DNA of 37,125 nucleotides. It comes from Escherichia phage T7. This document shows positions 1 to 37,125 of the stretch, piece after piece. The notes below the pieces were generated by a model, which searched no databases, had not been told where the DNA came from, and was given only the letters and a program-made list of their open reading frames with translations. Both the position numbers and the translations under genes were made by a program. The stretch lies in sequence record MZ375281.1. One strand, 5' to 3'. The number at the start of each line of letters is the position of its first letter. Positions within the stretch are counted from its first letter, which is position 1.

Positions 1-142
1 TCTCACAGTGTACGGACCTAAAGTTCCCCCCATAGGGTGTACCTAAAGCCCAGCCAATCACCTAAAGTCAACCTTCGGTTGACCTTGAGGGTTCCCTAAG
101 GGTTTGTCTTTGGGTGTACCTTGAGTGTCTCTCTGTGTCCCT
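1..142. repeat. Left direct terminal repeat (identical copy at 36984-37125)
   Basis: Bases 1-142 match 36984-37125 exactly; begins TCTCACAGTGTACGG as in T7 terminal redundancy. Confidence 0.95.
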
Positions 143-330
143 CTCTGTTACAGTCTCCTAAAGTATCCTCCTAAAGTCACCTCCTAACGTCCATCCTAAA
201 GCCAACACCTAAAGACCCATCAAGTCAACGCCTATCTTAAAGTTTAAACATAAAGACCAGACCTAAAGACCAGACCTAAAGACACTACATAAAGACCAGA
301 CCTAAAGACGCCTTGTTGTTAGCCATAAAG
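143..330. repeat. Left-end array of short CCTAAAG/ACCTAAAGAC-type repeats (concatemer processing/packaging region)
   Basis: Multiple tandem-like cctaaag / agaccagacctaaag units visible. Confidence 0.7.
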
Positions 331-356
331 TGATAACCTTTAATCATTGTCTTTAT

Positions 357-379
357 TAATACAACTCACTATAGGGAGA
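357..379 (+). promoter_or_regulatory. T7 RNAP promoter phiOL
   Basis: TAATACAACTCACTATAGGGAGA, +1 G at 374. Confidence 0.8.
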
Positions 380-430
380 GACAACTTAAAGAGACTTAAA
401 AGATTAATTTAAAATTTATCAAAAAGAGTA

Positions 431-467
431 TTGACTTAAAGTCTAACCTATAGGATACTTACAGCCA
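431..467 (+). promoter_or_regulatory. E. coli RNAP early promoter A1
   Basis: TTGACT (431-436), 17-nt spacer, GATACT (454-459). Confidence 0.8.
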
Positions 468-557
468 TCGAGAGGGACACGGCGAATAGCCATCCCAATC
501 GACACCGGGGTCAACCGGATAAGTAGACAGCCTGATAAGTCGCACGAAAAACAGGTA

Positions 558-595
558 TTGACAACATGAAGTAACATGCAGTAAGATACAAATCG
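558..595 (+). promoter_or_regulatory. E. coli RNAP early promoter A2
   Basis: TTGACA (558-563), 18-nt spacer, TAAGAT (582-587). Confidence 0.8.
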
Positions 596-682
596 CTAGG
601 TAACACTAGCAGCGTCAACCGGGCGCACAGTGCCTTCTAGGTGACTTAAGCGCACCACGGCACATAAGGTGAAACAAAACGG

Positions 683-719
683 TTGACAACATGAAGTAAA
701 CACGGTACGATGTACCACA
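683..719 (+). promoter_or_regulatory. E. coli RNAP early promoter A3
   Basis: TTGACA (683-688), 17-nt spacer, TACGAT (706-711). Confidence 0.8.
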
Positions 720-829
720 TGAAACGACAGTGAGTCACCACACTGAAAGGTGATGCGGTCTAACGAAACCTGACCTAAGACGCTCTTTAACAATCTGGTA
801 AATAGCTCTTGAGTGCATGACTAGCGGAT

Positions 830-885
830 AACTCAAGGGTATCGCAAGGTGCCCTTTATGATATTCACTAATAACTGCACGAGGT
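830..885 (+). promoter_or_regulatory. Candidate RNase III processing hairpin R0.3
   Basis: Position just upstream of gene 0.3 as in T7; structure not computed. Confidence 0.35.
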
Positions 886-893
886 AACACAAG

Positions 894-1247
894 ATGGCTA
901 TGTCTAACATGACTTACAACAACGTTTTCGACCACGCTTACGAAATGCTGAAAGAAAACATCCGTTATGATGACATCCGTGACACTGATGACCTGCACGA
1001 TGCTATTCACATGGCTGCCGATAATGCAGTTCCGCACTACTACGCTGACATCTTGAGCGTAATGGCAAGTGAGGGCATTGACCTTGAGTTCGAAGACTCT
1101 GGTCTGATGCCTGACACCAAGGACGTAATCCGCATCCTGCAAGCGCGTATCTATGAGCAATTAACGATTGACCTCTGGGAAGACGCAGAAGACTTGCTCA
1201 ATGAATACTTGGAGGAAGTCGAGGAGTACGAGGAGGATGAAGAGTAA
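894..1247 (+). CDS. 0.3: Ocr, anti-restriction DNA mimic (gp0.3)
   Basis: 117-aa ORF, very acidic, ends [11 protein letters not shown]. Confidence 0.95.
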
Positions 1248-1291
1248 TGTCTACTACCAACGTGCAATACGGTCTGACCGCTATCTCATAA
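1247..1291 (+). pseudogene. 0.4: Remnant of gene 0.4 (14 codons, [14 protein letters not shown]); genes 0.4-0.6 absent
   Basis: ATG overlaps 0.3 stop (TAATG); ORF stops after 14 codons and sequence resumes just upstream of 0.7. Confidence 0.6.
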
Positions 1292-1313
1292 CGAACATAA
1301 AGGACACAATGCA

Positions 1314-2393
1314 ATGAACATTACCGACATCATGAACGCTATCGACGCAATCAAAGCACTGCCAATCTGTGAACTTGACAAGCGTCAAGGTATGCTTATC
1401 GACTTACTGGTCGAGATGGTCAACAGCGAGACGTGTGATGGCGAGCTAACCGAACTAAATCAGGCACTTGAGCATCAAGATTGGTGGACTACCTTGAAGT
1501 GTCTCACGGCTGACGCAGGGTTCAAGATGCTCGGTAATGGTCACTTCTCGGCTGCTTATAGTCACCCGCTGCTACCTAACAGAGTGATTAAGGTGGGCTT
1601 TAAGAAAGAGGATTCAGGCGCAGCCTATACCGCATTCTGCCGCATGTATCAGGGTCGTCCTGGTATCCCTAACGTCTACGATGTACAGCGCCACGCTGGA
1701 TGCTATACGGTGGTACTTGACGCACTTAAGGATTGCGAGCGTTTCAACAATGATGCCCATTATAAATACGCTGAGATTGCAAGCGACATCATTGATTGCA
1801 ATTCGGATGAGCATGATGAGTTAACTGGATGGGATGGTGAGTTTGTTGAAACTTGTAAACTAATCCGCAAGTTCTTTGAGGGCATCGCCTCATTCGACAT
1901 GCATAGCGGGAACATCATGTTCTCAAATGGAGACGTACCATACATCACCGACCCGGTATCATTCTCGCAGAAGAAAGACGGTGGCGCATTCAGCATCGAC
2001 CCTGAGGAACTCATCAAGGAAGTCGAGGAAGTCGCACGACAGAAAGAAATTGACCGCGCTAAGGCCCGTAAAGAACGTCACGAGGGGCGCTTAGAGGCAC
2101 GCAGATTCAAACGTCGCAACCGCAAGGCACGTAAAGCACACAAAGCTAAGCGCGAAAGAATGCTTGCTGCGTGGCGATGGGCTGAACGTCAAGAACGGCG
2201 TAACCATGAGGTAGCTGTAGATGTACTAGGAAGAACCAATAACGCTATGCTCTGGGTCAACATGTTCTCTGGGGACTTTAAGGCGCTTGAGGAACGAATC
2301 GCGCTGCACTGGCGTAATGCTGACCGGATGGCTATCGCTAATGGTCTTACGCTCAACATTGATAAGCAACTTGACGCAATGTTAATGGGCTGA
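1314..2393 (+). CDS. 0.7: Ser/Thr protein kinase and host shut-off protein (gp0.7)
   Basis: 359-aa ORF, same length as T7 gp0.7. Confidence 0.95.
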
Positions 2394-2395
2394 TA

Positions 2396-2460
2396 GTCTT
2401 ATCTTACAGGTCATCTGCGGGTGGCCTGAATAGGTACGATTTACTAACTGGAAGAGGCAC
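2396..2460 (+). promoter_or_regulatory. Candidate RNase III site R1
   Basis: Intergenic region between 0.7 and gene 1. Confidence 0.4.
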
Positions 2461-2463
2461 TAA

Positions 2464-5115
2464 ATGAACACGATTAACATCGCTAAGAACGACTTCTCTG
2501 ACATCGAACTGGCTGCTATCCCGTTCAACACTCTGGCTGACCATTACGGTGAGCGTTTAGCTCGCGAACAGTTGGCCCTTGAGCATGAGTCTTACGAGAT
2601 GGGTGAAGCACGCTTCCGCAAGATGTTTGAGCGTCAACTTAAAGCTGGTGAGGTTGCGGATAACGCTGCCGCCAAGCCTCTCATCACTACCCTACTCCCT
2701 AAGATGATTGCACGCATCAACGACTGGTTTGAGGAAGTGAAAGCTAAGCGTGGCAAGCGCCCGACAGCCTTCCAGTTCCTGCAAGAAATCAAGCCGGAAG
2801 CCGTAGCGTACATCACCATTAAGACCACTCTGGCTTGCCTAACCAGTGCTGACAATACAACCGTTCAGGCTGCAGCAAGCGCAATCGGTCGGGCCATTGA
2901 GGACGAGGCTCGCTTCGGTCGTATCCGTGACCTTGAAGCTAAGCACTTCAAGAAAAACGTTGAGGAACAACTCAACAAGCGCGTAGGGCACGTCTACAAG
3001 AAAGCATTTATGCGAGTTGTCGAGGCTGACATGCTCTCTAAGGGTCTACTCGGTGGCGAGGCGTGGTCTTCGTGGCATAAGGAAGACTCTATTCATGTAG
3101 GAGTACGCTGCATCGAGATGCTCATTGAGTCAACCGGAATGGTTAGCTTACACCGCCAAAATGCTGGCGTAGTAGGTCAAGACTCTGAGACTATCGAACT
3201 CGCACCTGAATACGCTGAGGCTATCGCAACCCGTGCAGGTGCGCTGGCTGGCATCTCTCCGATGTTCCAACCTTGCGTAGTTCCTCCTAAGCCGTGGACT
3301 GGCATTACTGGTGGTGGCTATTGGGCTAACGGTCGTCGTCCTCTGGCGCTGGTGCGTACTCACAGTAAGAAAGCACTGATGCGCTACGAAGACGTTTACA
3401 TGCCTGAGGTGTACAAAGCGATTAACATTGCGCAAAACACCGCATGGAAAATCAACAAGAAAGTCCTAGCGGTCGCCAACGTAATCACCAAGTGGAAGCA
3501 TTGTCCGGTCGAGGACATCCCTGCGATTGAGCGTGAAGAACTCCCGATGAAACCGGAAGACATCGACATGAATCCTGAGGCTCTCACCGCGTGGAAACGT
3601 GCTGCCGCTGCTGTGTACCGCAAGGACAAGGCTCGCAAGTCTCGCCGTATCAGCCTTGAGTTCATGCTTGAGCAAGCCAATAAGTTTGCTAACCATAAGG
3701 CCATCTGGTTCCCTTACAACATGGACTGGCGCGGTCGTGTTTACGCTGTGTCAATGTTCAACCCGCAAGGTAACGATATGACCAAAGGACTGCTTACGCT
3801 GGCGAAAGGTAAACCAATCGGTAAGGAAGGTTACTACTGGCTGAAAATCCACGGTGCAAACTGTGCGGGTGTCGATAAGGTTCCGTTCCCTGAGCGCATC
3901 AAGTTCATTGAGGAAAACCACGAGAACATCATGGCTTGCGCTAAGTCTCCACTGGAGAACACTTGGTGGGCTGAGCAAGATTCTCCGTTCTGCTTCCTTG
4001 CGTTCTGCTTTGAGTACGCTGGGGTACAGCACCACGGCCTGAGCTATAACTGCTCCCTTCCGCTGGCGTTTGACGGGTCTTGCTCTGGCATCCAGCACTT
4101 CTCCGCGATGCTCCGAGATGAGGTAGGTGGTCGCGCGGTTAACTTGCTTCCTAGTGAAACCGTTCAGGACATCTACGGGATTGTTGCTAAGAAAGTCAAC
4201 GAGATTCTACAAGCAGACGCAATCAATGGGACCGATAACGAAGTAGTTACCGTGACCGATGAGAACACTGGTGAAATCTCTGAGAAAGTCAAGCTGGGCA
4301 CTAAGGCACTGGCTGGTCAATGGCTGGCTTACGGTGTTACTCGCAGTGTGACTAAGCGTTCAGTCATGACGCTGGCTTACGGGTCCAAAGAGTTCGGCTT
4401 CCGTCAACAAGTGCTGGAAGATACCATTCAGCCAGCTATTGATTCCGGCAAGGGTCTGATGTTCACTCAGCCGAATCAGGCTGCTGGATACATGGCTAAG
4501 CTGATTTGGGAATCTGTGAGCGTGACGGTGGTAGCTGCGGTTGAAGCAATGAACTGGCTTAAGTCTGCTGCTAAGCTGCTGGCTGCTGAGGTCAAAGATA
4601 AGAAGACTGGAGAGATTCTTCGCAAGCGTTGCGCTGTGCATTGGGTAACTCCTGATGGTTTCCCTGTGTGGCAGGAATACAAGAAGCCTATTCAGACGCG
4701 CTTGAACCTGATGTTCCTCGGTCAGTTCCGCTTACAGCCTACCATTAACACCAACAAAGATAGCGAGATTGATGCACACAAACAGGAGTCTGGTATCGCT
4801 CCTAACTTTGTACACAGCCAAGACGGTAGCCACCTTCGTAAGACTGTAGTGTGGGCACACGAGAAGTACGGAATCGAATCTTTTGCACTGATTCACGACT
4901 CCTTCGGTACCATTCCGGCTGACGCTGCGAACCTGTTCAAAGCAGTGCGCGAAACTATGGTTGACACATATGAGTCTTGTGATGTACTGGCTGATTTCTA
5001 CGACCAGTTCGCTGACCAGTTGCACGAGTCTCAATTGGACAAAATGCCAGCACTTCCGGCTAAAGGTAACTTGAACCTCCGTGACATCTTAGAGTCGGAC
5101 TTCGCGTTCGCGTAA
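2464..5115 (+). CDS. 1: T7 RNA polymerase (gp1)
   Basis: 883-aa ORF starting MNTINIAKNDFSDIELAAIPFNTLADHYG, ending DFAFA. Confidence 0.99.
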   Translation: MNTINIAKNDFSDIELAAIPFNTLADHYGERLAREQLALEHESYEMGEARFRKMFERQLKAGEVADNAAAKPLITTLLPKMIARINDWFEEVKAKRGKRPTAFQFLQEIKPEAVAYITIKTTLACLTSADNTTVQAAASAIGRAIEDEARFGRIRDLEAKHFKKNVEEQLNKRVGHVYKKAFMRVVEADMLSKGLLGGEAWSSWHKEDSIHVGVRCIEMLIESTGMVSLHRQNAGVVGQDSETIELAPEYAEAIATRAGALAGISPMFQPCVVPPKPWTGITGGGYWANGRRPLALVRTHSKKALMRYEDVYMPEVYKAINIAQNTAWKINKKVLAVANVITKWKHCPVEDIPAIEREELPMKPEDIDMNPEALTAWKRAAAAVYRKDKARKSRRISLEFMLEQANKFANHKAIWFPYNMDWRGRVYAVSMFNPQGNDMTKGLLTLAKGKPIGKEGYYWLKIHGANCAGVDKVPFPERIKFIEENHENIMACAKSPLENTWWAEQDSPFCFLAFCFEYAGVQHHGLSYNCSLPLAFDGSCSGIQHFSAMLRDEVGGRAVNLLPSETVQDIYGIVAKKVNEILQADAINGTDNEVVTVTDENTGEISEKVKLGTKALAGQWLAYGVTRSVTKRSVMTLAYGSKEFGFRQQVLEDTIQPAIDSGKGLMFTQPNQAAGYMAKLIWESVSVTVVAAVEAMNWLKSAAKLLAAEVKDKKTGEILRKRCAVHWVTPDGFPVWQEYKKPIQTRLNLMFLGQFRLQPTINTNKDSEIDAHKQESGIAPNFVHSQDGSHLRKTVVWAHEKYGIESFALIHDSFGTIPADAANLFKAVRETMVDTYESCDVLADFYDQFADQLHESQLDKMPALPAKGNLNLRDILESDFAFA

Positions 5116-5123
5116 CGCCAAAT

Positions 5124-5146
5124 CAATACGACTCACTATAGAGGGA
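5124..5146 (+). promoter_or_regulatory. T7 promoter phi1.1A
   Basis: CAATACGACTCACTATAGAGGGA, +1 at 5141. Confidence 0.85.
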
Positions 5147-5198
5147 CAAACTCAAGGTCATTCGCAAGAGTGGCCTTTATGATTGACCTTCTTCCGGT
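5147..5198 (+). promoter_or_regulatory. Candidate RNase III site R1.1
   Basis: Hairpin-prone segment between phi1.1A and phi1.1B. Confidence 0.4.
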
Positions 5199-5221
5199 TA
5201 ATACGACTCACTATAGGAGAA
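5199..5221 (+). promoter_or_regulatory. T7 promoter phi1.1B
   Basis: TAATACGACTCACTATAGGAGAA, +1 at 5216. Confidence 0.9.
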
Positions 5222-5295
5222 CCTTAAGGTTTAACTTTAAGACCCTTAAGTGTTAATTAGAGATTTAAATTAAAGAATTACTAAGAGAGGACTTT
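5222..5295 (+). other. AT-rich segment of the primary replication origin
   Basis: AT-rich tract immediately downstream of the phi1.1A/phi1.1B pair. Confidence 0.6.
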
Positions 5296-5299
5296 AAGT

Positions 5300-5428
5300 A
5301 TGCGTAACTTCGAAAAGATGACCAAACGTTCTAACCGTAATGCTCGTGACTTCGAGGCAACCAAAGGTCGCAAGTTGAATAAGACTAAGCGTGACCGCTC
5401 TCACAAGCGTAGCTGGGAGGGTCAGTAA
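5300..5428 (+). CDS. 1.1: gp1.1, small basic protein (42 aa)
   Basis: ATG 5300 after RBS; MRNFEKMTKRSNRNARDFEATKGRKLNKTKRDRSHKRSWEGQ. Confidence 0.8.
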   Translation: MRNFEKMTKRSNRNARDFEATKGRKLNKTKRDRSHKRSWEGQ

Positions 5429-5429
5429 G

Positions 5430-5687
5430 ATGGGACGTTTATATAGTGGTAATCTGGCAGCATTCAAGGCAGCAACAAACAAGCTGTTCCAGTTAGACTT
5501 AGCGGTCATTTATGATGACTGGTATGATGCCTATACAAGAAAAGATTGCATACGGTTACGTATTGAGGACAGGAGTGGAAACCTGATTGATACTAGCACC
5601 TTCTACCACCACGACGAGGACGTTCTGTTCAATATGTGTACTGATTGGTTGAACCATATGTATGACCAGTTGAAGGACTGGAAGTAA
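5430..5687 (+). CDS. 1.2: gp1.2, inhibitor of host dGTPase
   Basis: 85-aa ORF from internal ATG MGRLYSGNLAAFK. Confidence 0.85.
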   Translation: MGRLYSGNLAAFKAATNKLFQLDLAVIYDDWYDAYTRKDCIRLRIEDRSGNLIDTSTFYHHDEDVLFNMCTDWLNHMYDQLKDWK

Positions 5688-5707
5688 TACGACTCAGTAT
5701 AGGGACA
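5685..5707 (+). promoter_or_regulatory. T7 promoter phi1.3
   Basis: TAATACGACTCAGTATAGGGACA, +1 at 5702. Confidence 0.85.
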
Positions 5708-5755
5708 ATGCTTAAGGTCGCTCTCTAGGAGTGGCCTTAGTCATTTAACCAATAG
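5708..5755 (+). promoter_or_regulatory. Candidate RNase III site R1.3
   Basis: Leader between phi1.3 and ligase start. Confidence 0.35.
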
Positions 5756-5767
5756 GAGATAAACATT

Positions 5768-6847
5768 ATGATGAACATTAAGACTAACCCGTTTAAAGCC
5801 GTGTCTTTCGTAGAGTCTGCCATTAAGAAGGCTCTGGATACCGCTGGATATCTTATCGCTGAAATCAAGTACGATGGTGTACGCGGGAACATCTGCGTAG
5901 ACAATACTGCTAACAGTTACTGGCTCTCTCGTGTATCTAAAACGATTCCGGCACTGGAGCACTTAAACGGGTTTGATGTTCGCTGGAAGCGTCTACTGAA
6001 CGATGACCGTTGCTTCTACAAAGATGGCTTTATGCTTGATGGGGAACTCATGGTCAAGGGCGTAGACTTTAACACAGGGTCCGGCCTACTGCGTACCAAA
6101 TGGACTGACACGAAGAACCAAGAGTTCCATGAAGAGTTATTCGTTGAACCAATCCGTAAGAAAGATAAAGTTCCCTTTAAGCTGCACACTGGACACCTTC
6201 ACATAAAACTGTACGCTATCCTCCCGCTGCACATCGTGGAGTCTGGAGAAGACTGTGATGTCATGACGTTGCTCATGCAGGAACACGTTAAGAACATGCT
6301 GCCTCTGCTACAGGAATACTTCCCTGAAATCGAATGGCAAGCGGCTGAATCTTACGAGGTCTACGATATGGTAGAACTACAGCAACTGTACGAGCAGAAG
6401 CGAGCAGAAGGCCATGAGGGTCTCATTGTGAAAGACCCGATGTGTATCTATAAGCGCGGTAAGAAATCTGGCTGGTGGAAAATGAAACCTGAGAACGAAG
6501 CTGACGGTATCATTCAGGGTCTGGTATGGGGTACAAAAGGTCTGGCTAATGAAGGTAAAGTGATTGGTTTTGAGGTGCTTCTTGAGAGTGGTCGTTTAGT
6601 TAACGCCACGAATATCTCTCGCGCCTTAATGGATGAGTTCACTGAGACAGTAAAAGAGGCCACCCTAAGTCAATGGGGATTCTTTAGCCCATACGGTATT
6701 GGCGACAACGATGCTTGTACTATTAACCCTTACGATGGCTGGGCGTGTCAAATTAGCTACATGGAGGAAACACCTGATGGCTCTTTGCGGCACCCATCGT
6801 TCGTAATGTTCCGTGGCACCGAGGACAACCCTCAAGAGAAAATGTAA
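5768..6847 (+). CDS. 1.3: ATP-dependent DNA ligase (gp1.3)
   Basis: 359-aa ORF; KYDGVRG adenylation motif. Confidence 0.97.
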   Translation: MMNIKTNPFKAVSFVESAIKKALDTAGYLIAEIKYDGVRGNICVDNTANSYWLSRVSKTIPALEHLNGFDVRWKRLLNDDRCFYKDGFMLDGELMVKGVDFNTGSGLLRTKWTDTKNQEFHEELFVEPIRKKDKVPFKLHTGHLHIKLYAILPLHIVESGEDCDVMTLLMQEHVKNMLPLLQEYFPEIEWQAAESYEVYDMVELQQLYEQKRAEGHEGLIVKDPMCIYKRGKKSGWWKMKPENEADGIIQGLVWGTKGLANEGKVIGFEVLLESGRLVNATNISRALMDEFTETVKEATLSQWGFFSPYGIGDNDACTINPYDGWACQISYMEETPDGSLRHPSFVMFRGTEDNPQEKM

Positions 6848-6852
6848 TCACA

Positions 6853-6886
6853 CTGGCTCACCTTCGGGTGGGCCTTTCTGCGTTTA
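6853..6886 (+). terminator. Early terminator TE (host RNAP, rho-independent)
   Basis: GC hairpin ggctcaccttcgggtgggcc followed by tttctgcgttt. Confidence 0.85.
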
Positions 6887-6897
6887 TAAGGAGACAC

Positions 6898-6920
6898 TTT
6901 TACGACTCACTAAAGGAGGT
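6898..6920 (+). promoter_or_regulatory. T7 promoter phi1.5 with altered upstream edge (TTT at -17 to -15)
   Basis: TTTTACGACTCACTAAAGGAGGT, +1 at 6915. Confidence 0.7.
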
Positions 6921-6927
6921 ACACACC

Positions 6928-7017
6928 ATGATGTACTTAATGCCATTACTCATCGTCATTGTAGGATGCCTTGCGCTCCACTGTAGCGATTATGATATGC
7001 CAGATGGTCACGCTTAA
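6928..7017 (+). CDS. 1.5: gp1.5 (29 aa)
   Basis: MMYLMPLLIVIVGCLALHCSDYDMPDGHA; stop is the TAA of phi1.6. Confidence 0.7.
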   Translation: MMYLMPLLIVIVGCLALHCSDYDMPDGHA

Positions 7018-7037
7018 TACGACTCACTAAAGGAGAC
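7015..7037 (+). promoter_or_regulatory. T7 promoter phi1.6
   Basis: TAATACGACTCACTAAAGGAGAC, +1 at 7032. Confidence 0.9.
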
Positions 7038-7042
7038 ACTAT

Positions 7043-7303
7043 ATGTTTCGACTTCATTACAACAAAAGCGTTAAGAATTTCACGGTTCGCCGTGCTGACC
7101 GTTCAATCGTATGTGCGAGCGAGCGCCGAGCTAAGATACCTCTTATTGGTAACACAGTTCCTTTGGCACCGAGCGTCCACATCATTATCACCCGTGGTGA
7201 CTTTGAGAAAGCAATAGACAAGAAACGTCCGGTTCTTAGTGTGGCAGTGACCCGCTTCCCGTTCGTCCGTCTGTTACTCAAACGAATCAAGGAGGTGTTC
7301 TGA
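7043..7303 (+). CDS. 1.6: gp1.6
   Basis: 86-aa ORF. Confidence 0.85.
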
Positions 7304-7349
7304 TGGGACTGTTAGATGGTGAAGCCTGGGAAACATAAGGATAAATGTT

Positions 7350-7357
<8 letters not shown>
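7303..7357 (+). pseudogene. 1.7: Remnant of gene 1.7 (nucleotide kinase); [11 protein letters not shown] then original 3' end overlapping 1.8 start
   Basis: ATG overlaps 1.6 stop (TGATG); stop after 11 codons. Confidence 0.65.
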
Positions 7358-7690
<333 letters not shown>

Positions 7691-7693
<3 letters not shown>

Positions 7694-7713
7694 TACGACT
7701 CACTATTAGGGAA
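7691..7713 (+). promoter_or_regulatory. T7 promoter phi2.5 (initiates with A)
   Basis: TAATACGACTCACTATTAGGGAA, +1 A at 7708. Confidence 0.9.
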
Positions 7714-7758
7714 GACTCCCTCTGAGAAACCAAACGAAACCTAAAGGAGATTAACATT

Positions 7759-8337
7759 ATGGCTAAGAAGATTTTCACCTCTGCGCTGGGTACCGCTGAA
7801 CCTTACGCTTACATCACCAAGCCGGACTACGGCAACGAAGAGCGTGGCTTTGGGAACCCTCGTGGTGTCTATAAAGTTGACCTGACTATTCCCAACAAAG
7901 ACCCGCGCTGCCAGCGTATGGTCGATGAAATCGTGAAGTGTCACGAAGAGGCTTATGCTGCTGCCGTTGAGGAATACGAAGCTAATCCACCTGCTGTAGC
8001 TCGTGGTAAGAAACCGCTGAAACCGTATGAGGGTGACATGCCGTTCTTCGATAACGGTGACGGTACGACTACCTTTAAGTTCAAATGCTACGCGTCTTTC
8101 CAAGACAAGAAGACCAAAGAGACCAAGCACATCAATCTGGTTGTGGTTGACTCAAAAGGTAAGAAGATGGAAGACGTTCCGATTATCGGTGGTGGCTCTA
8201 AGCTGAAAGTTAAATATTCTCTGGTTCCATACAAGTGGAACACTGCTGTAGGTGCGAGCGTTAAGCTGCAACTGGAATCCGTGATGCTGGTCGAACTGGC
8301 TACCTTTGGTGGCGGTGAAGACGATTGGGCTGACTAA
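7759..8337 (+). CDS. 2.5: ssDNA-binding protein gp2.5, truncated at codon 193 by in-frame TAA; 39 further in-frame codons (8338-8454) still encode the acidic tail ending DEDGDF
   Basis: 192-aa ORF MAKKIFTSALGTAEPYAYI...; TAA at 8335-8337; downstream frame VEENGYVAS...EEADEDGDF*. Confidence 0.9.
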   Translation: MAKKIFTSALGTAEPYAYITKPDYGNEERGFGNPRGVYKVDLTIPNKDPRCQRMVDEIVKCHEEAYAAAVEEYEANPPAVARGKKPLKPYEGDMPFFDNGDGTTTFKFKCYASFQDKKTKETKHINLVVVDSKGKKMEDVPIIGGGSKLKVKYSLVPYKWNTAVGASVKLQLESVMLVELATFGGGEDDWAD

Positions 8338-8457
8338 GTTGAAGAGAACGGCTATGTTGCCTCTGGTCCTGCCAAAGCGAGCAAACCACGCGACGAAGAA
8401 AGCTGGGACGAAGACGACGAAGAGTCCGAGGAAGCAGACGAAGACGGAGACTTCTAA

Positions 8458-8877
8458 GTGGAACTGCGGGAGAAAATCCTTGAGCGAATCAAGGTGACTT
8501 CCTCTGGGTGTTGGGAGTGGCAGGGCGCTACGAACAATAAAGGGTACGGGCAGGTGTGGTGCAGCAATACCGGAAAGGTTGTCTACTGTCATCGCGTAAT
8601 GTCTAATGCTCCGAAAGGTTCTACCGTCCTGCACTCCTGTGATAATCCATTATGTTGTAACCCTGAACACCGTTCCATAGGAACTCCAAAAGAGAACTCC
8701 ACTGACATGGTAAATAAGGGTCGCTCACACAAGGGGTATAAACTTTCAGACGAAGACGTAATGGCAATCATGGAGTCCAGCGAGTCCAATGTATCCTTAG
8801 CTCGCACCTATGGTGTCTCCCAACAGACTATTTGTGATATACGCAAAGGGAGGCGACATGGCAGGTTACGGCGCTAA
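8458..8877 (+). CDS. 2.8: gp2.8, HNH-motif protein (GTG start)
   Basis: 139-aa ORF; HSCDNPLCCNPEH motif. Confidence 0.8.
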   Translation: MELREKILERIKVTSSGCWEWQGATNNKGYGQVWCSNTGKVVYCHRVMSNAPKGSTVLHSCDNPLCCNPEHRSIGTPKENSTDMVNKGRSHKGYKLSDEDVMAIMESSESNVSLARTYGVSQQTICDIRKGRRHGRLRR

Positions 8878-9307
8878 AGGAATCCGAAAGGTTGGAGCGT
8901 TTCGCTCTGGCCTAGAGGACAAGGTTTCAAAGCAGTTGGAATCAAAAGGTATTAAATTCGAGTATGAAGAGTGGAAAGTGCCTTATGTAATTCCGGCGAG
9001 CAATCACACTTACACTCCAGACTTCTTACTTCCAAACGGTATATTCGTTGAGACAAAGGGTCTGTGGGAAAGCGATGATAGAAAGAAGCACTTATTAATT
9101 AGGGAGCAGCACCCCGAGCTAGACATCCGTATTGTCTTCTCAAGCTCACGTACTAAGTTATACAAAGGTTCTCCAATGTCTTATGGAGAGTTCTGCGAAA
9201 AGCATGGTATTAAGTTCGCTGATAAACTGATACCTGCTGAGTGGATAAAGGAACCCAAGAAGGAGGTCCCCTTTGATAGATTAAAAAGGAAAGGAGGAAA
9301 GAAATAA
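8858..9307 (+). CDS. 3: Endonuclease I, Holliday-junction resolvase (gp3)
   Basis: 149 aa from ATG 8858 (MAGYGAKGIRKVGAFRS...) after RBS aaagggagg. Confidence 0.93.
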   Translation: MAGYGAKGIRKVGAFRSGLEDKVSKQLESKGIKFEYEEWKVPYVIPASNHTYTPDFLLPNGIFVETKGLWESDDRKKHLLIREQHPELDIRIVFSSSRTKLYKGSPMSYGEFCEKHGIKFADKLIPAEWIKEPKKEVPFDRLKRKGGKK

Positions 9308-9762
9308 TGGCTCGTGTACAGTTTAAACAACGTGAATCTACTGACGCAATCTTTGTTCACTGCTCGGCTACCAAGCCAAGTCAGAATGTTGGTGTCCGTG
9401 AGATTCGCCAGTGGCACAAAGAGCAGGGTTGGCTCGATGTGGGATACCACTTTATCATCAAGCGAGACGGTACTGTGGAGGCAGGACGAGATGAGATGGC
9501 TGTAGGCTCTCACGCTAAGGGTTACAACCACAACTCTATCGGCGTCTGCCTTGTTGGTGGTATCGACGATAAAGGTAAGTTCGACGCTAACTTTACGCCA
9601 GCCCAAATGCAATCCCTTCGCTCACTGCTTGTCACACTGCTGGCTAAGTACGAAGGCGCTGTGCTTCGCGCCCATCATGAGGTGGCGCCGAAGGCTTGCC
9701 CTTCGTTCGACCTTAAGCGTTGGTGGGAGAAGAACGAACTGGTCACTTCTGACCGTGGATAA
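9307..9762 (+). CDS. 3.5: T7 lysozyme: N-acetylmuramoyl-L-alanine amidase and T7 RNAP inhibitor (gp3.5)
   Basis: 151-aa ORF MARVQFKQRESTDAIFVHCSATKPSQN... Confidence 0.97.
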   Translation: MARVQFKQRESTDAIFVHCSATKPSQNVGVREIRQWHKEQGWLDVGYHFIIKRDGTVEAGRDEMAVGSHAKGYNHNSIGVCLVGGIDDKGKFDANFTPAQMQSLRSLLVTLLAKYEGAVLRAHHEVAPKACPSFDLKRWWEKNELVTSDRG

Positions 9763-11632
<1,870 letters not shown>

Positions 11633-11635
<3 letters not shown>

Positions 11636-11655
11636 TACGACTCACTAAAGGAGAC
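11633..11655 (+). promoter_or_regulatory. T7 promoter phi4.3
   Basis: TAATACGACTCACTAAAGGAGAC, +1 at 11650. Confidence 0.9.
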
Positions 11656-11694
11656 ACACCAAATTCTTTGAGTAATCAAACAGGAGAAACCATT

Positions 11695-11964
11695 ATGTCT
11701 AACGTAGCTGAAACTATCCGTCTATCCGATACAGCTGACCAGTGGAACCGTCGAGTCCACATCAACGTTCGCAACGGTAAGGCGACTATGGTTTACCGCT
11801 GGAAGGACTCTAAGTCCTCTAAGAATCACACTCAGCGTATGACGTTGACAGATGAGCAAGCACTGCGTCTGGTCAATGCGCTTACCAAAGCTGCCGTGAC
11901 AGCAATTCATGAAGCTGGTCGCGTCAATGAAGCTATGGCTATCCTCGACAAGATTGATAACTAA
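11695..11964 (+). CDS. 4.5: gp4.5 (89 aa)
   Basis: ATG 11695 after RBS caggagaaacc; MSNVAETIRLSDTADQWNRR... Confidence 0.85.
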   Translation: MSNVAETIRLSDTADQWNRRVHINVRNGKATMVYRWKDSKSSKNHTQRMTLTDEQALRLVNALTKAAVTAIHEAGRVNEAMAILDKIDN

Positions 11965-11965
11965 G

Positions 11966-12008
11966 AGTGGTATCCTCAAGGTCGCCAAAGTGGTGGCCTT
12001 CATGAATA
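11966..12008 (+). promoter_or_regulatory. Candidate RNase III site R4.7
   Basis: Inverted-repeat-like segment cctcaaggtcgccaaagtggtggccttcatg. Confidence 0.4.
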
Positions 12009-12031
12009 CTATTCGACTCACTATAGGAGAT
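12009..12031 (+). promoter_or_regulatory. T7 promoter phi4.7
   Basis: ATTCGACTCACTATAGGAGATAT, +1 at 12026. Confidence 0.75.
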
Positions 12032-12037
12032 ATTACC

Positions 12038-12445
12038 ATGCGTGACCCTAAAGTTATCCAAGCAGAAATCGCTAAACTGGAAGCTGAACTGGAGGACGTT
12101 AAGTACCATGAAGCTAAGACTCGCTCCGCTGTTCACATCTTGAAGAACTTAGGCTGGACTTGGACAAGACAGACTGGCTGGAAGAAACCAGAAGTTACCA
12201 AGCTGAGTCATAAGGTGTTCGATAAGGACACTATGACCCACATCAAGGCTGGTGATTGGGTTAAGGTTGACATGGGAGTTGTTGGTGGATACGGCTACGT
12301 CCGCTCAGTTAGTGGCAAATATGCACAAGTGTCATACATCACAGGTGTTACTCCACGCGGTGCAATCGTTGCCGATAAGACCAACATGATTCACACAGGT
12401 TTCTTGACAGTTGTTTCATATGAAGAGATTGTTAAGTCACGATAA
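12038..12445 (+). CDS. 4.7: gp4.7 (135 aa)
   Basis: MRDPKVIQAEIAKLEAELEDVKYHEAK... Confidence 0.85.
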   Translation: MRDPKVIQAEIAKLEAELEDVKYHEAKTRSAVHILKNLGWTWTRQTGWKKPEVTKLSHKVFDKDTMTHIKAGDWVKVDMGVVGGYGYVRSVSGKYAQVSYITGVTPRGAIVADKTNMIHTGFLTVVSYEEIVKSR

Positions 12446-12463
12446 TCAATAGGAGAAATCAAT

Positions 12464-14578
12464 ATGATCGTTTCTGACATCGAAGATAACGCCCTCTTAG
12501 AGAGCGTCACTAAGTTCCACTGCGGGGTTATCTACGACTACTCCACCGCTGAGTACGTAAGCTACCGTCCGAGTGACTTCGGTGCGTATCTGGATGCGCT
12601 GGAAGCCGAGGTTGCACGAGGCGGTCTTATTGTGTTCCACAACGGTCACAAGTATGACGTTCCTGCATTGACCAAACTGGCAAAGTTGCAATTGAACCGA
12701 GAGTTCCACCTTCCTCGTGAGAACTGTATTGACACCCTTGTGTTGTCACGTTTGATTCATTCCAACCTCAAGGACACCGATATGGGTCTTCTGCGTTCCG
12801 GCAAGTTGCCCGGAAAACGCTTTGGGTCTCACGCTTTGGAGGCGTGGGGTTATCGCTTAGGCGAGATGAAGGGTGAATACAAAGACGACTTTAAGCGTAT
12901 GCTTGAAGAGCAGGGTGAAGAATACGTTGACGGAATGGAGTGGTGGAACTTCAACGAAGAGATGATGGACTATAACGTTCAGGACGTTGTGGTAACTAAA
13001 GCTCTCCTTGAGAAGCTACTCTCTGACAAACATTACTTCCCTCCTGAGATTGACTTTACGGACGTAGGATACACTACGTTCTGGTCAGAATCCCTTGAGG
13101 CCGTTGACATTGAACATCGTGCTGCATGGCTGCTCGCTAAACAAGAGCGCAACGGGTTCCCGTTTGACACAAAAGCAATCGAAGAGTTGTACGTAGAGTT
13201 AGCTGCTCGCCGCTCTGAGTTGCTCCGTAAATTGACCGAAACGTTCGGCTCGTGGTATCAGCCTAAAGGTGGCACTGAGATGTTCTGCCATCCGCGAACA
13301 GGTAAGCCACTACCTAAATACCCTCGCATTAAGACACCTAAAGTTGGTGGTATCTTTAAGAAGCCTAAGAACAAGGCACAGCGAGAAGGCCGTGAGCCTT
13401 GCGAACTTGATACCCGCGAGTACGTTGCTGGTGCTCCTTACACCCCAGTTGAACATGTTGTGTTTAACCCTTCGTCTCGTGACCACATTCAGAAGAAACT
13501 CCAAGAGGCTGGGTGGGTCCCGACCAAGTACACCGATAAGGGTGCTCCTGTGGTGGACGATGAGGTACTCGAAGGAGTACGTGTAGATGACCCTGAGAAG
13601 CAAGCCGCTATCGACCTCATTAAAGAGTACTTGATGATTCAGAAGCGAATCGGACAGTCTGCTGAGGGAGACACAGCATGGCTTCGTTATGTTGCTGAGG
13701 ATGGTAAGATTCATGGTTCTGTTAACCCTAATGGAGCAGTTACGGGTCGTGCGACCCATGCGTTCCCAAACCTTGCGCAAATTCCGGGTGTACGTTCTCC
13801 TTATGGAGAGCAGTGTCGCGCTGCTTTTGGCGCTGAGCACCATTTGGATGGGATAACTGGTAAGCCTTGGGTTCAGGCTGGCATCGACGCATCCGGTCTT
13901 GAGCTACGCTGCTTGGCTCACTTCATGGCTCGCTTTGATAACGGCGAGTACGCTCACGAGATTCTTAACGGCGACATCCACACTAAGAACCAGATAGCTG
14001 CTGAACTACCTACCCGAGATAACGCTAAGACGTTCATCTATGGGTTCCTCTATGGTGCTGGTGATGAGAAGATTGGACAGATTGTTGGTGCTGGTAAAGA
14101 GCGCGGTAAGGAACTCAAGAAGAAATTCCTTGAGAACACCCCCGCGATTGCAGCACTCCGCGAGTCTATCCAACAGACACTTGTCGAGTCCTCTCAATGG
14201 GTAGCTGGTGAGCAACAAGTCAAGTGGAAACGCCGCTGGATTAAAGGTCTGGATGGTCGTAAGGTACACGTTCGTAGTCCTCACGCTGCCTTGAATACCC
14301 TACTGCAATCTGCTGGTGCTCTCATCTGCAAACTGTGGATTATCAAGACCGAAGAGATGCTCGTAGAGAAAGGCTTGAAGCATGGCTGGGATGGGGACTT
14401 TGCGTACATGGCATGGGTACATGATGAAATCCAAGTAGGCTGCCGTACCGAAGAGATTGCTCAGGTGGTCATTGAGACCGCACAAGAAGCGATGCGCTGG
14501 GTTGGAGACCACTGGAACTTCCGGTGTCTTCTGGATACCGAAGGTAAGATGGGTCCTAATTGGGCGATTTGCCACTGA
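12464..14578 (+). CDS. 5: T7 DNA polymerase (gp5)
   Basis: 704-aa [30 protein letters not shown]... Confidence 0.99.
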
Positions 14579-14623
14579 TACAGGAGGCTACTCCAAAGGC
14601 ATAAAACTATAGGAGAAATTATT

Positions 14624-14923
14624 ATGGCTATGACAAAGAAATTTAAAGTGTCCTTCGACGTTACCGCAAAGATGTCGTCTGACGTTCAGGCAATCTTAGA
14701 GAAAGATATGCTGCATCTATGTAAGCAGGTCGGCTCAGGTGCGATTGTCCCCAATGGTAAACAGAAGGAAATGATTGTCCAGTTCCTGACACACGGTATG
14801 GAAGGATTGATGACATTCGTAGTACGTACATCATTTCGTGAGGCCATTAAGGACATGCACGAAGAGTATGCAGATAAGGACTCTTTCAAACAATCTCCTG
14901 CAACAGTACGGGAGGTGTTCTGA
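14624..14923 (+). CDS. 5.5: gp5.5 (H-NS-binding protein)
   Basis: 99-aa ORF. Confidence 0.9.
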   Translation: MAMTKKFKVSFDVTAKMSSDVQAILEKDMLHLCKQVGSGAIVPNGKQKEMIVQFLTHGMEGLMTFVVRTSFREAIKDMHEEYADKDSFKQSPATVREVF

Positions 14924-15132
14924 TGTCTGACTACCTGAAAGTGCTGCAAGCAATCAAAAGTTGCCCTAAGACTTTCCAGTCCAACTATGTACGGAACAAT
15001 GCGAGCCTCGTAGCGGAGGCCGCTTCCCGTGGTCACATCTCGTGCCTGACTACTAGTGGACGTAACGGTGGCGCTTGGGAAATCACTGCTTCCGGTACTC
15101 GCTTTCTGAAACGAATGGGAGGATGTGTCTAA
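14923..15132 (+). CDS. 5.7: gp5.7
   Basis: 69-aa ORF, ATGA overlap with 5.5 stop. Confidence 0.9.
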   Translation: MSDYLKVLQAIKSCPKTFQSNYVRNNASLVAEAASRGHISCLTTSGRNGGAWEITASGTRFLKRMGGCV

Positions 15133-15290
15133 TGTCTCGTGACCTTGTGACTATTCCACGCGATGTGTGGAACGATATACAGGGCTACATCGACTCTCTG
15201 GAACGTGAGAACGATAGCCTTAAGAATCAACTAATGGAAGCTGACGAATACGTAGCGGAACTAGAGGAGAAACTTAATGGCACTTCTTGA
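15132..15290 (+). CDS. 5.9: gp5.9, RecBCD inhibitor (52 aa)
   Basis: MSRDLVTIPRDVWNDIQGYIDSLERENDSLKNQLMEADEYVAELEEKLNGTS. Confidence 0.85.
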   Translation: MSRDLVTIPRDVWNDIQGYIDSLERENDSLKNQLMEADEYVAELEEKLNGTS

Positions 15291-16179
15291 CCTTAAACAA
15301 TTCTATGAGTTACGTGAAGGCTGCGACGACAAGGGTATCCTTGTGATGGACGGCGACTGGCTGGTCTTCCAAGCTATGAGTGCTGCTGAGTTTGATGCCT
15401 CTTGGGAGGAAGAGATTTGGCACCGATGCTGTGACCACGCTAAGGCCCGTCAGATTCTTGAGGATTCCATTAAGTACTACGAGACCCGTAAGAAGGCTTG
15501 GGCAGGTGCTCCAATTGTCCTTGCGTTCACCGATAGTGTTAACTGGCGTAAAGAACTGGTTGACCCGAACTATAAGGCTAACCGTAAGGCCGTGAAGAAA
15601 CCTGTAGGGTACTTTGAGTTCCTTGATGCTCTCTTTGAGCGCGAAGAGTTCTATTGCATCCGTGAGCCTATGCTTGAGGGTGATGACGTTATGGGAGTTA
15701 TTGCTTCCAATCCGTCTGCCTTCGGTGCTCGTAAGGCTGTAATCATCTCTTGCGATAAGGACTTTAAGACCATCCCTAACTGTGACTTCCTGTGGTGTAC
15801 CACTGGTAACATCCTGACTCAGACCGAAGAGTCCGCTGACTGGTGGCACCTCTTCCAGACCATCAAGGGTGACATCACTGATGGTTACTCAGGGATTGCT
15901 GGATGGGGTGATACCGCCGAGGACTTCTTGAATAACCCGTTCATAACCGAGCCTAAAACGTCTGTGCTTAAGTCCGGTAAGAACAAAGGCCAAGAGGTTA
16001 CTAAATGGGTTAAACGCGACCCTGAGCCTCATGAGACGCTTTGGGACTGCATTAAGTCCATTGGCGCGAAGGCTGGTATGACCGAAGAGGATATTATCAA
16101 GCAGGGCCAAATGGCTCGAATCCTACGGTTCAACGAGTACAACTTTATTGACAAGGAGATTTACCTGTGGAGACCGTAG
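15277..16179 (+). CDS. 6: 5'-3' exonuclease (gp6)
   Basis: 300-aa ORF. Confidence 0.97.
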   Translation: MALLDLKQFYELREGCDDKGILVMDGDWLVFQAMSAAEFDASWEEEIWHRCCDHAKARQILEDSIKYYETRKKAWAGAPIVLAFTDSVNWRKELVDPNYKANRKAVKKPVGYFEFLDALFEREEFYCIREPMLEGDDVMGVIASNPSAFGARKAVIISCDKDFKTIPNCDFLWCTTGNILTQTEESADWWHLFQTIKGDITDGYSGIAGWGDTAEDFLNNPFITEPKTSVLKSGKNKGQEVTKWVKRDPEPHETLWDCIKSIGAKAGMTEEDIIKQGQMARILRFNEYNFIDKEIYLWRP

Positions 16180-16280
16180 CGTATATTGGTCTGGGTCTTT
16201 GTGTTCTCGGAGTGTGCCTCATTTCGTGGGGCCTTTGGGACTTAGCCAGAATAATCAAGTCGTTACACGACACTAAGTGA
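16167..16280 (+). CDS. 6.3: gp6.3 (37 aa, GTG start)
   Basis: Short ORF overlapping gene 6 end; hydrophobic. Confidence 0.5.
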   Translation: METVAYIGLGLCVLGVCLISWGLWDLARIIKSLHDTK

Positions 16281-16300
16281 TAAACTCAAGGTCCCTAAAT

Positions 16301-16323
16301 TAATACGACTCACTATAGGGAGA
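16301..16323 (+). promoter_or_regulatory. T7 class III promoter phi6.5
   Basis: TAATACGACTCACTATAGGGAGA, +1 at 16318. Confidence 0.95.
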
Positions 16324-16370
16324 TAGGGGCCTTTACGATTATTACTTTAAGATTTAACTCTAAGAGGAAT
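16324..16370 (+). promoter_or_regulatory. Candidate RNase III site R6.5
   Basis: Leader between phi6.5 and gene 6.5. Confidence 0.4.
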
Positions 16371-16377
16371 CTTTATT

Positions 16378-16632
16378 ATGTTAACACCTATTAACCAATT
16401 ACTTAAGAACCCTAACGATATTCCAGATGTACCTCGTGCAACCGCTGAGTATCTACAGGTTCGATTCAACTATGCGTACCTCGAAGCGTCTGGTCATATA
16501 GGACTTATGCGTGCTAATGGTTGTAGTGAGGCCCACATCTTGGGTTTCATTCAGGGCCTACAGTATGCCTCTAACGTCATTGACGAGATTGAGTTACGCA
16601 AGGAACAACTAAGAGATGATGGGGAGGATTGA
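16378..16632 (+). CDS. 6.5: gp6.5
   Basis: 84-aa ORF. Confidence 0.9.
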
Positions 16633-16636
16633 CACT

Positions 16637-16903
16637 ATGTGTTTCTCACCGAAAATTAAAACTCCGAAGATGGATACCAATCAGATTCGAGCCGTTGAGC
16701 CAGCGCCTCTGACCCAAGAAGTGTCAAGCGTGGAGTTCGGTGGGTCTTCTGATGAGACGGATACCGAGGGCACCGAAGTGTCTGGACGCAAAGGCCTCAA
16801 GGTCGAACGTGATGATTCCGTAGCGAAGTCTAAAGCCAGCGGCAATGGCTCCGCTCGTATGAAATCTTCCATCCGTAAGTCCGCATTTGGAGGTAAGAAG
16901 TGA
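16637..16903 (+). CDS. 6.7: gp6.7, virion protein (88 aa)
   Basis: ATG 16637 after ggggagg; MCFSPKIKTPKMDTNQIR... Confidence 0.88.
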   Translation: MCFSPKIKTPKMDTNQIRAVEPAPLTQEVSSVEFGGSSDETDTEGTEVSGRKGLKVERDDSVAKSKASGNGSARMKSSIRKSAFGGKK

Positions 16904-17304
16904 TGTCTGAGTTCACATGTGTGGAGGCTAAGAGTCGCTTCCGTGCAATCCGGTGGACTGTGGAACACCTTGGGTTGCCTAAAGGATTCGAAGGACACTT
17001 TGTGGGCTACAGCCTCTACGTAGACGAAGTGATGGACATGTCTGGTTGCCGTGAAGAGTACATTCTGGACTCTACCGGAAAACATGTAGCGTACTTCGCG
17101 TGGTGCGTAAGCTGTGACATTCACCACAAAGGAGACATTCTGGATGTAACGTCCGTTGTCATTAATCCTGAGGCAGACTCTAAGGGCTTACAGCGATTCC
17201 TAGCGAAACGCTTTAAGTACCTTGCGGAACTCCACGATTGCGATTGGGTGTCTCGTTGTAAGCATGAAGGCGAGACAATGCGTGTATACTTTAAGGAGGT
17301 ATAA
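16903..17304 (+). CDS. 7: gp7, virion protein (133 aa)
   Basis: ATG 16903, MSEFTCVEAKSRF... Confidence 0.9.
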   Translation: MSEFTCVEAKSRFRAIRWTVEHLGLPKGFEGHFVGYSLYVDEVMDMSGCREEYILDSTGKHVAYFAWCVSCDIHHKGDILDVTSVVINPEADSKGLQRFLAKRFKYLAELHDCDWVSRCKHEGETMRVYFKEV

Positions 17305-17307
17305 GTT

Positions 17308-17607
17308 ATGGGTAAGAAAGTTAAGAAGGCCGTGAAGAAAGTCCCCAAGTCCGTTAAGAAAGTCGTTAAGGAAGGGGCTAGTCCGGTTAAACAGGTTGCT
17401 GGCGGTCTAGCTGGTCTGGCTGGTGGTACTGGTGAAGCACAGATGGTGGAAGTACCACAAGCTGCCGCACAGATTGTTGACGTACCTGAGAAAGAGGTTT
17501 CCACTGAGGACGAAGCACAGACAGAAAGCGGACGCAAGAAAGCTCGTGCTGGCGGTAAGAAATCCTTGAGTGTAGCCCGTAGCTCCGGTGGCGGTATCAA
17601 CATTTAA
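17308..17607 (+). CDS. 7.3: gp7.3, tail-associated protein
   Basis: 99-aa ORF, Lys-rich. Confidence 0.9.
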   Translation: MGKKVKKAVKKVPKSVKKVVKEGASPVKQVAGGLAGLAGGTGEAQMVEVPQAAAQIVDVPEKEVSTEDEAQTESGRKKARAGGKKSLSVARSSGGGINI

Positions 17608-17643
17608 TCAGGAGGTTATCCGTAAGACATGGAGACACATTTA

Positions 17644-19254
17644 ATGGCTGAGAAACGAACAGGACTTGCGGAGGATGGCGCAAAGTCTGTCTATGAGCGT
17701 TTAAAGAACGACCGTGCTCCCTATGAGACACGCGCTCAGAATTGCGCTCAATATACCATCCCATCATTGTTCCCTAAGGACTCCGATAACGCCTCTACAG
17801 ATTATCAAACTCCGTGGCAAGCCGTGGGCGCTCGTGGTCTGAACAATCTAGCCTCTAAGCTCATGCTGGCTCTATTCCCTATGCAGACTTGGATGCGACT
17901 TACTATATCTGAATATGAAGCAAAGCAGTTACTGAGCGACCCCGATGGACTCGCTAAGGTCGATGAGGGCCTCTCGATGGTAGAGCGTATCATCATGAAC
18001 TACATTGAGTCTAACAGTTACCGCGTGACTCTCTTTGAGGCTCTCAAACAGTTAGTCGTAGCTGGTAACGTCCTGCTGTACCTACCGGAACCGGAAGGGT
18101 CAAACTATAATCCCATGAAGCTGTACCGATTGTCTTCTTATGTGGTCCAACGAGACGCATTCGGCAACGTTCTGCAAATGGTGACTCGTGACCAGATAGC
18201 TTTTGGTGCTCTCCCTGAGGACATCCGTAAGGCTGTAGAAGGTCAAGGTGGTGAGAAGAAAGCTGATGAGACAATCGACGTGTACACTCACATCTATCTG
18301 GATGAGGACTCAGGTGAATACCTCCGATACGAAGAGGTCGAGGGTATGGAAGTCCAAGGCTCCGATGGGACTTATCCTAAAGAGGCTTGCCCATACATCC
18401 CGATTCGGATGGTCAGACTAGATGGTGAATCCTACGGTCGTTCGTACATTGAGGAATACTTAGGTGACTTACGGTCCCTTGAAAATCTCCAAGAGGCTAT
18501 CGTCAAGATGTCCATGATTAGCTCTAAGGTTATCGGCTTAGTGAATCCTGCTGGTATCACCCAGCCACGCCGACTGACCAAAGCTCAGACTGGTGACTTC
18601 GTTACTGGTCGTCCAGAAGACATCTCGTTCCTCCAACTGGAGAAGCAAGCAGACTTTACTGTAGCTAAAGCCGTAAGTGACGCTATCGAGGCTCGCCTTT
18701 CGTTTGCCTTTATGTTGAACTCTGCGGTTCAGCGTACAGGTGAACGTGTGACCGCCGAAGAGATTCGGTATGTAGCTTCTGAACTTGAAGATACTTTAGG
18801 TGGTGTCTACTCTATCCTTTCTCAAGAATTACAATTGCCTCTGGTACGAGTGCTCTTGAAGCAACTACAAGCCACGCAACAGATTCCTGAGTTACCTAAG
18901 GAAGCCGTAGAGCCAACCATTAGTACAGGTCTGGAAGCAATTGGTCGAGGACAAGACCTTGATAAGCTGGAGCGGTGTGTCACTGCGTGGGCTGCACTGG
19001 CACCTATGCGGGACGACCCTGATATTAACCTTGCGATGATTAAGTTACGTATTGCCAACGCTATCGGTATTGACACTTCTGGTATTCTACTCACCGAAGA
19101 ACAGAAGCAACAGAAGATGGCCCAACAGTCTATGCAAATGGGTATGGATAATGGTGCTGCTGCGCTGGCTCAAGGTATGGCTGCACAAGCTACAGCTTCA
19201 CCTGAGGCTATGGCTGCTGCCGCTGATTCCGTAGGTTTACAGCCGGGAATTTAA
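17644..19254 (+). CDS. 8: Portal (head-tail connector) protein gp8
   Basis: 536 aa from ATG 17644 (MAEKRTGLAEDGAKSVYERL...). Confidence 0.97.
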   Translation: MAEKRTGLAEDGAKSVYERLKNDRAPYETRAQNCAQYTIPSLFPKDSDNASTDYQTPWQAVGARGLNNLASKLMLALFPMQTWMRLTISEYEAKQLLSDPDGLAKVDEGLSMVERIIMNYIESNSYRVTLFEALKQLVVAGNVLLYLPEPEGSNYNPMKLYRLSSYVVQRDAFGNVLQMVTRDQIAFGALPEDIRKAVEGQGGEKKADETIDVYTHIYLDEDSGEYLRYEEVEGMEVQGSDGTYPKEACPYIPIRMVRLDGESYGRSYIEEYLGDLRSLENLQEAIVKMSMISSKVIGLVNPAGITQPRRLTKAQTGDFVTGRPEDISFLQLEKQADFTVAKAVSDAIEARLSFAFMLNSAVQRTGERVTAEEIRYVASELEDTLGGVYSILSQELQLPLVRVLLKQLQATQQIPELPKEAVEPTISTGLEAIGRGQDLDKLERCVTAWAALAPMRDDPDINLAMIKLRIANAIGIDTSGILLTEEQKQQKMAQQSMQMGMDNGAAALAQGMAAQATASPEAMAAAADSVGLQPGI

Positions 19255-19274
19255 TACGACTCACTATAGGGAGA
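19252..19274 (+). promoter_or_regulatory. T7 class III promoter phi9
   Basis: TAATACGACTCACTATAGGGAGA, +1 at 19269; TAA is the gene 8 stop. Confidence 0.95.
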
Positions 19275-19353
19275 CCTCATCTTTGAAATGAGCGATGACA
19301 AGAGGTTGGAGTCCTCGGTCTTCCTGTAGTTCAACTTTAAGGAGACAATAATA

Positions 19354-20277
19354 ATGGCTGAATCTAATGCAGACGTATATGCATCTTTTGGCGTGAACTC
19401 CGCTGTGATGTCTGGTGGTTCCGTTGAGGAACATGAGCAGAACATGCTGGCTCTTGATGTTGCTGCCCGTGATGGCGATGATGCAATCGAGTTAGCGTCA
19501 GACGAAGTGGAAACAGAACGTGACCTGTATGACAACTCTGACCCGTTCGGTCAAGAGGATGACGAAGGCCGCATTCAGGTTCGTATCGGTGATGGCTCTG
19601 AGCCGACCGATGTGGACACTGGAGAAGAAGGCGTTGAGGGCACCGAAGGTTCCGAAGAGTTTACCCCACTGGGCGAGACTCCAGAAGAACTGGTAGCTGC
19701 CTCTGAGCAACTTGGTGAGCACGAAGAGGGCTTCCAAGAGATGATTAACATTGCTGCTGAGCGTGGCATGAGTGTCGAGACCATTGAGGCTATCCAGCGT
19801 GAGTACGAGGAGAACGAAGAGTTGTCCGCCGAGTCCTACGCTAAGCTGGCTGAAATTGGCTACACGAAGGCTTTCATTGACTCGTATATCCGTGGTCAAG
19901 AAGCTCTGGTGGAGCAGTACGTAAACAGTGTCATTGAGTACGCTGGTGGTCGTGAACGTTTTGATGCACTGTATAACCGCCTTGAGACGCACAACCCTGA
20001 GGCTGCACAGTCGCTGGATAATGCGTTGACCAATCGTGACTTAGCGACCGTTAAGGCTATCATCAACTTGGCTGGTGAGTCTCGCGCTAAGGCGTTCGGT
20101 CGTAAGCCAACTCGTAGTGTGACTAATCGTGCTATTCCGGCTAAACCTCAGGCTACCAAGCGTGAAGGCTTTGCGGACCGTAGCGAGATGATTAAAGCTA
20201 TGAGTGACCCTCGGTATCGCACAGATGCCAACTATCGTCGTCAAGTCGAACAGAAAGTAATCGATTCGAACTTCTGA
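19354..20277 (+). CDS. 9: Capsid assembly (scaffolding) protein gp9
   Basis: 307-aa acidic ORF. Confidence 0.97.
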   Translation: MAESNADVYASFGVNSAVMSGGSVEEHEQNMLALDVAARDGDDAIELASDEVETERDLYDNSDPFGQEDDEGRIQVRIGDGSEPTDVDTGEEGVEGTEGSEEFTPLGETPEELVAASEQLGEHEEGFQEMINIAAERGMSVETIEAIQREYEENEELSAESYAKLAEIGYTKAFIDSYIRGQEALVEQYVNSVIEYAGGRERFDALYNRLETHNPEAAQSLDNALTNRDLATVKAIINLAGESRAKAFGRKPTRSVTNRAIPAKPQATKREGFADRSEMIKAMSDPRYRTDANYRRQVEQKVIDSNF

Positions 20278-20290
20278 TAGACTTCGAAAT

Positions 20291-20313
20291 TAATACAACT
20301 CACTATATGGAGA
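20291..20313 (+). promoter_or_regulatory. T7 promoter phi10 (capsid), variant with A at -11 and T at +1
   Basis: TAATACAACTCACTATATGGAGA followed by ccacaacggtttccctctagaaataattttgtttaactttaagaaggagatatacaCATG. Confidence 0.85.
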
Positions 20314-20370
20314 CCACAACGGTTTCCCTCTAGAAATAATTTTGTTTAACTTTAAGAAGGAGATATACAC

Positions 20371-21408
20371 ATGGCTAGCATGACTGGTGGACAGCAAATG
20401 GGTACTAACCAAGGTAAAGGTGTAGTTGCTGCTGGAGATAAACTGGCGTTGTTCTTGAAGGTATTTGGCGGTGAAGTCCTGACTGCGTTCGCTCGTACCT
20501 CCGTGACCACTTCTCGCCACATGGTACGTTCCATCTCCAGCGGTAAATCCGCTCAGTTCCCTGTTCTGGGTCGCACTCAGGCAGCGTATCTGGCTCCGGG
20601 CGAGAACCTCGACGATAAACGTAAGGACATCAAACACACCGAGAAGGTAATCACCATTGACGGTCTCCTGACGGCTGACGTTCTGATTTATGATATTGAG
20701 GACGCGATGAACCACTACGACGTTCGCTCTGAGTATACCTCTCAGTTGGGTGAATCTCTGGCGATGGCTGCGGATGGTGCGGTTCTGGCTGAGATTGCCG
20801 GTCTGTGTAACGTGGAAAGCAAATATAATGAGAACATCGAGGGCTTAGGTACTGCTACCGTAATTGAGACCACTCAGAACAAGGCCGCACTTACCGACCA
20901 AGTTGCGCTGGGTAAGGAGATTATTGCGGCTCTGACTAAGGCTCGTGCGGCTCTGACCAAGAACTATGTTCCGGCTGCTGACCGTGTGTTCTACTGTGAC
21001 CCAGATAGCTACTCTGCGATTCTGGCAGCACTGATGCCGAACGCAGCAAACTACGCTGCTCTGATTGACCCTGAGAAGGGTTCTATCCGCAACGTTATGG
21101 GCTTTGAGGTTGTAGAAGTTCCGCACCTCACCGCTGGTGGTGCTGGTACCGCTCGTGAGGGCACTACTGGTCAGAAGCACGTCTTCCCTGCCAATAAAGG
21201 TGAGGGTAATGTCAAGGTTGCTAAGGACAACGTTATCGGCCTGTTCATGCACCGCTCTGCGGTAGGTACTGTTAAGCTGCGTGACTTGGCTCTGGAGCGC
21301 GCTCGCCGTGCTAACTTCCAAGCGGACCAGATTATCGCTAAGTACGCAATGGGCCACGGTGGTCTTCGCCCAGAAGCTGCTGGTGCAGTGGTTTTCAAAG
21401 TGGAGTAA
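20371..21408 (+). CDS. 10A: Major capsid protein gp10A
   Basis: 345-aa ORF MASMTGGQQMGTNQGKG... ending AVVFKVE. Confidence 0.99.
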   Translation: MASMTGGQQMGTNQGKGVVAAGDKLALFLKVFGGEVLTAFARTSVTTSRHMVRSISSGKSAQFPVLGRTQAAYLAPGENLDDKRKDIKHTEKVITIDGLLTADVLIYDIEDAMNHYDVRSEYTSQLGESLAMAADGAVLAEIAGLCNVESKYNENIEGLGTATVIETTQNKAALTDQVALGKEIIAALTKARAALTKNYVPAADRVFYCDPDSYSAILAALMPNAANYAALIDPEKGSIRNVMGFEVVEVPHLTAGGAGTAREGTTGQKHVFPANKGEGNVKVAKDNVIGLFMHRSAVGTVKLRDLALERARRANFQADQIIAKYAMGHGGLRPEAAGAVVFKVE

Positions 21409-21566
21409 TGCTGGGGGTGGCCTCAACGGTCGCTGCTAGTCCCGAAGAGGCGAGTGTTACTTCAACAGAAGAAACCTTAACGCCAGCACAGGAGGCCGCA
21501 CGCACCCGCGCTGCTAACAAAGCCCGAAAGGAAGCTGAGTTGGCTGCTGCCACCGCTGAGCAATAA
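20371..21566 (+). CDS. 10B: Minor capsid protein gp10B, made by -1 ribosomal frameshift near the 10A C-terminus
   Basis: Open -1 frame continues from the 10A end to TAA at 21564-21566. Confidence 0.6.
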
Positions 21567-21570
21567 CTAG

Positions 21571-21614
21571 CATAACCCCTTGGGGCCTCTAAACGGGTCT
21601 TGAGGGGTTTTTTG
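21571..21614 (+). terminator. T-phi, T7 RNAP late terminator
   Basis: aaccccttggggcctctaaacgggtcttgaggggttttttg hairpin plus U-run. Confidence 0.95.
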
Positions 21615-21631
21615 CTGAAAGGAGGAACTAT

Positions 21632-22222
21632 ATGCGCTCATACGATATGAACGTTGAGACTGCCGCTGAGTTATCAGCTGTGAACGACATTCTGGCGTCT
21701 ATCGGTGAACCTCCGGTATCAACGCTGGAAGGTGACGCTAACGCAGATGCAGCGAACGCTCGGCGTATTCTCAACAAGATTAACCGACAGATTCAATCTC
21801 GTGGATGGACGTTCAACATTGAGGAAGGCATAACGCTACTACCTGATGTTTACTCCAACCTGATTGTATACAGTGACGACTATTTATCCCTAATGTCTAC
21901 TTCCGGTCAATCCATCTACGTTAACCGAGGTGGCTATGTGTATGACCGAACGAGTCAATCAGACCGCTTTGACTCTGGTATTACTGTGAACATTATTCGT
22001 CTCCGCGACTACGATGAGATGCCTGAGTGCTTCCGTTACTGGATTGTCACCAAGGCTTCCCGTCAGTTCAACAACCGATTCTTTGGGGAACCGGAAGTAG
22101 AGGGTGTACTCCAAGAAGAGGAAGATGAGGCTAGACGTCTCTGCATGGAGTATGAGATGGACTACGGTGGGTACAATATGCTGGATGGAGATGCGTTCAC
22201 TTCTGGTCTACTGACTCGCTAA
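21632..22222 (+). CDS. 11: Tail tubular protein A (gp11)
   Basis: 196-aa ORF. Confidence 0.97.
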
Positions 22223-22245
22223 CATTAATAAATAAGGAGGCTCTA

Positions 22246-24630
22246 ATGGCACTCATTAGCCAATCAATCAAGAACTTGAAGGGTGGTATCAGCCAACAGC
22301 CTGACATCCTTCGTTATCCAGACCAAGGGTCACGCCAAGTTAACGGTTGGTCTTCGGAGACCGAGGGCCTCCAAAAGCGTCCACCTCTTGTTTTCTTAAA
22401 TACACTTGGAGACAACGGTGCGTTAGGTCAAGCTCCGTACATCCACCTGATTAACCGAGATGAGCACGAACAGTATTACGCTGTGTTCACTGGTAGCGGA
22501 ATCCGAGTGTTCGACCTTTCTGGTAACGAGAAGCAAGTTAGGTATCCTAACGGTTCCAACTACATCAAGACCGCTAATCCACGTAACGACCTGCGAATGG
22601 TTACTGTAGCAGACTATACGTTCATCGTTAACCGTAACGTTGTTGCACAGAAGAACACAAAGTCTGTCAACTTACCGAATTACAACCCTAATCAAGACGG
22701 ATTGATTAACGTTCGTGGTGGTCAGTATGGTAGGGAACTAATTGTACACATTAACGGTAAAGACGTTGCGAAGTATAAGATACCAGATGGTAGTCAACCT
22801 GAACACGTAAACAATACGGATGCCCAATGGTTAGCTGAAGAGTTAGCCAAGCAGATGCGCACTAACTTGTCTGATTGGACTGTAAATGTAGGGCAAGGGT
22901 TCATCCATGTGACCGCACCTAGTGGTCAACAGATTGACTCCTTCACGACTAAAGATGGCTACGCAGACCAGTTGATTAACCCTGTGACCCACTACGCTCA
23001 GTCGTTCTCTAAGCTGCCACCTAATGCTCCTAACGGCTACATGGTGAAAATCGTAGGGGACGCCTCTAAGTCTGCCGACCAGTATTACGTTCGGTATGAC
23101 GCTGAGCGGAAAGTTTGGACTGAGACTTTAGGTTGGAACACTGAGGACCAAGTTCTATGGGAAACCATGCCACACGCTCTTGTGCGAGCCGCTGACGGTA
23201 ATTTCGACTTCAAGTGGCTTGAGTGGTCTCCTAAGTCTTGTGGTGACGTTGACACCAACCCTTGGCCTTCTTTTGTTGGTTCAAGTATTAACGATGTGTT
23301 CTTCTTCCGTAACCGCTTAGGATTCCTTAGTGGGGAGAACATCATATTGAGTCGTACAGCCAAATACTTCAACTTCTACCCTGCGTCCATTGCGAACCTT
23401 AGTGATGACGACCCTATAGACGTAGCTGTGAGTACCAACCGAATAGCAATCCTTAAGTACGCCGTTCCGTTCTCAGAAGAGTTACTCATCTGGTCCGATG
23501 AAGCACAATTCGTCCTGACTGCCTCGGGTACTCTCACATCTAAGTCGGTTGAGTTGAACCTAACGACCCAGTTTGACGTACAGGACCGAGCGAGACCTTT
23601 TGGGATTGGGCGTAATGTCTACTTTGCTAGTCCGAGGTCCAGCTTCGCGTCCATCCACAGGTACTACGCTGTGCAGGATGTCAGTTCCGTTAAGAATGCT
23701 GAGGACATTACATCACACGTTCCTAACTACATCCCTAATGGTGTGTTCAGTATTTGCGGAAGTGGTACGGAAAACTTCTGTTCGGTACTATCTCACGGGG
23801 ACCCTAGTAAAATCTTCATGTACAAATTCCTGTACCTGAACGAAGAGTTAAGGCAACAGTCGTGGTCTCATTGGGACTTTGGGGAAAACGTACAGGTTCT
23901 AGCTTGTCAGAGTATCAGCTCAGATATGTATGTGATTCTTCGCAATGAGTTCAATACGTTCCTAGCTAGAATCTCTTTCACTAAGAACGCCATTGACTTA
24001 CAGGGAGAACCCTATCGTGCCTTTATGGACATGAAGATTCGATACACGATTCCTAGTGGAACATACAACGATGACACATTCACTACCTCTATTCATATTC
24101 CAACAATTTATGGTGCAAACTTCGGGAGGGGCAAAATCACTGTATTGGAGCCTGATGGTAAGATAACCGTGTTTGAGCAACCTACGGCTGGGTGGAATAG
24201 CGACCCTTGGCTGAGACTCAGCGGTAACTTGGAGGGACGCATGGTGTACATTGGGTTCAACATTAACTTCGTATATGAGTTCTCTAAGTTCCTCATCAAG
24301 CAGACTGCCGACGACGGGTCTACCTCCACGGAAGACATTGGGCGCTTACAGTTACGCCGAGCGTGGGTTAACTACGAGAACTCTGGTACGTTTGACATTT
24401 ATGTTGAGAACCAATCGTCTAACTGGAAGTACACAATGGCTGGTGCCCGATTAGGCTCTAACACTCTGAGGGCTGGGAGACTGAACTTAGGGACCGGACA
24501 ATATCGATTCCCTGTGGTTGGTAACGCCAAGTTCAACACTGTATACATCTTGTCAGATGAGACTACCCCTCTGAACATCATTGGGTGTGGCTGGGAAGGT
24601 AACTACTTACGGAGAAGTTCCGGTATTTAA
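22246..24630 (+). CDS. 12: Tail tubular protein B (gp12)
   Basis: 794-aa ORF. Confidence 0.97.
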   Translation: MALISQSIKNLKGGISQQPDILRYPDQGSRQVNGWSSETEGLQKRPPLVFLNTLGDNGALGQAPYIHLINRDEHEQYYAVFTGSGIRVFDLSGNEKQVRYPNGSNYIKTANPRNDLRMVTVADYTFIVNRNVVAQKNTKSVNLPNYNPNQDGLINVRGGQYGRELIVHINGKDVAKYKIPDGSQPEHVNNTDAQWLAEELAKQMRTNLSDWTVNVGQGFIHVTAPSGQQIDSFTTKDGYADQLINPVTHYAQSFSKLPPNAPNGYMVKIVGDASKSADQYYVRYDAERKVWTETLGWNTEDQVLWETMPHALVRAADGNFDFKWLEWSPKSCGDVDTNPWPSFVGSSINDVFFFRNRLGFLSGENIILSRTAKYFNFYPASIANLSDDDPIDVAVSTNRIAILKYAVPFSEELLIWSDEAQFVLTASGTLTSKSVELNLTTQFDVQDRARPFGIGRNVYFASPRSSFASIHRYYAVQDVSSVKNAEDITSHVPNYIPNGVFSICGSGTENFCSVLSHGDPSKIFMYKFLYLNEELRQQSWSHWDFGENVQVLACQSISSDMYVILRNEFNTFLARISFTKNAIDLQGEPYRAFMDMKIRYTIPSGTYNDDTFTTSIHIPTIYGANFGRGKITVLEPDGKITVFEQPTAGWNSDPWLRLSGNLEGRMVYIGFNINFVYEFSKFLIKQTADDGSTSTEDIGRLQLRRAWVNYENSGTFDIYVENQSSNWKYTMAGARLGSNTLRAGRLNLGTGQYRFPVVGNAKFNTVYILSDETTPLNIIGCGWEGNYLRRSSGI

Positions 24631-24660
24631 TTAAATATTCTCCCTGTGGTGGCTCGAAAT

Positions 24661-24683
24661 TAATACGACTCACTATAGGGAGA
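24661..24683 (+). promoter_or_regulatory. T7 class III promoter phi13
   Basis: TAATACGACTCACTATAGGGAGA, +1 at 24678. Confidence 0.95.
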
Positions 24684-24710
24684 ACAATACGACTACGGGA
24701 GGGTTTTCTT

Positions 24711-25127
24711 ATGATGACTATAAGACCTACTAAAAGTACAGACTTTGAGGTATTCACTCCGGCTCACCATGACATTCTTGAAGCTAAGGCTGCTGGTATT
24801 GAGCCGAGTTTCCCTGATGCTTCCGAGTGTGTCACGTTGAGCCTCTATGGGTTCCCTCTAGCTATCGGTGGTAACTGCGGGGACCAGTGCTGGTTCGTTA
24901 CGAGCGACCAAGTGTGGCGACTTAGTGGAAAGGCTAAGCGAAAGTTCCGTAAGTTAATCATGGAGTATCGCGATAAGATGCTTGAGAAGTATGATACTCT
25001 TTGGAATTACGTATGGGTAGGCAATACGTCCCACATTCGTTTCCTCAAGACTATCGGTGCGGTATTCCATGAAGAGTACACACGAGATGGTCAATTTCAG
25101 TTATTTACAATCACGAAAGGAGGATAA
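24711..25127 (+). CDS. 13: gp13, internal virion protein A
   Basis: 138-aa ORF. Confidence 0.95.
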   Translation: MMTIRPTKSTDFEVFTPAHHDILEAKAAGIEPSFPDASECVTLSLYGFPLAIGGNCGDQCWFVTSDQVWRLSGKAKRKFRKLIMEYRDKMLEKYDTLWNYVWVGNTSHIRFLKTIGAVFHEEYTRDGQFQLFTITKGG

Positions 25128-25131
25128 CCAT

Positions 25132-25722
25132 ATGTGTTGGGCAGCCGCAATACCTATCGCTATATCTGGCGCTCAGGCTATCAGTGGTCAGAACGCTCAG
25201 GCCAAAATGATTGCCGCTCAGACCGCTGCTGGTCGTCGTCAAGCTATGGAAATCATGAGGCAGACGAACATCCAGAATGCTGACCTATCGTTGCAAGCTC
25301 GAAGTAAACTTGAGGAAGCGTCCGCCGAGTTGACCTCACAGAACATGCAGAAGGTCCAAGCTATTGGGTCTATCCGAGCGGCTATCGGAGAGAGTATGCT
25401 TGAAGGTTCCTCAATGGACCGCATTAAGCGAGTCACAGAAGGACAGTTCATTCGGGAAGCCAATATGGTAACTGAGAACTATCGCCGTGACTACCAAGCA
25501 ATCTTCGCACAGCAACTTGGTGGTACTCAAAGTGCTGCAAGTCAGATTGACGAAATCTATAAGAGCGAACAGAAACAGAAGAGTAAGCTACAGATGGTTC
25601 TGGACCCACTGGCTATCATGGGGTCTTCCGCTGCGAGTGCTTACGCATCCGGTGCGTTCGACTCTAAGTCCACAACTAAGGCACCTATTGTTGCCGCTAA
25701 AGGAACCAAGACGGGGAGGTAA
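25132..25722 (+). CDS. 14: Internal core protein gp14
   Basis: 196 aa from ATG 25132 (MCWAAAIPIAISG...) after aaaggagg. Confidence 0.95.
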   Translation: MCWAAAIPIAISGAQAISGQNAQAKMIAAQTAAGRRQAMEIMRQTNIQNADLSLQARSKLEEASAELTSQNMQKVQAIGSIRAAIGESMLEGSSMDRIKRVTEGQFIREANMVTENYRRDYQAIFAQQLGGTQSAASQIDEIYKSEQKQKSKLQMVLDPLAIMGSSAASAYASGAFDSKSTTKAPIVAAKGTKTGR

Positions 25723-25728
25723 TGAGCT

Positions 25729-27972
25729 ATGAGTAAAATTGAATCTGCCCTTCAAGCGGCACAACCGGGACTCTCTCGGTTACGTGGTGGTGCTGGAGGT
25801 ATGGGCTATCGTGCAGCAACCACTCAGGCCGAACAGCCAAGGTCAAGCCTATTGGACACCATTGGTCGGTTCGCTAAGGCTGGTGCCGATATGTATACCG
25901 CTAAGGAACAACGAGCACGAGACCTAGCTGATGAACGCTCTAACGAGATTATCCGTAAGCTGACCCCTGAGCAACGTCGAGAAGCTCTCAACAACGGGAC
26001 CCTTCTGTATCAGGATGACCCATACGCTATGGAAGCACTCCGAGTCAAGACTGGTCGTAACGCTGCGTATCTTGTGGACGATGACGTTATGCAGAAGATA
26101 AAAGAGGGTGTCTTCCGTACTCGCGAAGAGATGGAAGAGTATCGCCATAGTCGCCTTCAAGAGGGCGCTAAGGTATACGCTGAGCAGTTCGGCATCGACC
26201 CTGAGGACGTTGATTATCAGCGTGGTTTCAACGGGGACATTACCGAGCGTAACATCTCGCTGTATGGTGCGCATGATAACTTCTTGAGCCAGCAAGCTCA
26301 GAAGGGCGCTATCATGAACAGCCGAGTGGAACTCAACGGTGTCCTTCAAGACCCTGATATGCTGCGTCGTCCAGACTCTGCTGACTTCTTTGAGAAGTAT
26401 ATCGACAACGGTCTGGTTACTGGCGCAATCCCATCTGATGCTCAAGCCACACAGCTTATAAGCCAAGCGTTCAGTGACGCTTCTAGCCGTGCTGGTGGTG
26501 CTGACTTCCTGATGCGAGTCGGTGACAAGAAGGTAACACTTAACGGAGCCACTACGACTTACCGAGAGTTGATTGGTGAGGAACAGTGGAACGCTCTCAT
26601 GGTCACAGCACAACGTTCTCAGTTTGAGACTGACGCGAAGCTGAACGAGCAGTATCGCTTGAAGATTAACTCTGCGCTGAACCAAGAGGACCCAAGGACA
26701 GCTTGGGAGATGCTTCAAGGTATCAAGGCTGAACTAGATAAGGTCCAACCTGATGAGCAGATGACACCACAACGTGAGTGGCTAATCTCCGCACAGGAAC
26801 AAGTTCAGAATCAGATGAACGCATGGACGAAAGCTCAGGCCAAGGCTCTGGACGATTCCATGAAGTCAATGAACAAACTTGACGTAATCGACAAGCAATT
26901 CCAGAAGCGAATCAACGGTGAGTGGGTCTCAACGGATTTTAAGGATATGCCAGTCAACGAGAACACTGGTGAGTTCAAGCATAGCGATATGGTTAACTAC
27001 GCCAATAAGAAGCTCGCTGAGATTGACAGTATGGACATTCCAGACGGTGCCAAGGATGCTATGAAGTTGAAGTACCTTCAAGCGGACTCTAAGGACGGAG
27101 CATTCCGTACAGCCATCGGAACCATGGTCACTGACGCTGGTCAAGAGTGGTCTGCCGCTGTGATTAACGGTAAGTTACCAGAACGAACCCCAGCTATGGA
27201 TGCTCTGCGCAGAATCCGCAATGCTGACCCTCAGTTGATTGCTGCGCTATACCCAGACCAAGCTGAGCTATTCCTGACGATGGACATGATGGACAAGCAG
27301 GGTATTGACCCTCAGGTTATTCTTGATGCCGACCGACTGACTGTTAAGCGGTCCAAAGAGCAACGCTTTGAGGATGATAAAGCATTCGAGTCTGCACTGA
27401 ATGCATCTAAGGCTCCTGAGATTGCCCGTATGCCAGCGTCACTGCGCGAATCTGCACGTAAGATTTATGACTCCGTTAAGTATCGCTCGGGGAACGAAAG
27501 CATGGCTATGGAGCAGATGACCAAGTTCCTTAAGGAATCTACCTACACGTTCACTGGTGATGATGTTGACGGTGATACCGTTGGTGTGATTCCTAAGAAT
27601 ATGATGCAGGTTAACTCTGACCCGAAATCATGGGAGCAAGGTCGGGATATTCTGGAGGAAGCACGTAAGGGAATCATTGCGAGCAACCCTTGGATAACCA
27701 ATAAGCAACTGACCATGTATTCTCAAGGTGACTCCATTTACCTTATGGACACCACAGGTCAAGTCAGAGTCCGATACGACAAAGAGTTACTCTCGAAGGT
27801 CTGGAGTGAGAACCAGAAGAAACTCGAAGAGAAAGCTCGTGAGAAGGCTCTGGCTGATGTGAACAAGCGAGCACCTATAGTTGCCGCTACGAAGGCCCGT
27901 GAAGCTGCTGCTAAACGAGTCCGAGAGAAACGTAAACAGACTCCTAAGTTCATCTACGGACGTAAGGAGTAA
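25729..27972 (+). CDS. 15: Internal core protein gp15
   Basis: 747-aa ORF. Confidence 0.97.
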   Translation: MSKIESALQAAQPGLSRLRGGAGGMGYRAATTQAEQPRSSLLDTIGRFAKAGADMYTAKEQRARDLADERSNEIIRKLTPEQRREALNNGTLLYQDDPYAMEALRVKTGRNAAYLVDDDVMQKIKEGVFRTREEMEEYRHSRLQEGAKVYAEQFGIDPEDVDYQRGFNGDITERNISLYGAHDNFLSQQAQKGAIMNSRVELNGVLQDPDMLRRPDSADFFEKYIDNGLVTGAIPSDAQATQLISQAFSDASSRAGGADFLMRVGDKKVTLNGATTTYRELIGEEQWNALMVTAQRSQFETDAKLNEQYRLKINSALNQEDPRTAWEMLQGIKAELDKVQPDEQMTPQREWLISAQEQVQNQMNAWTKAQAKALDDSMKSMNKLDVIDKQFQKRINGEWVSTDFKDMPVNENTGEFKHSDMVNYANKKLAEIDSMDIPDGAKDAMKLKYLQADSKDGAFRTAIGTMVTDAGQEWSAAVINGKLPERTPAMDALRRIRNADPQLIAALYPDQAELFLTMDMMDKQGIDPQVILDADRLTVKRSKEQRFEDDKAFESALNASKAPEIARMPASLRESARKIYDSVKYRSGNESMAMEQMTKFLKESTYTFTGDDVDGDTVGVIPKNMMQVNSDPKSWEQGRDILEEARKGIIASNPWITNKQLTMYSQGDSIYLMDTTGQVRVRYDKELLSKVWSENQKKLEEKAREKALADVNKRAPIVAATKAREAAAKRVREKRKQTPKFIYGRKE

Positions 27973-27998
27973 CTAAAGGCTACATAAGGAGGCCCTAA

Positions 27999-30900
27999 AT
28001 GGATAAGTACGATAAGAACGTACCAAGTGATTATGATGGTCTGTTCCAAAAGGCTGCTGATGCCAACGGGGTCTCTTATGACCTTTTACGTAAAGTCGCT
28101 TGGACAGAATCACGATTTGTGCCTACAGCAAAATCTAAGACTGGACCATTAGGCATGATGCAATTTACCAAGGCAACCGCTAAGGCCCTCGGTCTGCGAG
28201 TTACCGATGGTCCAGACGACGACCGACTGAACCCTGAGTTAGCTATTAATGCTGCCGCTAAGCAACTTGCAGGTCTGGTAGGGAAGTTTGATGGCGATGA
28301 ACTCAAAGCTGCCCTTGCGTACAACCAAGGCGAGGGACGCTTGGGTAATCCACAACTTGAGGCGTACTCTAAGGGAGACTTCGCATCAATCTCTGAGGAG
28401 GGACGTAACTACATACGTAACCTTCTGGATGTTGCTAAGTCACCTATGGCTGGACAGTTGGAAACTTTTGGTGGCATAACCCCAAAGGGTAAAGGCATTC
28501 CGGCTGAGGTAGGATTGGCTGGAATTGGTCACAAGCAGAAAGTAACACAGGAACTTCCTGAGTCCACAAGTTTTGACGTTAAGGGTATCGAACAGGAGGC
28601 TACGGCGAAACCATTCGCCAAGGACTTTTGGGAGACCCACGGAGAAACACTTGACGAGTACAACAGTCGTTCAACCTTCTTCGGATTCAAAAATGCTGCC
28701 GAAGCTGAACTCTCCAACTCAGTCGCTGGGATGGCTTTCCGTGCTGGTCGTCTCGATAATGGTTTTGATGTGTTTAAAGACACCATTACGCCGACTCGCT
28801 GGAACTCTCACATCTGGACTCCAGAGGAGTTAGAGAAGATTCGAACAGAGGTTAAGAACCCTGCGTACATCAACGTTGTAACTGGTGGTTCCCCTGAGAA
28901 CCTCGATGACCTCATTAAATTGGCTAACGAGAACTTTGAGAATGACTCCCGCGCTGCCGAGGCTGGCCTAGGTGCCAAACTGAGTGCTGGTATTATTGGT
29001 GCTGGTGTGGACCCGCTTAGCTATGTTCCTATGGTCGGTGTCACTGGTAAGGGCTTTAAGTTAATCAATAAGGCTCTTGTAGTTGGTGCCGAAAGTGCTG
29101 CTCTGAACGTTGCATCCGAAGGTCTCCGTACCTCCGTAGCTGGTGGTGACGCAGACTATGCGGGTGCTGCCTTAGGTGGCTTTGTGTTTGGCGCAGGCAT
29201 GTCTGCAATCAGTGACGCTGTAGCTGCTGGACTGAAACGCAGTAAACCAGAAGCTGAGTTCGACAATGAGTTCATCGGTCCTATGATGCGATTGGAAGCC
29301 CGTGAGACAGCACGAAACGCCAACTCTGCGGACCTCTCTCGGATGAACACTGAGAACATGAAGTTTGAAGGTGAACATAATGGTGTCCCTTATGAGGACT
29401 TACCAACAGAGAGAGGTGCCGTGGTGTTACATGATGGCTCCGTTCTAAGTGCAAGCAACCCAATCAACCCTAAGACTCTAAAAGAGTTCTCCGAGGTTGA
29501 CCCTGAGAAGGCTGCGCGAGGAATCAAACTGGCTGGGTTCACCGAGATTGGCTTGAAGACCTTGGGGTCTGACGATGCTGACATCCGTAGAGTGGCTATC
29601 GACCTCGTTCGCTCTCCTACTGGTATGCAGTCTGGTGCCTCAGGTAAGTTCGGTGCAACAGCTTCTGACATCCATGAGAGACTTCATGGTACTGACCAGC
29701 GTACTTATAATGACTTGTACAAAGCAATGTCTGACGCTATGAAAGACCCTGAGTTCTCTACTGGCGGCGCTAAGATGTCCCGTGAAGAAACTCGATACAC
29801 TATCTACCGTAGAGCGGCACTAGCTATTGAGCGTCCAGAACTACAGAAGGCACTCACTCCGTCTGAGAGAATCGTTATGGACATCATTAAGCGTCACTTT
29901 GACACCAAGCGTGAACTTATGGAAAACCCAGCAATATTCGGTAACACAAAGGCTGTGAGTATCTTCCCTGAGAGTCGCCACAAAGGTACTTACGTTCCTC
30001 ACGTATATGACCGTCATGCCAAGGCGCTGATGATTCAACGCTACGGTGCCGAAGGTTTGCAGGAAGGGATTGCCCGCTCATGGATGAACAGCTACGTCTC
30101 CAGACCTGAGGTCAAGGCCAGAGTCGATGAGATGCTTAAGGAATTACACGGGGTGAAGGAAGTAACACCAGAGATGGTAGAGAAGTACGCTATGGATAAG
30201 GCTTATGGTATCTCCCACTCAGACCAGTTCACCAACAGTTCCATAATAGAAGAGAACATTGAGGGCTTAGTAGGTATCGAGAATAACTCATTCCTTGAGG
30301 CACGTAACTTGTTTGATTCGGACCTATCCATCACTATGCCAGACGGACAGCAATTCTCAGTGAATGACCTAAGGGACTTCGATATGTTCCGCATCATGCC
30401 AGCGTATGACCGCTGTGTCAATAGTGACATCGCCATCATGGGGTCTACTGGTAAAACCACTAAGGAACTTAAGGATGAGATTTTGGCTCTCAAAGCGAAA
30501 GCTGAGGGAGACGGTAAGAAGACTGGCGAGGTACATGCTTTAATGGATACCGTTAAGATTCTTACTGGTCGTGCTAGACGCAATCAGGACACTGTGTGGG
30601 AAACCTCACTGCGTGCCATCAATGACCTAGGGTTCTTCGCTAAGAACGCCTACATGGGTGCTCAGAACATTACGGAGATTGCTGGGATGATTGTCACTGG
30701 TAACGTTCGTGCTCTAGGGCATGGTATCCCAATTCTGCGTGATACACTCTACAAGTCTAAACCAGTTTCAGCTAAGGAACTCAAGGAACTCCATGCGTCT
30801 CTGTTCGGGAAGGAGGTGGACCAGTTGATTCGGCCTAGACGTGCTGACATTGTGCAGCGCCTAAGGGAAGCAACTGATACCGGACCTGCCGTGGCGAACA

Positions 30901-31955
30901 TCGTAGGGACCTTGAAGTATTCAACACAGGAACTGGCTGCTCGCTCTCCGTGGACTAAGCTACTGAACGGAACCACTAACTACCTTCTGGATGCTGCGCG
31001 TCAAGGTATGCTTGGGGATGTTATTAGTGCCACCCTAACAGGTAAGACTACCCGCTGGGAGAAAGAAGGCTTCCTTCGTGGTGCCTCCGTAACTCCTGAG
31101 CAGATGGCTGGCATCAAGTCTCTCATCAAGGAACATATGGTACGCGGTGAGGACGGGAAGTTTACCGTTAAGGACAAGCAAGCGTTCTCTATGGACCCAC
31201 GGGCTATGGACTTATGGAGACTGGCTGACAAGGTAGCTGATGAGGCAATGCTGCGTCCACATAAGGTGTCCTTACAGGATTCCCATGCGTTCGGAGCACT
31301 AGGTAAGATGGTTATGCAGTTTAAGTCTTTCACTATCAAGTCCCTTAACTCTAAGTTCCTGCGAACCTTCTATGATGGATACAAGAACAACCGAGCGATT
31401 GACGCTGCGCTGAGCATCATCACCTCTATGGGTCTCGCTGGTGGTTTCTATGCTATGGCTGCACACGTCAGAGCATACGCTCTGCCTAAGGAGAAACGTA
31501 AGGAGTACTTGGAGCGTGCACTGGACCCAACCATGATTGCCCACGCTGCGTTATCTCGTAGTTCTCAATTGGGTGTTCCTTTGGCTATGGTTGACCTAGT
31601 TGGTGGTGTTTTAGGGTTCGAGTCCTCCAAGATGGCTCGCTCTACGATTCTACCTAAGGACACCGTGAAGGAACGTGACCCAAACAAACCGTACACCTCT
31701 AGAGAGGTAATGGGCGCTATGGGTTCAAACCTTCTGGAACAGATGCCTTCGGCTGGCTTTGTGGCTAACGTAGGGGCTACCTTAATGAATGCTGCTGGCG
31801 TGGTCAACTCACCTAATAAAGCAACCGAGCAGGACTTCATGACTGGTCTTATGAACTCCACAAAAGAGTTAGTACCGAACGACCCATTGACTCAACAGCT
31901 TGTGTTGAAGATTTATGAGGCGAACGGTGTTAACTTGAGGGAGCGTAGGAAATAA
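27999..31955 (+). CDS. 16: Internal core protein gp16 with N-terminal lytic transglycosylase domain
   Basis: 1318-aa ORF; SLT-like N-terminus (TESRF...GLMQF). Confidence 0.97.
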   Translation: MDKYDKNVPSDYDGLFQKAADANGVSYDLLRKVAWTESRFVPTAKSKTGPLGMMQFTKATAKALGLRVTDGPDDDRLNPELAINAAAKQLAGLVGKFDGDELKAALAYNQGEGRLGNPQLEAYSKGDFASISEEGRNYIRNLLDVAKSPMAGQLETFGGITPKGKGIPAEVGLAGIGHKQKVTQELPESTSFDVKGIEQEATAKPFAKDFWETHGETLDEYNSRSTFFGFKNAAEAELSNSVAGMAFRAGRLDNGFDVFKDTITPTRWNSHIWTPEELEKIRTEVKNPAYINVVTGGSPENLDDLIKLANENFENDSRAAEAGLGAKLSAGIIGAGVDPLSYVPMVGVTGKGFKLINKALVVGAESAALNVASEGLRTSVAGGDADYAGAALGGFVFGAGMSAISDAVAAGLKRSKPEAEFDNEFIGPMMRLEARETARNANSADLSRMNTENMKFEGEHNGVPYEDLPTERGAVVLHDGSVLSASNPINPKTLKEFSEVDPEKAARGIKLAGFTEIGLKTLGSDDADIRRVAIDLVRSPTGMQSGASGKFGATASDIHERLHGTDQRTYNDLYKAMSDAMKDPEFSTGGAKMSREETRYTIYRRAALAIERPELQKALTPSERIVMDIIKRHFDTKRELMENPAIFGNTKAVSIFPESRHKGTYVPHVYDRHAKALMIQRYGAEGLQEGIARSWMNSYVSRPEVKARVDEMLKELHGVKEVTPEMVEKYAMDKAYGISHSDQFTNSSIIEENIEGLVGIENNSFLEARNLFDSDLSITMPDGQQFSVNDLRDFDMFRIMPAYDRCVNSDIAIMGSTGKTTKELKDEILALKAKAEGDGKKTGEVHALMDTVKILTGRARRNQDTVWETSLRAINDLGFFAKNAYMGAQNITEIAGMIVTGNVRALGHGIPILRDTLYKSKPVSAKELKELHASLFGKEVDQLIRPRRADIVQRLREATDTGPAVANIVGTLKYSTQELAARSPWTKLLNGTTNYLLDAARQGMLGDVISATLTGKTTRWEKEGFLRGASVTPEQMAGIKSLIKEHMVRGEDGKFTVKDKQAFSMDPRAMDLWRLADKVADEAMLRPHKVSLQDSHAFGALGKMVMQFKSFTIKSLNSKFLRTFYDGYKNNRAIDAALSIITSMGLAGGFYAMAAHVRAYALPKEKRKEYLERALDPTMIAHAALSRSSQLGVPLAMVDLVGGVLGFESSKMARSTILPKDTVKERDPNKPYTSREVMGAMGSNLLEQMPSAGFVANVGATLMNAAGVVNSPNKATEQDFMTGLMNSTKELVPNDPLTQQLVLKIYEANGVNLRERRK

Positions 31956-31975
31956 TACGACTCACTATAGGGAGA
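31953..31975 (+). promoter_or_regulatory. T7 class III promoter phi17
   Basis: TAATACGACTCACTATAGGGAGA, +1 at 31970. Confidence 0.95.
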
Positions 31976-32027
31976 GGCGAAATAATCTTCTCCCTGTAGT
32001 CTCTTAGATTTACTTTAAGGAGGTCAA

Positions 32028-33689
32028 ATGGCTAACGTAATTAAAACCGTTTTGACTTACCAGTTAGATGGCTCCAATCGTGATTTTAATATCCCGTTTG
32101 AGTATCTAGCCCGTAAGTTCGTAGTGGTAACTCTTATTGGTGTAGACCGAAAGGTCCTTACGATTAATACAGACTATCGCTTTGCTACACGTACTACTAT
32201 CTCTCTGACAAAGGCTTGGGGTCCAGCCGATGGCTACACGACCATCGAGTTACGTCGAGTAACCTCCACTACCGACCGATTGGTTGACTTTACGGATGGT
32301 TCAATCCTCCGCGCGTATGACCTTAACGTCGCTCAGATTCAAACGATGCACGTAGCGGAAGAGGCCCGTGACCTCACTACGGATACTATCGGTGTCAATA
32401 ACGATGGTCACTTGGATGCTCGTGGTCGTCGAATTGTGAACCTAGCGAACGCCGTGGATGACCGCGATGCTGTTCCGTTTGGTCAACTAAAGACCATGAA
32501 CCAGAACTCATGGCAAGCACGTAATGAAGCCTTACAGTTCCGTAATGAGGCTGAGACTTTCAGAAACCAAGCGGAGGGCTTTAAGAACGAGTCCAGTACC
32601 AACGCTACGAACACAAAGCAGTGGCGCGATGAGACCAAGGGTTTCCGAGACGAAGCCAAGCGGTTCGAGAATACGGCTGGTCAATACGCTACATCTGCTG
32701 GGAACTCTGCTTCCGCTGCGCATCAATCTGAGGTAAACGCTGAGAACTCTGCCACAGCATCCGCTAACTCTGCTCATTTGGCAGAACAGCAAGCAGACCG
32801 TGCGGAACGTGAGGCAGACAAGCTGGAAAATTACAATGGATTGGCTGGTGCAATTGATAAGGTAGATGGAACCAATGTGTACTGGAAAGGAAATATTCAC
32901 GCTAACGGGCGCCTTTACATGACCACAAACGGTTTTGACTGTGGCCAGTATCAACAGTTCTTTGGTGGTGTCACTAATCGTTACTCTGTCATGGAGTGGG
33001 GAGATGAGAACGGATGGCTGATGTATGTTCAACGTAGAGAGTGGACAACAGCGATAGGCGGTAACATCCAGTTAGTAGTAAACGGACAGATCATCACCCA
33101 AGGTGGAGCCATGACCGGTCAGCTAAAATTGCAGAATGGGCATGTTCTTCAATTAGAGTCCGCATCCGACAAGGCGCACTATATTCTATCTAAAGATGGT
33201 AACAGGAATAACTGGTACATTGGTAGAGGGTCAGATAACAACAATGACTGTACCTTCCACTCCTATGTACATGGTACGACCTTAACACTCAAGCAGGACT
33301 ATGCAGTAGTTAACAAACACTTCCACGTAGGTCAGGCCGTTGTGGCCACTGATGGTAATATTCAAGGTACTAAGTGGGGAGGTAAATGGCTGGATGCTTA
33401 CCTACGTGACAGCTTCGTTGCGAAGTCCAAGGCGTGGACTCAGGTGTGGTCTGGTAGTGCTGGCGGTGGGGTAAGTGTGACTGTTTCACAGGATCTCCGC
33501 TTCCGCAATATCTGGATTAAGTGTGCCAACAACTCTTGGAACTTCTTCCGTACTGGCCCCGATGGAATCTACTTCATAGCCTCTGATGGTGGATGGTTAC
33601 GATTCCAAATACACTCCAACGGTCTCGGATTCAAGAATATTGCAGACAGTCGTTCAGTACCTAAGGCAATCATGGTGGAGAACGAGTAA
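32028..33689 (+). CDS. 17: Tail fibre protein gp17
   Basis: 553-aa ORF MANVIKTVLTYQLDGSNRDF... Confidence 0.98.
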   Translation: MANVIKTVLTYQLDGSNRDFNIPFEYLARKFVVVTLIGVDRKVLTINTDYRFATRTTISLTKAWGPADGYTTIELRRVTSTTDRLVDFTDGSILRAYDLNVAQIQTMHVAEEARDLTTDTIGVNNDGHLDARGRRIVNLANAVDDRDAVPFGQLKTMNQNSWQARNEALQFRNEAETFRNQAEGFKNESSTNATNTKQWRDETKGFRDEAKRFENTAGQYATSAGNSASAAHQSEVNAENSATASANSAHLAEQQADRAEREADKLENYNGLAGAIDKVDGTNVYWKGNIHANGRLYMTTNGFDCGQYQQFFGGVTNRYSVMEWGDENGWLMYVQRREWTTAIGGNIQLVVNGQIITQGGAMTGQLKLQNGHVLQLESASDKAHYILSKDGNRNNWYIGRGSDNNNDCTFHSYVHGTTLTLKQDYAVVNKHFHVGQAVVATDGNIQGTKWGGKWLDAYLRDSFVAKSKAWTQVWSGSAGGGVSVTVSQDLRFRNIWIKCANNSWNFFRTGPDGIYFIASDGGWLRFQIHSNGLGFKNIADSRSVPKAIMVENE

Positions 33690-33747
33690 TTGGTAAATCA
33701 CAAGGAAAGACGTGTAGTCCACGGATGGACTCTCAAGGAGGTACAAG

Positions 33748-33951
33748 GTGCTATCATTAGACTTTAACAACGAATTGATTAAGGCTGCTCCAATTGTTGG
33801 GACGGGTGTAGCAGATGTTAGTGCTCGACTGTTCTTTGGGTTAAGCCTTAACGAATGGTTCTACGTTGCTGCTATCGCCTACACAGTGGTTCAGATTGGT
33901 GCCAAGGTAGTCGATAAGATGATTGACTGGAAGAAAGCCAATAAGGAGTGA
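33748..33951 (+). CDS. 17.5: Holin gp17.5
   Basis: 67-aa ORF with hydrophobic segment. Confidence 0.92.
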   Translation: MLSLDFNNELIKAAPIVGTGVADVSARLFFGLSLNEWFYVAAIAYTVVQIGAKVVDKMIDWKKANKE

Positions 33952-33956
33952 TATGT

Positions 33957-34226
33957 ATGGAAAAGGATAAGAGCCTTATTACATTCTTAGAGATGTTGGA
34001 CACTGCGATGGCTCAGCGTATGCTTGCGGACCTTTCGGACCATGAGCGTCGCTCTCCGCAACTCTATAATGCTATTAACAAACTGTTAGACCGCCACAAG
34101 TTCCAGATTGGTAAGTTGCAGCCGGATGTTCACATCTTAGGTGGCCTTGCTGGTGCTCTTGAAGAGTACAAAGAGAAAGTCGGTGATAACGGTCTTACGG
34201 ATGATGATATTTACACATTACAGTGA
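33957..34226 (+). CDS. 18: Terminase small subunit gp18
   Basis: 89 aa from ATG 33957 (MEKDKSLITF...). Confidence 0.93.
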   Translation: MEKDKSLITFLEMLDTAMAQRMLADLSDHERRSPQLYNAINKLLDRHKFQIGKLQPDVHILGGLAGALEEYKEKVGDNGLTDDDIYTLQ

Positions 34227-34275
34227 TATACTCAAGGCCACTACAGATAGTGGTCTTTATGGATGTCATTGTCTA
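34227..34275 (+). promoter_or_regulatory. Candidate RNase III site R18.5
   Basis: Inverted repeat ctcaaggccactacagatagtggtcttt. Confidence 0.4.
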
Positions 34276-34320
34276 TACGAGATGCTCCTACGTGAAATCT
34301 GAAAGTTAACGGGAGGCATT

Positions 34321-34752
34321 ATGCTAGAATTTTTACGTAAGCTAATCCCTTGGGTTCTCGCTGGGATGCTATTCGGGTTAGGATGGCATCTAGGGTCAGA
34401 CTCAATGGACGCTAAATGGAAACAGGAGGTACACAATGAGTACGTTAAGAGAGTTGAGGCTGCGAAGAGCACTCAAAGAGCAATCGATGCGGTATCTGCT
34501 AAGTATCAAGAAGACCTTGCCGCGCTGGAAGGGAGCACTGATAGGATTATTTCTGATTTGCGTAGCGACAATAAGCGGTTGCGCGTCAGAGTCAAAACTA
34601 CCGGAACCTCCGATGGTCAGTGTGGATTCGAGCCTGATGATCGAGCCGAACTTGACGACCGAGATGCTAAACGTATTCTCGCAGTGACCCAGAAGGGTGA
34701 CGCATGGATTCGTGCGTTACAGGATACTATTCGTGAACTGCAACGTAAGTAG
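34321..34752 (+). CDS. 18.5: Spanin inner-membrane subunit (Rz-like) gp18.5
   Basis: 143-aa ORF with N-terminal TM segment. Confidence 0.93.
   Translation: MLEFLRKLIPWVLAGMLFGLGWHLGSDSMDAKWKQEVHNEYVKRVEAAKSTQRAIDAVSAKYQEDLAALEGSTDRIISDLRSDNKRLRVRVKTTGTSDGQCGFEPDDRAELDDRDAKRILAVTQKGDAWIRALQDTIRELQRK
34436..34687 (+). CDS. 18.7: Spanin outer-membrane lipoprotein (Rz1-like) gp18.7, embedded in 18.5 in another frame
   Basis: 83-aa ORF with lipobox-like ISGCAS. Confidence 0.85.
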   Translation: MSTLRELRLRRALKEQSMRYLLSIKKTLPRWKGALIGLFLICVATISGCASESKLPEPPMVSVDSSLMIEPNLTTEMLNVFSQ

Positions 34753-34773
34753 GAAATCAAGTAAGGAGGCAAT

Positions 34774-36534
34774 GTGTCTACTCAATCCAATCGTAATGCG
34801 CTCGTAGTGGCGCAACTGAAAGGAGACTTCGTGGCGTTCCTATTCGTCTTATGGAAGGCGCTAAACCTACCGGTGCCCACTAAGTGTCAGATTGACATGG
34901 CTAAGGTGCTGGCGAATGGAGACAACAAGAAGTTCATCTTACAGGCTTTCCGTGGTATCGGTAAGTCGTTCATCACATGTGCGTTCGTTGTGTGGTCCTT
35001 ATGGAGAGACCCTCAGTTGAAGATACTTATCGTATCAGCCTCTAAGGAGCGTGCAGACGCTAACTCCATCTTTATTAAGAACATCATTGACCTGCTGCCA
35101 TTCCTATCTGAGTTAAAGCCAAGACCCGGACAGCGTGACTCGGTAATCAGCTTTGATGTAGGCCCAGCCAATCCTGACCACTCTCCTAGTGTGAAATCAG
35201 TAGGTATCACTGGTCAGTTAACTGGTAGCCGTGCTGACATTATCATTGCGGATGACGTTGAGATTCCGTCTAACAGCGCAACTATGGGTGCCCGTGAGAA
35301 GCTATGGACTCTGGTTCAGGAGTTCGCTGCATTACTTAAACCGCTGCCTTCCTCTCGCGTTATCTACCTTGGTACACCTCAGACAGAGATGACTCTCTAT
35401 AAGGAACTTGAGGATAACCGTGGGTACACAACCATTATCTGGCCTGCTCTGTACCCAAGGACACGTGAAGAGAACCTCTATTACTCACAGCGTCTTGCTC
35501 CTATGTTACGCGCTGAGTACGATGAGAACCCTGAGGCACTTGCTGGGACTCCAACAGACCCAGTGCGCTTTGACCGTGATGACCTGCGCGAGCGTGAGTT
35601 GGAATACGGTAAGGCTGGCTTTACGCTACAGTTCATGCTTAACCCTAACCTTAGTGATGCCGAGAAGTACCCGCTGAGGCTTCGTGACGCTATCGTAGCG
35701 GCCTTAGACTTAGAGAAGGCCCCAATGCATTACCAGTGGCTTCCGAACCGTCAGAACATCATTGAGGACCTTCCTAACGTTGGCCTTAAGGGTGATGACC
35801 TGCATACGTACCAGGATTGTTCCAACAACTCAGGTCAGTACCAACAGAAGATTCTGGTCATTGACCCTAGTGGTCGCGGTAAGGACGAAACAGGTTACGC
35901 TGTGCTGTACACACTGAACGGTTACATCTACCTTATGGAAGCTGGAGGTTTCCGTGATGGCTACTCCGATAAGACCCTTGAGTTACTCGCTAAGAAGGCA
36001 AAGCAATGGGGAGTCCAGACGGTTGTCTACGAGAGTAACTTCGGTGACGGTATGTTCGGTAAGGTATTCAGTCCTATCCTTCTTAAACACCACAACTGTG
36101 CGATGGAAGAGATTCGTGCCCGTGGTATGAAAGAGATGCGTATTTGCGATACCCTTGAGCCAGTCATGCAGACTCACCGCCTTGTAATTCGTGATGAGGT
36201 CATTAGGGCCGACTACCAGTCCGCTCGTGACGTAGACGGTAAGCATGACGTTAAGTACTCGTTGTTCTACCAGATGACCCGTATAACTCGTGAGAAAGGC
36301 GCTCTGGCTCATGATGACCGATTGGATGCCCTTGCGTTAGGCATTGAGTATCTCCGTGAGTCCATGCAGTTGGATTCCGTTAAGGTCGAGGGTGAAGTAC
36401 TTGCTGACTTCCTTGAGGAACACATGATGCGTCCTACGGTTGCTGCTACGCATATCATTGAGATGTCTGTGGGAGGAGTTGATGTGTACTCTGAGGACGA
36501 TGAGGGTTACGGTACGTCTTTCATTGAGTGGTGA
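34774..36534 (+). CDS. 19: Terminase large subunit gp19
   Basis: 586-aa [22 protein letters not shown]...; apparent GTG start 4 nt after AGGAGG. Confidence 0.97.
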
Positions 36535-36615
36535 TTTATGCATTAGGACTGCATAGGGATGCACTATAGACCACGGATGGTCAGTTCTTTAAGTTACTGA
36601 AAAGACACGATAAAT

Positions 36616-36638
36616 TAATACGACTCACTATAGGGAGA
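36616..36638 (+). promoter_or_regulatory. T7 class III promoter phiOR
   Basis: TAATACGACTCACTATAGGGAGA, +1 at 36633. Confidence 0.95.
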
Positions 36639-36792
36639 GGAGGGACGAAAGGTTACTATATAGATACTGAATGAATACTTATAGAGTGCATAAAGTATGC
36701 ATAATGGTGTACCTAGAGTGACCTCTAAGAATGGTGATTATATTGTATTAGTATCACCTTAACTTAAGGACCAACATAAAGGGAGGAGACTC

Positions 36793-36840
36793 ATGTTCCG
36801 CTTATTGTTGAACCTACTGCGGCATAGAGTCAAGTCCTAA
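36793..36840 (+). pseudogene. 19.5: Remnant of gene 19.5 (MFRLLLNLLRHRVKS*)
   Basis: ATG after gggaggagactc; ORF stops after 15 codons. Confidence 0.55.
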
Positions 36841-36983
36841 GGTATACCCATAAAGAGCCTCTAATGGTCTATCCTAAGTAAAGATAGGCCATCCTATCAG
36901 TGTCACCTAAAGAGGGTCTTAGAGAGGGCCTATGGAGTTCCTATAGGGTCCTCTAAAATATACCATAAAAATCTGAGTGACTA
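36841..36983. repeat. Right-end short CCTAAAG-type repeat region before the terminal repeat
   Basis: cctaag / cctaaag / ataaag units. Confidence 0.6.
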
Positions 36984-37125
36984 TCTCACAGTGTACGGAC
37001 CTAAAGTTCCCCCCATAGGGTGTACCTAAAGCCCAGCCAATCACCTAAAGTCAACCTTCGGTTGACCTTGAGGGTTCCCTAAGGGTTTGTCTTTGGGTGT
37101 ACCTTGAGTGTCTCTCTGTGTCCCT
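36984..37125. repeat. Right direct terminal repeat
   Basis: Identical to bases 1-142. Confidence 0.95.

What the first reader, a model, noticed from the sequence alone, without database searches (positions are those of the whole stretch)
6883..6920. Gene 1.4 absent from start to stop codon, leaving phi1.5 with TTT at -17 to -15
After the TE terminator the former 1.4 RBS (ataaggagacacttt) runs directly into TACGACTCACTAAAGGAGG. In T7 the gene 1.4 stop codon TAA supplies the first three bases of phi1.5, so a precise ORF deletion leaves TTTTACGACTCACTAAAGG. The AT-rich -17 to -13 element is altered at -16 and -15, which may weaken phi1.5.
Basis: partly seen in the sequence, partly recalled or inferred. 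Interest (0 to 1): 0.45.

Follow-up and report, generated by a model that had tools for sequence, protein, structure and literature searches.

The report
Engineered T7 gene 1.4 deletion scar
The window is a laboratory genome-reduced phage T7 in which gene 1.4 was cut out exactly from start to stop codon by a published CRISPR method, which clipped three bases off the neighbouring phi1.5 promoter; this is real but already deposited and probably of little consequence.

Summary
Compared with T7 reference NC_001604, the window lacks exactly bases 7608-7763. That is gene 1.4 from ATG to TAA, 156 bp, with no microhomology at the junction (window 6900|6901). The TAA stop is also positions -17 to -15 of promoter phi1.5. 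The promoter (+1 at window 6915) therefore reads TTTTACGACTCACTAAAGGAGGT instead of TAATACG...

This is not natural variation. The window is a complete genome of a "CiPGr" genome-reduced T7 (Yuan et al. 2022, NAR). In that work, 50-bp homology templates were designed to delete whole genes. Clones from transfers 10 and 20 still carry gene 1.4. The clone from transfer 30 and 63 GenBank records in all carry the identical junction.

Forty natural T7 relatives also lack gene 1.4, but they keep an intact TAATA directly after the TE terminator.

Published in vitro data give about 68% activity for -16 A>T and for -15 A>T singly, and about 50% for another A/T-preserving double change. I therefore infer a roughly two-fold weaker but working phi1.5. 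The effect should be buffered by intact phi1.6 117 bp downstream and, from general T7 knowledge, by read-through from phi1.1A/1.1B/1.3. Promoter strength was not measured here. Interest is low because the sequence is already known.

The parts
6855..6885 (+). Early terminator TE: 8-bp GC-rich hairpin with UUCG loop (6855-6874) plus U-rich tail, unchanged from T7
   Evidence: Ref annotation places terminator TE at 7588, which is window 6881. RNA fold gives -18.3 kcal/mol, z = -3.2. Sequence is identical to the reference.
6887..6900 (+). Orphan ribosome-binding site and leader of the deleted gene 1.4 (TAAGGAGACACTTT), now with no start codon after it
   Evidence: In the reference this sequence is followed by the ATG of gene 1.4 at 7608.
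6900..6901 (.). Deletion junction: ref 7608-7763 (gene 1.4, ATG through TAA, 156 bp) is missing between these two bases, with zero microhomology
   Evidence: The identical junction is present in 63 GenBank 'Mutant Escherichia phage T7 clone' records.
6898..6920 (+). Phi1.5 class II T7 RNA polymerase promoter variant, -17..+6, +1 at 6915. It reads TTTTA at -17..-13 instead of TAATA, and the -22..-18 flank is changed from ACTGG to GACAC
   Evidence: promoter table; ref +1 at 7778.
6928..7017 (+). Gene 1.5 (29 aa), the only gene lying between phi1.5 and phi1.6. It carries D22Y in this clone
7015..7037 (+). Phi1.6 promoter, intact (TAATACGACTCACTAAAGGAGAC, +1 at 7032), 117 bp downstream of phi1.5. 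Its -17..-15 is the TAA stop codon of gene 1.5

Best explanation
The site is the scar of a designed whole-gene deletion. [quoted passage not shown] In that method, host cells carry Cas9 and a plasmid with a spacer against a phage gene plus a 2 x 50-bp recombination template. The 'cassette-gene' templates join the sequences flanking the gene. For gene 1.4 the deleted interval equals the annotated CDS (ATG..TAA). In T7, the TAA of gene 1.4 is also -17..-15 of phi1.5, so the deletion replaced TAA with the TTT that preceded the ATG. Cas9 keeps cutting 1.4-positive genomes, so the deletion spread and stayed fixed. Inferred consequence: phi1.5 keeps its specificity region (-12..-5) and initiation region (-4..+6). 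Its upstream element is still entirely A/T. It should therefore still fire, at roughly half its normal strength. The phenotype should be minimal. Only the 29-codon gene 1.5 depends uniquely on phi1.5. Phi1.6 is intact, and T7 RNA polymerase also reads in from phi1.1A, phi1.1B and phi1.3. Gene 1.4 itself is naturally absent from many T7 relatives. Shown here: the deletion, its exactness, its origin and its fixation. Inferred: promoter strength and lack of phenotype.
For: Exact CDS-to-CDS boundaries with zero microhomology. Other deletions in the same genome also start exactly at a start codon: 5.3 at 16483 and 7.7 at 19848. In contrast, the undesigned 0.4-0.6 and 19.5 deletions have 9-nt microhomologies. 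Nearest records are 'Mutant Escherichia phage T7 clone T7_nnnL', whose names match the CiPGr paper (T7_300L). [quoted passage not shown] T7_10L and T7_20L retain gene 1.4. T7_30L and 63 records in all share the junction at 36/36 identity. The junction is absent from IMG/VR and JGI metagenome contigs. Promoter strength comes from the Komura et al. 2018 S2 file. Wild type averages 169. -16 A>T gives 114.5 and -15 A>T gives 115.7. The A/T-preserving double ATATA gives 83.7. G at -16 gives 22-26 and G at -15 gives 6-7. Natural phi4.7 already has T at -16. No change at the promoter appears in any of the 63 descendants, although other promoters (phi10, phiOL) did mutate in this line. Forty natural relatives lack gene 1.4.
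Against: The cassette sequences are in supplementary tables that are not held, so the gene 1.4 template was not checked directly. The paper's main text never mentions gene 1.4. The exact -16T/-15T double mutant was not found in any data I could read, so the half-strength estimate assumes rough independence. GGG at -17..-15 reduces activity about 360-fold, which shows the element can matter a great deal. A at -15 is invariant in all 17 T7 promoters and in 137 natural sites sampled, and TTTTA was never seen. This hints at stronger constraint in vivo than the in vitro 68% suggests. The -22..-18 flank also changed, with unknown effect.
Confidence: 0.9

Rival explanations
1. The deletion is a spontaneous or natural polymorphism (a recombination or CRISPR-escape deletion), not a designed edit.
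For: Gene 1.4 is naturally absent in 40 Teseptimavirus records. CiPGr lines also accumulate undesigned deletions, and two such are present in this window.
Against: The natural 1.4-less genomes have a different junction: GCGTTTAATACGACTC, with the RBS gone and TAATA intact. The window's junction has zero microhomology and coincides with both CDS ends. The undesigned deletions in the same genome use 9-nt repeats. The junction is found only in the CiPGr series and nowhere in IMG/VR or JGI metagenomes. Early clones of the same experiment still have the gene.
Confidence: 0.03
2. The TTT change effectively kills phi1.5, so transcription of gene 1.5 and downstream genes relies wholly on read-through and on phi1.6.
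For: A at -15 is invariant in natural T7-type promoters: 17/17 in T7 and 137/137 sampled sites, with zero TTTTA in all of IMG/VR. GGG at -17..-15 in the same -2A context gives 0.3% activity. Class II promoters are already weaker than consensus. The upstream flank also changed.
Against: Both A>T single changes retain 68% activity and an A/T-preserving double retains 50%. The element is read as A/T-rich DNA by the AT-rich recognition loop (minor-groove read-out is established knowledge from the Cheetham et al. 1999 structure). A>T transversions are therefore the mildest changes. Natural phi4.7 (CTATT) works with T at -16.
Confidence: 0.12
3. The gene 1.4 loss or the weakened phi1.5 was positively selected for growth advantage, rather than simply enforced by Cas9.
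For: It appeared by transfer 30 and is present unchanged in all 63 records with the junction, up to transfer 300. The paper reports some mutants with higher infectious efficiency.
Against: Continuous Cas9 counter-selection against 1.4-positive genomes in library cells is sufficient to explain fixation. All sampled clones may descend from one lineage, so persistence is one event and not many. The paper's main text makes no statement about gene 1.4.
Confidence: 0.08

Closest known systems
CiPGr genome-reduced T7 clones (GenBank MZ375237-MZ375294 and OL9647xx; e.g. T7_280L MZ375287, T7_190L MZ375269), Yuan et al. 2022 NAR
   Same: Identical gene 1.4 junction at 36/36 bases in 63 records. T7_280L has the same set of eight deletions and the same length of 37125 bp.
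   Different: The window is not identical to any held record. It differs from T7_280L by 35 mismatches and 32 gap positions. It is probably the sibling MZ375281, which is missing from the collection.
Natural T7 relatives without gene 1.4 (Yersinia phage phiA1122, Escherichia phage 13a, IME390, PGX1, C5 and others)
   Same: No gene 1.4. Phi1.5 lies just after the TE terminator, followed by gene 1.5.
   Different: In these phages the TE tail runs straight into an intact TAATACGACTCACTAAAGGAGG. There is no orphan RBS and no change at -16/-15. The window keeps 15 extra bases and has TTTTA.
Recombinant T7-B / T7-B-GJ (PV223880, PV223882)
   Same: 156-bp gene 1.4 deletion and the same gene 1.7 deletion in an engineered T7.
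   Different: Both junctions are shifted by +1 nt (ref 7609-7764 deleted). Phi1.5 therefore reads TTTAA at -17..-13, which is three changes instead of two.
Natural T7 promoter phi4.7 (CTATT at -17..-13)
   Same: A functional T7 class II promoter that departs from TAATA in the upstream A/T element and has T at -16.
   Different: It keeps A at -15. No natural T7-type promoter sampled has T at -15.

Membership tests
T7 RNA polymerase promoter (23-bp, -17..+6; class II) | Specificity region -12..-5 (CGACTCAC, including -11G, -9C, -8T, -7C) | tested here: met
   Identical to reference phi1.5.
T7 RNA polymerase promoter (23-bp, -17..+6; class II) | Unwinding/initiation region -4..+6 with G at +1 (TAAA GGAGGT for phi1.5) | tested here: met
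   Identical to the reference, with +1 G at window 6915.
T7 RNA polymerase promoter (23-bp, -17..+6; class II) | Upstream A/T-rich element -17..-13 with consensus TAATA | tested here: inconclusive
   The element is TTTTA: 3 of 5 bases match the consensus and 5 of 5 are A/T. Natural T7 promoters tolerate CAATA, CAATC, CTATT and TAATT, but none has T at -15.
T7 RNA polymerase promoter (23-bp, -17..+6; class II) | Transcription actually initiates there with T7 RNA polymerase | not testable with these tools
   Only proxies are available: single mutants at 68% each and an A/T-preserving double at 50% in Komura et al. 2018.
CiPGr 'cassette-gene' designed deletion | Deleted interval follows the annotated gene boundaries and shows no repeat-mediated junction | tested here: met
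   Ref 7608-7763 equals the gene 1.4 CDS, with 0-nt microhomology.
CiPGr 'cassette-gene' designed deletion | Parent and early clones carry the gene; later clones of the same experiment share one identical junction | tested here: met
   T7_10L and T7_20L have gene 1.4. T7_30L onwards, 63 records in all, share the junction.
CiPGr 'cassette-gene' designed deletion | Junction equals the synthesized 100-bp homology template for that gene | not testable with these tools
   The paper's supplementary tables are not held.
Natural gene-1.4-less Teseptimavirus arrangement | TE tail joined directly to an intact TAATACGACTC (GCGTTTAATACGACTC) | tested here: not met
   The window has GCGTTTATAAGGAGACACTTTTACGACTC.

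The most novel reading that the evidence does not exclude
The scar is an unplanned long-term in vivo test of the phi1.5 upstream element. The -16T/-15T combination was not found in any natural T7-type promoter searched. It persisted with no reversion or compensation in clones sampled over about 270 serial transfers, while other promoters in the same line mutated. If phi1.5-TTTTA proved strongly impaired, this would show that phi1.5 is dispensable for T7 growth. If it proved fully active, it would show that the strict natural conservation of A at -15 is not needed for function.
Probability: 0.15. Interest if true: 0.3.

Novelty: already known. Interest (0 to 1): 0.1.

Why it matters
Its value is mainly as a caution for phage genome design. 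In T7, the TAA stop codon of the upstream gene supplies -17..-15 of seven of the 17 phage promoters: 1.2/phi1.3, 1.4/phi1.5, 1.5/phi1.6, 2/phi2.5, 4.2/phi4.3, 8/phi9 and 16/phi17. Any pipeline that deletes genes by CDS coordinates will therefore clip a promoter at these sites. Nature's own 1.4-less genomes show the clean alternative, which keeps TAATA. For anyone using these reduced T7 chassis, phi1.5 is a non-consensus promoter of unmeasured strength. The finding says nothing new about phage biology.

Tried and rejected
1. Searching papers for the accession numbers (MZ375237, MZ375233, OL964739, PV223880/2) found nothing. The source paper was found through its clone naming and method instead.

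2. Supplements of the CiPGr paper and of the 2026 T7 Promoter Calculator preprint are not held. The preprint measured all 1- and 2-bp variants. As a result, neither the gene 1.4 cassette nor the exact -16T/-15T measurement could be read.

3. The -16T/-15T double, in either -2T or -2A context, is absent from the held part of Komura's S2 file. Only multiply mutated TTTTACGACTC variants are present there, and they are uninformative.

4. The simple terminator scan did not call TE, because its T-run is interrupted. I used the reference annotation and an RNA fold instead.

5. I considered that the window is MZ375287, which has the same length. I rejected this because of 35 mismatches and 32 gap positions.

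6. The PhageMaP T7 essentiality preprint does not mention gene 1.4 in its text.

7. I considered a new ORF created by the junction. GTG at 6868 is in frame with gene 1.5. It lies inside the terminator stem with no ribosome-binding site, so I did not pursue it.

8. gp1.4 matches only families of unknown function (DUF5464, phrog_17655). This gives no functional lead on what was lost.

Full report
**What is in the sequence**

The window begins and ends with the T7 terminal repeat and is a complete 37,125-bp T7-type genome. A blastn comparison with T7 reference NC_001604 (39,937 bp) shows colinear blocks at 99.7-99.9% identity, apart from the indel-bearing terminal segments (about 96-97%), separated by eight deletions.

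At the site in question, window ..6900 equals ref ..7607 and window 6901.. equals ref 7764... The missing 156 bp (ref 7608-7763) is exactly the annotated gene 1.4 CDS, from its ATG through its TAA. The bases at the two ends of the deleted piece share nothing with the retained flanks. There is therefore only one way to place the junction, and no microhomology.

The reference annotates the +1 of promoter phi1.5 at 7778, so -17..-15 is 7761-7763, which is the TAA stop of gene 1.4. In the window, +1 is 6915. The promoter reads TTTTA|CGACTCACTAAA|GGAGGT, against TAATA|CGACTCACTAAA|GGAGGT in the reference. The -22..-18 flank changes from ACTGG to GACAC.

The former gene 1.4 ribosome-binding site and leader, TAAGGAGACACTTT, remains at 6887-6900 with no start codon after it. 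The TE terminator hairpin (6855-6874, -18.3 kcal/mol) and its U-rich tail are unchanged.

**Where it comes from**

The closest records are a series titled "Mutant Escherichia phage T7 clone T7_nnnL". This naming matches Yuan et al. 2022 (NAR 50:13183, PMC9825161), which mentions T7_300L among others.

That paper describes CiPGr as follows:
- Host cells carry Cas9 and a plasmid library.
- Each 200-nt cassette holds a spacer and a 2 x 50-bp recombination template.
- Phage populations were passaged 300-600 times on library cells.

The paper also lists gp0.3-0.6 and gp19.5 as undesigned large deletions.

The window fits this description. The 1.4, 5.3 and 7.7 deletions begin exactly at the start codon and have no microhomology. 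The 0.4-0.6 and 19.5 deletions sit between 9-nt repeats.

Within the series, the timing is as follows:
- T7_10L (MZ375233, 39,938 bp) still has gene 1.4.
- T7_20L (MZ375235) still has gene 1.4.
- T7_30L (MZ375237) lacks it.

A 36-nt probe across the junction, which cannot match a 1.4-positive genome, hits 63 records. All are from this series (MZ3752xx and OL9647xx) and all match at 100%. The 30-nt junction is absent from IMG/VR and from JGI metagenome contigs.

The window shares all eight deletions and even the length of T7_280L (MZ375287). It differs from it by 35 mismatches and 32 gap positions. It is therefore a sibling clone, probably MZ375281, the one accession of the run that is missing from the collection.

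I could not read the cassette list itself because the supplement is not held. The paper's main text does not mention gene 1.4.

**What nature does instead**

Gene 1.4 encodes a 51-residue hydrophobic protein of unknown function (DUF5464, phrog_17655). Forty records of natural T7 relatives have no gene 1.4 at all. They include phiA1122, 13a, phage R, phage Y, C5, IME390, PGX1 and CICC 80001. In these genomes the TE tail runs directly into an intact promoter...CTTTCTGCGTTTAATACGACTCACTAAAGGAGG.

Loss of the gene is thus ordinary. What is peculiar to the engineered version is the 15-nt RBS remnant and the loss of TAA from the promoter.

A second engineered strain, T7-B (PV223880/PV223882), carries the same deletion shifted by one base. 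That leaves TTTAA at -17..-13.

**Likely effect on phi1.5 (inferred, not measured)**

Bases -17 to -13 are the part of the promoter assigned to the AT-rich recognition loop of T7 RNA polymerase. That this loop reads the minor groove is established knowledge from the 1999 Cheetham, Jeruzalmi and Steitz polymerase-promoter structure, and I did not check it here.

The barcoded in vitro data set of Komura et al. 2018 (PMC5937735, S2 file) gives the following activities:

| Variant | Activity |
|---|---|
| Consensus | mean 169 |
| -2 T>A (the class II form) | 138-161 |
| -16 A>T | 114.5 |
| -15 A>T | 115.7 |
| ATATA double (A/T-preserving) | 83.7 |
| -16 A>G | 22-26 |
| -15 A>G | 6-7 |
| GGG at -17..-15 with -2A | 0.41 |

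The element therefore matters, but A-to-T changes are the mildest possible. If the two changes act roughly independently, the double gives about 0.45 of normal phi1.5 activity.

The exact double mutant is not in the data I could read. A 2026 preprint that measured all one- and two-base variants states that -11, -9, -8 and -7 are the most sensitive positions. It also states that TAAT at -17 raises the rate and that the -22..-18 flank modulates it.

Against a purely mild reading stands natural conservation:
- A at -15 is invariant in all 17 T7 promoters, while -16 is T once, in phi4.7.
- Among 137 distinct T7-core sites in a capped IMG/VR sample, 133 are TAATA, 4 are TTATA and none has T at -15.
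- A dedicated scan of all IMG/VR for TTTTACGACTCACTAWAG found nothing.

I put about 0.6 on "functional at 30-70%", 0.12 on "essentially dead" and the rest on "near normal".

**Likely effect on the phage**

The effect is expected to be small, for four reasons:
- Only the 29-codon gene 1.5 lies between phi1.5 and the intact phi1.6 at +1 = 7032.
- From established knowledge of T7 transcription, genes to the right of TE are also reached by T7 polymerase that starts at phi1.1A, phi1.1B and phi1.3. All three are intact here.
- None of the 63 descendant genomes has any change in the 36 bases around the junction. Other promoters in this very genome did mutate: phi10 at -11 and +1, and phiOL at +1.
- Persistence of the deletion itself needs no fitness benefit, because Cas9 continually removes 1.4-positive genomes.

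**A general point**

In the T7 reference, the TAA stop of the preceding gene forms -17..-15 of seven of the 17 phage promoters: phi1.3, phi1.5, phi1.6, phi2.5, phi4.3, phi9 and phi17. Deleting any of those upstream genes by CDS coordinates would clip a promoter in the same way.

**Verdict**

It is an engineered scar in a published and deposited strain series, not a biological novelty. The promoter consequence is plausible, probably modest and untested. Interest is low.

Noticed in passing
window 8335 (ORF 7759-8337): Gene 2.5 (single-stranded DNA-binding protein) carries a nonsense change, E193*. This removes the last 40 residues, including the acidic C-terminal tail that is regarded (from general knowledge) as essential for T7 growth. 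A20T and S204P are also present. The stop is shared with sibling T7_280L. The CiPGr paper lists gp2.5 among unexpectedly disrupted genes. A possible compensating change in gene 5 (A8D, K404T) was not examined.
   Followed up: partly
window 20297, 20308, 20370: The strong class III promoter phi10 ahead of the major capsid gene is mutated at -11 (G>A, giving the phiOL-like core TAATACAACTC) and at +1 (G>T). There is also a T>C change immediately before the gene 10 ATG. T7_280L shares only the +1 change. This looks like stepwise retuning of capsid expression in the reduced genome.
   Followed up: partly
window 374: Promoter phiOL has +1 A>G, which makes its initiation region GGGAGA, like a class III promoter.
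   Followed up: no
window 2873, 3014 (gene 1, 2464-5115): T7 RNA polymerase carries V137A and Q184R, plus a synonymous change in codon R96. Whether these relate to the promoter changes was not tested.
   Followed up: no
window 6991: Gene 1.5 has D22Y (GAT>TAT). The change is shared with T7_190L, MZ375279 and MZ375280 but not with T7_280L, so it marks a sub-lineage.
   Followed up: partly
window 1-210 and 36984-37125: The terminal repeat and the adjacent left end differ from the reference by an 18-nt deletion (ref 99-116), a 13-nt deletion (ref 223-235) and several point changes or 1-nt indels. Some of these are mirrored in the right repeat.
   Followed up: no
window 1274-1282, 7327-7333, 9852-9854, 11659-11661, 14593/14594, 17620/17621, 36824-36832: There are seven further deletions relative to T7: 0.4-0.6 (676 bp, imperfect 9-nt repeat), 1.7 (536 bp), 3.8 (292 bp), 4.3 (198 bp), 5.3 (338 bp, from its ATG), 7.7 (369 bp, from its GTG) and 19.5 (189 bp, 9-nt repeat). 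The designed ones stop short of the next gene's ribosome-binding site.
   Followed up: yes
L003 (PV223880) 1225-1235 and 1640-1670: Another engineered strain, 'recombinant T7-B', has the same 1.4 and 1.7 deletions but with both junctions shifted by +1 nt. This is consistent with an off-by-one re-implementation, and it leaves phi1.5 with TTTAA at -17..-13.
   Followed up: partly
L002 (NC_001604) 6392, 7761, 7878, 9090, 13324, 21848, 34549: Seven of the 17 T7 promoters begin with the TAA stop codon of the preceding gene. Stop-codon/promoter overlap is a recurrent feature of T7 genome packing.
   Followed up: yes

What the first reader, a model, noticed from the sequence alone, without database searches (positions are those of the whole stretch)
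7759..8457. In-frame ochre stop removes the acidic C-terminal tail of SSB gp2.5
The gene 2.5 frame hits TAA at 8335-8337 after 192 codons, yet the same frame continues for 39 more codons (VEENGYVAS...EEADEDGDF) to a second TAA at 8455-8457, directly abutting the GTG start of gene 2.8. 192 + 1 + 39 = 232, the full gp2.5 length, so this is a single-codon nonsense change (GAA to TAA as I recall the reference). The acidic tail with its terminal Phe mediates gp2.5 contacts with the DNA polymerase and primase-helicase and is reported to be essential, so this genome should be non-viable unless it is propagated on an ochre-suppressor or complementing host, carries compensating changes (suppressors of tail-less gp2.5 have been reported in gene 5), or contains a sequencing error.
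Basis: partly seen in the sequence, partly recalled or inferred. Interest (0 to 1): 0.85.

Follow-up and report, generated by a model that had tools for sequence, protein, structure and literature searches.

The report
Real stop codon truncating T7 SSB
A laboratory-evolved, genome-reduced phage T7 carries a genuine stop codon that removes the "essential" acidic tail of its single-stranded-DNA-binding protein yet still grows on an ordinary host. The stop most likely arose as an escape from Cas9 cutting and is tolerated because of changes elsewhere in the genome.

Summary
Window base 8335 is T where wild-type T7 has G (GAA to TAA, gp2.5 codon 193). The product is 192 aa with the OB fold intact, and the 39 tail codons remain downstream, untranslated.

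It is not a sequencing error: seven separately sequenced GenBank clones carry the same TAA.

The window is a whole 37,125-bp T7 genome with eight designed gene deletions. It comes from the CiPGr Cas9 genome-reduction experiment (Yuan et al., NAR 2022) and is probably the held-out clone T7_250L. Per that paper, gp2.5 was a Cas9 target and the clones were plaque-purified and assayed on plasmid-free E. coli MG1655, so suppressor or complementing hosts are excluded.

The only NGG protospacer covering the site was hit at least three times independently: E193*, E193K at the same base, and a +2 frameshift. An earlier clone repaired that frameshift to keep the tail. The stop is therefore most likely a CRISPR-escape mutation (about 0.55).

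How tail-less gp2.5 is tolerated is unproven. Gene 5 carries A8D, beside exonuclease residues D5 and E7, and K404T. A8D accompanies three different C-terminal alleles but is missing from one E193* clone.

This is a published lab artefact with a real, unexplored genetic implication.

The parts
7691..7713 (+). T7 promoter phi2.5 (initiating base, +1, at window 7708, which is WT 9107), driving gene 2.5
   Evidence: V01146 annotation plus the 1399-bp offset of this colinear block. The sequence is read.
7759..8337 (+). Truncated gene 2.5 ORF: 192 codons plus a premature TAA. It encodes gp2.5 residues 1-192 (a 40-residue C-terminal deletion) and carries A20T (G>A at 7816).
   Evidence: Pfam SBB_T7 (PF21265) covers residues 10-180 intact. 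The product aligns 1-192 to PDB 1JE5, the 206-aa delta-26C construct.
8335..8337 (+). Premature ochre codon (G>T at 8335, which is WT 9734; GAA>TAA, E193*)
   Evidence: The identical allele is in seven GenBank clones. The same nucleotide is G>A (E193K) in clone T7_290S.
8329..8351 (+). The only SpCas9 NGG target that covers the mutated base: protospacer GCTGACGAAGTTGAAGAGAA (8329-8348) plus PAM CGG (8349-8351). The mutation is 14 nt from the PAM. This is an inferred library target.
   Evidence: Enumeration of NGG sites. Three independent mutations fall inside it across sibling clones: E193*, E193K and a +2 insertion at WT 9742. The spacer list itself is not available.
8338..8457 (+). Untranslated remnant of gene 2.5: 39 codons for the linker and acidic tail, plus the original TAA. 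It contains T>C at 8368 (S204P codon), 6 nt from an AGG PAM on the minus strand.
   Evidence: There is no in-frame ATG, GTG or TTG in this stretch (read), so the tail cannot be made separately.
8458..8877 (+). Gene 2.8 (139 aa, GTG start abutting the original gene 2.5 stop). It is intact apart from L72R. Translational coupling to gene 2.5 is probably lost, but its own GGAG lies 8 nt upstream.
12464..14578 (+). Gene 5 DNA polymerase carrying A8D (C>A at 12486) and K404T (A>C at 13674). These are candidate permissive or compensating changes.
   Evidence: A8D lies next to D5 and E7 (SDIEA>SDIED). Natural relatives have A or T at position 8 and K or N at position 404. K404T is in 35 records from T7_90L onward. 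A8D is in 10 records.
7327..7333 (.). Junction of the designed gene 1.7 deletion (WT 8197-8725 missing), about 1 kb upstream of the stop. It co-occurs with E193* in all carriers except T7_280S.

Best explanation
The window is a complete genome of a laboratory T7 lineage produced by CiPGr, in which phage was passaged repeatedly on E. coli MG1655 expressing Cas9 and a library of guides with repair templates. It is most probably clone T7_250L.

Gene 2.5 was one of the 36 genes given guides. In the cassette-gene library the offered repair deletes the whole gene, which is lethal, so the phage could survive only by mutating the targeted sites.

The G>T at codon 193 lies in the one NGG protospacer that covers that base. 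It is most likely one of several escape mutations at that target. As a side effect it converts GAA to TAA, so gp2.5 is made as a 192-residue protein. That protein has a complete OB-fold DNA-binding domain but lacks the linker and the acidic tail ending in Phe232.

The phage nevertheless replicates on a non-suppressing, plasmid-free host. I infer that the evolved background has relaxed the need for the tail-polymerase contact. The leading candidates are the gene 5 substitutions:
- A8D sits beside the 3'-5' exonuclease catalytic residues D5 and E7. It may lower exonuclease activity and allow strand-displacement synthesis at nicks without the gp2.5 tail.
- K404T has been fixed since about transfer 90.

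Shown: the mutation, its inheritance, its recurrence, the retained OB fold, the gene 5 changes, and viability (from the paper). Inferred: escape as the selective cause, and gene 5 as the suppressor.
For: Identity of the genome:
- It is whole T7 with terminal repeats and eight clean deletions of genes 0.4-0.6, 1.4, 1.7, 3.8, 4.3, 5.3, 7.7 and 19.5.
- It shares junctions and many point mutations with MZ375287 'T7_280L'.
- MZ375281 (T7_250L by the accession numbering) is the only late accession absent from the collection.

Source study (PMC9825161):
- gp2.5 is listed among the designed genes 'deleted or disrupted'.
- Eight spacers per gene span each target.
- Sequenced clones came from the cassette-gene library, were plaque-purified and were assayed on MG1655 without plasmids.
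- T7_300L had a burst size of 2.1 and was genetically stable over 12 transfers on the original host.

Allele is real: seven other genomes hold the identical TAA 49-mer.

Recurrence at the target:
- WT 9734 is G>T in eight clones and G>A in T7_290S.
- A +2 insertion sits at 9742, in the seed or cut-site region, in T7_270S and T7_150S.
- The chance expectation for a same-site pair plus a third event within 9 bp is 0.014.
- gp2.5 carries 15.7 distinct events per kb, against 2.2-5.3 per kb in genes 4, 5 and 6.

Tail under selection earlier: T7_150S pairs the +2 insertion with a +1 insertion 40 nt downstream that restores the acidic tail.

OB fold intact.

Gene 5: A8D and K404T. A8D accompanies three different C-terminal alleles in two deletion haplotypes. 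D is never seen at position 8 in six natural relatives.

Prior art: the titles of Marintcheva 2009 and Ghosh 2009, as listed, state that gene 5 mutations suppress tail-defective gp2.5 and that Phe232 is needed for strand displacement at a nick.
Against: - The mutated base is PAM-distal (14 nt from the PAM), where single mismatches usually protect poorly. Synonymous seed positions (WT 9739, 9742, 9745) were available but were not the ones recovered.
- NGG sites are so dense that 67-85% of gp2.5 positions lie near some PAM. Position alone proves nothing.
- The actual spacer list could not be read.
- T7_280S has E193* without A8D, so A8D is not strictly required.
- K404 is K or N in natural relatives, so K404T may be nearly neutral.
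- The association of A8D with C-terminal alleles is confounded by linkage and clonal descent.
- E193* co-occurs with the gene 1.7 deletion 1 kb away, so hitch-hiking is possible.
- There are no read-level data. Minority full-length genomes in the stocks cannot be excluded.
Confidence: 0.55

Rival explanations
1. Hitch-hiking or drift. E193* is a deleterious or neutral passenger that rose with a linked beneficial change, such as the designed gene 1.7 deletion 1 kb upstream (which removes eight Cas9 targets), during transfers 250-300. It has nothing to do with Cas9 escape at its own site.
For: E193* co-occurs with the 1.7 deletion in all carriers but T7_280S. The paper reports two genes deleted in transfers 200-300 and a collapse of burst size to 2.1 in T7_300L. 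The base is PAM-distal.
Against: The 1.7 deletion also exists on tail-intact backgrounds such as T7_250S. Hitch-hiking does not explain a second substitution at the same nucleotide (E193K) or the +2 insertion 8 bp away. E193* clones were the 'L' (strongest-killing) isolates at transfers 270-300.
Confidence: 0.2
2. Protein-level adaptation. In the reduced genome with an altered polymerase, loss or weakening of the gp2.5 tail is itself beneficial. Tail-less gp2.5 binds ssDNA more tightly and could favour recombinational rescue of Cas9-cut genomes. On this view nonsense, frameshift and charge-reversal alleles were all selected for their effect on the protein.
For: All three alleles alter the protein at residues 193-197. 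PMC10359462 reports longer residence of delta-21C gp2.5 on ssDNA. E193* sits in the best-killing clones.
Against: Selection for tail loss should scatter stops and frameshifts over about 40 codons, not within 9 bp. T7_150S restored the tail after the frameshift. The 'optimal' high-fitness mutants T7_5t2 and T7_5t3 keep full-length gp2.5. All natural relatives keep the tail.
Confidence: 0.12
3. Functional full-length gp2.5 is still supplied. The routes would be low-level read-through of UAA, an ochre-suppressing or complementing host, or a minority helper genome with GAA in the plaque stock.
For: The tail codons remain in frame behind the stop. The very low burst size of T7_300L would fit dependence on a rare product. 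There are no read-level data.
Against: Clones were plaque-purified and tested on MG1655 without plasmids. MG1655 carries no suppressor tRNA (strain genotype, my knowledge). The window has a non-conservative S204P in the remnant, consistent with the remnant no longer being translated. Tail-defective gp2.5 is reported to be dominant lethal (title of Marintcheva 2009), so a trace of full-length protein should not rescue. No reversion was reported after 12 transfers.
Confidence: 0.06
4. Sequencing or assembly error in the deposited genome.
For: The genomes are de novo short-read assemblies of many similar genomes (methods).
Against: The same base is found in eight independently assembled clones from five sampling points, and the alleles differ at neighbouring sites.
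Confidence: 0.01

Closest known systems
gp2.5 C-terminal truncations made by the Richardson laboratory (delta-21C, delta-26C / PDB 1JE5, and deletion of Phe232)
   Same: The protein is the same and the loss is of the same kind: OB fold retained, acidic tail and terminal Phe absent. The 192-aa product aligns 1-192 with the 206-aa crystallised construct.
   Different: This allele is a longer truncation (40 residues). It arose spontaneously in the phage genome rather than on a plasmid. It is carried by plaque-forming phage on a non-complementing host, whereas the engineered truncations are reported not to support growth (Kim & Richardson 1994, title; details from my memory).
Extragenic suppressors in gene 5 of gp2.5 lacking Phe232 (Marintcheva et al. 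2009; Ghosh et al. 2009)
   Same: A tail-defective gp2.5 coexists with amino-acid changes in the T7 DNA polymerase. K404T lies in the segment [16 protein letters not shown], seven residues from A411. I recall A411 as a published suppressor position (memory, unverified).
   Different: The substitutions here (A8D, K404T) are not shown to be the published ones. Necessity and sufficiency are untested, and one E193* clone lacks A8D. The paper could not be retrieved.
CRISPR-escape mutations (CEMs) of phages under Cas9 selection, as discussed in the CiPGr paper for T7 and T4
   Same: The mutations are in a gene targeted by library guides, recur within one protospacer, include an indel at the cut site, and arose during continuous Cas9 passage.
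   Different: The focal base is PAM-distal, and the escape destroys a protein segment regarded as essential. The spacer identity is unverified.
Classical T7 amber or ochre conditional-lethal mutants
   Same: A single-base nonsense codon in an essential replication gene.
   Different: Those mutants need a suppressor host. This phage was propagated and assayed on sup0 MG1655.

Membership tests
[quoted passage not shown] | OB-fold ssDNA-binding domain matching the family profile | tested here: met
   PF21265 E = 5e-90 over residues 10-180, with the full 169-position profile matched. 191 of 192 residues are identical to PDB 1JE5.
[quoted passage not shown] | Acidic C-terminal tail ending in an aromatic residue (..DF), translated as part of the protein | tested here: not met
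   TAA at codon 193. All six natural relatives sampled end in DF. The coding remnant persists but has no in-frame start codon.
CRISPR-escape mutation | The gene was targeted by guides during the selection | tested here: met
   The paper lists gp2.5 among the 28 designed genes detected as deleted or disrupted, with up to eight spacers per gene.
CRISPR-escape mutation | The mutation lies in the seed or PAM of a guide actually present in the library | tested here: inconclusive
   Only one NGG protospacer covers the base, at 14 nt from the PAM. Supplementary spacer tables are not held. Background PAM density makes position uninformative.
CRISPR-escape mutation | Independent recurrent mutations in the same protospacer | tested here: met
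   E193*, E193K and a +2 insertion lie within 9 bp. The chance expectation is 0.014.
Suppressed or recoded nonsense codon | Ochre-suppressor tRNA in the host or phage, or a recoding signal | tested here: not met
   The host was MG1655 without plasmids, which is sup0 by known genotype. T7 encodes no tRNA (annotation). No tRNA scan was run on the window.
Tail-defective gp2.5 rescued by gene 5 suppressors (Marintcheva 2009) | gp2.5 lacks the C-terminal Phe, and the phage is viable without complementation | tested here: met
   Sequence. Viability as reported.
Tail-defective gp2.5 rescued by gene 5 suppressors (Marintcheva 2009) | Gene 5 substitution(s) that are necessary and sufficient for the rescue | not testable with these tools
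   A8D and K404T are present, but T7_280S has E193* without A8D. Genetics would be needed.

The most novel reading that the evidence does not exclude
The evolved T7 background has genuinely bypassed the SSB-tail/polymerase handshake. Here the whole gp2.5 linker and acidic tail (40 residues) are dispensable for plaque formation on a wild-type host. The cause would be a polymerase change next to the exonuclease active site (A8D, possibly together with K404T) that lets the enzyme start strand-displacement synthesis and coordinate with helicase without the tail. That would make a contact regarded as essential for 30 years conditionally dispensable, and it would provide the strain in which to dissect it.
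Probability: 0.3. Interest if true: 0.7.

Novelty: new member of a known kind. Interest (0 to 1): 0.5.

Why it matters

Public genomes from a genome-minimisation study contain at least eight plaque-forming clones in which the tail is removed by a stop codon, and one in which a frameshift replaces it. The study's main text mentions gp2.5 only once, in a list of 'disrupted' genes.

If the tolerance maps to the polymerase (A8D and/or K404T), it would give a simple genetic handle on what the tail actually does in vivo. Candidates are strand displacement at nicks, SSB eviction and helicase loading.

It also carries two practical cautions:
- Cas9-based 'essentiality' screens can drive phages into crippled escape genotypes. 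T7_300L has a burst size of 2.1.
- 'Minimal' phage chassis from such screens may carry hidden loss-of-function alleles in core replication genes.

Tried and rejected
- Searched the paper library for the accession MZ375233; no hits.
- Tried to read the key primary papers: Marintcheva 2009 by PubMed id, Ghosh 2009 PMC2781589, Ghosh 2010 PMC2878571, and a guessed id for the Hernandez & Richardson review. None is held. Keyword searches for the suppressor residues found nothing usable. The identities of the published suppressors therefore rest on my memory.
- Supplementary tables of the CiPGr paper (spacer list, mutation lists) are not held.
- Seed/PAM enrichment test for gp2.5 mutations was uninformative because NGG density is high.
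- Mutator test for gene 5 A8D: SNV counts in a common 7.5 kb are 9-15 in both A8D-plus and A8D-minus late clones, so there is no signal.
- Separate expression of the tail by re-initiation is rejected, because there is no in-frame ATG, GTG or TTG after the stop.
- OL964740 and OL964741 were checked as possible revertants. They are unrelated 'optimal' mutants (T7_5t2, T7_5t3) with full-length gp2.5.
- The PhageMaP T7 essentiality preprint had nothing on gp2.5.

Full report
**1. The observation.**

Window 7759-8457 reads, in one frame, as follows:
- 192 codons of T7 gene 2.5;
- TAA at 8335-8337;
- 39 more sense codons ending ...EEADEDGDF;
- the normal TAA at 8455-8457, abutting the GTG of gene 2.8.

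Base-by-base comparison with the reference T7 genome V01146 shows G>T at window 8335 (WT 9734), turning GAA (Glu193) into TAA. Gene 2.5 has two further differences. G>A at 7816 gives A20T. T>C at 8368 changes the Ser204 codon to Pro, in the part that is no longer translated.

**2. What the window is.**

The window is a complete T7 genome with both terminal repeats. It is 37,125 bp rather than 39,937 bp. Eight clean deletions remove genes 0.4-0.6, 1.4, 1.7, 3.8, 4.3, 5.3, 7.7 and 19.5, and there are about 35 point substitutions.

The nearest public records are the series MZ375233-MZ375294, named 'Mutant Escherichia phage T7 clone T7_nL/S'. They come from Yuan et al., Nucleic Acids Res 2022 (PMC9825161). 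That study passaged T7 300 times on E. coli MG1655 carrying Cas9, lambda Red, and a pooled library of guides with 50-bp repair arms ('CiPGr').

Accession order encodes the transfer number, as the clone names confirm. MZ375281, which would be T7_250L, is the only late accession missing from the collection. The window matches no held record exactly, yet it shares junctions and many mutations with its siblings. It is therefore very probably T7_250L.

**3. The stop codon is a real, inherited allele.**

The exact 49-mer centred on the TAA occurs in seven other genomes: T7_270L, 280L, 280S, 290L, 300L, 300S and 300L.2. In each, the depositors annotated a 579-nt SSB gene. Sequencing error is excluded.

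**4. Host and viability.**

According to the paper:
- Plaques were purified every ten transfers.
- The strongest (L) and weakest (S) killers were sequenced.
- T7_300L had a burst size of 2.1 against 143 for wild type.
- T7_300L was genetically stable over 12 further transfers on the original host, with only a gp17 change reported.

MG1655 has no nonsense suppressor; that is the strain genotype, from my own knowledge. The suppressor-host and complementing-host explanations therefore fail. Tail-less clones were the best killers available at transfers 270-300.

**5. Why the mutation is there.**

gp2.5 is named among the 28 designed target genes whose deletion or disruption was detected. Each target received up to eight guides spanning the gene. 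The sequenced T7 clones came from the cassette-gene library, whose repair template deletes the whole gene. For gp2.5 that repair is lethal, so survival requires target-site mutations.

Across 16 clones I reconstructed the genotype of WT 8.2-18.4 kb. The results for gene 2.5 are:
- WT 9734 is G>T (E193*) in eight clones.
- WT 9734 is G>A (E193K) in T7_290S.
- T7_270S has a 2-bp insertion at 9742. It shifts the frame after Glu196 and replaces the acidic tail with a basic peptide.
- T7_150S has the same 2-bp insertion plus a 1-bp insertion 40 nt downstream. Together these scramble 13 linker residues but put the acidic tail back in frame.

All of these lie in one candidate target, GCTGACGAAGTTGAAGAGAA|CGG. 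It is the only NGG protospacer that covers 9734. The insertion falls in its seed and cut-site region.

Two statistics support selection on the gene:
- The chance expectation of two different substitutions at one base plus a third event within 9 bp is about 0.014.
- gp2.5 carries 15.7 distinct events per kb, against 2.2-5.3 per kb in the untargeted genes 4, 5 and 6.

The window's extra T>C in the untranslated remnant sits 6 nt from another PAM. That fits continued Cas9 pressure on DNA that is no longer constrained by coding.

I therefore read E193* as a CRISPR-escape mutation whose coding consequence is collateral. Four caveats apply:
- The base is 14 nt from the PAM.
- Synonymous seed sites were available.
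- PAM density makes position alone uninformative.
- I could not see the spacer list.

Hitch-hiking with the nearby gene 1.7 deletion, and direct selection for tail loss, remain possible rivals.

**6. What the protein is now.**

The 192-residue product retains the complete Pfam SBB_T7 domain, residues 10-180. It aligns end to end with the first 192 residues of the crystallised delta-26C protein, PDB 1JE5. It lacks the linker and the acidic tail with Phe232.

No in-frame start codon follows the stop, so the tail cannot be made separately. In six natural relatives, whose polymerases are 55-87% identical to T7's, the SSB always ends in an acidic tail with a terminal DF. The frame-restoring double insertion in T7_150S shows the tail was still worth keeping at transfer 150.

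**7. How the phage copes (inference).**

Reference titles seen establish three points:
- Loss of the terminal Phe is dominant lethal but suppressible by gene 5 mutations (Marintcheva et al. 2009).
- The Phe is needed for strand-displacement synthesis at a nick (Ghosh et al. 2009).

The window's gene 5 has two substitutions.

K404T:
- It has been present since T7_90L and is in 35 records. It therefore pre-dates tail loss.
- Natural relatives have K or N at this position.

A8D:
- It converts SDIEA to SDIED, directly after the exonuclease residues D5 and E7. Their catalytic role is my own knowledge.
- Natural relatives have only A or T at this position.
- It is in just 10 records: T7_150S, 240L and nearly all clones from transfer 270 on.
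- It accompanies three different gp2.5 C-terminal alleles in two different deletion haplotypes.

A plausible mechanism is that A8D lowers exonuclease activity and so permits tail-independent strand displacement. From memory, exonuclease-poor T7 polymerase is known to displace strands at nicks.

Several observations weaken this:
- T7_280S carries E193* without A8D.
- The association is confounded by linkage.
- A8D shows no mutator signature.
- The window has no change in gene 4, so the helicase tail is not altered.

I give the gene 5 suppressor idea roughly 0.3-0.4.

**8. Comparison and novelty.**

The allele is a new, longer, spontaneously arisen member of the known class of tail-less gp2.5 variants. 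It lies in a published data set whose authors list gp2.5 only as 'disrupted'. Mechanistically it resembles known CRISPR-escape mutations and known tail-defect/gene 5 suppressor pairs. It is neither natural biology nor a new kind of element.

Its value is that viable phages lacking the entire SSB tail exist and are sequenced. That makes the in-vivo role of the tail directly testable.

**9. Verdict.**

- Observation: confirmed.
The lesion is right, gene 5 changes are present, error and suppressor host are excluded, and the Cas9-selection origin was missed.
- Interest: moderate, 0.5.

Noticed in passing
L020 (MZ375262, T7_150S) locus 1422-2123; WT coordinates 9742 and 9782: gp2.5 carries a +2 insertion and a +1 insertion 40 nt apart. 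Together they scramble 13 linker residues (RTAMLPLVLPKRA) but restore the acidic tail in frame. This is a frameshift with an intragenic compensator, showing selection to keep the tail at transfer 150.
   Followed up: partly
L004 (MZ375286, T7_270S) locus 7655-8395: gp2.5 is annotated as 741 nt. The +2 insertion alone replaces the acidic tail with a 50-residue basic out-of-frame peptide that runs into gene 2.8. This is a second, independent tail-loss genotype in a plaque-forming clone.
   Followed up: partly
window 361-383 (WT 405): The phiOL promoter has A>G, turning TATAAGGAGAG into TATAGGGAGAG, which is closer to the strong T7 promoter consensus. All four whole-genome siblings compared share it.
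   Followed up: no
window 20297, 20308, 20370 (WT 22893, 22904, 22966): There are three substitutions around promoter phi10 and the gene 10 start. G>T is at the annotated phi10 position and is shared by all clones. G>A 11 nt upstream, and T>C at the base immediately before the gene 10 ATG, are private to the window. They may retune capsid-gene expression.
   Followed up: no
window 1-230 and 36984-37125 (terminal repeats and left-end repeat array): Both terminal repeats carry an extra C in the C-run, a G>T and an 18-bp deletion (WT 99-116). In addition, the window alone has lost one 13-bp CCTAAAGCCAACA-type repeat unit (WT 223-235). This explains the 15-bp coordinate offset from MZ375287.
   Followed up: partly
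window 8672-8673 (WT 10071-10072), gene 2.8: An adjacent double substitution TA>GT (L72R) is present in every clone from transfer 150 on. A tandem change in a targeted non-essential gene looks like another Cas9-escape scar.
   Followed up: no
whole genome, 16 sibling clones: The spectrum of 113 distinct SNVs is rich in transversions: C>A 25 and A>C 16, against A>G 34 and C>T 31. The stop itself is a G>T (folded as C>A). This is an oxidative-damage-like signature of unknown cause.
   Followed up: partly
WT 13233 and 13237 (gene 4 codons 557-558, overlapping gene 4.2) in L004, L006, L013 and L009: [quoted passage not shown] These sites also lie in the targeted gene 4.2, so they may be escape mutations that incidentally alter the other replisome 'tail'.
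   Followed up: no
L003, L005, L006, L013 (T7_300L.2, 270L, 280S, 300S), gene 5 CDS: In clones with the gene 4.7 deletion the depositors annotate a 2217-nt DNA polymerase CDS, 102 nt longer than wild type. This implies an upstream in-frame start created by the deletion junction. It may be only an annotation artefact.
   Followed up: no
phages collection, MZ375281.1: This accession (T7_250L by the numbering scheme) is absent from the searchable collection, although all its neighbours are present. It is probably the source record of the window.
   Followed up: partly

What the first reader, a model, noticed from the sequence alone, without database searches (positions are those of the whole stretch)
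20291..20373. Capsid promoter phi10 deviates from the invariant class III sequence at -11 and +1, with a further change at -2 of the gene 10 ATG
Five other class III promoters in this window (phi6.5, phi9, phi13, phi17, phiOR) are the identical 23-mer TAATACGACTCACTATAGGGAGA. The promoter before the major capsid gene reads TAATACAACTCACTATATGGAGA: A instead of G at -11 (a specificity-loop contact) and T instead of G at +1 (the initiating nucleotide). Either change alone is expected to reduce T7 RNAP initiation strongly. The leader otherwise matches the familiar gene 10 leader, except the ATG context is ACACATG where I recall ATACATATG. Gene 10 would then rely mainly on read-through from phi9 and upstream promoters, suggesting deliberate or selected attenuation of capsid expression, or a promoter-specificity change.
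Basis: partly seen in the sequence, partly recalled or inferred. Interest (0 to 1): 0.75.

Follow-up and report, generated by a model that had tools for sequence, protein, structure and literature searches.

The report
Lab-evolved weakened T7 capsid promoter
The capsid-gene promoter of this phage T7 genome carries three spontaneous point changes that arose during long laboratory passage of a genome-reduced T7, part of a recurrent retuning of its promoters, and probably weaken the promoter without silencing the capsid gene.

Summary
phi10 reads TAATACAACTCACTATATGGAGA (-11 G>A, +1 G>T), and the base just before the gene 10 ATG is C instead of T (position -1, not -2). Five other class III promoters are exact consensus.

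The window is a complete 37,125-bp genome-reduced T7 from the CiPGr evolution series (Yuan et al. 2022), probably clone T7_250L. The changes are spontaneous and arose stepwise: +1T appears at transfer 120 and is in 33 of 37 later database clones, ATG-1 C appears from transfer 170, and -11A is private to this clone.

They belong to a wider pattern. Sibling clones carry phi9 -6 A>G or phi10 +2 G>T, every clone from transfer 120 on has at least one phi9/phi10/leader change, and phiOL moved toward consensus. RNA polymerase has V137A and Q184R but no specificity-loop change.

Published in-vitro data disagree on severity: +1T gives 8% in one assay and near wild type in another, and -11A gives about 0.3x or no effect. 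A full phi10 knockout is viable with little fitness cost because phi9 reads through.

Best reading: a weakened phi10, probably favoured by selection. Hitch-hiking is a serious rival. Cas9 escape and a specificity switch are unlikely. Interest is moderate to low.

The parts
20291..20313 (+). T7 class III promoter phi10 (-17 to +6), variant TAATACAACTCACTATATGGAGA; the -9 to -7 CTC core is intact
   Evidence: position of phi10 (+1 = T7 22904) from the V01146 annotation
20297..20297 (+). -11 G>A (T7 22893); private to this clone among database records
20308..20308 (+). +1 G>T (T7 22904); first seen at transfer 120, present in 34 sibling records
20308..20370 (+). Gene 10 leader (63 nt): 5' hairpin, epsilon/SD region (AAGGAG at 20357-20362); otherwise identical to reference T7
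20370..20370 (+). T>C at -1 of the gene 10 ATG (T7 22966; CATATG > CACATG); also in 170L, 220S, 230S, 5t2 and 5t3
20371..21408 (+). Gene 10A, major capsid protein (345 aa), no coding change in this clone
19252..19274 (+). phi9, exact class III consensus about 1 kb upstream with no annotated terminator in between; the expected main source of gene 10 mRNA if phi10 is weak
   Evidence: Paff 2018
16301..16323 (+). phi6.5, exact consensus; further upstream source of read-through transcripts
357..379 (+). phiOL with +1 A>G at 374 (T7 405), a move toward consensus; keeps its native -11 A
2464..5115 (+). Gene 1, T7 RNA polymerase: V137A (2873), Q184R (3014), synonymous R96R (2751); specificity loop 739-770 unchanged

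Best explanation
This is the native phi10 promoter and gene 10 leader of a laboratory-evolved, genome-reduced T7. The genome belongs to the CiPGr serial-passage series and is most likely clone T7_250L, GenBank MZ375281. The promoter and leader have picked up three spontaneous substitutions one after another.

Inferred mechanism:
- +1 G>T removes the preferred initiating G, so T7 RNA polymerase must start at the +2 G, less efficiently.
- -11 G>A mildly loosens the N748/specificity-loop contact.
- The -9 to -7 core is intact, so phi10 is weakened rather than dead.
- Capsid mRNA then comes largely from consensus phi9 and phi6.5 by read-through to Tphi.
- The T>C before the ATG has a small, unknown effect on translation.

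The changes are not engineered and are not a specificity switch. They are part of a recurrent retuning of T7 promoters in this experiment: phi9 and phi10 move away from consensus, phiOL moves toward it, and the RNA polymerase N-terminal domain changes. The most likely cause is selection for lower or rebalanced late (scaffold/capsid) expression under the passaging regime.
For: Shown:
- Identity and origin of the genome (paper).
- The transfer-10 clone is wild type, +1T is absent in all 22 clones of transfers 10-110, and it is present in 33 of 37 database clones of transfers 120-300.
- The four exceptions carry phi9 -6 A>G and/or ATG-1 C, so 38 of 38 late clones carry at least one such change.
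- The separately run cassette-100 line has a different phi10 hit, +2 G>T (libraries were screened separately).
- Five distinct substitutions lie in the phi9/phi10 promoters and leader. In the 16-genome matrix, 4 of 130 distinct substitutions fall in these 192 non-coding bp (P about 0.004) and 6 of 130 fall in the 391 bp of promoters (P about 0.002).
- Alleles are reshuffled among clones, so linkage is weak.
- Winners of a plain-host, low-MOI competition (5t1-5t3) carry phi9 -6G and/or ATG-1 C.
- phiOL +1 A>G and RNAP Q184R swept earlier, at transfers 30-40.

From the literature:
- +1T gives 8%, -6G about 28% and +1A about 40% of wild type (Komura).
- -11A costs about 0.29x in a matched pair.
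- Delta-phi10 T7 is viable with a non-significant fitness loss, and phi9 contributes about as much gene 10A RNA as phi10 (Paff).
Against: - No transcript or protein data exist for this clone, so the size and even the direction of the net effect in vivo are inferred.
- Kartje 2020 found -11 G>A neutral and +1 C/T efficient through a +2 start, so phi10 may be nearly normal.
- Clones from one evolving population are not independent samples.
- The enrichment tests are post hoc.
- Titres sometimes fell below 1e5 PFU/ml, which implies bottlenecks, and selection on growth rate is weak at MOI about 1 with 2-12 h incubations, so near-neutral alleles could rise by draft.
- +1T is absent from the three plain-host competition winners.
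- The selective agent is unknown.
Confidence: 0.55

Rival explanations
1. Near-neutral or mildly deleterious passengers. The substitutions rose by drift or by hitch-hiking with Cas9-escaping deletions during bottlenecked passage. They were tolerated because phi9 read-through makes phi10 dispensable and because co-infection at MOI about 1 shares capsid protein among genomes.
For: - The phi10 knockout costs little.
- Passage was at MOI about 1, with rescue on plain hosts when titres fell below 1e5 PFU/ml.
- The authors report about 60 point mutations accumulating linearly with transfers.
- The observed promoter changes are the mildest kinds: purine-purine at -11 and -6, and +1/+2 with another G next door.
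- +1T is absent from the plain-host competition winners.
Against: - Five distinct hits lie in about 190 bp upstream of genes 9 and 10, across two separately run libraries.
- At least two independent alleles (phi9 -6G, phi10 +1T) went from 0 of 22 to 38 of 38 clones within about 20 transfers.
- The mosaic genotypes show that recombination could have purged a costly allele, while wild-type phi10 persisted in the population.
- There is a directional contrast with phiOL, which moved toward consensus.
Confidence: 0.3
2. CRISPR-Cas9 escape. The changes destroy the PAM or seed of a protospacer covering the promoter (-21 to -2 plus AGG at -1 to +2), or the leader protospacer ending at the ATG (TGG PAM), that some library spacer hits.
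For: - The phage was passaged on Cas9 spacer libraries, and the authors place 23.5% of T7 point mutations in spacer/PAM regions.
- +1T and the sibling +2T both destroy the same AGG.
- -11 and phi9 -6 fall in the seed of that protospacer, and ATG-1 is seed position 2 of a TGG-PAM protospacer (read directly from the sequence).
- Both libraries used the same spacers.
Against: - Known essential genes were excluded from spacer design, and spacers were chosen within genes; this stretch is intergenic between essential genes 9 and 10.
- The protospacer at phi9 differs from the one at phi10 only at one PAM-distal base, and those at phi6.5, phi13, phi17 and phiOR share -17 to +6. All stay intact in the same genomes, so an escape at phi10 alone would not protect the phage.
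- phi4.7 is intact in the window.
Confidence: 0.05
3. Promoter-specificity co-evolution. The RNA polymerase changed its recognition and phi10 is adapting to it.
For: - Gene 1 carries V137A and Q184R.
- Siblings carry R96C or P100Q in the AT-rich recognition loop.
- -11 is a specificity position.
Against: - There is no change in the specificity loop, residues 739-770.
- Five class III promoters remain exact consensus, and phiOL moved toward consensus, not away.
- +1 is not a recognition contact.
Confidence: 0.04
4. Artefact or engineering: an assembly or sequencing error, or a designed change (for example removal of the NdeI site CATATG).
For: - -11A is seen only in this one assembly.
- T>C does destroy an NdeI site (read directly from the sequence).
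Against: - +1T is in 34 assemblies and ATG-1 C in 5 other independent assemblies.
- The alleles appear at different transfers from a wild-type start.
- The paper describes no such engineering and calls the point mutations unexpected.
Confidence: 0.03

Closest known systems
Wild-type T7 class III promoter phi10 with the gene 10 leader (the pET-type promoter and translation initiation region)
   Same: Same locus and same 63-nt leader. 21 of 23 promoter bases are identical, including the -9 to -7 CTC core and the TATA melting region. Same SD and spacing.
   Different: A at -11, T at +1 and C at ATG-1. The preferred initiating G is lost, so the start is presumably at +2 and the 5' hairpin is one base pair shorter.
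Natural weak T7 promoters phiOL and phi3.8
   Same: Both natively carry A at -11, and phiOL also natively lacks G at +1 (it has A). The evolved phi10 therefore resembles a phiOL-type weak promoter.
   Different: phiOL in this same genome has moved the opposite way (+1 A>G). No natural T7 promoter has T at +1.
Engineered phi9/phi10 knockout T7 strains (Paff et al. 2018, mSystems)
   Same: The capsid gene loses its own promoter drive and depends on upstream read-through. The phage stays viable. Evolution in those lines also touched gene 1, including K95T in the AT-rich loop.
   Different: Those strains replaced 18-23 bp with arbitrary sequence by design, and the change was deleterious in that background. 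Here there are spontaneous single-base changes that leave a partly functional promoter and that rose in frequency.
T7 promoter evolution after RNA polymerase replacement (T7 carrying T3 RNAP; Bull, Springman and Molineux 2007), recalled from memory and not checked here
   Same: Experimental evolution changing T7 promoters at the -11/-10 specificity positions.
   Different: There the changes followed a swapped polymerase and went toward T3-type bases. Here the polymerase specificity loop is unchanged and -11 goes G>A, not to C.

Membership tests
T7 class III promoter (phi10) | Located immediately upstream of gene 10 with the 63-nt leader, collinear with reference T7 | tested here: met
   Alignment with V01146 and its promoter annotation
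T7 class III promoter (phi10) | Exact 23-bp class III consensus TAATACGACTCACTATAGGGAGA | tested here: not met
   21 of 23 bases; mismatches at -11 and +1. The other five class III promoters are exact.
T7 class III promoter (phi10) | Essential recognition core -9 to -7 (CTC) and C at -5 retained | tested here: met
   Sequence; importance of these bases from Komura 2018 and Kartje 2020
T7 class III promoter (phi10) | Initiation with G at +1 | tested here: not met
   +1 is T; G is available at +2 and +3. A start shift to +2 is proposed in the literature but was not measured for this clone.
T7 class III promoter (phi10) | Directs transcription by T7 RNA polymerase in infected cells | not testable with these tools
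   Needs 5'-end mapping or run-off transcription
CRISPR-Cas9 escape mutation | Lies in the PAM or seed of a protospacer matched by a spacer actually present in the host library | tested here: inconclusive
   The geometry fits an NGG PAM or seed. However, essential genes were excluded from design, the spacer list is not held, and near-identical protospacers at five other promoters stay intact.
Specificity-switched promoter/polymerase pair (T3-like) | Substitution in the RNAP specificity loop (for example N748) together with matching -11/-10 changes across promoters | tested here: not met
   Gene 1 differs only at V137A and Q184R; five consensus promoters are unchanged
Engineered promoter knockout | Designed replacement of the promoter, present from the start of the line | tested here: not met
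   The transfer-10 clone is wild type, and the alleles arise at transfers 120, 170 and about 250

The most novel reading that the evidence does not exclude
Long passage of T7 at MOI about 1 on Cas9/lambda-Red hosts selects a coordinated rewiring of the phage's own transcription programme. The scaffold/capsid promoters (phi9, phi10) are tuned down by several alternative single-base routes, phiOL is tuned up, and the polymerase N-terminal domain and AT-rich loop change. This would mean that wild-type capsid over-expression is costly, or unrewarded as a shared good, under these conditions.
Probability: 0.4. Interest if true: 0.5.

Novelty: new variant of a known kind. Interest (0 to 1): 0.3.

Why it matters
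phi10 is the most widely used promoter in biotechnology, and the six class III promoters are exact copies in reference T7. It is informative that this strongest copy is the one repeatedly altered when T7 is passaged for hundreds of transfers, through +1T, +2T and -11A, alongside phi9 -6G.

If these changes were selected, the maximal capsid promoter strength of wild-type T7 is not optimal under all growth regimes. Single-base routes at -11, -6, +1 and +2 would then be the accessible tuning knobs. That is useful for phage engineering, attenuation design and models of T7 gene expression.

It also matters practically. Genome-reduced 'chassis' phages from this series carry regulatory changes beyond their deletions, and the source paper does not discuss them. 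Phenotypes attributed to gene loss may therefore be confounded.

Tried and rejected
1. **Cas9 escape.** The PAM/seed geometry fits, but essential genes had no spacers, the stretch is intergenic, and near-identical protospacers at phi9, phi6.5, phi13, phi17 and phiOR stay intact in the same genomes. The spacer list is not available.
2. **New E. coli sigma-70 promoter.** The scan found none.
3. **Leader RNA restructuring affecting ribosome access.** Predicted SD-to-AUG unpaired probability is 0.39 for wild type and 0.40-0.41 for the mutants. The only change is one base pair lost from the 5' hairpin if the start is at +2.
4. **Gene conversion from phiOL as the source of -11A.** This is possible in principle, but no T7 promoter could donate +1T, +2T or -6G, and a single point mutation is the simpler explanation.
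5. **Specificity-loop change in gene 1.** There is none.
6. **Deliberate engineering.** Rejected by the time series.
7. **Direct activity values for the -11A single mutant, the -11A/+1T double and +2T in Komura's data.** They are not in the stored part of the supplement. Only one matched pair for -11A was found.
8. **Identity of the window's own record.** It is not in the phage collection. MZ375281 is the one gap in the accession series, so naming the clone T7_250L is an inference.

Full report
**1. What is in the sequence**

Window 20291-20313 reads TAATACAACTCACTATATGGAGA. A search for the class III consensus finds exact copies at 16301, 19252, 24661, 31953 and 36616. It finds the two-mismatch copy at 20291 and a one-mismatch copy at 357.

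Aligned with reference T7 (V01146), the 140 bp around the site differ at exactly three positions:
- T7 22893 G>A, which is -11 of phi10.
- T7 22904 G>T, which is +1.
- T7 22966 T>C, the base immediately before the gene 10 ATG.

Gene 10A follows at 20371-21408 and is unchanged.

**2. Where the window comes from**

The whole window is collinear with T7 apart from eight deletions and about 45 substitutions, and it includes both terminal repeats. The deletions are T7 1314-1980, 7608-7763, 8197-8725, 11254-11542, 13353-13547, 16483-16820, 19848-20216 and 39429-39608.

Its nearest relatives are the 'Mutant Escherichia phage T7 clone T7_nnnL/S' records MZ375233-294 and OL9647xx. These match the experiment and clone naming of Yuan et al., NAR 2022. 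In that study T7 was passaged up to 300 times on E. coli MG1655 carrying Cas9, lambda-Red and libraries of spacers against non-essential genes.

Accessions map regularly to clone names: 233 = 10L, 254 = 110S, 255 = 120L, 278 = 230S, 287 = 280L. The only gap is MZ375281, which is absent from the collection and would be T7_250L. The window's genotype sits among the 240-300 clones. The window is therefore most probably T7_250L, but this is an inference.

**3. The changes are spontaneous and stepwise**

- **Starting state.** The transfer-10 clone is wild type at all three sites.
- **+1T.** It occurs in 34 records. None of the 22 clones from transfers 10-110 has it, 33 of the 37 database clones from transfers 120-300 have it, and so does MZ375294.
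- **ATG-1 C.** It occurs in 170L, 220S, 230S, 5t2 and 5t3.
- **-11A.** It is in no database record at full coverage, so it is private to this clone.

This rules out engineering. For +1T and ATG-1 C it also rules out assembly error.

**4. The wider pattern**

I built a genotype matrix of 16 full genomes and ran allele-specific searches. These show that the phi10 changes are one instance of recurrent promoter evolution.

- **phi9 -6 A>G (T7 21859).** It is present in T7_100L.2, 140L, 150L, 170L, 5t1 and 5t2. The four late clones that lack phi10 +1T are 140L, 150L, 170L and 220S. Each carries phi9 -6G and/or ATG-1 C. So 38 of 38 clones from transfer 120 on carry at least one phi9/phi10/leader change, against 0 of 22 of the regular transfer 10-110 clones.
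- **phi10 +2 G>T (T7 22905).** It is in T7_1t2. This clone is from the cassette-100 library, which was run and screened separately. At 37,063 bp, a 7.2% reduction, it probably corresponds to the paper's T7_100_t2.
- **-11 G>A at other promoters.** It also arose at phi13 (220S) and phi4.7 (1t1).
- **phiOL.** It moved toward consensus. +1 A>G appears from transfer 30 and becomes nearly fixed, and -11 A>G is in several clones.
- **RNA polymerase.** Q184R swept at transfers 30-40 and V137A came later. Siblings carry R96C or P100Q in the AT-rich recognition loop.

Among 130 distinct substitutions, 6 fall in the 391 bp of T7 promoters (1.3 expected, P about 0.002). Four fall in the 192 non-coding bp upstream of genes 9 and 10 (0.6 expected, P about 0.004). 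These tests are post hoc, and the clones share ancestry. However, alleles are strongly reshuffled among clones, so linkage is weak.

**5. What the substitutions do**

No data exist for this clone, so everything here is inferred from published in-vitro work.

Komura et al. 2018 measured barcoded in-vitro transcription, with a wild-type RNA/DNA ratio of 169 +/- 19:
- +1 G>T gives 13.8, or 8% of wild type.
- -6 A>G gives 46-49, or about 28%.
- +1 G>A gives 68, or about 40%. This means the phiOL change is an up-mutation.
- For -11A there is only one matched pair. The -15G background gives 6.8 and 6.0, and -15G with -11A gives 1.8, a factor of about 0.29.

Multiplying the two factors would put the window's phi10 at roughly 2% of consensus in that assay.

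Kartje et al. 2020 give a different picture:
- -11 and -6 simply prefer a purine.
- -11 G>A had 'no effect', in agreement with Diaz 1993 and Patwardhan 2009.
- +1 C/T templates were efficient. The authors attribute this to a start shift to +2, as proposed by Imburgio 2000.

A at -11 is native to phiOL and phi3.8. So phi10 is probably weakened, by anything from slightly to about 50-fold, but not abolished, because the -9 to -7 core is intact.

I also checked side effects of the changes. No sigma-70 promoter is created. Predicted accessibility of the SD-AUG region is unchanged, 0.39 against 0.41. The 5' hairpin loses one G-C pair if transcription starts at +2.

**6. Consequence for gene 10**

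Paff et al. 2018 replaced phi9 and/or phi10 in T7:
- Delta-phi10 alone gave no significant fitness loss (P = 0.0749).
- Delta-phi9 and Delta-phi10 lowered 10A RNA about equally.
- Only the double knockout cut 10A RNA by 84-86%.

In the window, phi9 and phi6.5 are exact consensus. The reference annotation shows no terminator before Tphi.

**7. Why did the changes rise?**

The best-supported reading is selection for lower or rebalanced late expression under the passaging regime. I give it about 0.55. The supporting evidence is:
- Five distinct substitutions in one small regulatory region, across two library lines.
- At least two alleles rising within the same 20-transfer interval.
- Persistence of the alleles despite recombination with surviving wild-type alleles.
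- Carriage of phi9 -6G and/or ATG-1 C by the winners of a plain-host, low-MOI competition.

The selective agent is unknown. Untested candidates are listed in notebook entry 5:
- Resource allocation in dense host cultures.
- Capsid protein acting as a shared good at MOI about 1.
- Compensation for the earlier polymerase and phiOL changes.

The main rival, at about 0.3, is hitch-hiking or drift of tolerated changes. In its favour:
- Bottlenecks occurred.
- The observed changes are the mildest possible kinds.
- +1T is absent from the plain-host winners.

Cas9 escape is unlikely, at about 0.05. +1T and +2T both destroy an AGG PAM. But essential genes had no spacers, and near-identical protospacers at five other promoters remain intact in the same genomes.

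A specificity switch is also unlikely, at about 0.04. There is no specificity-loop change, and the other consensus promoters are untouched.

**8. Comparison with what is known, and novelty**

The element is phi10 itself, and the mutational tolerance of T7 promoters is well mapped. What is not described in the main text of the source paper is that this regulatory region, together with phi9, phiOL and gene 1, changed recurrently. In the main text the word 'promoter' refers only to the cassette promoter or appears in a cited title.

I class this as a new variant of a known kind. It is of moderate to low general interest (0.3). It would be more interesting (about 0.5) if allele-swap competitions show that down-tuning the capsid promoters is adaptive.

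Noticed in passing
window 8335 (T7 9734); ORF 7759-8337: Gene 2.5 (single-stranded DNA-binding protein) has a premature stop, E193*, with S204P downstream. This removes the last 40 residues, including the acidic C-terminal tail that mediates contacts with the polymerase and helicase. The same stop is in T7_300L. From memory, tail-less gp2.5 does not support T7 growth, so viable plaque-purified clones carrying it are surprising. gp5 A8D/K404T might be suppressors.
   Followed up: partly
window 357-379 (T7 388-410): phiOL reads TAATACAACTCACTATAGGGAGA. Its native +1 A has become G, toward consensus, which is about a 2.5-fold up-mutation by Komura's data. The change appears at transfer 30 and is nearly fixed afterwards. 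Several siblings also have phiOL -11 A>G.
   Followed up: yes
L013 19600-19680 (T7 21859); also MZ375259, MZ375261, MZ375293, OL964739, OL964740: phi9 -6 A>G (TAATACGACTCGCTATAGGGAGA) occurs in sibling clones. Among clones from transfer 120 on, it is found only in ones that lack phi10 +1T.
   Followed up: yes
L025 (OL964749, T7_1t2), T7 22905: A clone from the separately run cassette-100 library, probably the paper's 'optimal' T7_100_t2, has phi10 +2 G>T (TATAGTGAGA). This is an independent hit on the phi10 initiation site.
   Followed up: partly
L014 (220S) T7 27263; L024 (1t1) T7 13904: The same -11 G>A change arose independently at phi13 and phi4.7, so -11 behaves as a recurrent tuning position.
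   Followed up: partly
window 2751, 2873, 3014 (gene 1); siblings T7 3456, 3469, 3470: RNA polymerase has V137A and Q184R. Q184R swept at transfers 30-40 and is also in the cassette-100 clones. Codons 96 and 100 of the AT-rich recognition loop are hit four times across clones: R96C, R96R (this window), P100Q and P100P. Two of those are synonymous, which is odd.
   Followed up: partly
window 27999-31955 (gene 16): Six missense changes lie in the internal virion protein gp16: M139I, R806C, G809S, K947R, K1158R and A1193V. Two of them were already present by transfer 110 and occur in every later genome examined.
   Followed up: no
L024 (OL964748, T7_1t1) about 360-432 and 4281-4297: phi1.1A and phi1.1B are fused by a deletion of T7 5849-5906 between the two promoters. 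A short duplication or rearrangement surrounds phiOL.
   Followed up: no
window about 100 and about 205 (T7 99-116, 223-235); also 36879: Small deletions of 18, 13 and 9 bp lie in the repeat arrays near the genome ends. There are also matching changes in both terminal repeats (an inserted C at 26 and at 37009; G>T at 38 and at 37021).
   Followed up: no
L020 (160L) T7 22996: Gene 10 M10I (ATG>ATA) occurs in clone 160L, close to the start of the capsid gene.
   Followed up: no
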